Source: Heptranchias perlo
Taxonomy: Eukaryota
Length of the DNA: 64,000 nucleotides
Direction: 5' to 3'
NCBI RefSeq assembly: GCF_035084215.1
Contig: NC_090348.1
Span: 35,836,001-35,900,000, forward strand
The position numbers and the translations under genes were made by a program. A model generated the notes under the pieces. It saw only the letters and a program-made list of their open reading frames with translations. It was not told where the DNA came from and did not search any database. Shown here piece after piece: positions 1-64,000 of this stretch (positions within the stretch are counted from its first letter, which is position 1; each line of letters starts with the position of its first letter).

Positions 1-127
1 CTATCATGTACATTGGACCACAATTGGCTTCTTAGAATAGAACTAGCCAGAGCATATGACGTGCACGCTCTGACCACTTTCACCAGTGTTAGAGCCGAAG
101 AGTCTCTGGAAAGTTAAGTTTCACATT

Positions 128-874
128 GGGCCAGAATTTAATGTCAAAATAATGGTGAGGCTAACGTTATTTAGGCGCAAATCACACAGCAACTCTAGGC
201 GAGGGCAGATGCGCGGTTAAACGGGAAAATCCAGAAGTTGCTGTCCGAGATGCACCGCTCCACCATTAGCTTCCCGAAAACTGCATCTCACTGTCCAACT
301 CACCATTGAAACGCATTGAACGGCGTGAAGTTCCTGTATTTACTTGGTAGATACGAACTAAACTCACCACAGAAAGGTAGGGTTTGTCCATTTCAGTCTA
401 AGTACCTTTTATAATGGCGTGATAAATCTTAATTACTGTCTGTCAACCTCTCTGGCACTGAAAATTAACTTTTACAAGTGTGGAGTCTCATTCCCTCAGC
501 TTTCAATTATTGTTGGAAATTTTTTTTAAATTACATTTTTGTTCAACTTTTTCTTTCTGTCTCTTTTTTCCCTCTCTCTTAATTCAATCTTTCTTTCCCT
601 CTCTTTATTTCGCTTTCTGATTTAACATCGAATTCACTATTCTAACTTACACTTCCTGGTTCAGACTGCGCTGTCCATTAGCAATGCTTCAATCTGATTG
701 GTTAAGGAGATACACAGTTGCTTGCCCTGTTCACACAGGTCCCAGATGCCCTGTAGAGGGTGCCACGCCATTTCCATCTCCCACTTCCAGCAACTCATGG
801 AAATTAAATGGGCACGAGCAAGTCTAACTAATGGCAGGTGCTGTTCGTTTGCCAGCTGTAGTAAACTCTGGCCC
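128..874. mobile_element. Non-autonomous DNA transposon (MITE-like; PIF/Harbinger-like GGG..CCC ends)
   Basis: TIRs gggccagaattta (128-140) and taaactctggccc (862-874) with 1 mismatch; CATT on both flanks (124-127, 875-878). Confidence 0.7.
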
Positions 875-910
875 CATTATGTTTGTGAGGTCAAGAGGAG
901 CAAAAATACT

Positions 911-938
911 CCCCCCCCCCCCCCCCCCCCCGCCCCCC
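911..938. repeat. Poly-C tract
   Basis: C run of about 20, then g, then further Cs; source of the spurious poly-Pro ORFs. Confidence 0.9.
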
Positions 939-1073
939 AACCTCACTGCCCTCCCTCCCTTCCCAGGATCTACCTGTAATTGTCACCAGTGTCCCAGCCG
1001 GCCGACGTTCCTGTGGCCCAAAAGCAGCTAGCTGCCTCGGGGCGGCCGCTAGAAAAACTACAAATGGTAGATA

Positions 1074-1262
1074 TTTGAAATAAGAATGGAAAAATGCTGG
1101 AAAAACAGGCCGATCAGTGTCTGTAAAAGAAACGACATGTTAACATTTTGAGTGGGATCCTTTGTCAGAATGATGAGTGAATCATTGTGCCTGAAACATT
1201 AACCTATCTTTCCCTTTCAGATGCTGATCGACCTTCCATGCGTTTCCCGTTTTTATTTCAAA
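1074..1262. mobile_element. Degenerate inverted-repeat element, probably Penelope-derived, with a decayed hammerhead core
   Basis: Arms pair: tttgaaataa with ttatttcaaa, and cgatcagtgtctg with cagatgctgatcg. Central tgatgag...ctgaaac. Confidence 0.6.
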
Positions 1263-3194
1263 AGTTTATGTTAGGCAGCCAACGGCAGTCTAATTCCAAC
1301 AGGAACCTATTATAAAGAAAATATTAGTTTACTTAGTGAATCTGACAAGTCGACAAATAGATACCACGTATGGGAAGGTAATACTCATATCTGTTCCTAG
1401 GCAACTCATGGCTAGGGGCCTAAAACAGAAACTTTGAAAGAACATTTCTCCATTGTGAACTATTAACTCATTTCAGGTGACGAAACTGAATTTGGAGTTC
1501 CTGGAATACATTTTGAAAACACTAACATAATCTGAGAGAAATTTGATTAAATGCTTTGATCCAGTTTTGACTTTGTTGTGTTATCAGATGAATGGCCATT
1601 ATTGAGAATAATTAAAAATAAAATTATTCTGTATTGGGTAAGGTGAAGAATGAAAACAATGCATGAAAATATAATCTCTTTCCAATTTACATCTAGTAAC
1701 AATATTGCTTGGAAATGCTATAAAATTATAGGCAATTTACAAAATGGCGATCTCCACTCCAGATGATATCTGCCACTCTCCACACTCTCAATCCTTTAAC
1801 ACTTACACGATATTCCAGTGATTATTAGCAACAGCTTGCCCTACTTCTTTCCCAGTTATCACCATTTCATGTTATTTGTTGTCCTTTTTGTAGAATAGGA
1901 GACCAGACGGACAGTAATTGTGATTTGTACGAGAGAGAATTTATAAGGCACTGTTACACTGCAGGTATCAATTTGAGACTATTTACGAAGACATGTGGCC
2001 AATCAACCTGACCTGTACTGCCAAACCTTCACTGTCCTTTGGCCAGGGATAAGTGAGTTGTGTGTATGCATGTCAACACATGTGCAGAGCTCCTCTCACG
2101 GGCATTGAAATGCCAGTTAAATTTGAGTACCAGTAAAGAGCAAGTAGGAACTTTTAAAAATGTTGCTTTGCATCAATTGCAGTAATACTACAACTAGAGT
2201 ATTGCTGAAGTGGTTTAAGAATACCTCTGTAGTTGGTACCTGTCTAAATTAGATTTGAATAACTCTACGCAGGAATTATACGATATAGTTTGCATTAAGA
2301 GCCAAAGCTACTTTACGTCAATACAAACCATGTAGTACAATTGTCCACCAAAGGCAGTAGGCCATTAACCAACCTCAGTGATTCAGGCCAGGCATTTGAT
2401 CCTTAGACCGTGTTTCCTGCTTTATTCACATATTTGATCTTGGAACGGAATTAAAATATGGACCAAAACATTCACTTCAAACACCACGACAACGTTCTGA
2501 ACAAGCAGAAATCCAATACTTTCTGGTTGCACAGTGAAGGGAAAAGTGGATCTTGAGCTGGCCACCCATGGTTAGAGAGGTAGTGGAGGGATGTTGAAAT
2601 CATAATGTTTGAAATAAATGGGTTAATGCCTTTGTTAAAATAGTGGACATAGGAATGGTGTTCGCTCATTTGTTACCAATGCCACACAACAAGATTTCAA
2701 CCTCTATATATGTCATCTTAATGTAATTTTTAAAAATCACAAAACTCAGAACTCCTGCTTGGTCTCAGCCACCATTTTGATTGCTGTAAGATGAAAAGAT
2801 AGGGCAGAAAACCTGCAATCAGGCAAGGGCACCTTCCCCTTTTAATTTAAACTGAGAGGTTATTTTGACAGAGAAGCAAAATCTTGTCTCTGCGCAACCT
2901 CCCCACCTCCAATTACAGAAGTATGGTAGATTAACGCACATTGGTATGACACAAACCATGTTGCTGCTAAGATGAAAATGTTTTTCAGAAACACTGCTAC
3001 CTGGTGACCAAAATGGGTCAATAGATGACGAATGGTATACACCACAAAACAAATAAGAGTTAGGTCACCTTTAATCACTGGGTCCAGTCAATTGGACAAA
3101 CAAAAATACTCACAAGCCAAACAGTTTGCTGTTAGAAACTGAGTCTTTTAGAAAAACATTGTTGCTTAATCTGTTTTCATCAAGGAGAATGAAT

Positions 3195-3340
3195 AGTGCA
3201 GTAGATTACAACACTGCCCTTTCACTTCTAGGACCCAAGTCTATATCCAACCCCAACTGACAGAACTAAATTCTTGTCTCTCCTCAGGTTGTAATGGCGC
3301 AATGTGAAATGGTTGTAAGCAGACTCAATCCAGCTTATAA
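3195..3340 (+). mobile_element. Ancient tRNA-derived SINE fragment (LF-SINE-like)
   Basis: ctttcacttctaggacccaagtctatatccaacccc...atgtgaaatg..ctcaatccagc resembles the recalled LF-SINE 5' region. Confidence 0.4.
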
Positions 3341-6179
3341 TTTGTGCAGAACTGCAATACAAAGAGGCTACAGGATGAAAAATGTCACATTGGTGCAGTA
3401 AGGGGTAACTCTTCCAGGTTCTGGATACTCAAATAGCATAAAAGGAGCTTTTCTCTGAATCGGTATCTGACTTAGGAGTACTGGATGCTGACACTGGTAC
3501 CCGACACGGACATTCGTTTCACCACATCTACACCCTTTACCGTGATCAGTGCAACAAAAAAACATAAAGCAAGATTTTGTGCATTAGATTTGTCCCAGAG
3601 CAAACAAAAAAAAGTTTCACAACCAAGTCATTGTATCTGCTGCTACCCTCTCCAAGCAGCTGTGTTTAACTGACAAGATAAGGCTTAAATAGTCTTGAAT
3701 GTTTCTGTTCAAAACTTCTCCAATTTTAAAACTTATCTTTTTGGAAGTTTTACCAATGGTTATTCACCTCCCTCAAGAAGTTAATTAAGTTGAAGAAGCA
3801 ATCATGACAATGCAAACTGTCCATGGCTTTTTAGGGAGGATTCAGTTTGGCCAAATGACCTATTCTTATGCCATACTGAGCTGTGCGAAACTGAACTCGT
3901 CTTCTGACTGCCTCAAGTTCTCACTGCTTTCAAAAAAAACAAGCTTAAGGTCAGAAGACAATTGCTGGTAGATGCCACTTACAGTCACATCCCTTCCCTT
4001 GGTGTGAACGAGATATTGGGCAGCTCTATTTTCCCAGCTCAGATTTCCTCCCAGACACAGCATTATCACATCATGACATAAATTGATTTTTCAGCTCCCT
4101 CCCACTAAATGCTGAAGTTTTTTTTCCCCCAAAATTGTTTTTGTTAAAAAAAAACAGATCACCTGACTGAGGGAGAGTTTCCCACTCTTTATGGACAGGT
4201 CATCCTGCAGAATGAAAATCCATCACTAGACTGCTATTCCTTTTTTCTACTGGCTCTACCTGCCAGCTTTCTCACTATCGTCCAAAGGAGTGGTATATCA
4301 TTTTAGCATTTCCTGCACCTGTTAAATCATTAAAACTCAGACTAGGTGTTGTACTGGGCTCTCCTAAACAGGATGCATCAACCTTCCAGAACTAGTGTGT
4401 GCAAGAGCTATTTGCTCTGTTTGTTTTGTGCATTGCACCTTAAATGGAGTAATCATCCATACATATTAAAAATCTTACATCGACATGCCTCCTATCAACC
4501 TTTTTCATTACATAAATTCCAACATTAATAATGTAAATTTATCTTGCTGTAATTACCTTCCCACCAGAAGTGGTACTGCAGCACCTCCAATGGGGAGAGG
4601 ATGGAATTACAGCGTAACCTGTTTACATAGGTAATGCCCATTATAAATGTGGACACAGGAATTTATAATGGAAATATAAAAATAAGGATAGAATGTATGA
4701 CTTTAAAATGGGGGTTGAATTATATCATCGCACCCAGGTTCAATTGTCCTTTGTCACCTAATCCCCTTTCACCTGTTACAGTTGGTCTTCACTCGTATGC
4801 AACCCTCTGGAAAATTGATTAGTAACCTAAAAACTTGCTGTGCCAGACTAATTATTAGGGGATTCTCCATTAACCATTTATCCTGTGTGAGAATTATCCC
4901 TCCTCATTATGGCAGATAATTGAGGTTCCACTCTACCACATAAAATGCAGGTCAGACCAGCTTTACAGTGTGGTAACACCTTTATGTTTCTCAATTCTTC
5001 TGAGAAAAGCAAACAAAGAAAAGAATGCATAGCTTATATGCAGTTACAGTGTGTTTATTTATTAGTGGTTTCTATTGTACATATTCTCTCCAATGTCAAT
5101 GTTCTTACCAGCATTCTATCACATTACATGTAAACAATATTAATATAAAGCACGTGCTATGTACAGATAATGATTATGTCAAGGTATGCAATAACACACA
5201 ATAACGACTAAAGTTGGACACAACATAGTAACAGTAGAAAGCAAACATAAGAGAAAGTAGAATTCTCAGATCATGGAAAGGAAATAGCTGAGTCACTCTC
5301 AATGCATTCTACAGCAAGTGTATTTTGAGATTTCAGACATCTAGATAGATCCAAGGTAGTGCAGATGAAACTTGTCGAGGTCTATGAACGTAATGGTGTT
5401 ACTACAGCCAAGTTTGACATACATAGAGGACAGTTAAGATTGCGACCATGTTGTGTGTGCAACCTGATACTGTTCTGACCCGGATTTCACTCAGTCTGCC
5501 AAAGAAGCAACTGGATTTTCTGTGGTAAGAAAGCACTTCTAGATCAATAAGACCACCATAACATGCAAGAGGCAAAGCTGCTACTTTCTACGCAGTGGCT
5601 CACCTGGAATTTCACCTCTTATATACAAAGATTCAAATGCAAAGTCAATCAATTTCTGAACCAAGTAACTAGAGCACACATTAAGCAATGGGAAATCTCC
5701 AGCTTGCCTCTAGCTTCTCCTGGTTTAATGCCCTTGTTATTAAACATAAGGCCCTACGCCTATGGTAACACTATTCAGCGAACCTCAACTGTGTGACTAA
5801 ATTATACCTGTTACTCCAGCTTCCTCTGAAATTGGCAGCACTACTGCCCTGCATAGGTAAATCCACTGGTTAAGGCAATTGGTCAGCTCTAAGCCATATT
5901 AATAAGTAAAGAGCAGCATAGAAGTGACCATTCTGGTGGTAGGGGGAAGAATAGAAAGATATTAGGATTTGCTAGCATCTTCTTCTGGACAATCATAAAG
6001 CACTGGACAGTATTTATGGACAGCGTTTCAGACTACGCTATTCTCAACCGAAGGAGAAAGCAGGAAATATTGAGGCTGGAGCCACTGAAAAAGGGAAAAG
6101 AAACAGATAAGCATTTCTAGAAACACAAAAGTCCTTTAAATTAATATAATATAAACAAACGATAGCCTCATGGCAAAGT

Positions 6180-7455
6180 GTGTTGGTGCCCGAAGATTAG
6201 AAAGTAACCAACAGAATACCAACAATTAAAAAGGGCCCCAAGAACAACTCAAGAGTATTATAGGCAATGGGCCTAACATTGGTTGTGGTAAAGTAATAGA
6301 AGGCATCCGAGAAGAGGGAATGATGGAACATCTAGACAGACATGGTAAGGACTCAGTATGGATTTATGAGAAGGAAGTTTTGCGTAACTAATTTACTGGA
6401 GCGTTTCAAGGAAATTACAGTTTTTGTTGAAAGAAGAAATTCTGTAGATATGATAGACAGTATTTGGATTGTAGCAAGGTTTTCAATATCATGCCACACA
6501 AGCAATTAGTTGACAAGATAGGAAGGCATTAAAGAGGAGGAAAACCTCTGAGATGGATTGAAAATACTCTAAACCAAAGAAAAGGGTGGTTGTGAATGCA
6601 ATTGTGTCAACATAGCTGGGGTCACTAACTGAGTGCCACAGTGCTCAGTGCTGGGACCAGCACTGTTTCCAGTTTAATCGGTGATTGGAACTGGGGAGAG
6701 AAATAAAGCTAAGTTTGTGGACAACACCAAATCGGGGTGGATTCACAAGACAGCACAAGTGGCAAACCAAATACTAAGATCTTGATAGATTGGGAAGGTG
6801 GACTGATAAGAAGCAAGAGACATTTAATGTGGACAAATACAAGGTAATATGACTAGGAAAGCAGAGTAAACAGTGATAATGTAAAGTTTCAAGGTATATG
6901 ACATAATACAGGAAAGGGATCTGGGGTTACTACCGGATAGCTCACTGAAACCAACAGTGCAGTGTGTGCACAACAGTAAGAAATGTTAATCAGATTTTGA
7001 GATGATAATGAGTCCACAGAAGGCACTGGTAAGGCCACACCTAGAGTGCTGGTTGTCGTTTCACAGCACAGAAGGTAGTGTAGCAACCAACCAGCTTATG
7101 GCATTTGAGCTATGAGGAAAGACTGAAGAGCCTGTGATTGTTTATTCTGAAGAGAAGGCTCAGGGAGATATTATGCAAGTATTAAAACATCAAAGTGCCC
7201 AGAGAAAAGATAAATTTAATGCCAATAATACCTTCGGGTTTCCACTAACTACAGAACCAGGGAACAGAGCTCAAATTTTGAAGAGGAAAGGTGCACAAAC
7301 ATCTCACATTCAACGACATCATGCAGAAGGTGGTGAACATCTGGAGCATACCTCTCAGGGAGGGAGTGGAGGCAGATTGAAAAAAATTTAAGGGAGAATT
7401 GGATAGATATTTAAGGGGAGGGGTATTAATTTTGGGAGTGATCGGTACTTCCTTA
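6180..7455 (+). mobile_element. Old degenerate CR1 LINE (RT region plus 3' end)
   Basis: Decayed TNLLE-, LDxxKxF- and GVPQ-like motifs; ends in cttatgttcctatg. Confidence 0.8.
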
Positions 7456-7589
7456 TGTTCCTATGTGCTGTATCACCCAAATGTTAGGTTAAAATTATCC
7501 CCCGGATCTCTATCCTAACTAGGGGGGGGGGAACTAATAGAATTGGATTGGCCACCCATTTTACACCCTGCCCAACTTTACTTTCCATT

Positions 7590-7897
7590 GACACTTCCAT
7601 TACCATCCCTGGGTATGTCCTGTCCCACCGGCAGGACAGACCCACCAGAGGTGGCGGTACAGTGATATACAGTCAGGAGGGAGTGGCCCTGGGAGTCGTC
7701 AACATTGACTCCGGACCCCATGAAATCTCATGGCATCAGGTCAAACATGGGCAAGGAAACCTTCTGCTGATTACCACCTTCTGCCCTGCCTCAGCTGATG
7801 AATCAGTCTTCCTCCATGTTAAGCACCACTTGGAGGAAGCACTGAGGGTAGCAAGGGCACAGAACGTACTCTGGGTGGGGGACTTCAATGTCCATCA
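7590..7897 (+). mobile_element. Isolated AP-endonuclease fragment of a non-LTR retrotransposon
   Basis: ORF 7548..7943 contains IPGY..RQDR..RGGGTVIY and WVGDFNVHH, typical LINE APE motifs. Confidence 0.85.
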
Positions 7898-8689
7898 CCC
7901 AGCACGTTGCACCAGAAGTTGTCAGCTCAAATGGGAAAAGTGATGGAAAAACATTTCCTTAAAGGGAGTGATGGAGGGAATGAAAAAAAGCCTGCACCAC
8001 TCTTGTGTAATCTGAACAACTAATTCAAGAGCAACACTCGGTGCCTAGAAGCAGGCCACTCTCCCCTTCTCAGGTAAATGGTTTTGGTATCGGAGAACCC
8101 AAATAGGATGGATGAGAGGTTTTGTGTTCATTAATGTAAATTATGTCACCACTGAGCAAATGTGTATTTTTTCACTTTTGCCTCTAATGCAAATATGAAG
8201 TGTCCCCAGGTCGGCAATTCACAGGACAGATGCAAACAATTCAGCCTAACCTCATCTCAAAAAAAGACACTAAAGAATCTCTAAACATTTGAGAGTTCAG
8301 CACACCCAGTACCATTAAGATAAATGGGGGAGGTCCTATCTCGCCAATTTTACTTTGGAAAAATGAGTGTCTAATGCATCAAGCCTTAATAATTTTTCAT
8401 CAGATTTTACCATCTCCCAATCACAGACTTTCAAAAATTAGTTTCAGCTACCAACACAATTCTGTCTCAGTAAGGACAAGAGTGTTCATGTGCGAACAGA
8501 GCAGAGTTGCTAGCTCAAGTTAAAGTTACAAAAAGTAAGGGATTTGGCTCCCAAATTATTTGGCAAAAACTCAAGAACCTCATACCTTGAATGAACTGGC
8601 ACTGCTGGTAGCAGAATAGAATAGAATCACTACCACTGTGATTGCCACCAAAAAAGTCTTCAAATTTCTCCTCTTCTAGAGGCACTGAC

Positions 8690-9498
8690 TTTTTTTTTAT
8701 TCGTTCACGGGATGTGGGCGTCGCTGGCAAGGCCGGCATTTATTGCCCATCCCTAATTGCCCTCGAGAAGGTGGTGGTGAGCCGCCTTCTTGAACCGCTG
8801 CAGTCCGTGTGGTGACGGTTCTCCCACAGTGCTGTTAGGAAGGGAGTTCCAGGATTTTGACCCAGCGACAATGAAGGAACGGCGATATATTTCCAAGTCG
8901 GGATGGTGTGTGACTTGGAGGGGAACGTGCAGGTGGTGTTGTTCCCATGCGCCTGCTGCCCTTGTCCTTCTAGGTGGTAGAGGTCGCGGGTTTGGGAGGT
9001 GCTGTCGAAGAAGCCTTGGCGAGTTGCTGCAGTGCATCCTGTGGATGGTGCACACTGCAGCCACAGTGCGCCGGTGGTGAAGGGAGTGAATGTTTAGGGT
9101 GGTGGATGGGGTGCCAATCAAGCGGGCTGCTTTATCTTGGATGGTGTCGAGCTTCTTGAGTGTTGTTGGAGCTGCACTCATCCAAGCAAGTGGAGAGTAT
9201 TCCATCACACTCCTGACTTGTGCCTTGTAGATGGTGGAAAGGCTTTGGGGAGTCAGGAGGTGAGTCACTCGCCGCAGAATACCCAGCCTCTAACCTGCTC
9301 TCGTAGCCACGGTATTTATATGGCTGGTCCAGTTAAGTTTCTGGTCAATGGTGACCCCCAGGATGTTGATGGTGGGGGATTCGGCGATGGTAATGCCGTT
9401 GAATGTCAAGGGGAGGTGGTTAGACTCTCTCTTGTTGGAGATGGTCATTGCCTGGCACTTATCTGGCGCAAATGTTACTTGCCACTTATCAGCCCAAG
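8690..9498 (-). mobile_element. 5'-truncated CR1-group LINE (family A, poly-A tail)
   Basis: WADKWQVTF, YKAQVRSVMEY, KKAAHHHLLEGN, a short 3' UTR and an A tail. Confidence 0.93.
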
Positions 9499-9589
9499 CT
9501 GGGGTATCATTCCACAAGTGACATCAGGACTCCATTATCTAGCCCAAGCAGCCATTTTCCATGTATGAGGCCAGATACTGAATGTTGAT

Positions 9590-9822
9590 AGGCTAATTAT
9601 ATAATGTCCTGGATAATATTTATCCCTTGACCAACACCTAAAAACAAATTTTCTGGTCATTATCATATTGCTGTTTGTGGGATCTTGTTGTACACAAATT
9701 GGCTACCGTGTTTTCTGCATTACAACAGTGACTACACTTCAAAAGTACTTTGTTGGCTGTAAAGCGCTTTGGGACGTTCTGAGGTCGTGAAAAGTGCTAC
9801 ATAAATGCAAATCCTTCTTTCT
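9590..9822 (+). mobile_element. Shark SINE 3' part (SacSINE1/DeuSINE-like, L2-type tail)
   Basis: ttgctgtttgtgggatcttg..aaattggct..cttcaaaagtact..aaagcgctttgggacg..ataaatgcaa; related copies recur in the window. Confidence 0.75.
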
Positions 9823-10005
9823 TCTAATTGACCACGGAGGGCATCTTATCTTGTTCCTTTCCTCAGACATCCATATACGCACAATTTCCATTAGGATTAA
9901 TTGGATAATTATCAAAGAGTGGCTGATTCTCCTTTTCACTTCCACTTCCCAAAGGACACTGGTGCCAATTACAGGACCTCTAACGTTGCCCCAACTAAGA
10001 TCACC

Positions 10006-11982
10006 TTTTTTTTATATTCGTTCATGGGATGTGGGCGTCGCTGGCGAGGCCGGCATTTATTGCCCATCCCTAATTGCCCTCGAGAAGGTGGTGGTGAGCC
10101 GTCTTCTTGAACCGCTGCAGTCCGTGTGGTGACGGTTCTCCCACGGTGCTGTTAGGTAGGGAGTTCCAGGATTTTGACCCAGCGACGATGAAGGAACGGC
10201 GATATATTTCCAAGTCGGGATGGTGTGTGACTTGGAGGGGAACGTGCAGGTGGTGTTATTCCCATGTGCCTGCTGCCCTTGTCCTTCTAGGTGGTAGAGG
10301 TCGCGGGTTTGGGAGGTACTGTCGAAGAAGCCTTGGCGAGTTGCTGCAGCGCATCCTGTAAATGGTACACACTGCAGCCACTGTGCGCCGGTGGTGAAGG
10401 GAGTGAATGTTTAGGGTGGTGGATGGGGTGCCAATCAGCGGGCTGCTTTGTCCTGGATGGTGTCGAGCTTCTTGAGTGTTGTTGGAGCTGCACTCATCCA
10501 AGCAAGTGGAGAGTATTCCATCACACTCCTGACCTGTGCCTTGTGAGATGGTGGAAAGGCTTTGGGGAGTCAGGAGGTGAGTCACTCGCCGAGAATACCC
10601 AGGCTCTGACCTGCTCTCGTAGCCACAGTATTTATATGGCTGGTCCAGTTAAGTTTCTGGTCAATGGTGACCCCCAGGATGTTGATGGTGGGGGATTCGG
10701 CGATGGTAATGCCGTTGAATGTCAAGGGGAGGTGGTTAGACTCTCTCTTGTTGGAGATGGTCATTGCCTGGCACTTATCTGGCACGAATGTTACTTGCCA
10801 CTTATTAGCCCAAGCCTGGATGTTGTCCAGGTCTTGCTGCACGCGGGCTCGGACTGCTTCATTATTTGAGGGGTTGCGAATGGATCTGAACACTGTGCAA
10901 TCATCAGCGAACATCCCCATTTCTGACCTTATGATGGAGGGAAGGTCATTGATGAAGCAGCTGAAGATGGTTGGGCCGAGGACACTGCCCTGAGGAACTC
11001 CTGCAGCAATGTCCTGGGGCTGAGATGATTGGCCTCCAACAACCACTACCATCTTCCTTTGCGCTAGGTATAGCTCCAGCCACTGGAGAGTTTTCCCCGA
11101 TTCCCATTGACTTCAATTTTACTAGGGCTCCTTGGTGCCACACACGGTCAAATGCTGCCTTGATGTCAAGGGCAGTCACTCTTACCTCACCTCTGCAATT
11201 CAGCTCTTTTGTCCATGTTTGGACCAAGGCTGTAATGAGGTCTGGAGCCGAGTGGTCCTGGCGGAACCCAAACTGAGCATCGGTGAGCAGGTTATTGGTG
11301 AGTAAGTGCCGCTTGATAGCACTGTCGACGACACCTTCCATCACTTTGCTGATGATTGACAGTAGACTGATGGGGCAGTAATTGGCCGGATTGGATTTGT
11401 CCTGCTTTTTGTGGACAGGACATACCTGGGCAATTTTCCACATTGTCGGGTAGATGCCAGTGTTGTAGCTGTACTGGAACAGCTTGGCTAGAGGCGCAGC
11501 TAGTTCTGGAGCACAGGTCTTCAGCACTACAGTCGGGATGTTGTCGGGGCCCTTGGCCTTTGCTATATCCAGTGCACTCAGCCGTTTCTTGATATCACGT
11601 GGAGTGAATCGAATTGGCTGAAGACTGGCTTCTGTGATGGTGGGGATATCAGGAGGAGGCCGAGATGGATCATCCACTCGGCACTTCTGGCTGAAAATGG
11701 TTGAAAACACTTCAGATTTGTCTTTTGCACTCACGTGCTGGAGTCTGCCATCATTGAGGATGGGGATGTTTGCAGAGCCTCCTCCTCCCGTTAGTTGTTT
11801 AATTGTCCACCACCATTCACGACTGGATGTGGCAGGACTGCAGAGCTTTGATCTGATCCGTTGGTTGTGGAATCACTTAGCTCTGTCTATAGCATGTTGC
11901 TTCCGCTGTTTAGCACGCATGTAGTCCTGAGTTGTAGCTTCACCAGGTTGGCACCTCATTTTTAGGTACGCCTGGTGCTGCT
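10006..11982 (-). mobile_element. ~2 kb 5'-truncated CR1-group LINE (family A) with a frameshifted RT
   Basis: KAKGPDNIP, NYCPISLL, QFGFR, LDIKAAFDRVWH, GVPQGSVLGP and FADD split across several frames. Confidence 0.95.
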
Positions 11983-12444
11983 AACTCAATACTGGCTGGG
12001 AATGAACCTAGGACCTTCCTGTAGAACGTTTATATGACTCAAACATACCAGAAAGAGAATTTCAAATGAAGTAGCATTGTTGCTGCCTGTTTAGTGCTGC
12101 TATTTCAGAGGTTGGAGGCTGCAATGAATACAGTTGCATGCTCCCAGCCACATGTACTCTGGCTCCATTTGCAGGCAACGGGTGATCCAGTGACAGATGA
12201 GTTGGAGATGGGAAGTAAGAAGACACAATTCCTGACATTACCAAATCAATTTCCTAATTGCAAAAAAAACATGAGAAATAAGATTACATAAAAATATTAA
12301 AAAATAAACAAAGAACATAGCTCGTGAAGATTATGCCACATGAGATTTCTTCCTCTGCTATTTTAACATAAACCAGTTAGTGCCTCAGTTTAAATTACAG
12401 AGAAAGAAATTACAAGTGTATTAAGTGTTCATATGCTAAAAGAA

Positions 12445-12862
12445 AGATCTTAAGGGTGTCTCAAAGCGCTTTCCAGCTAATAAATTATTTTGAAGCGTAG
12501 TCAATTTTGTTTTTTAGGCAAATTTGGCAGCCAATTTGCAGACAGCAAGGTCCCACAAACAGCAATAAGATAAATGACTGATTAATTTGTTTTCTGGTGT
12601 TGGTTGAGGGGTAAATGTTGGCCAGGATACTGGGAGAAATAAACTCTGCTCATCTTCAAATAGTACCAGGGGATATTTCACATCCGCCTCAGCAGGGAGA
12701 CAGGGCCTTTGTTGAACATCTCATCGAAAAGATGGCACCTCCAACAATACAGTACTCCTCCGATAAGACACTCAAGTGCCAGCCTAGATAATGTACTCAG
12801 ATTCTGAAGTGCAGCTTGAACCCACGACCTTTTGACTCAGAGGCAAGAGTGCTACCAATGGG
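12445..12862 (-). mobile_element. Near-full-length shark SINE (SacSINE1-like)
   Basis: tRNA-like head on the minus strand (gtagcactcttgcctctgagtc..gggttcaag); body matches the 9590 copy. Confidence 0.75.
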
Positions 12863-13709
12863 CTCACATCAAATATTAAAGACAACGCCAGTTTGTTAAA
12901 ATGTGCAATGAAATAAGGTTAAAGCTTGTAATGAAATAATCATGTTTTGTATAACTTTACAATGATACTTTCTTGGACTGTGTTCTGAATAAATGACAAT
13001 CCCTGTTATTTGTTGTAAGGTCAACTGTTGACAGCAGTTTAATTAACAAATCATGCCTCCCATTTGAAAACAGCAGAGATTTGAGACAAAACAGATTTTT
13101 AAAAAAACTGTTGGCTTTGGTCGAGTAGTTAGAAAATTAAATCTTAGCCTCTGACTCCTCTACAACAAGCGTAATGAACACTTTAATTTTCTGCATGGTT
13201 TTTGTTTCATCTCGCCTATAAAACATGGAAATTCTGATATATGTAGGAGGTGGACAGAACGGTGTCCTTTGGAGTACTATCTATATGCTAGATGCAGAAT
13301 GTGCGCAAGTGTCTTTACTGGCACTGACTTCTGAAGAACCGCTTCTATCGAAAGATTTTCGAAAAATAACTTTTAAGTAAAACTCCTATTTCCAGCCTCA
13401 ATGCTTTAATATATATTGTAGTTATAATTCTAACTACGGTAAACAAATTGCAATCACTAACATATTTATGAATGATCACAAAATGTAGTTTGTATTCTCT
13501 TGATTACAGTACTCTGAATTTATTCTGTTTATCTGTTAAAAAGAATCAGTCTCAATGTCTTTCGTAGACAGGAATGTTTTTCAAAACAGTGAATAACTAA
13601 TACCTCTCTTTAGTGTGGAATTCAATCTTAAAAGAACAACGGTACTGTTTGTTCGAGCAACATCACATTCGGTATATTTTCCATTTTCTCCCCTCCTTTT
13701 GCTCAAGTC

Positions 13710-14055
13710 AAACAGAAGGGTTCTAGATTGGATCCCCTGTCTATGCTGGGTCAGCTGATCTCAGCCATTGAAGCAGCTGGGGTATCTTAGCACTTCAGGG
13801 GGGAGGAGGAAAGAGAATCGGTCATTGTTTCTGCAGGTAACTGCCACCCAGTGCCCCCTATTGGAAAGTGCATGTGTATGGAATTAGGGTGAGCAGAGAA
13901 TCAGCTTTGGCTGTCATGCAACTGGAAGAGCCTACTGACACATTCAATGCACCTCACAAGCGGAGGGCGGCCACTTGGACAAAGAACCAGAAGGCAGCCA
14001 GCACCCTGGGAACCGTACCCAAGCAAGAGTTGGTGCATTTGTGAGGAGAGAAAAT
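13710..14055 (+). mobile_element. Ancient tRNA-derived SINE (family shared with ~45640 and ~48290)
   Basis: Motifs gctgggtcagctgatctcagcc, ggccacttgg and ggaaccgtaccc recur at 48290-48610. Confidence 0.55.
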
Positions 14056-15765
14056 TGATTTTAAAAAAAGAGAAAATTAAGTTCACTTGATGCAAATATA
14101 ATCTCAAGAGACATTCCACTGAGCAATCAGTCTAAACCATTGTCCCAATTATCAAATCAGAGTGTTTATGCGGAGTTACTCTAAAAACATCATTATGGGT
14201 TTTGGCAGAAGCTGTGTTAAGGAATGAAACTTGCAGGTTAACTGGGGAGATGTTTGTTTTTTTTAAAATATAAATTTTGATTTTAAAAAAAGTGAAAGAT
14301 GTGAATTTCTCAGAAATTAAAGCTTCCAAAATACAGAGAAATCTATTTTATATCTTAACGATTCCGGGATTCCCTCAGGTGAAATGTAGTCCCCGGTTTT
14401 CTCAGATTAGGTATTCTTTATTCATCTCCATGTATGATTTATGGTCCTGACCACCGTGGAGCTATCAACGCCCTTGCCTAAAGGCAGCCATGCGCCTCTC
14501 TGTTACAGAAGTGCTCTGGGTAGTTAGAAATTCAGATTACATTTTCAAATGAAATCCCATCACTGCAAGACACAGTGAAGTGGGTAGGATTTAAGTAGGC
14601 AAGTAACCAAGTATAATGCCGCACAGTCTCATTTGATAAACAACGGTACCCGTCTGAATTCGTGACTGGTCTATTTTATGATAACTTATGAAGCTTGTTT
14701 CAGCTTCAAATGTCCCTTCTTGCAATACCTCCAAATACAACTTTGGAACTAAAAGAACTGTTGCAAAACACTTCAAAATATTAACGCTGCTTATCTCCAC
14801 AATCTTCTATATGTATGATCACACTTAAGACTACAAACTGAGTAAGTAATTCATTAAGACAAACAACTTCAGATCATGTTGTGGGGTTTTTTGGGGAAGC
14901 AGCAGGTATAAAACGTTCAGCGGATACAGATATTACTCACTTTTCCTGTGTTTGTTCATAACATTGTAGTTACTGTGGTCAAACCAATAGACACGTAGTA
15001 AGCGCAGTAGCATAACGCTAAAATTACAGCGACTAATCTAGATACTTAATCTCTCCGTGCGCATGACTTGCTTGTTGATTGTCAACCAGCTTTGTGTTTT
15101 GTTTTTTCATTAGGCTGTAAGACATTATAGATCACAGCTCTCGTCTCCAGCCCCAAGCTAATATTTAAACCCAAATGCACGGTAACAACAGGGCTATTTC
15201 TGAAACTATCTCGAGACAACCCGTAATACAGTAGGACCAATATTAACTAACATTCTGCAGTGATATTCACATCATATTGAAACTCTTGCACGTCCAATAG
15301 CGAGGTGAATGCAAAACCAATTACATCTACAATTCTATCGAACAAGTTAACAATATGTCCCAGTGCAATAACTCTAGGATGCAAACCCCTTATTGTTCTG
15401 CAGTTCTGGAACAATCCTAAGGTCGTTTAAATGGCAGTAACCATTAGGCAAAATGGAAAGCCAAACTTTATATATTTTTTTTAAATCACAATTTCTGATG
15501 CATATTTCCTGAGAGATAGTGAGGTATAACTCACATTGTTACTGCTGCACGTTTTACACAGAGTAACACGTTAGTCCAATCAAACATTGACAGCTGGGTA
15601 TTAATCACATTTTCATTTCGCTACATATAGAGGACTGAGGTGGACAAATAAAAAATGTCACATTTATACAATGCAGATTTTTTTTCTAATCTGATATAAA
15701 AATTACACGATGAAACTATTGAGTGCTGCTTTATCCCTAATCTGCAGCCTTCTCTGCGGTACTTA

Positions 15766-16560
<795 letters not shown>

Positions 16561-17074
16561 CAGTCACTTAGCCCACGACAAGGCTCTGACTTTATAACAG
16601 TATTTTTTTTTAAACGTCTAAACTCTTATTGAAGTTCAAATATATTGCGGTTTTTTTTTTGTTCAGTTTCCGGAGTCAGCAAGAACTTTTAGATTTTTTA
16701 CTTCTTAAACAGTTTTTTTTATTAACCGCCCCCATTTATGCCTTTTCGTAATCAATGGGTTTTTTTCCCCCTAGCCTTTACTGGCTTCAATACTTTGAAT
16801 GATCTGACCTTTAATGAAACCACAACACAACAGGCGGAAGAGCCATACTTGAATTGTACCCACACTAAATTATAATGCAAGATTCAAGTGTCTAAACGCA
16901 CTTTTACTAGAGGAAAAAAACTTCAGAAATACTGATAAATATTAGTCCTTCAAAATGAAATACATAAGTAAGCTATTTGACTTGGACAATGAATAAAGCT
17001 CCAGAGGACACAAGTACAACATTCACAAGTCTCAAACATGGATAGCTATTAGAAGTAAAAAAAAATCCCCACAG

Positions 17075-18697
17075 GCTGCTAAACCTTTATAAAACACTGA
17101 TTAGGCTTCAGCTGGAGTATTGTATTCAATTCTGGGCACCACACTTCAGGAAGAATGTCAAAGCCTTAGAGAGGGTACAGAAGAGGCCAACCATCTCAGC
17201 CCCAGGACATTGCTGCAGGAGTTCCTCAGGGCAGTGTCCTAGGCCCAACCATCTTCAGCTGCTTCATCAATGACCTTTCCTCCATCATAAGGTCAGAAAT
17301 TGGGGTGTTTGCTGATGATTGCACAGTGTTCAGTTCCATTCACAATCCCTCAGATAATGGAGCAGTCTGTGCCCACATGCAGCAAGACCTGGACAACATC
17401 CAGGCTTGGGCTGATAAGTGGCAAGTAACATTTACACCAGACAAGTGCCAGGCAATGACCATCTCCAACAAGAGAGAGTCTAACCACCGCCCCTTGACAT
17501 TCAATGGCATTGCCATCGCCGAATCCCCCACCATCAACATCCTGGGGGTCACCATTGACCAGAAACTTAACTGGACCAGCCGCATAAATATTGTGGCTAC
17601 AAGAACAGGTCAGAGACTGGGTATTCTGCGGCGAGTGACTCACCTCCTGACTCCCCAAAGCTTTTCCACCATCTACAAGGCACAAGTTAGGTGTGTGATG
17701 GAATACTCTACACTTGAATGGATGAGTGCAGCTCCAACACCATGCAAGAAGCTCAACACCATCTAGGACAAAGCAGCCCTCTTGACTGGCACCCCATCCA
17801 CCACCTTAAACATTCACTCCCTCCACCACCGGCACACAGTGGCTACAGTGTGTATCATCTACAAGATGCACTGCAGCAACTCACTAAGGCTTCTTTGACA
17901 GCACCTCCCAAACCTGCGACCTCCACCACCTAGAAGGACAAGGGCAGCAGGCACATGGGAACACCACCTGCACATACCCCTCCTAGTCACACACCATCCT
18001 GACTTGGAAATATATCACTGTTCCTTCATAATCAATGGGTCAAAATCCTGGAACTCCCTACCTAACAGCACTGTGGGAGAACCTTCACCGCACGGACTGC
18101 AGTGGGTTCAAGAAGGCGGCTCACCACCACCTTCTCAAGGGCAATTAGGGATGGGCAATAAATGCTGGCCCACATCCCATGAATGAATAAAAAAAAGATT
18201 TACTGGAATGGTACGAAGGATGAGGGACTTCAGTTATGTGGAGAGACAGGAGAAGCTGGGGTTGTTCTCCTTAGAGCAGGGACGGTGAAGAGAAGATGTG
18301 ATAGAGATGTTCAAAATCATGAAGGGTTTAAATAAACTAAATAAGGAGAAACTGTTTCCAGTGGCAGAAGGGTCGGTAACCAGAGGACGCAGATTTAAGG
18401 TGATCAGCAAAAGAACCAGAGGCGACATAAGGAAACATTTTTTATGCAGTGAGTTGTTATGATCTGAAATGCACTGCCTGAAAGGGTGGAGGAAGCAGAT
18501 TCAATAGTAACTTTCAAAAAGGGAATTGGATAAATACTTGAAGGGAGAAAATTTACAGGGCTATGGGGAAAGAGCAGGGGGTGGGGTGGGGGGGGGGGGT
18601 GGTGGTGAGACTAATTGGATAGCTCTTTCAAAGAGCCAGCACAGGCACGATGGACTGAATGGCCACCTTCTGTGCTGTACCATACTATGATACCATG
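17075..18697 (+). mobile_element. CR1 3' fragment interrupted by a nested family A LINE
   Basis: CR1 ...gagagggtacagaagag resumes as gatttactggaatg at 18197; terminal ctatgataccatg. Confidence 0.88.
17186..18196 (+). mobile_element. 5'-truncated CR1-group LINE (family A) nested in CR1
   Basis: GVPQGSVLGP, FADD and WADKWQVTF, then an A tail at 18189-18196. Confidence 0.93.
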
Positions 18698-20509
18698 ATG
18701 GGATAATCAACATGTTGGAACAGACTTCCAGAGCAGGTAGTGATTTTAAGTCTATTGACACCTTTAAGTAGAGAAATTAATAACATTGCTTATTTTTCTT
18801 TCCAGAGGAAGGAAAGCAGTGATCAAGAGTGGACTCTGAATGGAGCCAGTTTGATGGGCCAATGGTCACTTCCAGGTCCAGATTTCACACTTTTGAAGGA
18901 CAATTTTATGTCAGATAGCAGAAAGTATTTCTTTATTAAGGGTGATCGAAGAAATAACAAATTGCTCTCATGGGAAAACAGGAGGGTGGCTATTCTGGAA
19001 ATATGAGATCAAATTGGTCAAAAGGCCTTCAGCTGAAACAATGAGAACAAATTATACTAACATTGGGGCCAATTCTGGTGTAGTTTACAGTTTTTGTTGT
19101 GCTACTGCTCAGGATGGCACAACACAGTGCACCATGAGCAGATGGCTGCACTTCCTCATATGGTTTTTAAATCTTAGCTGGGTTGTTATAAGGGAGAGCA
19201 CAAGTGAAGGTTAGATGTTTCCTGCAGGCCGGAAACACTGAGGCAAGTTATCTTTCTGTTCACCTCCTAGTGGTCAATTACCAAGTGGTCGAGAAGCAAG
19301 TTGTTGCAGAAAATAGAGTCGGTACAGGAAACCTAAAGAAAAGGAAACATTTTGCTTGCATTAAGTCAAATCATATTTTAGAAGGACAGGACCATTATAT
19401 CGTACCATGGAGTGCATCCAACCTTTATTTTGTTGTATGTTCCTAAACCACTATTGGCTATGCCACTGATTTGCTGCTTTTACAGAAAAAAAGACAGAAT
19501 ACTTATGTCCAGAACAGTACAGGTGCTGAAACTCACTGTAAAAACAATAGAATTTGATTTGATTCAGTCAGTGGCCTTGACTACCTAATACAAACTTCAG
19601 ATGATATGAATGAGAAAAGTGCATTCTGCCCACTCAATTCACCCGGCAAGAAGCTGAAAAGGTATGATTAAACATGAGGTTTTAAAAAACAATTCCACAG
19701 CCTGCATAACAATGTCTCCTCCATGTGGTTTCACACCACCTACCTAAATTTAATTCAGGAAACTTCATACCAATGTAACACTAGACAGTGTAGATGCTGA
19801 ATGTGTAATATAACTGGCCTATAAATTACATTAAACTGAGGATTCCTTGGATTATAGTTATGTCTTCTTCCCTTGTACTGGCTTAGTACAAAGAACTTCT
19901 CTACATCCATCACTTTAGTGACCTTGGATCATGATCCCCTTTCCTACCTCCCCAAATAGATGTAGCTTCCGTAATCAATCTTTGTTGTCTATTGAAGCAC
20001 CAAAAAATGATGAAAACATTTCCACTTAAAAATAAAATAAATTTAGTCCAGTGTTATTTTGATAAGTTTTCACCTTTTGAGATGTATAACATTCTCGGTC
20101 ATACTTTTGTAATCCCAGTACCAATAGTTTACCACAATACTTACAAATTATTCAAATGAATCACAAACATATTTAACACTATGTAACTGAAGATTAAGTA
20201 TTGTATGTACTGAACATGGATCACAACAATGGGTTACCGATACAAATTGCAAATCATGACATGTAGACAACCTGCTCCACAGTAAGGTCATCAAGCTCCC
20301 CTGTTCTCAGAGATGAACTAAGGTTATGGGGTTAATTGTGAACTGCCAGAATCTCTCATACCTCTTTCCACTCAGCGGAAACAGGTACTATAATGCAGTT
20401 AAAGAAACATGAAAACTGTGTATTTATTCCATACTTTTTAAAAAGTAAAATATATAAAAAGGATGAAAAATTGATATTTTGGATCGGAGCGAGTCAGATA
20501 AAGTATGTA

Positions 20510-20708
20510 AAGAAAGAACTTGCATTTATTTAATACCTTTCATGACCTCAGGACATCCCAAGTGCTTTACAGCCAATGAAGTACCTTTTGAACACGGTTA
20601 TAATGTAGGAAACACGGCAGCCAATTTTGTGCACAAACGGCAATGTGATAATGACCAGATAATGTTTTAGTGATGTTGGTTGAGGAATAAATGTTAGCCA
20701 GGACAACA
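20510..20708 (-). mobile_element. Shark SINE 3' fragment
   Basis: Reverse complement of the 9590 SINE tail. Confidence 0.7.
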
Positions 20709-21616
20709 TTTAATATATTTTAAAAATACATTGCAAAACAATTTTATAAAAATTAGATAATTCCATTTTTCCCTTTCGTTCAGATATACATACATTATTT
20801 TGTCACACGACGGTGAGTGAAAACCAATCTAAAAATGGAACATTTCTCATTTTTGAACTCTGTCAGCATTAATCCTTTTTTTAGGATAGACATAACTTGG
20901 GCTAGATGTAGGTTAAAGCTGTGCATACACTGTCCCAATAATTCATCTTAACTCCAACCTCAAAAGTATTTGTGCTACATTAGGCTGACAACATAATTTC
21001 TCACACCTGCCATCCTTATGGCCTCTCTACTGGAGATGGCCAATTATAGCCAAATTATAGGCAGTTTTGTGCAGTGGAATCATGCATGTTGTGAACAGAG
21101 AGAGGTGTTGTACATTTGCTCTTCAATAATAGATCAATTTCTCTTCATTACTGACTGCCTGCTTACCTGTATAGGTGCACATGGTAAAGCAACCCCAGCT
21201 GTTTAAGAAGAAATTAAGAAAAACACCTTGTAAGCCTTACTTTAAAAAATATATATGCATACAACCCCCTGTTTAGGATTTATATCTGAAAGAATAAAAG
21301 CAGGATTTTTTTTCAGGTGTATGAGAGAGAACAGTTCAAGGAAATTTAACAGATTCAAGGAAATAATATCTAGCAATTATAGGTAATGCCCCTCCTCTTC
21401 GCCCCTCCAAGCATAAATGGTCACAGTCAGTTGGAAAGAAATGTTAAAAAGTGATATTTCCAATTCAGCTCAATTAAAATACTGCTGATCCATGATGATT
21501 TGTTTGAAATCTGATTTTGCCACAAACTTGTACAACATTTCGCAAATGTCATCAATTCCAAGTCAGTTGTTTTGTCGTACCGAAAGTCAATAACGCACAT
21601 TTGGAGCCTATCCTGG

Positions 21617-22326
21617 TTTGTATTGCTGCAGTTATATAAGGTATTGGTGAGACCGCACCTGGAATACTGCATACAGTTTTGGTCTCCATACTTAAGAAAA
21701 GACATACTTGCTCTCGAGGCAGTACAAAGAAGGTTCACTCGGTTAATCCCGGGGATGAGGGGGCGGACATATGAGGAGAGGTTGAGTAGATTGGGACTCT
21801 ACTCATTGGAGTTCAGAAGAATGAGAGGTGATCTTATTGAAACATATAAGATTGTGAAGGGTCTTGATCGGGTGGATGCAGTAAGGATGTTCCCAAAGAT
21901 GGGTGAAACTAGAACTAGGGGGCATAATCTTAGAATAAGGGGCTGCTCTTTCAAAACTGAGATGAGGAGAAACTTCTTCACTCAGAGGGTGGTAGGTCTG
22001 TGGAATTTGCTGCCCCAGGAAGCTGTGGAAGCTACATCATTAGATAAATTTAAAACAGAAATAGACAGTTTCCTAGAAGTAAAGGGAATTAGGGGTTATG
22101 GGGAGCGGGCAGGAAATTGGACATGAAGCTGAGTTCGGATCGGTCAATGCCCTGTGGGTGGCGGAGAGGGCCCAGGGGCTATGTGGCCGGGTCCTGCTCC
22201 GACTTCTTGTGTTCTTTAGATTTGTGGTTGGGATCAGATCAGCCATGATCTTATTGAATGGCGGAGCAGGCTCGAGGGGCCGATTGGCCTACTCCTGCTC
22301 CAATTTCTTATGTTCTTATGTTCTTA
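21617..22326 (+). mobile_element. Young CR1 3' end with intact ORF2 C-terminus and a double 3' tail
   Basis: LYKVLVRPHLEYCIQFWSP...RRMRGDLIETYKI...FFTQRVVGLWN; ends in (ttcttatg)n. Confidence 0.93.
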
Positions 22327-24454
22327 AACCTAAGTCCTTCTTAGCATCATTGCAATATAGATTTGTGATTAGAAGTATAGAATACACAATTTTCATGTTT
22401 CTACAACCTCGATACCCATTTCTACAAAGTATATAAGGTATGAGAGATACTGGTACATTTCCTATGAAATAATTAAAAGCTGCATCTTTTAAGAGAGCCT
22501 TCTTTATTTATCTTTCAAACTAATATACATGCAGTTGCAATTGTATCATTGTGCTGTTTCAATGTTGGTTGCATCTGTTGCCTTTTGAAACTGTTCCCAG
22601 TGGCTATTATAAATAGGCACATTCTGTTTAAAGTGGTTTTAAAATGAAAGTAAAAAACACATTTATCAAAATGTTGATTCAGACAGTATTACTGGAGTGT
22701 GCTCTAGAAAATTGCAGCTTGCCAGAGAGCCAATCAATGGCAAATATTTCAACACTGGTCAGGAAAATGAGGTGAACTCACTGGGTTAACAATTGCAACA
22801 GATGTGGAGAGGCAGAGTGTTAAAATTAAGCCTACAGATTTATAAAAGAGACAGAGATCGCCACTACTTAGTTAATAGAGAACATTGTGATAATAGTTCA
22901 AGCAAAGAAAATGTAAAAGCCCAGAGCTGCTTAGTTTAGAGTCACTTGAGAGCAAATATATCATTTGCAAGAAATATGGAGTCAACCAGCAATAGTATAT
23001 TTAGGGTTTCTAGTTTAGTGTTTAATGATTTATCACTTTCACCAGATAATGCTTTCTTCTTGGTAATTTGATTATTTTTCTATTTAGAATCAAAATCAGC
23101 TTTAAAAACATTAATATTTAAAATGGAGTTTAAAAAGTTTCACTCAATACAGAATTGAACTTATCTTTCAAGTAAAGGGGTTAAAAAAGCATAAATGGCA
23201 AATTTCCCTTATATTGGAGGAAACAACAAACCCAAATCAAGATAGAGGATGTACGTAAATCTGGTACAAAAGTTTCCGTGCAATCTAAATCCACTAACAA
23301 AAGTAAACTGGCCAGAAATGATGCACCTGTAATAAAGATGCTTTGGTATATCTCAGTCTGCTTAATTGTCATTTAATTGTATAAATGACAAATATTCTGT
23401 TCACCCAGCTATGGAGTGAACAATGCTTTTTCTTAATGGTAGAATAAGATAGAGAACATTCTAATTTACCCACAATGTCCAAGTCCTTGCAAAAAAAAAG
23501 TCCCAAATCTTCCATGTTCTCAGTAAAGTCTGTTCTCTGCTGTATGGGGGCTCTCATCAAGTTGCATCAATCTTGTGTATACATCATACCTTGGCTATTT
23601 TAATATAGTTGTCAGAATTCAGATTTTCAGGTACAATTTAACACGTTACAGCAAAATTACTTCCATATTCAGCTGTTATTTAGCACACTTGTCTCAAGCT
23701 GTAAAATGTCTACCTGCAATATGTGACACTGATTTATAGATGAAAAACTACATTTAAGTATTTTCATTTCAAAAACATGTTAATGTACAAACAATGTTCT
23801 ATAGCTTTCCACAATTAAACTCCAGTCGTCAGGTTCAGTTTGGTTTGGTTAATAGGAAATTAAAGTACACTAAATAAAGCAAATTACTAAAATTCTTATT
23901 TTTTTTGTCATTGTGCATTTTCAGCATGAGAAGTTTAATATATTGAAAATTTAGATGCATTTTCCTCAGTTTTGACCTGATAGCTCAGCTTATGACCAAA
24001 TTCGCTGACACAACAGTATGACCACAAATAATATTTTTTTAATATACCATAGTGAAAATTATGGAGTGGAATTAATTTTGAGCATCTGTTGGCAGCCAGT
24101 AGGAAAGTGGAGCTCACTTGCTTCTTTTATCAGAAAACAGCCTGCATCCATCTTGAAGTAGCAAGGAGTTCTAAACCCAACACATGACAATGAAATGTTG
24201 AGTGTATTCCAGCACCATAAGCCATTGCCAGGCAGAGTGAAAGAGGGAATACTTTCAAAACTGGATAAACAATGAGGCTGCAGGCCAGGGAATTTAGACA
24301 CATATATACCCTTTTCAAGCAGATATTTTCAATGTTACATCACATTGGAAGAATTAACAGGGCAGTTATTAATGCAGATAAAATGAGTTGAGCTTTAGTC
24401 CAATCCAAGTTTTATCACTGTAATTGATAAGTGTGCTCATGCAAGTTACAAAAG

Positions 24455-25050
24455 GACATATGAAAACAATGGACAGGAAACAACCAGCTGGTCCATCGAG
24501 CCTCTCCCATATGATCATATTGCATCGGGCATCATGATCTCTAACATTCCCCACCCATCAGCACCCCTGTAATCTCTTTGGAGAGGCAAAAAATAATTGA
24601 AGAAAAAGCTGCTAGGCAAAATCAGGGTTAAAAAATAAAAATCATGGGAAATTCTTCTCTGTCCGAGGGTGATCATCAGAGAGAGAATCCAGGAAACCGC
24701 ATGGCCACGAGGCGCATTATCTAACATCCCACTCTTTCGCATGCAGCAATATCAGCTACAGCCAGAAACCTGCCCAGCTCCATTTTGAACACTTGCAGTG
24801 AATCCACTCACTGCACAAGCTGGCAACTTGTTGCAAAGGTCACTGACCCTCTGTGAAAGAAAAACCTCCTGACATCTAACCCAGTTCTTTGCTTATTTAA
24901 TTTAAACGCATGTCCCCTGGTTTTCATTAAACTATCTAGTTCAAATAGTCATTCCATAAGGAGAGAGTCTATTCCCTTCATTATTTTAAATACCTCAATC
25001 AAATCCCCCCCAAAGTCTACACTTTTCAAGGGTAAAAAGACTCAACTCTG
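24455..25050 (-). mobile_element. Degenerate CR1 3' fragment
   Basis: Minus-strand GDLIEVFKI-, TRGH- and QRV-like remnants plus a CR1-type tail. Confidence 0.65.
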
Positions 25051-26184
25051 TATAAATAAACTATTGGCATGTTGGAAGCATTATCTATCTGAGGAACAAA
25101 TTTGAAAACATCTGATAATTAGTTTTAAAAATTGTGAGAATTTCTTCAAAACATAATGAGTGAAGATGGTAATTTTAGCCTCGAGATTATGCTGAGAATA
25201 CTTCACGTGTTCAAATGCAATCCTTTTGCTGTCTTAACAGTGTATGGGAAAAGGATGAGATTCAGTTCGTGTAGGTCACATGTAGGTTATCAGATCATCT
25301 TACTGAAGATCCCCATTAAATTTGTATTTCACACTTTTGAACTTGTGAGCACTGAAATGACAAGAATATTATGTAGGCTGACAGTATTTCCCACTGATCT
25401 GGAGGCAGAAACCTCCATCCCTCCAATGTGGATCAAGGTTCTGCCAAAGATAGCCCAGTTCAAATTATATTGTAAGAACGCTTCATGTGTTCATATGAAA
25501 TTTCTGATTAGTAATAAGGTTACCTCTGAAGCTGAACCAAGAGAAAGCCCTCAAGATCTGGTCACAATTCCTGCCAACAGATACCTACTCAAACATCCTC
25601 CTTCCCCCCACCTCCACTATAAGCATCAAGTAGAAAAAATAACCTCCCAGTCAAAGGAAGTCCACAGATGCTGAGGGGAGGTAAAGAACAGCAATGACTT
25701 GGAAGTTCTCACCTCCTCACTTTAGTAAACATAAACAAAACCTGAAAGGAATGCCCAAAAACCTACTCCAGCCAAAATGCAAAACTGTGCCATATAAAAT
25801 GCATATCAATATCTACTGCACAATATATACAACACAATGGCATGTCCCGACACACTAACTGTACACTTGCAAACAAAAAAGTCAAAAATATTACCCACTG
25901 TTAGTTTACAATATGAAGTATACCAACTTACCATAAAACAGGTTATAAATGTTATTTTCCAGCCTATTTCAAATCCCAAGCCAATAATTTAGAAATGCTG
26001 ATGGTACTTATATGCTAGTGTTACACTATACTCCACAGCTGACACCCTAGAAAAGCTCAAAATATTACATGCATTTCAATTTCCAAGACAGTATGCTAAT
26101 TTGGCACTCTAACTGCTGGCAGGCCAATCCCTGCAGCATTCTGTATCAATCCAAACATCTGCACAGAATACCAGCAGCAACACT

Positions 26185-27085
26185 ATAGTGAACAATGAGG
26201 AGGATAGTGATAGACTTCAAGAGGATATAGAGACAGGCTGGTGGAATGGGCGGACACGTGGCAGATGAAATTTAATGCAGAAAAATGCGAAGTGATACAT
26301 TTCGGTAGGAAGAACGAGAAGAGGCAATATAAACTAGGGGGCACAATTCTAAAAGGGATACAGAAACAGAGAGATCTGGAGGTATACGTACACAAATCAT
26401 TGAAGATGTCAGGGCAGGTTGAGAAAGCAGTTAAGAAAGCATAGAGGATCCTGGGCTTTATAAATAGAGGCATAGAGTACAAAAGTATGGAAGTCACGAT
26501 GAACCTTTATGAAACATTGGTTCGGCCTCAACTGGAGTATTGTGTCCAGTTCTGGGCATCGGACTTTAGGAAAGATGTGAAGGCCTTAGAGAGGGTGCAG
26601 AAGAGATTTACTAGAATGATTCCAGGGAAGAGGGACTTTAGTTACGTCGATAGACTGGAGAAGGTGGGGTTGTTCTCCTTGGAGCAGAGAAGATTGAGAG
26701 GAGATTTGATAGAGGTATTTAAAATCATGAAGGGTCAAGACAGAATAGATAGAGAGAAACTGTTCCCATTGGCAGAAGGGTCAAGAACCAGAGGACATAG
26801 ATTTAAGGTGATTGGCAAAAGAATCAAAGGTGACATGAGGAAAAACTTTTTTTTTTTAAAAAGACAGCATGTGGTTAGGATCTGGAATGGACTGCCCGAG
26901 GGGATGGTGGAGGCAGATTCAATCATGGCCTTCAAAAGGGAACTGGATAAGTACTTGAAAGGAAAAAAATTGCAGGGCTACATGGATAGGGTGGGGGAGT
27001 GGGACTAGCTGGATTGCTCTTACATAAAGCCGGCATGGACTCAACGGACCGAATGGCCGCCTTCTCTGCTGTAACCTCTCTTTAA
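26185..27085 (+). mobile_element. CR1 3' fragment
   Basis: WADTWQMKFNAEKCEVIHFG, RPQLEYCVQFW, RGDLIEVFKI. Confidence 0.93.
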
Positions 27086-30000
27086 TAGTGTATAACTTGC
27101 CTGCTAGTTCCCTACTATAATTTCTCCAAGCCCTCCTGTGCTCCCCTGTCAATTGAGTGACATCTATCCTTATTTCAGTTGGCTGCACTATATTAGGCAT
27201 TCTAATTTATAAAACAAATCTAAAAAACTGAATACAACACTGAATGCTGTGTAGTTGAACACTTGGATGGAGTGGCTGTAGTTTCATTATTTTGTTTCAG
27301 AACCCTGGACAGTGACAATGCACTTGGGAAAGCATCTTCTCTATCAGCTTTCAGGCATTTTTCTTCTAAATCATTTTAATCTTTTAAACCAATGTATGTG
27401 CAAATTAAAAATTAAACTGGTGGAAATGAAGCTTACAAGGAACCTACAAGCAAAACTAGAAAGTGGCATTCCTTGAAATGTCAGGTTCACTTGTACGCCC
27501 GCAAGGAAAAGGAATACAACAATTAACACAAGATTCTCAACTATGCAAAACACCTATTTAAGAATTCCAACTACAGACACATTTTTCATTTCAGCCTCTG
27601 TTTCAAAATACTGGAAACAAACAAACAAACAATCTTTCAATTATGTAAAAAGGGATGGTAGCATATTTATTCTATAGGATTACTGTAAATGAGAGGGAAA
27701 ATTGGTAACTAGCACAGATTTAATAGGTTTGTTCAACTCATTGATAAAGTCACTCAGGTGAAGATTTGCCTTGGGTAGGGCAAATGATTTGGTGCAGCCA
27801 ATCACAGTAGACTCTAGGTTTACTATATGATTTAACTATTAGCACATTGTAATTTTGCTTAAAACCTCTGAGGAAGTGAAAATGCCAGTTTCTGAGTAGA
27901 ACTGAGTGACAACTAACTTGTCCTAAACATGGGATCACGTTCCTACTGCCACCCCCCACAAAATAGCTTTAGCGTTCATTAGTTTATGTGTTGAAAAGAT
28001 TCAATCCAAAATGTTATAGCAGACATACTAAACATCTGTACGTTTCTAATCAAGCATATTCATAAAGCGTTGATTCCTTCCTTTTCAACTCTCTCCTCCA
28101 CCAGTTATTTTACTTTCTGCAGCCTTGTTCAGGCCCTTAGTTGTCAGAACAGTAGGTCAAGTGTTTGTGCTCGTATCGTTCTGCAAATAGCTGTTAGTAG
28201 GTGCAGGTGAGTGGCTCTGGGGTTGCTTTCAGATTTGTCCTATTTGCTCTAGTTGACGAGCCATCCAAGATTGGGGATTTGCGTAGTGAAACATGGGGGG
28301 GCGGGGGGTGAAACCATGCCCTATTATGCATTGGTGCAGCAACATGCTGCCTGAACAAGCATCATTAGCCGGAACTTGTAGGGTTTTCTAATCGCAAATT
28401 ATCTTTAGTTTTTTTCCCCCCTTTTATCACAGCAAATACTGGTAATGCAAACAATCTATTCATTGCACTCAGATTATGCAATTTGTAAAAGGAGGGTGTT
28501 CAGGTAAATGTATAGTTTTAAAAATATGCACTGCAATATATAGCTTTTATAATCAGTCCTGTTCTTTAGATGATGGGTTAATAAACCATTGGGTAAGCTT
28601 CAACCCAGATTAATATCTGCATATTGCTGTTTAAATTATACTGCACCATTAAAGATGCTTCCCTCCTTAAAAAGTTGTAAATATATGGCACACTTTGCTT
28701 TCCCAGATTTCGCCATAGGAAATGTTAATAGTTAACTAAATTTGCATTTACTATTGTCCCTTCTATTTGGAGAAAGAAAACATTGCTTGTTCTAGATCAC
28801 CCAGCATCTCTTGTTGCACAAAACAATGAACACAGGACTATAAGGTGAGCAGACAGAAGTTATACTGAAGCCTGAGCTCCCCCAAGTGGATGAAACTGAT
28901 GGTATGTGCATAAGCAAAATAAAACACTAGTTTGAGAATTTAAATTTGAACAGTCTTCATTTTTAAATTTCCTGTTTTTATATAAAACAGTTCAGAGTGT
29001 GTAAAGTAAAACTATCACTGCTTCAAGTATTTCCCAATAAAACACAGCAGATATTAGCTAGAGAGGACTATCTTAATTTATATAAATTACACTTATCTTT
29101 GGTACAAGTACAGATCTTGTTTGCACTCAGCATCAGCTTAGCATAAAATATCTACAAATAATTATATTTTCAGTAAAACATCCTTAGCAATAACAACTTA
29201 AGGAAATAACTAGTAACAGCTCAGTGATTTGACTTTAAGTAGCTATCAAAACTAGTCTGTATTCCAAGTTACAGATCATAGGAGTTTCAATGTTTTAGTC
29301 CACAGAGATGATAGGAGTGACACAAGAATTTGATATCAATCTTTTAATGGGCATAAAAGCATTGCAGGTTCCAAACCAACATTTTAAACTAATTAATCTA
29401 TTTGGATATAGTGTATATAATGAGGGAGATGCACTTTGAAGAAGTGGGTTACGAACATTGTTACTTGATGGTTTTTAGTTTTGGAGTCAGGCCCAGAAAA
29501 ACAAGGAAATCCCTTCAAGGACAAACAAACCTTGCTCTTCCTAGCTTCATTGGCTCAATGTGAAAATACAGTTTAAATCTGTTTGAGGCATTCTATTTTT
29601 CAGTACCCTGAAAGTAATAGTTGATTCATGTATCTTGGTCTATAAAACACATCTGACGCAAAGATGAACTGATGAAAAATTTCAAGTACAAATAGGAACA
29701 ATAACAAAGTTGTAAACTTGTATGAGGCAGTTTAATTGTGATCAAACATTTTAAGTTCAAGTGTTTCATATGGAACTTGTTCTTCCAAAACGGTGAGAAT
29801 TTCTGATGATTATTGGAAAAGTTGAAAACAAATCCTCAAGTTATAGGTCAATGTAGAGAAATGCCTTTGACAGCTGTAGAATAATGAGGGGTTTAAATTA
29901 AAATATTCCTGTTTGCCAACCCTACAATGAATATGTAAAATTCAGAAATGGTCTAAAGGGATAAGCATAGGGCAATCAAGCCTCTTCCTCACATACATGA

Positions 30001-31277
30001 TGCAATCCACCATGGGCACCATTTTGCTTACCCCATCTCCTGACTGAAATCTCTTCATAAAGAGCCCCAAAGGAATTCTAGTAAAACTGCAGAACGTTCA
30101 ACTATCCCACCGTCACCACTGAATCCAGATCCACTACGATCCAAACAAACTGCAGTTTTTCTTTTCCTTACATCTGACTTTTACCCTTGTTTCAGAATTA
30201 CAAATGGTGGAGAGGCTCTACGGTCCTAACTGAATTACCTTTCATTTTAAAAGTATCTTATCTGTTGCATCTATGTACAGAAGACAAGATGTGCTGAGGA
30301 TATTGAAAGGGAAGGAGAACAAATACTAAATCAAAAGTGAAAGATTAGAAGGCCAGGCTATGCTGAAAATAGTTGGGTCTACAATGTACAGATGTCTTTT
30401 TGCTCCAGATATTGTCTGTGATTATTCTAATAATTAAACATTAGGGGGTCACTTTGGCAGAGTTGAAGCATTCCAAAATGGAAAAGCTGGGATCATGAGT
30501 TTGAGGACCACATGTATGGTTTCAAAGTATTTTGTATATTACAAGAGGAATACTGATGACATACTGTTACATCACGTCTAAAAGTTCAGTTTCTAATATA
30601 AGCAGTAAGTAAATTATTTTAAAGTGCAGAATGTTTCTGTGTGTTACCGGACTCTTATGTAGACATTAGCAGAAAATGAATGTATAGCTAAATCACATAA
30701 GCTATGGTTTAATGGTTAAGGTTAACAGTGCAAGTATTGAAATTCCTCACCTCCCAATATTGATCTTTGCTTAAAAAAAACGTACGAACAAATCATGTAC
30801 GGATTCCAACTTTTTGCACATCTGTTCTTTTTTACTTGGAATATAGTTATTCTGAAGGGAAAATTATATTATGACACACAGTGTTTCTTGGTAACTAACC
30901 TAACTTTGACTGTCTCAACTATACATTTCCATGTATGAAGTGTGTAAATGTCATTATTTTTCAAAATATAAATGTCACTTGCAGACACAAATACAGTCAG
31001 TCATACTTCTCATATTTGTCAACCAGTGTGAATAATATGCACACATTTCTTTGAAAAGATTCAATTTTGCACGTCCCCTTTCATAGGTTATAATACTTGC
31101 ATTATGGTGTCTATGCAAAATATGTCAAAGCATTTTATACAGTGAATTACATTTTGAAGTGCAGCAAACATTGTTACGTAAGCAAAGGAAAGTTAGTTGA
31201 GAGCAAACTGAAGTCTCCTAACCTGCTGCAAGCCAGATCTTTTTCCTTGTGTATTTAGCAAATGTCAAGTACACCAA

Positions 31278-31283
31278 TTTATT
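31278..31283 (-). terminator. Putative CDC123 polyadenylation signal AATAAA
   Basis: tttatt on the + strand ~340 nt downstream of the stop codon. Confidence 0.55.
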
Positions 31284-31619
31284 ACAACAAAACAAGTTAC
31301 AACTGAATTCATTTCAAGTTATAAAAATTTAATTTTACAGAAATCTATCATATTCATAGACTTTTTCAATAAAGGTTATCCTTCAGAACTATTCCACATT
31401 TTGTTCAATTTACTTCATAATCTTCACAATAATGTTACACCAGCCTCTCTTGCTAGATAAAACTAGGCAACTTTTCAAATTCACTCAAGTCAATATAAAG
31501 CTTTGTTAAGGTGAGTATCAAGGAACACCAAATGGACTTCACATCAAAGTCAATTCAACTGGTCTTTCATTTGCTTTACATTTATCCCAAGAAGACTGTT
31601 GCTGTAAACTGGAGGGCCG

Positions 31620-31661
31620 TTATCCCTCGTCATCTGAACTTTCTGGTTCTTGACTTCTTGT
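31620..31661 (-). CDS. CDC123: CDC123 exon 13 (terminal coding exon)
   Basis: Polypyrimidine tract, then AAG acceptor, then TRSQEPESSDDEG-TAA, an acidic tail like human KRNQQEDD. Total CDS 1017 nt is in frame. Confidence 0.85.
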   Translation of the reverse strand, partial: TRSQEPESSDDEG

Positions 31662-34600
31662 CTTATGTTGAAGGAAAAAAAAACATTTATAAACAAGTAT
31701 TAAGAGAAAGGATTTTTTTTTACAAATTGTATTTTTCTTTCCCCTCTGTTAGGCCTCTCCACAATATTCACTCACTGAGAGGGAAGATAGTCAACTTGCT
31801 AATACCATTTTTGAGCAAGTGCCTAGAAGGCCTGGGGTGACTTCTTTGGATTTTCTCCTTTCCTGTAAGCTGGAGGAGTGCTTAGCCTCCGCTCCTGTAA
31901 TTCCTATAGACTAAAAAAAATTGTGAGAGGACTGTAGGCAAGCGAGTCCATCATGGTCTGACAACTGCAGGATTTTTTAAGTTAAAAGGCTAGATTACTT
32001 GCTCATAATCAGCCAATTAATTTTGTCAGAACTGCAGGGAAGACAATATGATTTGTAGCACAATCACTGTACTATGATCAAATGTAGTGATTCGAGAAAA
32101 TTCACCATTTTCCTTCTGTGTCTGAAAGCAAAGACTATTATTTGCTACAGTGAACTACAACAGATTTACCTCATGATGGCAGCCAATGCCAGTCCAGGAT
32201 TCTCTGGTAAGATGTGATATTAATGAGAAAAGATAGATGGAGGCAGTCCTCCCCCCATCCCCCAATTTTTCCCCCCTCCTCATGATCTGATTGGAAATGA
32301 ATAACTCAAACTGGAGCTATGCCACTCCCCATCCCAAAAGAAAGAGTTTATTTTGCCTTGCTTATGACTATTCTTTTTATGTATGATATGAATTACAAGC
32401 TGGGTGTCAGTTATTTGACAGAACACTTTCTCTTTTGTCAATATAACTGCTTTTAATGAATATTTTATTTCAGTATCTGTACTCTATCCTCAATCACAAA
32501 TTTCTAAACAATATGTGAAGGAAAACTGTAAATATGATTTAAAACTTTCCATTTACTAGAAACGTACAAGTGTATAATATTTCACTTGATCGTCAAGATA
32601 AATCACTAGACCAAGCATGTTGGCATGCTGAAGTGCCCCAATTTGAATGCAATAAATTGTATATGAATTATAGTTAAATCTCTGAACACAAAAAGATAGA
32701 TAAAGCAGCTTGTGACTATGTATACAGTTATAACTAATGGTATATTAACATTCACTCATCTAGCTAATATACAGCTCTGTTCATCATCTTTGTTCCTACT
32801 CATTAGGCAAGAAGGTATATCCTAGTAACGCAGTAGCACTGGAGTCAATTACTGAAGAACATGGAAAGTCTGAGCCTAAATATTTTTGTTACTTTTAAAG
32901 AAACAGCAACTCGAGGAGTAAGCACTTGTGTATCCTGCTTGCTTTCTTCCCCACCAAAAAACATTTGAATGTATAAGTCATTAGCTTAGTACAGCAAACA
33001 TACTCCAATAACAGTCCATTTGGGTTTTCTTTGACTGCCCCTTTCCTAGTATTAGCTACAGTGTGTTTTTTAAATAGGACAGTTACTGGTCACTCTTGTT
33101 TTCTTAATTCAATCTCTACCTTCTCCAATGGTTCAGTGAGTTACCTTTGTTAATTAAAAACATATGCCTTGAAACTACACTGCGCATCCTTTGGCCTAGA
33201 TTTATATTGATGGTCATGTGAAATATTATGCACTTGTAATTGGTCTCAGACTACAGCTTATTAAAAATTTGAAACATGCACACAAGCTCTTCTTCCATCA
33301 CCCATTCCGCCCCAGCCCTACATCCTGCAGGTGTGACCAGGTCGGCAATAGACTTATTTCCAGGCCTCCACCAATGCCAGTGGTTGGCCAGTATAGCATT
33401 ATGAATTACCAATTCTATACTGAATGTAGTCTGTCCTATTTCAAGTGAGTTCACTGGCTTTGTGTGAGCTTCATCTGGTTATATAATGAGGCAAATGTAT
33501 CTCAAATGCACCCATTGTATTGCTCTTGTACAGTTTCATCATATTTACTTGAATCTTATTACAAGAAGTATAAATCTGACCCTGGCTGTATTAGTCGTCC
33601 CTGGAATTCTGATGGCAGTTCAGGTTTAAAACTGGAACTTTTAGCTTCTGTACCTCCTGCCCCTGCTTGGGGAATATTAAAGAAACTGTTACCCTCAGAG
33701 ACTGTCAAAAAGAACAGTGTGGATACTACAAGCCTAATGTCATTTATTTATACAAATAATTTATAGAAACAATTTGGTTGATTGCTCTAGCCTGTACAAA
33801 GTAGGTTTAAAATTTGATATTTTCCATCACACAATACACTGACACATAGTGGGAATCATAGTGCGCATTAGTTGTTAGATCCAAGCTACGTTATCTCCAA
33901 GACTATTTGAACAACAAAACAGAATTTGAAATAAAACTGCAACAATCAAGAAGCATCCAGATTTGGGACAACACATGAAGAAACGTTACCAGATGATAAT
34001 TTAAGAAAAAACAATCACATTCCAAGGCCACAAAATGCAATTTTTTTTCTTCCTCCCTAATTTCATTATCACTTCCGATTTGCATCTCTACCTGTAACTT
34101 AATTTGGATACTGCATAAACAGATACAAACAGCATCAACATCATCCAAACAACACAGTCCATTCTTAATTCAAAATTGCTTGATTCTAATTATCTGGTAA
34201 TTCATTTTTCATTAGCACTAAAATCCCACTTTGCAGTGTTTACATTGCTTAAATCGAAATGATTGGGTAATTCCAACCTTTTCTGGACAAAAAAGGACGT
34301 GAAGTTATCAGGATACTGTAACGAATCCTGAAACAATAACCTAAAGTCATACTTTAACTGGACTTCCTTCTGGGAGCTTATTACTTAAATACTTATTTTA
34401 TAATTGCTTCAAGTAAAGTTTGTCAAACTGGAAATCACTAAACTGAACCCACTAAAAACTACAGCAAAAGATCTTTGCTTGTAACTTGTAATAAAGAAAG
34501 CATTTAACTATTAAATTCCTGATACCTTAAACATTGCTCTTCTGAGCATGCACCACACAAATGAGTGTATTTTCTATTCTGAACTTCCCATCTACTAATG

Positions 34601-35242
34601 CCAAATTGTCAGATCAAACGTCAGGTCTGCTGTGCAAATTCTTGGAGTCTGCTACAAGTTGGCAATTTGGAGTCCACTATGCATGATCAGGTATTAAATA
34701 GAATTCTAAAGAAGAAATAAGACTCAACAACAAACTCTTGGCAATTTTACATTATTTTTTCTTCTCGCTTTGCTAACTTCCACTGTTGATTCCCTTTATT
34801 TTTGTTCTTTTGGCCATGAGTGTGGAACAATCTGCACCAACAATATCTCCTCAGTTCCCCTCAATGCCACTGTGCATTTGGTGGGGTATTTCTGCAGGCC
34901 ATAACCAGTTTAACATCTCCCTGAAGTCATGATCCAATTCTGCACATTGCTGCATTTAGCAGCCTTACTGGGAACTGACAAAATCTTAGGAAAGTTTTCA
35001 AGTTCAAACGATACTCAGTGCTGAAATTTGAACTCATATCCTTCTGATTAGGAATGTTTAACTCTTACCATTACAGATAACAAGCCAGTTTCCCCGTTCA
35101 TTCACTGTACATGAGAAGGATCTGACTGCCGTCATTTATTCAGACCACAAGAATTAAATTAGAATCCTGCAGATTTTTCAACTTATAGTTTTATCCTTTT
35201 TGTTAAAACAAAACCAATTGAACAGTTTAAAATTTTGCTCAC

Positions 35243-35380
35243 CAGTTTAAGAAAATCAATTAATTTATGAGCATCTTCCCCTGTCGACAAGTCCACAAAG
35301 TCCTTTGGCAGCCGATAGCTTAAGTAGGGACTAGGTTGTACGGTCATTTCACTTGTTATGTAGCGGAAGGCTGGAGAATC
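35243..35380 (-). CDS. CDC123: CDC123 exon 12
   Basis: Encodes DSPAFRYITSEMTVQPSPYLSYRLPKDFVDLSTGEDAHKLIDFLKL; 138 nt. Confidence 0.98.
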
Positions 35381-36279
35381 CTAGAAGTAATAGTAAACCA
35401 CTGAATCAAATCAGGAAGGCCACAGACAAAATGGAGCACACAAAAGAAGCCAAACTTTTCTTCTTCCCAAAACTTGTATTAGAAAAAAAAAGTTCAGCAG
35501 CTAAAACATGTTGAAATCAATTGACTAATGGCCTTGTGCAGTAATGAAGTTAATGACTACAACTCAATGATATTCACTGGAATGCAAAATGACTTCAAAA
35601 AGCAACATGTATTGATATAATGCCCCTCGAGCAGAGGAATATTTGAGAAGTTTATGGAAGGGGTGGGGATGAATAAGGAAGAATGATAATTATTATATGG
35701 AATTTGACCCCATCCCAATTTTAAATTGAATGAATTCACTCCTTGAATTGGACTACACATCAACCACATATAAGAACATGGCTAACCTCCTTCAAAAGCC
35801 TTCATCATTGCCACCCAATCAGTTGCTGGGAATTGGTTCAGGGACTATTTGTCCACTGAATTCTCTTCACAGATTTTTTTATTGCTGTTTGCTTGACTAC
35901 ACATTCTGATGTTGAAAAACTATTCATTTTTTTAAAAAAAAAGAACTGGTTTTGGAAAAAAAATCCAGCTTGCCCACTTACCTCCAGGTCATGATGCATG
36001 ATGCATGAGAAACACTTAGTTTTTAAAGGAAGTATGGAAGGCCTCAGTCACAAAATTAGTGATACCACCAACAACAATATAATAGTATCACTCAAAGGTG
36101 TAGATACAGAAATAATTATTCCAACAATAAAGTAGTGTTTAACTACACCAGCATTACTACACAACTGTTGAGTAATAAGTGAATGGTAGAGAAAATACAA
36201 TTTTAGACCAGAATTAGAGATGAACGAATCAGGAAATATCCTCTGCATCACAGACTGCCCACTTCCACCTCCCTACCTC

Positions 36280-36620
36280 AGTACCTGCCCCACCTCAACC
36301 TATCAATCGCTGAAACCCTCACCCATGCTTTTGTCATCTGACTCTTCCAATGCTCTTCTGGCCGGCCTTCCATCCTCCACCTCCATAAATTTCAGCTCAT
36401 CTAAAACTCTGCTGCCTGTATCCTATCCTGCACCAAATCCCACTCATCTATCACACCTGGCCTCACTGCCCACTGTTCAAATTTCAATTTTTCATCCTCG
36501 TGTTTAAATTCCTCAATGGCTTTGACCCTCTCCATCTCCATAACCTTCTTTAGCACTACAACCCTCTCAAACTCTCAATTCCTGACTCCAGCCTCTTGTG
36601 CATCCTCCCTTCACCCCATC
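36280..36620 (+). mobile_element. L2 LINE fragment
   Basis: Decayed AETLxHAFV..SNALLAGLP..QNSAA; similar to the 46250 copy. Confidence 0.7.
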
Positions 36621-36788
36621 ACTGTATTCTTGTCAAAATCTTATTCAATCCTTTCTTGCTTAATATTTCAATTCCTGATGCATTTTCTTTCTCAACTCTA
36701 GTTTGCAAACTTTTTATATCCCCGTTCTTCTCCTCTACCTTTTAAATCTGTGCTTTCATTGATTTTGAGCTCCTAAACCAATGATATA

Positions 36789-36950
36789 CATAGACATATA
36801 AACATAGAAAATAGGAGCTGGCAGCCATTCGGCCCTTCAAGCCTGCTCCGCCAATCAATATGATCATGGCTGATCCTTTATCTCAATACCATATTCCCGC
36901 TCTCTCCCCATACCCTCGATGCCTTCTGTGTCTAGAAATCTATCTATCTC
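36789..36950 (-). mobile_element. CR1 3' tail
   Basis: catagaaaataggagc..gccattcggccc..gcctgctccgcca. Confidence 0.8.
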
Positions 36951-37457
36951 ACATCCTCTATTGGAATAGATTAAAAATCATATTAGTCTGTGAAGCAATA
37001 GGAATTCATGTCAACTTGTATGTTATTAGATTCAGTGATTCTTTATCTCATTTAGAACTTTGCACAGCAATTGAGAAAAACAACATTAGAGAAGGACTGG
37101 AACACTGTCTTCTCACTTCAGGAAATGGAGTCTTCTGAGGTTGGGGCCGAGACATGTCATTGGGCAGAGTACAGGGTGCTTTACTTTGCACCAAACCATG
37201 CTATACCTGACTTGGAGTGTTTAACGCTAGCACTGGGATGCCCAACTGGAAATATGTTCCATTTCCAATTGCAAATATCCCTGACTTTGATGAGCATAAA
37301 TATTCAACAAACAAAAAAATGTTAGCTCCGCAAATCAGTGAAAGTTAGGATCTATGGATGGAGTTGCAAGTAGAGGGTAGCAGTCTCACAAAAATATATC
37401 CAATATCAAGAATTCATAACATGAATAAATATTCACTTAATCATTCACAACTCTTAC

Positions 37458-37574
37458 CGGATCTGTAAGGTCTCCTTTACTGATGTTCTGACCAGATGTC
37501 AGTTCCTCCCAGCTAAAAAGCAAGGAGTTGGTCACTTCCCCAAATGGGTTAAAATCTATAAGCCATACCTTGCC
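37458..37574 (-). CDS. CDC123: CDC123 exon 11
   Basis: Encodes GKVWLIDFNPFGEVTNSLLFSWEELTSGQNISKGDLTDP with the metal-binding DxN motif; 117 nt. Confidence 0.97.
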
Positions 37575-38270
37575 CTATGAAATAGATTATAGGAAAAGTT
37601 TAAAAAATAATCTTTGACAAAAATTTTAAAAAGTACTTTTGAGATACCAGATTAAAAAGACAGAAATGAATAGCACAGCAAATGAACAATCTATCGTTTC
37701 ATGGCTGGAACCTTATTCCAGCCCAAATTGATGGAATAAAAGTCTCCTCTCTCTTTATTGGCTGTAATAGCCCTTCATGAACTGAGTGTGGACGCTCTTC
37801 AAACAGTTTGTACGGGCATGGGTCCAAAATATACCACCACTCAATTTAGCAAGAGTCAGGCCATTAAAATGATATGGGTAGCACAGCTCTAGGACTACGT
37901 GGACCCCAAACCGTACAATATGGCCCTCAAAACCCAGGTAACTCAATCATATTTGTATATATTTCTTATGTGCTGATTTGTTCTGTTTGAGATTTATAGA
38001 CTTGGAGGTTTGAAAAGGGCTTTTTTTTTAAATGCTGCTGCCACACTTTCTCTCTCCTTCCCTTTCTGCACCAAACAACTCTGCCTCCAATGGCCAGTTT
38101 CAAAACACCGTTGGATGAAGCCTGCAATTAGCTCATCAGTACTTGGCCAGATTTGGTGAAGGAAATTCAAAAAAGGGCAAAAATATTGTTACAAAAAGGG
38201 GCAGGTTACCCTCAAAAGGTGAAAAAAATAAAAACATGACATTGTTACCGTTTCAGATGAGATTACATAC

Positions 38271-38299
38271 CTGACTGTCTCTGTATACATCAAACACAA
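38271..38299 (-). CDS. CDC123: CDC123 exon 10
   Basis: Encodes FVFDVYRDSQ; acceptor tttacag, donor GTATGT; 29 nt. Confidence 0.95.
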
Positions 38300-38761
38300 C
38301 TGTAAACAGAAAAGCGTAATACTGGATAAGATTTATGAAGCACAGGTAATGTCAAAAAATACATTTGTGAGAACATAACAATACTAGATAAAAAGATTGA
38401 GGTTACTTTCCAGGGTGGATAGACACCCAAATCAAGATTGTGGTGGATTACTTTACTGTTATATAATACTTCAATACACTGCCTATGTAAACTTGTCCAC
38501 TGTAGTTACACCCTCTCACCAATGATAGCCCTGTAGCACCTCAATTTTGCTCCTCAGCCTGAAACTCCTATGCTCCAACCAACTCTACCTCTCTGCTTCC
38601 CTATAGATATAGAGATAGATAGCTTTCTTGTATTTAATTACAACTTTATTCTGCAGACAATTAATATTAACATAAAAGTTAAATATAAAATAATTAGGAA
38701 ACTTAATACCACTGGTCTGGAACTTGAGGAAATCCAGAACTATTCTTTGTAGTCAGATGGC

Positions 38762-38985
38762 AGAGGGCTTTGGGGAAAGGGCAGGGAAGGGGGACTAATT
38801 GGATCACTCTTTCAAAGCACTTTCCAAAGAAACTGGATGTAATTTGGGGCCCCAAAGAACAAAATTATTAATTCAGTACCAAATTGTGAGCTATTCTGTA
38901 TTGAGCCCACAATAAATGGAATTGAGACAGACACAGTGGGTTGAAAGGCCTCCTTCTGTGCAGTGTCATTCTATGATTATATGAA
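38762..38985 (+). mobile_element. CR1 3' tail split by a ~110 bp unrelated segment
   Basis: ggggaaagggcaggg..ctaattggat..ctctttcaaag, a gap, then gggttgaaaggcctccttctgtg..ctatgattatatg. Confidence 0.6.
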
Positions 38986-39089
38986 ACCAAATACTGTAAC
39001 TGGTGAAATCAGTCTAATAGTGAATTCCTCAAAACCACTTTCCATTTTGTTTTTATACCCACAATGGATATGTATCGATCAATTCCATA

Positions 39090-39135
39090 TTATATATACA
39101 TACACACATATACATATACACACACATATACATAT
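39090..39135. repeat. Compound (TA/CA)n microsatellite
   Basis: tatatatacatacacacatatacatatacacacatatacata. Confidence 0.8.
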
Positions 39136-39939
39136 TTTGTGACTGAAGTGTTAAAATGGTTTCACACTGCAAGCTACCTGGATTTACAATTAGGAATCTG
39201 ATTATAGATAATAGAAACAAGAGGATACAAATAGAAACAATGCCATCTACTCCAATATACTTGCAGAAAGTAAGAATGGAGACACTACAAATGCATTATT
39301 GGCCTACAGAAACTGGTATATTGTCACCATCTTTATCAGTGAATGTCACCTATTTTTTTTTTTAGGAACTGGAATTTAAGAATGCCACTGAATATCTTAA
39401 CCTAAGGACCTTAAATCTGTGCTAATTTATTCAGCATGGGCTTGTCATGAGTTTGTAGATGGTATTCTAACAGCTGCACTGCACTGGTAAAACTCTACAT
39501 TTGCCAATGTAATACGCCGCATTGATCAGTCAGAAAAGACCATGATAATGTAATTACATAAGTAGGATTTTGTAAAGGTTATTGAAAATCTAAATTAACC
39601 TTTTATTTCAAAGCAGACTAAGATATTTATTAGAATAATTTAATTGCTTCTCATACTCCACTTCTAAATAGTTTTACCCTCTCCATTCTGCAATGCCTGA
39701 TTCTCTCCCCCCCGTAAGCTGTCAACTGTTTGGCTTTACTGTGAATTTCCAGAGCACATTAGCTCATATACCGAGAGGCAATCATTTAACTGTAGTGCGA
39801 TAAGGTTTCGGTTATGTTATATTGATAGTTATTTATTGCTGGTACATTAAAAAACAAATTACATAGAATAATTTTTCTTACACTTTCCAACTATTGGAAG
39901 GGAATCAACATACAATATGTCCAATGTATATGTGAATAT

Positions 39940-40101
39940 ATTTAAGAAGGATCTAGATAGATTTCTAGACACAAAAGGCATCAAGGGGTATGGGAGAGAG
40001 TGGGAATATGGTATTGAGAAAGAGGATCAGCCTTGATCATACTGAATGGTGGAGCAGGCTCGAAGGGCCGAATGGCCTACTCCTGCTCCTATTTTCTATG
40101 T
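39940..40101 (+). mobile_element. CR1 3' tail
   Basis: ggagcaggctcgaagggccgaatggcctactcctgctcctattttctatg. Confidence 0.85.
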
Positions 40102-40619
40102 TAAATAAAAGATTCAGATCAGATTAATCACAAGATAAACTTGCATCTTCCTTCCTATGCTTAAAAATTTCTTCTTCCATTGAGTATTTTGACATTCCAC
40201 ACATTATAAAAAGGAGTTTAACACATCTTATATTCCGAAAGTATTGATAAATTACTTGAGCTTTAGCTCCATATGAAGTTTAGTGTGCACATTAGAACAT
40301 CAGTGACTACACAGAATCTATACTTGAGGAGTCTGTTGCTGAAACCAGTCTTATCGGTACATATCTAGTATGAACATTGTTTTCTGGACAGCATGTGTGT
40401 TTGAAAAGGAATAAAAACATATTTAAAACTTAAATGGATACTGTAAGAATAAATGGAGATTTATAAAATATAGGTAATAGTAGTGGCAGCAACTGTACAC
40501 TAAGTGATTCCAGAACTGCTGAGGGAAATAAATGAAGTGCTACTATATCCTGCTTCAGCCTGGGTACTGTATGTGTACAAGCTTGGCATTTTTTTTTTAA
40601 AAAGACAAAAGATACTTAC

Positions 40620-40742
40620 AATCCTCATCCAAGAATTTATACTGTATTTGATTTCTAAAGAAATCTATTATGGAACTAAGAATATTGGCTTCTTGGTTAC
40701 AGACGTGGTCATAGTACTGAGTGTAGTCTCTCTGTGCAATCC
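40620..40742 (-). CDS. CDC123: CDC123 exon 9
   Basis: Encodes IAQRDYTQYYDHVCNQEANILSSIIDFFRNQIQYKFLDED; 123 nt, after a 92-nt intron. Confidence 0.97.
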
Positions 40743-40834
40743 CTGCCAGAAACAATGGCATGAAAATTTAAGTCAGTTTCTTAGTAGTTGGCTATTTCTT
40801 ACTTAAACAGTTGCAATTGTTTTTAGCACAGTAC

Positions 40835-40910
40835 CTATCAGTTTATTTTCTTTGACAAAACATCTGAACTCCCCTCCAGGAATTAGTTCACACCATTTCC
40901 TGAGAACAAG
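40835..40910 (-). CDS. CDC123: CDC123 exon 8
   Basis: Encodes LVLRKWCELIPGGEFRCFVKENKLIG with the EFRCFV motif; 76 nt. Confidence 0.98.
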
Positions 40911-41256
40911 CTAAAGAAAAGTCTTGATTATAGTCATGTCAACTTAGTAACATTGCTAAATGAACACGCGTAATCAAAAGTCACTTCAGAAAAATCACAC
41001 AAGAGGAAATCTAGAAGCATAGCAAAGGTTTTATGATAGAGCAGGTGTCATAAATATTGGACCTTAAACAAACATGATGGATAAAAATGCCTATGTGTGC
41101 ATCAAACAACCCCAACAGCTAATTTACTGCATATTTCTCAACTCAAAAAGCTTTCTTATTTTGAAACTGACCATCTGTAGTTCAGAATGCCTGGGGTCCT
41201 GATTTTAATCAATAGGTCGATCAATAAGTCTGGCACATTTAATTAAATCTAGTGCA

Positions 41257-42655
41257 ACATAGGAACAGGAGTAGGCCATTTAGCCCCTTGAACCTGTTCT
41301 GCCAATGAGATCATGGCTGATCTGTGACCTAACTCCATGTACCCGCCTTAGCCCCATATCTCTTACTACCTTTGGTTAACAAAAATCTATCAATCTCATT
41401 TTTAAAATTAACAATTGAACTAGCATCAGCTGCTGTTTGCGGAAGAGAGTTCCATAGTTCCACTACCCTTTGCGTGTAGAAGTGTTGCCAAACTTCACTC
41501 CTGAAAGTCCTGGCTCTAATTTTTAGGCTATGTCCCCTAGTCCTAGACTCCCCAACCACCAGAAATAGTTTCTCTCTATCTACCCTATCAGTTCCCCTTA
41601 ATATCTTGAAAATTTCGATCAAATCACCCCTTAATCTTCTAAATTCCAGGGAATACAACCCTAGTTTGTGTAATCTCTCCTCGTAATTTAACCCTTGGAG
41701 TACAGGTATCATTCTAGTAAATCTACGTTGCACTCCTTCCAAGGCCAATATATCCTTCCTAAAAGTACGGTGCCCAGAACCAAATACAGTACTCCAGGTG
41801 TGGTCTAACCAGGGCTTTGTATAGCTGTAGCATAACTTCTACCCCCTTGTATACTAGTCCTCTAGATATAAAGGCCAGCATTCCATTAGCCTTTTTGATT
41901 ATTTTCTCTACCTGTCCATGACATTTTAATGATCTATGTACATGGACCCCTAAGTCTCTTTGGACCTCCACTGTTGCGAGCTTTTCACCATTTAGAAAAT
42001 ACTCTGATCTATCCTTTTGAGGTCCAAAGTGGATGACCTCACACTTGCCTACACTGAAATCCATTTGCCACAGTTTTGCCCATTCACTTAATCTATCTTA
42101 AAATCTCTCTAATTTTATGCTTCCATCTACACTGCTTACAATGCTGCCTATCTTTGTGTCATTTGCAAATTTGAATATGCGGCTCTCTATCCAGTCATCT
42201 AAGTCATTGAAGCCCCATCACAGATCCCTGTAAGACAACACAAGTCATATACTGCCAATTTGAGCACCTGCCCATTATCCCTACTCTCTGTCTCCTGCCG
42301 CTCAGCCAATTTCCTAACTGGGTCAATAATTTGCCTTCAATTCCATGAGCTCCAACATTAGCTTACAGTCTCTTATGAGGGACTTTATCAAATGCCTTCT
42401 GGAAGTCCATATAAACAACATCCATAGACATTCCCCCCGTCCACTACTTTAGTTACCTCTTAAAAAAATTCAATCAGGTTCGTCAGGCATGACCTGCCTT
42501 TTGCAAATCCATGCTGGCACTCTGATCAACTGAAAATTTTCAAGGTGTCCAGTCACTCTACCCTTAATTATAGGCTCCAGTAATTTCCCAACAGATGTTA
42601 GGCTAACTGGGTCTATAATTTGCTGGTTTCCTCTCTCACCTTTCTTAAATAGCAG
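41257..42655 (-). mobile_element. CR1 LINE 3' ~1.4 kb with internal deletions
   Basis: ORFs 41329..41748, 41759..42064 and 42470..42703 carry CR1 ORF2 motifs. Confidence 0.93.
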
Positions 42656-42954
42656 TGCTATATGTCCCCTTGCCACATTAATTTTGAAAGGTAGCATGCA
42701 CATTTTTAGTCAGAGAGAAAATCTGATTTCAAGAATGTTAAAATTGCTCCATCTTCGGGAGAGAAAACACTTACGGGACGATTTAACAAAAACACACTAC
42801 CAGTGGCAACCCTCACCCGCCAGTCTCATATAATCAGGATTGGTTAATGGACAGAAAACAGAAAGCCCTGAGTAAATGGTTTAATTTACTCTGAATTAAA
42901 ATAAATCAGTTAAAATAAAAAAATAAATCTGCTTAACCTGGTGTAAAAGTTGAA

Positions 42955-43080
42955 TATACTAGTCCTCTAGATATAAAGGCCAGCATTCCATTAGCCTTTT
43001 TGATTATTTTCTGTACCTGTCCATGACATTTTAATGATCTATGTACATGGACCCCTAAGTCTCTTTGGACCTCCACTGTT
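42955..43080 (-). repeat. 126-bp internal CR1 fragment duplicating 41850-41975
   Basis: 125 of 126 positions identical by direct comparison. Confidence 0.9.
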
Positions 43081-44836
43081 TTGGGGGAAGGGAACATAGG
43101 TGCTGGAACATGAGTGTATGGCAAGGGGCGGGAAGACATCAGCATTTAAGTTGGGAGCTGGAAAAGATGGTAAGAGAGTGGGAATGGAGGAACGTATAGG
43201 GAGGAACAACAAGCAGGAATAGCAAAATGCAGTGCGAGAGTGTAGGAACAGAGGGAAGCTTTTGGCGCATGGGGCAGGTTGCTACAGGGGCTCACAGAAT
43301 GAGAGAGTGTAAGATAGAACTAGAGGTTGATTCCAGCTTATAGGAGAATTGCAGTCAATTTATGGGATCGGACAGTAGTTGAGGATGTGGGTGTACTAGA
43401 TACGGGATTGTCACCCAACCCCGATCTCTCTACATCAACAATCTATCTTTTTTTCTATCCCTCATCCTTTTTTACTCTCTACCTCTCTCTCCCTCCCATC
43501 TCTCTCTCATTCCCTCTTCAAAATCTCCCCATCTCTTTTCCCCACAAAGACCTCCTTCTCTCCAAGAGATCACTGTCCCTCTGATCGCATTGCCTCTCTC
43601 TTCACCTTATGTGCTTCGAAAAGAAATTGCTACTTTGCCAGTTAAGACACGACAGGCTGAACAAGGGTGGGAGGGCAACCAAGAACACAGGTCAGGGCTG
43701 GGACCAAATGAGAGACACAGCAAAGGACCATGGCAGCAACAATCCTGAATAGGAGTGGGCCAATAGCTGGATCAGTACTGGAACTAAGCCATGGCAATGA
43801 AACAGGCAAGCCGTGGAGTAATCTCTCCCTGGGTATGAATGATGGAGTAAGAGGCCATGTCCTGAGGCTGCTGGTTAAACATTTTAAATAATATGTCCTA
43901 TTTGTCCATGGAGCTGGTTTATGCCATTTCATGGTGCACCAGTGGAAGGACCTGCAAGGTTGGCAATGGCAAGTTCAGAAACCTCTTCTCAGTGTAAAAA
44001 CATTTCGAGACATTACTTAGGTGTGTGAAAACATGACAAAGGCATATCAAACTTATGACACAGGAAATAAGAGTGACACCAGAAAGTGCGCACAGTTGCA
44101 AGAATTTTTATTATAGATAAACACACACATATGTACACAAATTTTGACTTGGGCAAGGTATTGTAAGCAAAATCTCCAAGTGAAGCATGGTATATTGTAG
44201 CAGGGGAAGGTTAATCAGAGCAAAGTCACAAGTTGGAGGTTTCTCCTATTTCCAAGCTACCAGCTACAAGGGCCACTGGTGCAGCCTGGGGGTAGGCTGT
44301 ATGCCTCCTCAGGATGTGTCAAGCAGATGAAGGAGCAGGGGATAAAGATTATAGGGGAAAGATTAAGAAAAAAACTCATTCCTCCCCAAAAAACAGCAGG
44401 AGAAACAGTGGGGAAAAAAATTAACATACCAATGCTTCCAGTGAGTGGGATAGTGGATTCAATTCACATAACTATATTGGTTAAAAAAAATTGTTGGGAG
44501 GAGCAGAAAGATAGTACAAAGCATCAAGCAACTGGCAAAAACTTGGTGAACAGTATCTCGTACTTTTATTCATGCATTTCATGACACTTCAACAAAACAA
44601 AGAGCTGTGATGATCATTCCATAAATTATTTTCAAAACAGTTCCATATTTTGTGATTGATGAATTTGTAAAATAGAAGTATAATTTTCAAATAGGTGAAC
44701 CATATTAAACAATAGATGCAATTCACAAATCTAATATTTGACGATACTAATTATAGATATGCCATCCATACAGTTTAGCACACCTGCAAAATTTATGCAG
44801 CAAACTCAGGTAATCTGAAGCTACAAACTGACTTAC

Positions 44837-44885
44837 CTGAGTATCTACTTTGGGGTCTGGTGAGTCATCAGTACAGTGAAGAAAT
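44837..44885 (-). CDS. CDC123: CDC123 exon 7
   Basis: Encodes FLHCTDDSPDPKVDTQ; acceptor cctag, donor GTAAGT; 49 nt. Confidence 0.96.
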
Positions 44886-45888
44886 CTAGGTGAAAAATTA
44901 AATATTCAACATGTTTGATAACCATTTGTTTCATAAGAACAGTCACACTGATAAGCTCTAGAAACTAGAAAGCATCCAGTTAACAAGAGGTTTAAAAAGC
45001 AAATGGCACATGGTTACTGCGGTTTTTGAGTGAAGGTCATAATCTACAATTAATTTGTTGGAAAACACCATGTCCTGTAATACCATTTGTTTTGTTTGAA
45101 CTGTCCCATGAATATAAATGATCTAAAAAATAATGTGGATTGAATTTTGTTTACAGTTGGCATAGTTCAAAAATAGCAATATTTCAGAGGTGCTTTTTTT
45201 GGCAGAGTGTCACAGTTTTTTTGTCCTTCAAATGAGCATTGTGGACCAAATGTCAAGTGAGCCCAAAATAGTGCAACAAAATATTCCAAAACAAGCTATT
45301 TAAAAGCAGCAATAACTTTCCCAACTAACTGGAGTATTGTGGAAGGATGAACATGGAGTGCAAAGCAACTTGGAACACAGCTATAACATACATTTTTGCT
45401 AGCTAATCAGGAAGAAAAAGCATTATTTCCCCCCCCCCCCCACCTACTCCTAAAAAGACTGCATTAAATACTTCAATTAAATTGAAGTATTTGTTTACAA
45501 TGTATAAATTACATGTGGTGGCATAAGGCCCAAGACCCACTTGAAGAGGTGGTGCTTGATTCTGCCCCTGGATTCAGTGCTCCCTTTGTGATTGATATGA
45601 ATATTGCTGCTGGAGACAAAGTCTGCCGTGTTTTCTGATCTCTGGTGGACTGAGCAGCTGAGCTCATCCACACAAGTCAATGATGAATTGGGCTTGGCTG
45701 TGATGCTCCTGCATTCGAATAGCCTGTTAACACTTGCTGTTCAAGCTCGCATGTAAATAACCGCTGCTTGGGTAAGATATCAGAATGCAAAAAGTTAATG
45801 CTTACAGGAAGAGACAAGGGAAAAAAAAAAAGAGGAAAAATAAAACTTAAAAACTCTGAAGGTAAATATTGAAGATTTAAGTACATAC

Positions 45889-45995
45889 GGCTGAGTCAAG
45901 TCATGAGTAACAAAGTCAGAACTTTTCAAGAGCAGGAAGATGTCACTCAAATTATTGCACTTGAGGGAGCTGTTCATTGCAATCCATTGAGCATC
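45889..45995 (-). CDS. CDC123: CDC123 exon 6
   Basis: Encodes DAQWIAMNSSLKCNNLSDIFLLLKSSDFVTHDLTQP; 107 nt; partly visible as ORF 45795..45977. Confidence 0.98.
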
Positions 45996-46249
45996 CTAAG
46001 GTGGGAGAAGAAACAGACAGATGTAAAAGAATTATTGGGTATGGGCCATGTGGTCATTCTGAAGCTGACTGACATTATCTTGCCTATTCAGTCACAAAAT
46101 ACAAATTAAATTAGACAACAAAATACTTTGAATGTTTTTCATTTTAATTTCTTCTGCTTTTAGTTTTGAAACAATTTTATTTTGATTTAAATATGTAGAA
46201 AAATGGTTGAAATTTTAAAGAATTGTCAACTAGAATTGTTAATTGTCAA

Positions 46250-47416
46250 CTGCCTCAGCACATCTGCTGCTGAAACCCTCATCCATGCCTTTGTTACCTC
46301 CAGACTGGACTATTCCAATGGTGTACTGGCTGGTCTCCCATAGATTCATAGAAGGGTTACAGCGCGGAAGGAGGCCATTCAGCCCATCGAGTTTGTGCCA
46401 ACTCTATGCAAGAGCAATCCAGCTAGTCCCACTCCCCTGCCCTATCCCTGTAGTCCTGCAATTTTTTTCCTTTCAAGGAATTATTCTATTCCCTTTTGAA
46501 AGCCACGATTGAATCTGCTTTCTCCACCGCCCCGGGCAGTGCATCCCAGATCCCAACTACTCGCTGCCTAAAGAAGTTTTGCCGCATGTCACCTTTGGTT
46601 CTTTTGCCAATCACCTTAAATCTGTGCCCTCTGGTTCTTGACCCTTCCACCAACAGGAACAGTTTCTCTCTATCTACTCTGTCTAGATCCTTCATGATTT
46701 TGAATTCCTCTATCAAATCTCCTCTCAACTTTCTCTGTTCAAAGGAGAACAACCCCAGCTTCTCCAGCCTATCCACGTAACTGAAGTCCCTCATCCCTGG
46801 AATCATTCTAGTAATGGCACGCAGCCAAATCAAAGAAGAGGAACTCTCCTTTTCCCTCCTTCCTCTTGAAGTCTTGCCCAGAATGAGTCAGCTCCTTCAA
46901 GATCTTCCACCCTCCATAAACGTATGCTCATCAAAAACTCTGCTGCCATATCCTAACTCAGACCAAGTCCTGTTCTTGCTGACCTACATTGGTTCCTGGT
47001 CCAGGTACGTCTCAATTTTAAAATTCTCATCCTTGTTTTCAAATCCCTCCATGGCCTTGCACCCTCCCCCCCCCCTCTCTGTAACCTCTTCCAGCTCTAC
47101 AATCCTCCGAGATCTCTGCGATCCTCCAATTCTTGCCTCTTGCACATCAGAGTTTAAATCGCTCCACCATTGGCGGCCGTGCCTTCAGCTGCCTAGGCCC
47201 TAAGCTCTAGAATTTCTCCCTAAGCCTCTCCACTTCTCTCTCCTCCTTTAAGACGCTCCTTAAAACCTACTTCTTTGACCAAGCTTTTGGTCATCTGTCC
47301 TAATACCTCCTTATGTGGCTCAGTGTGAAATTTTGTTTGCTAACACTCCTGTGAAGCACCTTGGGACGTTTTACTATGTTTAAAGGCGCTATATAAATGC
47401 AAATTGTTGTTGTTGT
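46250..47416 (+). mobile_element. L2 LINE 3' region with a nested CR1
   Basis: AETLIHAFVTSRLDYSN motif; tail aaggcgctatataaatgcaaat(tgt)n. Confidence 0.85.
46339..46815 (-). mobile_element. CR1 3' fragment nested antisense in L2
   Basis: TRMIPGMRDFSYVDRLEKLGLFS..RGDLIE; tail catagattcataga on the + strand. Confidence 0.9.
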
Positions 47417-48289
47417 AGTAGAAAGCCAACATTTTTTTCTTGAAGTTATTAATGTTATTGTCTTTTTGGCAATTTTCCCAATAAAATAGATGATGTCAAA
47501 GTGCTGCTTATTTGGTGTCTATAGTAAGTTGGTGATAGAACACACATGCTATAAAATGTGGTTAATCTTATGGACTCAAGAATTCATTGCGACACTATTA
47601 GGTTTGTGCCGCCAGTTCTAACAATTCAGGTCAGAGTACAAAATAATCACTTTAGACAACAGAGAAATAAACATTTCACCTTAAGGTCATCACAAATATG
47701 CAACCAGAAAATTTTAAGAAAATGGGCAATTGTTGAAATTATAATCTGCAATTTCTGGGATTACAATCTACAACCACAATGGTGTGAAACAAAGAAAAAT
47801 ACAAAACTTGTGTGTGACAGGAATTTTTAGCTGCAAACATTCTTGAACAAAATTTGGGCAACAGTGGTGGGTGGTCAAAATTTAAGCAAAACAAAACACA
47901 TTTCGCACAAGAGTGACAACTTTTATGACAACCATTAACTACCTAACAAAATATACCCAGACCTAGACACAGGAGTAATCAGACTCATCAACTGAACCTC
48001 CCACTCAACCTTGGATACTTGGTTTATAGGAGCTGTGAGTCATAGTTGTGCATTGCACAGAAGATATATGTTAAAAGTCTATTAATAGAGAATAAACTTG
48101 AGAGTATAACAGGTTAGGTTTTTGCTCATTCATAGTCAACGACCAGAAAATCTAGCCCTATACATTTTGTACAAGTACATAGGATTGAAAAGATTGCTTA
48201 CATAAATTCTCCAGCTGGAACAAATCTTCTCTGGCATTTTATTGTAAAACAAAATTCTCTTGATCGGGTGGTAAAACCAGTGAGTAGTC

Positions 48290-48612
48290 AAGCCATACAG
48301 ACTAGGAAGGGCATAGGCTTTATTCCTGGTTTGTGCTGAGTTATCTCATCTCTGGTAGAATGGTATAAGGGACATTACAATTGGTATCAGTGCCCTTGCT
48401 GGATTAGCCAGTGTTCTCACAACTGATTGCTATCTACTGTGCTTGGACATGGATGTGGACAGCGTCAGGTTCAGCTCGGATTGTGATCCCCTATTCATAG
48501 TCCACTAACTTGTCAACATTCAGATCTGAAAAATGACCATTTGGGCAAGGCACAGAGGGGGCACAATCAGTGCCTGTGGAATCATACCCCAGTATATCTT
48601 CAGAGAAGGGGG
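48290..48612 (+). mobile_element. Ancient tRNA-derived SINE (same family as 13710)
   Basis: cagactaggaagg..cctggtttgtgctgagttatct..acaattgg..cagtgccc..atgaccatttgggcaagg..ggaatcatacccc. Confidence 0.55.
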
Positions 48613-49707
48613 ACTAAAGCTACCGTCTGTTGAATTAGTTTTAAAAGAATTCTGTTAAATTCTCAATTTCTTTCATACAAGATAATTCCAACTCTTGTTA
48701 AACAGATGTGCCACCTAATGATAAAAATCGAGTACTACAGATTACAGTGATTTCTTATTTCACATGCCTCAACTTTTAATAAATCTTTTCCTCCAAGTTA
48801 CCCCACACTTTTTCCCCGCAGTAGATAAGGAAAGGCAAAATAACCTTTTCCAGCCAATGCCAACGATGGGGGTGGGGGAGATGGGAAATAGACCAAATGT
48901 GAAACAGAAAGGCTTTTGAAATCATGGAAGGTAGTGAGGCAAAGTGGCTTTGGGAGAGAATTCCAGAAGCAGGGCTTAATATGGCAATGGATTAGCCAGA
49001 ATACATTGTCAACTTATTGAGAGAAGTTTTATTTAGGCACAGATTATCCCAAATTAAATCTACTTTCATTGAACCCATACTAATTTTTCCTCTTGTCGAA
49101 CAGGTATCTTGGCCATAGGAGGTGCATGTCAGGCAGAACAGGGAACAGGAGACAATGGAAAAAGATGAATTCATACCTGTGTACGTGAGCACGCGCACAC
49201 ACACTCTAGGTGTCGGTTAGCTAGCAACTGAATGGCAAAACCATACGCTGGTCACAGATATTAACTGTCCCTACCAATGTCAAACTATGTCCCAGCTCAC
49301 AATCTGTTTTTTTTGTCTCTGGATTTCTGTGTATCCGTCCACTCTGCCATCGGGAGAAGCCCTTTCAATCATCAAGGCTATTGAATCTGGAATTCCATTT
49401 CTAAGCCCCTTTGTCCTGCTACATCTCTCCCCACGTTCAAAAGCCCTCTCAAAACTCATCTCTTCGAACGAACCTTCAGTTGCCTGCCCTAGCCGGCATC
49501 CATTACGTCCCCTTTGTGAAGTGCTTTAGGACGATTTACTCCAATAAAAAGTGCTATACAAGTGTCAGTTGTTAAGATGATCAAATCTGAAATTTCATGA
49601 TATCTTCAGAAATTTGGATAAAATTATTGAAGAGATCTTATAATTGAAATATATTAACAGCCTTAAATGCATTTTTCTTCATTTTTGCTTGTCATAACAG
49701 CAGTGGA

Positions 49708-49945
49708 TCATAGAAAATTCAGACTAGAAGGCCATTGGCCATCATGCCTGTACTGGCTCCACACTAAAGCTATTTACTCTAATATAATTTCCTTGTTCCA
49801 TCCCTGTACTCTTGAATATCTTTATTCAGGTGTTTAATCTAATTCCTTCTTAAACGTTGTGACTGACTTGGCTTTAATAGCCATTTGTGGCAAAGCATTC
49901 CAATATTTTAGTTATCCTTTGAGTGAAAAATATCTTCTAACCTCC
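49708..49945 (-). mobile_element. Degenerate CR1 3' end
   Basis: tcatagaa..ggccattggccatcatgcctgt..aaagcattcca..gtgaaaaa. Confidence 0.6.
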
Positions 49946-50826
49946 TATGCTCAGCATCCCCCCACAGGCTGAAATCACAAACTCAGCAGGGGTGAAATCA
50001 AACATGTTTTCACTCTTCTCTGATGCCACATGCAGGTGTTCCAATCCTTTCTGCTATCATTTTCTCCCATACTTCCAATTTTGTTTTCAACCAGGTCAAA
50101 TCTTCCCCAACCAAAACTACTGGACTTGTTTTCAGGCTTGTCTCATAAGTCATTCCATATTTGACCTTTAGAAGGAGAAGGATGGTGTAAATTCACTCTT
50201 TCAATTTTCTCTCCTTCCATTCAGTCCATCCCCAGACAAGATTGAAACTGATCATGTGGTTAAAAGGAATACACACATCCCATTTCTTTGTAACACAGCA
50301 TAACACACTGACAAGCTGCATCACCAGTCACGACCGACTACTCTTGATTCTGATCAGATCCACAAGTCAGTCATTATAATACAATGCGACAGTAATGCCC
50401 ACAGATCCCCTGGCTTGGGTTTATTTTTTCAAATTCCCAATGGTCCAGTTGATTGCCTTAATTTTTAAATTAGACCTGACTCAACTTCAGAAAATAAGGA
50501 GCCTTACCCTCTAGGCAACTTGACTATAACACTTCAGTAAAGATTGGTGAAGCCATTCAAGACCTATTTGATTCCTCCTTTTTGGCACTGACAGACGTGA
50601 CCAAAGTATGGTGACAGAATGATAACCAATTAGAATTAGTCTACATCCACAAGAAACTGAAGATTGATTCACAAACATCGTAAAGCCAATTCAGAATTTG
50701 CTTCACTATTATTTAAACAATCAAAATGTACAGATTTTGTTTAAAAAAGATCTACAATAGACCAATACTGTCTGATACAATCACATCCCGTCTTAAATAA
50801 AATATTCTTTGCATATTCTAGCCCAT

Positions 50827-51054
50827 GATGTGGAGATGCCGGTGATGGACTGGGGTTGACAATTGTAAACAATTTTACAACACCAAGTTATCGTCCAACA
50901 AATTTATTTTAAATTCCACAAGCTTTCGGAGGCTTCCTCCTTCCTCAGGTGGTGTGGGCCACACCACCTGAGGAAGGAGGAAGCCTCCGAAAGCTTGTGG
51001 AATTTAAAATAAATTTGTTGGACTATAACTTGGTGTTGTAAAATTGTTTACAAT
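50827..51054. mobile_element. Penelope-like inverted terminal element (palindrome) with 13-bp TSD
   Basis: Arms 50861-50957 and 50959-51055 are reverse complements with 1 mismatch. TSD tattctagcccat at 50814-50826 and 51055-51067. Confidence 0.85.
50964..51000 (+). ncRNA. Minimal type I hammerhead ribozyme motif (mirror copy on the minus strand at 50916-50952)
   Basis: CCAC-CUGAGGA-A-GGAGG(aag)CCUCC-GAAA-GCUU-GUGG: stem I, core, stem II, GAAA and a palindromic AAGCUU helix III. Confidence 0.7.
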
Positions 51055-51222
51055 TATTCTAGCCCATTCACAGTAAACAGATGCAAACCAGATATAAATT
51101 TGCTTTTCATTTGTCAAAGTTTTCCTCGAGGATGACTGAAGCTGACCTGTATAAAACTAACTTTAGAAGACTGGCAGCAAAACCTTCCAAAACAAGTTGT
51201 ATTTCTTCCCTAAGTTTCTTAC

Positions 51223-51318
51223 CCTCGGAGCGCTCCAATTAAGCTTGGGAAAAACACTGCCTCCAAGAGAGTTTATAGCTTCCTGTACTTTTGCTGAAAA
51301 ATCTGGGAATTCTGGAGC
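51223..51318 (-). CDS. CDC123: CDC123 exon 5
   Basis: Encodes [32 protein letters not shown], including the PKLNWSAP family motif; 96 nt, AG/GT flanks. Confidence 0.98.
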
Positions 51319-51664
51319 CTATGTATTAAAAAAAAGCACAAAGATTAAATTCACGTGTTAACAAAACAAAAATACCTTTAACCCAAAAACCTTGAACTGT
51401 TCCACTTCAGTAAAGCTTTTAATTTTAAAATTGTTAATTTTCAAAGAGCAGTATAAGAGTTTACTTAATTCTACAAGATTAATAAATACAAAATCAAGGA
51501 TTGTATACTAAGACATATATATTTAGTTTTCTGTAAATTTGACAGACTAAAACATAGAAAATGAAAATAAAAATTATACAAGTTAGGCATCACTTTTTAA
51601 AAACTTGTGAATTCACATTTGTAAACTTCAATGTTAGCAAAACTAGTAGTTTCTCCCTGTGTTG

Positions 51665-51701
51665 CTCCAACGTGCTGTATCACTCCAACGTGCTGTATCA
51701 C
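51665..51701. repeat. 18-bp tandem duplication
   Basis: ctccaacgtgctgtatca twice. Confidence 0.9.
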
Positions 51702-52764
51702 AGAATGGGAATTCCTCACAGTATTTTTTCCTCATCTCCATTGCAAAGGCCAAGTCAACCCAGGCAGTTCGTGTGCAACTCCTAGCACAGACATAGACAG
51801 GAAAAGATGCTGTATACCAACAAAGTGCCACATGTTTTAAATCTAGTATACTTGCATGCTCACTCAAGAGCTCAATACTTTAATCTCAAAATGTTTAAAA
51901 GCCTAGCCCGATGTGACTTCTGACCTGTTTTGTTTCCAACGGTTTACTCTGTTTCCAAATAGTTACTCTCACACTCCCTCAATCCTCCTATCCTATTCTC
52001 CTGGCTTCTTTTTCCATTGCCCCATCTGTCACAGTTTCCACCAGCAGAATTGCATGTCTTAAACCGGAGCAATTTCCACAATTCAGGTAACGCCATCGAT
52101 CTCATTTTGTGCTGGAGACGATGATAGCGTGCTGATGGTTTGTGCTTGTGGCTGCAGCAGTGGTGCTACTCCCCATTTGCCCGTTATTGTTCAAGAGCTG
52201 ATTGCGAGTGGCAGGCACCCATGGTGCTGCAGTTCAACTAATATTAAATTATTTGAGCGTGCAATTTTTGGTTACGAAGAAAACTGCCCGTTACATTGTA
52301 GCTGATGCTGACCTAAAGTTGCTTTCAAATAACTCTCACATTGAGTGCTTTAACATTCTTAGTCACAAAGAGCAGAAGAACCACACATTATTCACAAGCC
52401 ATTGGTTGCCCACCTCTACTCTGGCAGCTGACTCTCGTGTGACATTGGCAGAAGTCTTAGAGCAAGTTATCTGCCCACTCTCTGCCAGGAAATGGTATGT
52501 GATGGGGAAGAAAATTTAATTGGAAGAGAGATTACATGAGAATATATGCAGGAAAAGGATTAAAATATAAGTTTAAAATCTGTTGAAATTTTAAAAAGCA
52601 GTCACCTTTAAATGATTTCATTCCTAAATTAATTAGAGTGACTGACCCAATAAAAGACAATAGTCGTTCCCTTTCTCCTCTAGAGGATTACAGAAATTCA
52701 CGCATGGCCCTAGTTGAAGCAGAACATCAGCTCTGGTGAGAAAGATTAAAAATTGTAGAGTTTT

Positions 52765-52955
52765 TAAAAATTCGTTCATGGGATGTGGGCGTCGCTGGCG
52801 AGGCTGGCATTTATTGCCCATCCCTAATTACCCTTGAGAAGGTGGTGGTGAGCCGCCTTCTGGAACCGCTGCAGTCCGTGTGGTGAGGGTTCTCCCACAG
52901 TGCTGTTAGGAAGGGAGTTCCAGGATTTTGACCCAGCGACGACAAAGGAACGGCG
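52765..52955 (-). mobile_element. Short 3' end of a family A LINE
   Basis: Matches 8700-8885 and 10016-10200. Confidence 0.9.
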
Positions 52956-53390
52956 ATAAGAGTGAGGGAGGCCACTGGGGTTATAAGGTCACGGTTAACA
53001 TCCATGATTCTCTTTTCTGCCAAGCCATATGGGGAATTTGCCGAGTTGAGGCCAGGTGCTTCTGCAGCCAAAAAAAAGCACTGTTGAAAGATAGTTGACC
53101 TAGGTTGCTTTCACTCATCTTTGTACCCCGTTACACAGCATCATTGGCAAAGCTCTGGGAACAATAGCCCCTGCTGCCTCTTGGCTAGGGAATGGCATAA
53201 CACCAAAATTACTAAAATTAAGTTCAGCAATAAATGCTACAATCCCACTGCCTTTCACCTAACCAATTTTCTTTGCTGTGTCCTAAAATAAAAGGTTAGT
53301 CACTGATAAGTTATAAATGATATTCAGCCAAGGCACTAGTCATATTAAACACAATTATAACAGCTACATATATGCAAGTACACCCCTTAC

Positions 53391-53423
53391 CGTAAGTGTT
53401 GTCACATTCTCATCATCTGACCA
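53391..53423 (-). CDS. CDC123: CDC123 exon 4
   Basis: Acceptor catgtag, donor GTAAGG; encodes WSDDENVTTLT; 33 nt. Confidence 0.95.
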
Positions 53424-53550
53424 CTACATGAAAAAAAAACACAAAAAAGTTACCTATCAAACATTCTGTCAGTGCATTCAGCATAAATATACAGCATGAA
53501 TACTGAAACAAATACTGTTTAGTTAAGGCAATAAACAACACAGTACTGAC

Positions 53551-53611
53551 CTGGATATCCTGTTCTTCATCACTGCCGTCATCTGCACGTGAATAACTTG
53601 GGACTTCATTT
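53551..53611 (-). CDS. CDC123: CDC123 exon 3
   Basis: Acceptor gtttcag, donor GTCAGT; encodes NEVPSYSRADDGSDEEQDIQ; 61 nt, restores frame (cumulative 207). Confidence 0.93.
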
Positions 53612-56600
53612 CTGAAACAATCAAGAATAATCTCTTATGAAACAAAAATCAGGAATGTGGACTCATGGAGTATTGGAGATAGTGAAATGAAAGGAACCCG
53701 TACCCTCTCAAGATAATAAAAGCATTTAGGAAAACATGGGAAAAAGTTAATTTCTAACATCTGCATTTTACGCATGATTGGGATTTTATTTTGAGTTTCT
53801 GCACCGAAACAAAAGATGAACAAAAACAGAAACCACAACTAAACCCTATATATTTTTTACACAAAGGTGATTAGACTTCAAATTGTGCTATATTTTCCAG
53901 GTAACATTTTGCAGTGGGTGGACTGTATTTATTGTGCTGTGCATTTAAAGTAAAGCTTTAATTGATGAGTAATGTTTTTCAGAATTCTATACAATAGAAA
54001 CAAATTAATAGTTTGGTAAATTATTGAACACGACAATATATCAAAGTACATCTATCCCATACAAGGTACACTGAAGAACACAAAATCTTCAAGACTATAT
54101 GGATGAGCACAACTGCTCAAGTAATTAATAGGCATGTAAATCCTTCACACCTTTCAAAATATTGCTAGTATAAAAGAGGCCAATTTTTTTTTGCTTCAAA
54201 ACTGACTTCAAATTGGGATCCATTGCAGAAAAGAAAAGCACATATTAATCATGCAGATGATAGTGAGTATCTTCTAAGGCATATCACACTATGATAGTGT
54301 GATTAGTAATTAGAAATGACTGTGCATTTAGTCCTAACTGTCAACACCAACCCTGTGCACTTCTCACATTGCAAAACTCGATAGTTTACAACCAGTGATT
54401 GACTAATTTAATATCCTTCCATTAGGTTTATCCGAGCCCAGATTTTTCTGGGGTGGGCAGAAAGAGTAGGGAGCATGGTGCAAAAATACTGGGGAAGCAT
54501 TCAGAGCTTGCAGTGCTGCATAGTCACTGGCGGTTCAGGACTTGCATTTCTTACTATACATGAAGCATCTTTAAAACTAAACTGGCCAGACAACTGCATT
54601 AATTAAATCAATATACTGTACTTTTCAGTCATCCACAGGTATTGATTGGCACAACATTACAAACAGGATGTTTCACAAGTATAGTAGATACAAATATTTC
54701 TGAGTTGTTTGACCAATACAATCCATACCTTTCCATTTCTGGGAGGATGGGTTGTCAGGAAACAAAAGTGCCCTCCAGTCCCCTCCGTAGAATAAACTCT
54801 GTGCCCTAATCTTCAGAACCAAGGACCACTTTGGATTTTCCACTGGGTCCATCCGCCTTATTAACTTTCCTAATAATTTTGTGAGGTTACCATTTTTTTT
54901 CCTGAGATATTCTAACATCTGCAGACCAACCCACCGCCCCCCCCCCCCAAAATTCATGGGGGGAAATACTGCACCAAGTGTTGAACTGCTGTAAAATCTT
55001 GGGAGATCTTCTGAGAACGAAATCAGTGGCTCACTAGCGATAACACTAACAACGTTTTGTGTGACTTTTTGGTTTGCTGCACAGAGCTTATAGCTCACGG
55101 CAATCAGTTTACAGTGTGCAGCTTTGTGAGGGAAAATAACTGTAGACGTGAAGTAAATCAGGTGTAGACAAAAAGACAAAGGCGCACCGACATAGGCAAA
55201 CAGAATTTCAGACCAGAATCAGAGAAATAAAAAGAACTGTTGGAAAAGACACAGAACGGAGGATAACAACTAAAGTGCCCTGTAAATTGAACATATCAGA
55301 ACACTTTACAAGATGGAGAATGGCTTTTTCTCATCCTTCAATTTTTCTTGTATCTTTTATGATCATGGTGGAAAGACTAGCCTCCACTCAGAAAAGAATA
55401 AGCAATAATCTAGGTCAGAGGAGCAGAAGGTGATGCTTGGGATGTGCAGCTCGAGATGACAGCTGAGGTATGATTGGGCAGAGGCCTCACAGGATTCAAA
55501 AATCTCCTTGGGGAGGGAGGAGGGCATGAAGAATGGAAGTTTAGAACTAAAACAGCCATCTGTGGCAGACTTGGTAATCTAATGACAGGTCCACAGTACT
55601 CCAGGGCACAGTGATGTTTCACCAGCCAGTCTGGCTCACTAATGGAACATGGAAGGGTAAAGCTATCATCAGGGCTCGGATCCTTCCCATGTGGCTCCAG
55701 ATAATTCTGGGTCTGCCAACTTGTGTCTAAGCTCTATAAAGAGTTAGGTATGGGAAGTGTTTGTGTACTCTGTATAGAGTAAAACAAAATTCTTCATGCG
55801 GACACTTTGTAAGAAGAGATATGTTTTTACATTATTCTAATACAGAACAGCTAATGTAGACAGAATTGGTTTGATCGACGTGCTCGCAAATCCTGCCTTT
55901 TCTCCTCAATGACATGGATAACATTAAAGAAGGATGAAGTCATTGAAGACATTGGTCAGCCAAAGACATTGTTCTGTATCTAGGCACATAGATTATTAAA
56001 TAAATAAGCCATTTGGATAATATGGAGCTAAAAGGGTTGTTAGGTTCAAACATATATAGACTTTTAAAACATAGGCTTTTGATCACAATGGGGAGTACAA
56101 CAAGAGAATTATTGCAGTATACATAGGTTCCTTTTACGATAGAGCATAACATTAAAGGTTTATATAACAAAGTATATGACTCAGGAAAAGCAAGAATAGG
56201 AAGTAATGGTCAGGTGTGACAAGACATGAGGACAGATTGTCCAGCAATCTGTTCGATGATCTAAGAGTCATGAAACATCCAATAGAGTTTGACTCCAGCA
56301 GGAAGCCAGACAATGGAAGAAAATGGTATAAAAAGAGATACAACGTTTCACTCAGTAGGAACTTTCACCTACCTTCAAGACCAGGTAGCGTGAATAGGCT
56401 TGGATGAGCCATTTTCACGATTTCCCACCAAATCCTGTGCACATAAATTTTAGATGCAAGGCTGATGTATATTGTTCTGTATGGGGTTTTAAGATTAATT
56501 TTTTGAAACAATAACTGCAATTAATTATCAGACATATTACTGTCTCTAGCTTTTCGAATGTTAAAAAAGGAAGGAATTATCCACTACACTTCTCAGTAGT

Positions 56601-57454
56601 TAAGTTCAGAGACTTTTTTTGCATTTAAATTTAGTTATTTTTCCAATAGGTTTTTTTAAAGACATATTAGCATTTCAATTTTTGCAACGTACATATATTT
56701 TATAAAGTCTCAAGTGAAGTTTACTACATGGTACTTTGAACTGCAATGTACGACTCTGAGACAAACTGGCAGTGAGCGCCAAATAGCCAACTGACCAATA
56801 AATACATTTGAAAATAAAAGATGAGTATCATGAAATTGATATCCTCTAAGATTGGAGGCAATAGACTTCGTGCAGGATAGAGGTGATGAGTGTGTGAGGT
56901 TTAATCAGCATGGAGGCACAGAATGAATAACGACAGACAAAGAGTGAACCACAATGCTTATATAGCTGTACTTTCCAGTAATTTCTAAGGTGTCAGATGC
57001 AGATCTCATTGTGTGAGAATTCGCAGGTGTGAACCCATATGTATCAATCTATCTCATCGCGATTTTTCCTCCCATGAAGTCAGGTTAGCAAGCATTGTAC
57101 TTTTCAGAATTGTTGACAGTTTGCAGAATGCATCAAAATGGCTTTTAAGTGAATCAATCCAGTAATCCAATTTTTTTTAAAATTACTTTTCCATAAACCT
57201 TAATCTTTTACTATTTGTAGGGGCATGTTCAGTACATTCTGAACTACTGTAATTGTATTAGTAGCAAATTATACTAGCATCAACACCAGATACACATAAC
57301 CCATCAGAATGCTTCTTCCTTCATCTGTACATTTTACAAAACAAGAAATTAATTATATTTCTTATAGACTAAACATCCAATGTATTGGAAGTAAAAGAGA
57401 GAGAATTAAAGCATAACTAACTTAAAACAAATATAATTTAGGAAAAATACAATT

Positions 57455-57952
57455 TAGGAATCGCACTTTAGGAAAGATGTGAAGGCCTTAGAGAGGGTGC
57501 AGAAAAGATTTACTAGAATGATTCCAGGGATGAGAGACTTTATGTGGATAGACCGGAGAAGCTGGGGTTGTTCTCCTTGGAACATAGAAGATTGATAGGA
57601 GATTCGATAGGGGTATTTAAAATCATGAAGGGCCATTGGCGGAAGGGTCAAGAACCAGAGGACATAGATTTAAAGTGATTGGCAAAAGAACCAAAGGTGA
57701 CGTGGAAATTTTTTTTTAAAACGCAGCAAGTGGTTAGGATCTGTAATGCACTGCCAGGGGGAGTGGTGGAGACAGATTCAATATGGCTTTCAAAAGGGAA
57801 TTGGATAAGTACTTGAAATAAAAAAATTTGCAGGGCTGCAGGGATAGGGCGGGAGAGTGGTACTAGCTGGATTGCTCTTGCATAGAGCCGGCACAGACTC
57901 GATGGGCCGTTTGGCCTCCTTCCGTGCTATAATCTTTCTATGATTCTATGAT
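57455..57952 (+). mobile_element. CR1 3' fragment
   Basis: FRKDVKALERVQKRFTRMIPGMR remnant; tail ctatgattctatg. Confidence 0.88.
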
Positions 57953-58554
57953 AATTGTTGAGTCAAAATCGTTAAGCCTGCAAAGTTGTTAAACATACTG
58001 CTCTTTATTGCCCACAAGTGATCAGCAAGATGTAGAAATTGATGTGCTCCCTCAATATGTTTGACTAGTGTTCTGGGCTGTTGTAGTAGGGACATTATTT
58101 AAACTGAATAAATATTTGGAAAATGAAACTCCTTCTGTTAATAGTTTTAGTGAAATACTGGCTAGAATTTCTCATTTTGTGCTCACACTGACTTCTTCCC
58201 GTTGAGAATTTTACTGAAAAATGTTACTCTCAGTTAAGTTTGAAAAAAAAGTTGTGCCTATTTTTAAATGATTACAATTAAGTTCCTTGTTTTGAATTAC
58301 TGAGCTTTGTTCAAGTTTTCTATAGGATTGAGGTGCATATCATATCAATTAATTAACAAGTAAATTTTGTACCGTCAGAAAAATATAATCTAGGTTTTGA
58401 ATTTAGATGGTTGAGTAATATCAAGTAATTTTTGGAAAAATAGTAATCAAGGCTATCATGAACACCATATATTGGAATGTGTCTTTTCTACTGTACAGCA
58501 ACACCTATTACACAGAGAAAAATTTGATACAAACGCATAGAGTTTGATTCTTAC

Positions 58555-58626
58555 CTTCCAGAAACCACCAGTGTGCCATCATCCAGTAAATAATCAATTA
58601 CATTTTGCGGCAGTGGGAGAATAATA
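58555..58626 (-). CDS. CDC123: CDC123 exon 2
   Basis: Acceptor ttttacag, donor GTAAG; encodes IILPLPQNVIDYLLDDGTLVVSGR; 72 nt. Confidence 0.97.
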
Positions 58627-60819
58627 CTGTAAAACAAGAAACAATATGTAAACAACTTAAAGGTCACACGTACATCCGGATCAGTGAAGGAAAACCAGAG
58701 CTTCAGATTTTTAATAAACTTCCCCTATTTCAAAGCAGGTTTACTTTATTTTCAAGGAAACTATGTTTGGACAGTAACAAAAACAAATTACAGTTTCATT
58801 GCACAGGTCTTGCTTTTCCCTTTGCCTGTATTGCTAATTTATAAAAAGGACATGATGTCAGAATACTAATTTGCAATCTAGTTCTACTTCTAGAAGTGGT
58901 TTGACCATTCTTATAAATCCATATGCCTAGCTGCCTGATATACTGATTGCAGCTCATTTTGCATGATCGCTTTAAAAAATGAAATAGATTTTAATGTTTT
59001 ACTTGTAATTCCCAACTCTGTGCTGGGGTATTATGGGTTGTGGTGAGCTCTTGTTTTCTTTGTATTTGTCCACTTGTTACTGTATACACAATTTCTACAA
59101 GAATGGTCCAAGTAGCACACGTTATACTGGGTTACAAAATATTTAGAATATTAAATATTATGCTGTATTAGCAATTTGTTAACAAATGTGTAATATGGCA
59201 TAAGGGGATTTTTAACCAGAGGACCTAGCACAACGAATAAATGAGTTAGTAAGCAGGAAAATGTTGCTGCCCGCGTCAGGGAAAAAATAGTCTAGCACTC
59301 TGAATTAGCGTAGAATTCAGGATCTGGTTTAAGAGTACATTAATGTCTTTTTAAAAAAAAAATCTATATTTTTGTATGAGTATTTGTGCTCATGAATGGT
59401 AGTGATTGTCTTACTGCTGGGCACTGAATTACTCTTCCCTTTTTGCCCTTTAGGATCAGCAGAGAGCATTCCCAGTCCAAGTATAATAAAGATCAGATGC
59501 AGACTAAGTTGCTACTACTCTGTCCAAACATATTCAACGTCAGCTCCAGGACAGTTCCAACTGGACCAATATGAATTTGCTAGTTCCCACATCAGCTCTG
59601 AGTGCGCCAATTTATGGGCAATTCTGTGCTGTGAATCCATACGGTGTAGAAATGGATTAAGGCTCCTCAACTGACTTTCATCCAATTAGTCTGGGCTAGA
59701 TTTAAACCCAGGTCCTACAGGTTAAAAGACTATTTCATTGTCAAATCCAGTGTACAATTCAAATAGTCATGTTCAATTATTGTCTGTGTAGAGGCCTAGC
59801 GTGTTGGCACACCTGTGCACTGTGCAACATAGTGGCAGGAAGGTGTTCCACTTTTGAATCTATATACAGTAGGTGATATGAGCAGCAGTCATCGCCACAA
59901 GAATAAGTGGGGGGAAAAAGCAGACAGGTCCCCCTTGTCCACACATGCACATCTCTAAATTACAGGATCAAGAGAAGCAGGCTATTTATTTGAACAAGGG
60001 ATGGTTCAAATACACTGAGAAATAAATCTAAAAATGAGGTAATGTTTTACAAGTAAGTCAGTTATAGATATTGTAAATCAAAATGGACTAACCAGTCAAA
60101 TAACTTGCTCCATCAAGAATAAGAAGCCCAACATACATCAAAATTTGACAAGAGGAATGGAATGACACCTAGTGACTTATGCACAAACCATTCTAACAGA
60201 ATGTATTTAATTAAAACACATTAGTTTGCATTCTTTTGCTTGAGCAATCTCTAATTGAAAGATTTATAATAATGTTACAATTGAAAAGCACTACTCTGTC
60301 ATTTTAAAAAAAATAAAACCTTCTCTGGTACTCAGCTGATACTCAATTTACTCTGATCTAACATCACTGATGAAATATCCCTCTTCCTTTTATGCAACAC
60401 AGAAAAAACTCATGGGTTGTAACCAAAGATACAAACTCCAAATGGTGGATAGCTTTAAAACCGTAAATAGCACACCATGAAAGATCTATAGGTGTGTACT
60501 TGAAGTTACAATGGGTAGCCGGGGGCGGGGGTGGTGGAGTGGAAAGGAAAAAGAGGGAGAGAGAATCTGGAATCTGAATGACTGCAAACTCCAGGTATTA
60601 TTGCAACTTTATGACATTCACATGTTTTATGCTTTGTAACACACTTCCTGTCTTCAGTTATTCTCGTCAGAGAAGAAGAATGTATTATGCATCAAGAAAA
60701 GATTATTCAGCCCAGCAAGTCTACTTCTTCAAACAGACCATCAGCACTCTGATGGACTCTCCCCAATTTATTTTATTTCCTGAGTGGCATCAATAAATCC
60801 TGGTGGAACATCCAAAATA

Positions 60820-60960
60820 ACATTTTCAAACTCTTCTCTTCAAGACCAGTCCTGATGAAGGATTCCATCCAAAAGGTTCACCTGTCTTTTCTCCTCAGAT
60901 GCTGATGCATCTGCTGTGTAGTTCCAGTATTTTCTGTTTCTATTTCAGATTTCTGACAGT
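60820..60960 (+). mobile_element. Penelope-derived element with a mutated hammerhead core
   Basis: cCTGATGAaGGATtccATCCaaaa followed by cagatgctg..ttccagtattttctgtttctatttcagatttc, related to the right arm of the 1074 element. Confidence 0.6.
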
Positions 60961-61872
60961 GATTTTGTATCTTTTTTGTCACAAAAGTTTCAACTTTTCC
61001 TACCTGTGATGCTGATAAGTTATGTAGCCTTTGTATTCATTATTGTTTCCTAATTTGCACTTGCATTATAAAGTGATGAATGCAGATATCTCCTCCAGCC
61101 TTAGAGCTGCTGTGTTGATTAACCTTTTATAAAAGCCAGGCAAATATCTAGTCAAATGGGATTGAGTATTATCATAACAACAGACAATTATGTACAAGTG
61201 CTTTCAGATATTCAAGTTGCTAGCATAATGGAAGTGTCATGTTAAGGAAGGTGACTGGATAAGGTTGCAAGATTTGATGCATACTTTGCAACTTTGTACA
61301 TTTTATTTCTTTTTGAGGGGTGGAGGAAAAAGGAGAAACTTTGCAGAGCCCTTGTTGAGGCAATTAAATGGTTGGGTACAATTCATGATAAAGCAGATTG
61401 TATCAGGTCTGCAGAAGGAAATGACCTGATAGCTTTGCTTTCTTACAAACTTTTGGACTATCACCAAAACACACTTCTCTTTGAGTCACAAAGAGACTAT
61501 GCTATTTTCTTACAACCATCAAAAATCCATTTATACTTAACACCAGCCCACACTACTGCTACTCTTTAAAACAAAAGCTGGTTTCCCTGTGTTATTGATG
61601 CATTTAATTTCAGCTCTGAACTTTGCTCACAATCACACAACAGCTGCAGTGCTAACCAGTCTGGTTATCTTATCCTACCCTCACTCATTCACTGGCCTTC
61701 CAACCAGAGGGGAAATTTTATGAGGACAAAAATTAACCAAAGACATTAGGTTTAGCCAAATTGGATGGTTGAGTGAGGGAATCCAGGCCCTCATAAGCTT
61801 TGGGTTGACAGAAAACACAAGGAATAAGTCACAGGTGGAAAACAGCTATTCAACCATTGAAGCTAATGCCTC

Positions 61873-62075
61873 AACAACAACTTGCATTTGTACTGTGTCT
61901 TTCATGTAGAAAAGGTGCTTCACAGAAACATAATCAGACAAGAATTAACACCAAGCCAAAGGAGGAGTGACTAAAAGTTTGGTCAAAGAGGTAGGTTTTA
62001 AGGATGGTCTTAAAGGAGGAGGGAGGGAATTGCAGAGCTTAGGGCCTACACAGCTGAAGGTACAGCCGCCAATGA
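61873..62075 (-). mobile_element. L2 3' tail fragment
   Basis: Reverse complement of the 47160-47416 L2 tail. Confidence 0.75.
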
Positions 62076-62159
62076 AGGGAGTGAAGGGATTTTGGGACAC
62101 AGAAGTACCTAAACTCTCCCATCACGGCATCTGAACATAGTGGAAATAACCACAGTTCA

Positions 62160-62366
62160 CTCATAGAATGATACAGCACAGCAGGAGGCTATGCGGCCCA
62201 TTGTGCCCGTGCCAGCCCTTTGAAAGAGCTATCCAATTAATCCCAGTCCCCTGCCCTTTCCCCACAACCCTGCAAATGTTTCCCCTTCAAGTATTTATCC
62301 AGTTCCCTTCTGAAAGTTATTACTGAATCTGCTTCCACCGCCCTTTCAGGCAATGCGTTCCAGACC
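62160..62366 (-). mobile_element. CR1 3' end close to the CDC123 exon 1 donor
   Basis: tcatagaatgatacagcacagcaggagg..aagtatttatcc..gaatctgcttccacc. Confidence 0.85.
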
Positions 62367-62434
62367 GCTTATCCTGTGCAATAAGCACTAAAAGCGCGCT
62401 GCAGGAACCATACATGGGGGGGGGTGTCACTCAC

Positions 62435-62508
62435 CTCTTAATGGTGTACTTCTTAAAGAGCGGGTACCACACCGACAACTGACACCTCAGTACCTGCTCC
62501 TTCTTCAT
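62435..62508 (-). CDS. CDC123: CDC123 exon 1 (eIF2 assembly factor, ATP-grasp protein)
   Basis: ATG at 62508 gives MKKEQVLRCQLSVWYPLFKKYTIKS, close to human MKKEHVLHCQFSAWYPFFRGVTIKS. Donor AG|GTGAGT; 74 nt. Confidence 0.96.
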
Positions 62509-62509
62509 T

Positions 62510-62660
62510 CTCACTGACGCAGCTCAACTTCCCTCCGTCGGAAGTGTCCGGCTCTCAAACCATTCCCCCCAGTCCGCGTGAGAGGATGGGTGGGGGAGGC
62601 AGAAAAACGCCTCACCGCCGGAGAACGAGGCATCGTCGCCAGTGAAAAGTTCCGAGGTGT
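62510..62660. promoter_or_regulatory. CDC123 CpG-rich promoter with ETS/GABP-type sites, probably bidirectional
   Basis: CGGAAGTG at 62539-62546 and an inverted ACTTCC at 62527-62532; CpG-dense; no evident TATA box. Confidence 0.7.
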
Positions 62661-63419
62661 CTTGTATTTTATTCTTTTCGATCATTCTTACTGTATCCTC
62701 TCAGTTATTGATACAGTACCAGTTTATATTTAGTTTTTAAAAATCACGTTTTTTTATTTAATAAAATAGAGGGGATTCAAATAATTTGACGATTTTTTTT
62801 ATATGCCGGGTCATCAACGGCAGAGCCAAAAGAAAAAGCGCGAGTGGCAGGTATGCAGTGGGACAGGCTGTGTGTGAAATTTTAATTTAATTTTTAAATC
62901 GTTAATCATTATTTTTTTTACAATGTCTAGCGCTGTTATTACGGGAGGAGGGGGAATAGTTTCACTTCTTGTTAATTTCACGGAAATCTCCCCTTCAAGT
63001 TCCTTAAGGCTTAGTTTGACGTAAGAGAAGAAGTGACGGTTTAAGGGAGAATTGATTTATTATTATAATTATTAATCGCAAATTATTTAAATTATAGATC
63101 AGTTTTCTCTACCTTGTTAATTTTATTGTCATTGTGGATGTTGGATCTGTATAATGCATTCAGTTAATATATACATATTCTCTAGAGGAAAAATAAACCC
63201 CTAGGTGTGTTCAATTAGTCTTTTGTGTCAGACTTGCCTTTTGTTCAGATTGTTTTTATGGTATTTAAATTCTCTATTTTCTTTTCAATCGCACTCAATT
63301 CAATTTTTGCTTAAACTTCAGTGTTTTAAAGACTGTCATTTTTGGCCTTAGAATTCTATTTAATAATATTCATATTATCACATCAAAAAACTTCAAACTG
63401 TGAAGTGCAGTGCCTCTTA

Positions 63420-63695
63420 TCCAGCCATGAACATCTGGCAAATAGCAATAAGATGTATGATTAATCAATCTTTCTATGGTGTTGTTTGGTTGAGGGAGGA
63501 ATGTTGGCCAGGAATGTGGGAAAATGCCCTGCTCTTTGAAGAGTGCCCTAGGATCTTTGACATTCATGAGGACAGGTAGAGGGTACTTTGGTTCATTGTA
63601 TCATTGAAGTGATGGCACGTTGTCAGACAATGCAGTTTTGTGCTAAAATGTCAGCCTAGTTTCTAAACTCAAACCTCAGTGTAGGGCCCAATCTT
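63420..63695 (-). mobile_element. Shark SINE fragment (SacSINE1-like)
   Basis: ttggttgaggga..atgttggccagga..ccctgctctt matches 12600-12800. Confidence 0.65.
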
Positions 63696-64000
63696 ACAAT
63701 GTTCTGATTGTGAAACAAGAACTGAGCCAAGGAGACACACAAATAAATATGTTCTTCATTACTTTGAGGCTTGGCTTCTCTAATTTTCCCCTCGCTGGAC
63801 TTTTCCATGTAAGCCTTTCGACCTCAATCTTCCACATATTACAACTCATCCCGAACTCCACAATCCATTCCCTCATCCACAGAAAGTCACATGGCTGTCG
63901 ACCATTGGCTCACCATGCCCTAGCAAATTGGCTTCAAGATATTCATCCTTGACCAAGATTTTTAAATCCCTTCATGTCACATCTTAGTAATCTTCTCCAG

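Follow-up and report, generated by a model that had tools for sequence, protein, structure and literature searches.

Penelope-like elements (PLEs) have already been described as leaving insertions with inverted pseudo-LTRs (pLTRs), a tail and a target-site duplication (TSD) (PMC3846280, PMC8557442, PMC8969392), and, in the portions of PMC3846280 and PMC8557442 available to us, the inversion was ascribed to self-priming and the tail to resolution by the endonuclease. A linker of the form CX2-5CxxC is given in the accessible part of PMC8557442 as a trait of the Neptune and Nematis clades. Minimal hammerhead monomers did not cleave, according to the sections of PMC4209133 at hand. In Anolis, as far as the accessible text of PMC11167929 goes, hammerhead cleavage needed the protein of the element and the hammerhead was unnecessary for insertion; in the in vitro assays with the Poseidon element of Anolis carolinensis (PAc), each of the two strands was cut and extended, the template was mainly uncut RNA and a dimer was predicted. 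For the Penelope of D. virilis, an internal TATA-less promoter was reported in the available part of PMC2377424. The insertion analysed here is of a kind that is already known; the family member is new, and the locus is an ordinary one, i.e., one of thousands of Penelope stubs. The insert consists of the head-to-head pLTR ends of a Penelope element that is presumably of the Neptune type. It probably arose in one event, in which reverse transcription of the RNA leader would have been primed by both nicked target strands and the resulting pair of short cDNAs joined at their ends.

The palindrome in intron 5 of CDC123

The window, i.e., the whole stretch of 64,000 nucleotides of the Heptranchias perlo genome that was analysed, carries exons matching Pfam D123 on its minus strand, and six exons of CDC123 were placed using spliced contigs (62435-62850, 58555-58626, 53551-53611, 53390-53423, 51222-51317 and 45889-45994). 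On the evidence of both the Pfam model and the contigs, exon 5 has 96 nt (51222-51317) and the host intron 5 has 5,227 nt (45995-51221). By the spliced contigs, the insert is located inside this intron, 154-166 nt past the exon 5 donor, which is close to the position of about 170 nt past that donor given in the initial annotation. Intron 5 is spliced out in the contigs (X1-X4) of a single sample, which cover the repeat via its other copies and not the flanks of the locus. These contigs, from four runs that we guessed to be RNA, also hold the pLTR (50824-51058 of the window) at a very high word depth with a peak over the tail, a depth that sums many copies and is no measure for this locus. An A>G row at 50898 in the contigs is indistinguishable from paralogue variation. 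Elsewhere in the window, the frames at 7488-11872, 17170-17805, 21515-22126, 26445-27008, 41329-41838 and 46486-46887 resemble what we take to be RT fragments of CR1/L2-type LINEs.

The insert consists of two inverted arms of 97 nt, 50861-50957 on the minus strand and 50959-51055 on the plus strand, which are separated by a 1-nt spacer at the arm-arm junction (50958) and differ from each other only at C50892 as compared with T51024. The minus-strand arm, which is sense in the CDC123 pre-mRNA, is followed by an unpaired extension of 34 nt (50827-50860, minus strand). This extension is the Penelope tail, which, judging from the 3'-end counts, lies between the two 3' end points and reaches up to the start codon of the ORF (CAT at 50824-50826); in full-length copies it runs to the ATG and continues into the ORF. 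The plus-strand arm is antisense in the pre-mRNA and has no tail. Both arms contain an AATAAA, at 50903-50908 on the minus strand in the tail arm and at 51008-51013 on the plus strand in the tail-less arm; the hexamer of the tail arm, which is found in 483 of 488 arms, may be the poly(A) signal of the element. The direct repeat of 13 nt at 50814-50826 and 51055-51067 is the TSD, and its edges are shared with the element, as the final four bases of the left copy (ATGG, 50823-50826) double as its start-codon sequence on the minus strand and T51055 is also the last base of the arm. The arm length of 97 bp, the single mismatch, the 1-nt spacer, the 34-bp extension and the AATAAA in each arm, all of which were proposed initially, were borne out by these coordinates. 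The TSD that was described as a clean one of 13 bp was recovered as a 13-nt repeat with ends that overlap the element, in a family in which the TSDs of 160 pairs measured most often 12 nt (75 pairs), followed by 13 nt (40 pairs).

The palindrome is not a product of chance. Perfect palindromes are a known class of assembly artefact, which is what speaks for a fold-back of the assembly at this locus. Such a fold-back is nonetheless very unlikely, and we give it next to no weight, because the TSD is clean and at least 3,307 sites at which two cores face each other at no more than 19 nt were counted genome-wide as compared with 21 for a control pattern. The arm mismatch, the one-sided tail, which is the rule in 160 of 163 pairs, and the TSDs of 12-13 nt in 115 of 160 pairs also speak against it.

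When the minus strand was folded, a single hairpin was obtained in which the 34-nt extension stayed open (-165.6 kcal/mol, z -32, equalled by none of 200 shuffles). In the pre-mRNA, the tail-less antisense arm precedes the sense arm, which carries a hammerhead and the tail. A 97-bp hairpin is predicted to form in this RNA and to keep the hammerhead unfolded because the antisense arm, which is transcribed first, would pair with the emerging sense arm. This prediction agrees with the earlier suggestion that the ribozyme core is sequestered, as the core is buried within the hairpin of the minus-strand fold. The further suggestion that the hairpin acts as a protector of the pre-mRNA found no evidence: single-arm and long copies are also common, there is one sense hammerhead per strand, and in the accessible printed record such motifs are without monomer cleavage (PMC4209133) or protein-dependent (PMC11167929). 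Having neither a promoter nor an ORF, the stub is most likely inert.

The parent element and its hammerhead

The window arm with its tail is identical at 134 of 135 nt to the 5' pLTR of L164, a copy of 3.0 kb that carries the helix I variant of the window and an open RT and GIY-YIG frame of 892 residues (P0002; RVT_1 at E 3e-9, GIY-YIG at E 8e-5, a hit above the cut-off). The young age and the origin from a Penelope pLTR that were claimed for the insert are both upheld by this match, the latter also by the full-length copies with RT and GIY-YIG, and L164 is the kind of full-length partner that was to be sought as a check. It is near certain, as judged from these similarities, that the insert is a stub of a Penelope-like element, i.e., its pseudo-LTR end. 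P0002 has 3,204 relatives at E<=1e-20; the closest named ones are shark proteins with 78-93% identity, followed by proteins from turtles and invertebrates with at most 44%, and a search of the PDB by sequence found no relative. A C-x4-C-x2-C linker precedes its C-terminal endonuclease, and by this linker the element is classified as Neptune or Nematis. The RT motifs and the vertebrate host presumably point to Neptune over Nematis. The single ORF with RT, a CX2-5CxxC linker and GIY-YIG at the C terminus is shared with the PLEs of these clades as described in the available part of PMC8557442, whereas no strict microsatellite targeting was apparent in the shark flanks that were seen.

Direct units of about 3.0 kb are present in L061, L062 and L164, and inverted pairs in L063-L073. 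L062 was considered as an intact parent and was ruled out by an in-frame stop in the endonuclease domain (L062:2144-2146, minus strand) of its otherwise open frame of 813 residues. Head-to-tail triples with a spacing of about 3.08 kb were observed at G000:C1:188733840-188740035 and in L289, and nine ORF-start matches exactly 404 nt apart at G000:C2:21273044-21276305 represent a tandem array of the pLTR-ORF junction. Additionally, about 260 residues of a shark protein model, epn2 isoform X2 (P0023), are 96% identical to the Penelope ORF, which is either an exonised element or an annotation error.

The plus-strand hammerhead (50964-51000) was read from the sequence, with C3 at 50968, CUGAGGA, an extra A, GAAA and the palindromic AAGCUU, and with helix I at 50964-50967/50997-51000, helix II at 50976-50980/50984-50988 and a predicted cut after 50996. 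Its mirror copy on the minus strand (50916-50952), whose assignment is based additionally on helix pairing across subfamilies, has a predicted cut between 50920 and 50919, so that the hammerhead core that was proposed for each strand is indeed found on both. All of the features of the minimal type I are present, namely the CUGANGA and GAAA core, NUH, an extra base after A9, G10.1-C11.1 and the palindromic 15.2-16.2. Among 481 arms, N7 was G in 354, C in 123 and T in four, and the extra A was present in 480, the core itself having been required by the search. The helix alignment comprised 30 of the 45 haplotypes that were seen at least twice, after seven with junction-derived first columns and eight two-copy variants were left out. 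Helices I and II were paired in 92.4% of the cells of these 30 related rows as compared with 24-48% in slid controls, a score that is inflated by the choice of haplotypes, as five of the eight omitted two-copy variants are pair- or core-breaking. A change on both sides was seen in 4 of 11 helix pairs, a count that was matched by 88 of 500 shuffles.

The check with hammerhead models that was recommended initially was negative: the Rfam hammerhead models gave no match up to E 10, and the only models that fitted, below their gathering score, were miRNA models that fit any perfect hairpin. The single-strand folds of the bare hammerhead were no better than shuffles (z -1.6 to 0), which is to be expected because the motif has no helix III. 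The core, the extra nucleotide after A9, G10.1-C11.1, the palindromic 15.2-16.2 and the absence of a helix III stem are in common with the minimal hammerheads of metazoan PLE pLTRs in the accessible text of PMC4209133. Opposite-strand pairs about 100-700 bp apart are also reported there, while the shark cores face each other at 0-19 nt, and helix II has 5 bp here as compared with 7-8 bp in the Schistosoma hammerheads (PMC4209133).

Palindromes across the family and the pairing of their arms

The genome search yielded 2,238 candidates, of which 40 were scored, and 29 other fetched loci hold the whole unit at 93-97%. Exact matches genome-wide amounted to 62,622 for the arm-end 25-mer, 14,742 for the tail end, 3,480 for the core of the window's subfamily and 829 for the ORF start. 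For the most part, the family samples described below were taken from the initial third of contig C1 and from exact-match, and hence young, copies. Short palindromes made up at least 23 of the 73 loci in a sample of the window's subfamily taken in order of position, with a classifier that overlooks decayed partners, and the rest were single arms and long copies; this is a sample-level counterpart to the genome-wide count of palindromic and single-arm copies that was suggested as a check. Such numbers, together with the at least 3,307 short palindromes genome-wide and five centres that recur two to four times, are what one would expect from a non-autonomous, hammerhead-only palindromic family that is copied as a unit in trans and whose hairpin was selected to spare host RNAs. 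We give this explanation very little credence, and the self-standing unit of about 230 bp mobilised in trans that was postulated at first did not hold up. In a sample of 101 short palindromes that includes nine loci chosen for recurring centres, 91 centres were distinct, and the commonest of the recurring ones occur in both orientations to the tail (6 vs 7) and on different helix II variants. The lengths of the inverted pairs form a continuum from 57 to 4,082 nt (163 pairs), with short palindromes grading into kilobase inverted copies, and the window's variant is present in the open-frame, full-length L164. A fixed internal structure that derives from master copies, as in a SINE, retrozyme or MITE, was not found. 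Moreover, missing from the stub are the TATA-like box and the ORF start that had to be present in the template for the Anolis protein, according to the available part of PMC11167929.

The 3' ends of the arms are bimodal. Among 98 arms (100 listed minus two segmental duplicates), the end point is the ATG in 43, and in 50 it is a place about 35 nt earlier. Exactly one tail was found in 160 of the 163 pairs mentioned above, which include 108 of 111 pairs obtained by tail-blind searches. Two of the three exceptions are tail/tail cases, both of them junctions in the interior of longer tandem insertions, and in addition to the three another tail-less pair was observed. The arms of a pair are also very similar to each other, with a mean of 1.16 differences within pairs as compared with 4.25 between loci and with 71 of 146 pairs identical. 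Common variants were found in both arms 283 times and in one arm 67 times, private variants in both arms four times and in one arm 68 times, and 20 rare variants were shared by both arms. As the arms mostly agree, the two templates would usually come from one source; fold-back or gene conversion would account for the agreement as well.

According to the self-priming explanation, which is drawn from the accessible parts of PMC3846280 and PMC8557442, one cDNA folds back and copies itself to give the mirror arm, and the endonuclease trims one end and leaves the tail. The near identity of the arms, with four private and 20 rare variants in both, and the microhomology at many centres are in line with this explanation, but we consider it unlikely for the family. 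In 39 mixed pairs, the tail-less arm extended further 5' in 16, the tail arm in 12 and neither in 11. The class in which the tail-less arm is longer is out of reach for one tail-primed cDNA folding back on itself, as it offers no template for a partner longer than itself, and a cDNA without the tail has none to pass on, so that two primed cDNAs would be the simplest solution. Tail-less ends are found, too, at the termini of direct, non-inverted copies (L061 and L062). At some centres, foreign filler is placed between two arms that both reach the 5' hot spot, and L059 combines, within a single 12-nt TSD, two arms that are unlike at three subfamily sites. Both the filler centres and L059 fit the end-joining of two molecules. 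Short palindromes with different subfamily variants in each arm were observed in L059, L364 and L206; L364 has filler in its centre and no TSD.

We therefore consider the two-primer step to be likely. In the course of events that we favour, the endonuclease would nick both strands about 12 nt apart, one 3'-OH would prime at the ATG, giving the tail, and the other would prime 34 nt further 5', giving none, with the RNA coming mostly from one source copy. Repair would then join the 3' ends of the two cDNAs via microhomology, trimming or filler.

The 5' hot spot and the known modes of priming

The 5' ends of the arms are concentrated in a hot spot. Of the 98 arms, 44 end within a 13-nt window from -21 to -9 relative to C3, where the stop rate is 0.039 per nt as compared with less than 0.001 beyond -100, and single-arm copies with 12-nt TSDs (L100 and L233) end at the same place. 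Each arm in the window stops 9 nt 5' of C3 in the hammerhead, and the RNA start that we propose would lie about 3-4 nt beyond this point. Long copies of most subfamilies have TATAAA 36-47 nt before C3; the window's own subfamily has the degenerate box TTTTAAAA or TTTTCAAA instead. Two further position-ordered samples of 96 and 61 arms were analysed (156 after one duplicate was dropped), seven of which had no matching reference and were omitted from the TATA test. Across subfamilies, the modal arm end moves with the TATA box, being at -17, -10 and -6 from C3 and each time at about TATA+29..30. When the ends were counted from the TATA box, the best 4-nt window took in 34 of 65 arms, as compared with 27 of 65 when they were counted from C3 (permutation p 0.0002). 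In one subfamily (L137, L155, L165 and L166), which has a short palindrome upstream of the hammerhead, five of six arms end 6-7 nt upstream of the TATA+30 prediction.

The hammerhead cut site was considered as the stop hot spot and was rejected: eight short arms ended near it in one sample, only 1 of 61 ended within 3 nt of it in the second, and none of the 156 ended on it. The last figure indicates that the template is mostly uncut. Within +27..+37, there are 9 of the 156 ends.

The chance that the hot spot is a run-off at the 5' end of the RNA, whose start is placed from the DNA ends, is somewhat better than even. An explanation that keeps the two cDNAs but takes the hot spot as an RT stall or processing site at the edge of helix I, and not as a transcription start, appears quite unlikely to us. 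In the window's subfamily and several others, the hot spot does coincide with the 5' edge predicted for helix I, the TATA box of the window's subfamily is degenerate, and the sharp stop that was predicted at TATA+28..32 in near-full-length copies was found in none of the 36 copies that reach at least 500 nt into the ORF; 16 of them extend past -144, and the ends of the other 20 are spread over -69 to +83, as at a broad barrier over the leader. However, the subfamily in which helix I ends at -6 has its modal arm end at -10, i.e., at TATA+30, and, as the RT reaches the 3' strand of the helix first, a stall would be expected on the opposite side. In the 36 long copies of L399-L448, it was also observed that no 5' end lies inside the tail; the ends start at +83 from C3, beside the start site of the tail-less arm, and are spread out upstream of it, as would be the case if a cDNA primed at that site stood in the way.

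Retroviral strong-stop DNA is a short, tRNA-primed run-off cDNA of the RNA leader that is normally not integrated. In the two-primer explanation that we prefer, the RNA would begin with the 5' edge of the hammerhead, about 30 nt behind the TATA-like box, and both cDNAs would copy the uncut hammerhead and run off the 5' end of the RNA after about 100-140 nt, much like strong-stop DNA. A more far-reaching proposal, which we consider less likely than not, is that the pLTR is a true U3-R-U5 LTR. Transcription would begin at the 5' edge of the hammerhead, the AATAAA would end the RNA within the 3' repeat, and a dimeric RT-endonuclease would prime both nicked strands at two fixed leader sites. Tens of thousands of integrated strong-stop cDNAs would then have been paired into hairpins, and long copies would be made only when the cDNA jumps to the 3' repeat. 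Compared with the internal TATA-less promoter of the D. virilis Penelope in the accessible part of PMC2377424, the promoter type would be different here.

A search of the Penelope literature by title, which covered mostly open papers without Repbase or supplements, found nothing on a two-primer or strong-stop mechanism or on this shark family; Fig. S2 of PMC11167929, which shows insertion ends, may bear on the question. The family constitutes a large natural record of Penelope-like insertion, a step that was left open in the available text of PMC8557442 and PMC11167929. From the one-tail rule, the 12-nt stagger and the 5' hot spot, exact predictions can be drawn for an in vitro assay with the natural open-frame protein. 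If real, thousands of near-perfect hairpins of 80-100 bp in shark introns would be a sizeable putative source of dsRNA.

The insertions of the shark family and those of the EN+ PLEs, including the D. virilis Penelope (as described in the accessible parts of PMC3846280, PMC8557442 and PMC2377424), have in common the head-to-head pLTRs, a tail of 30-40 nt at one end (34 bp in D. virilis), a TSD, partial tandems and a strong 5' truncation. In the shark, by contrast, the product found most often is the bare leader pair, of which there are thousands of copies; the 5' hot spot is sharp, and the TSD mode is 12 nt. The two RT start sites that bound the tail in PAc resemble the bimodal 3' ends found here, but the ORF of PAc begins inside the hammerhead and its start sites are about 111-118 nt into the ORF, whereas the tail ends at the ATG in the shark element; the available text of PMC11167929 does not derive the inverted copies from two primers. 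Our interpretation brings the shark insertions close to other known modes of priming. In the twin priming of L1, both nicked strands prime on one RNA, which results in a 5' inversion. In L1, the internal sites at which the second primer anneals vary and there is no overlap between the two parts, whereas in the shark family the sites do not vary and one arm mirrors the other.
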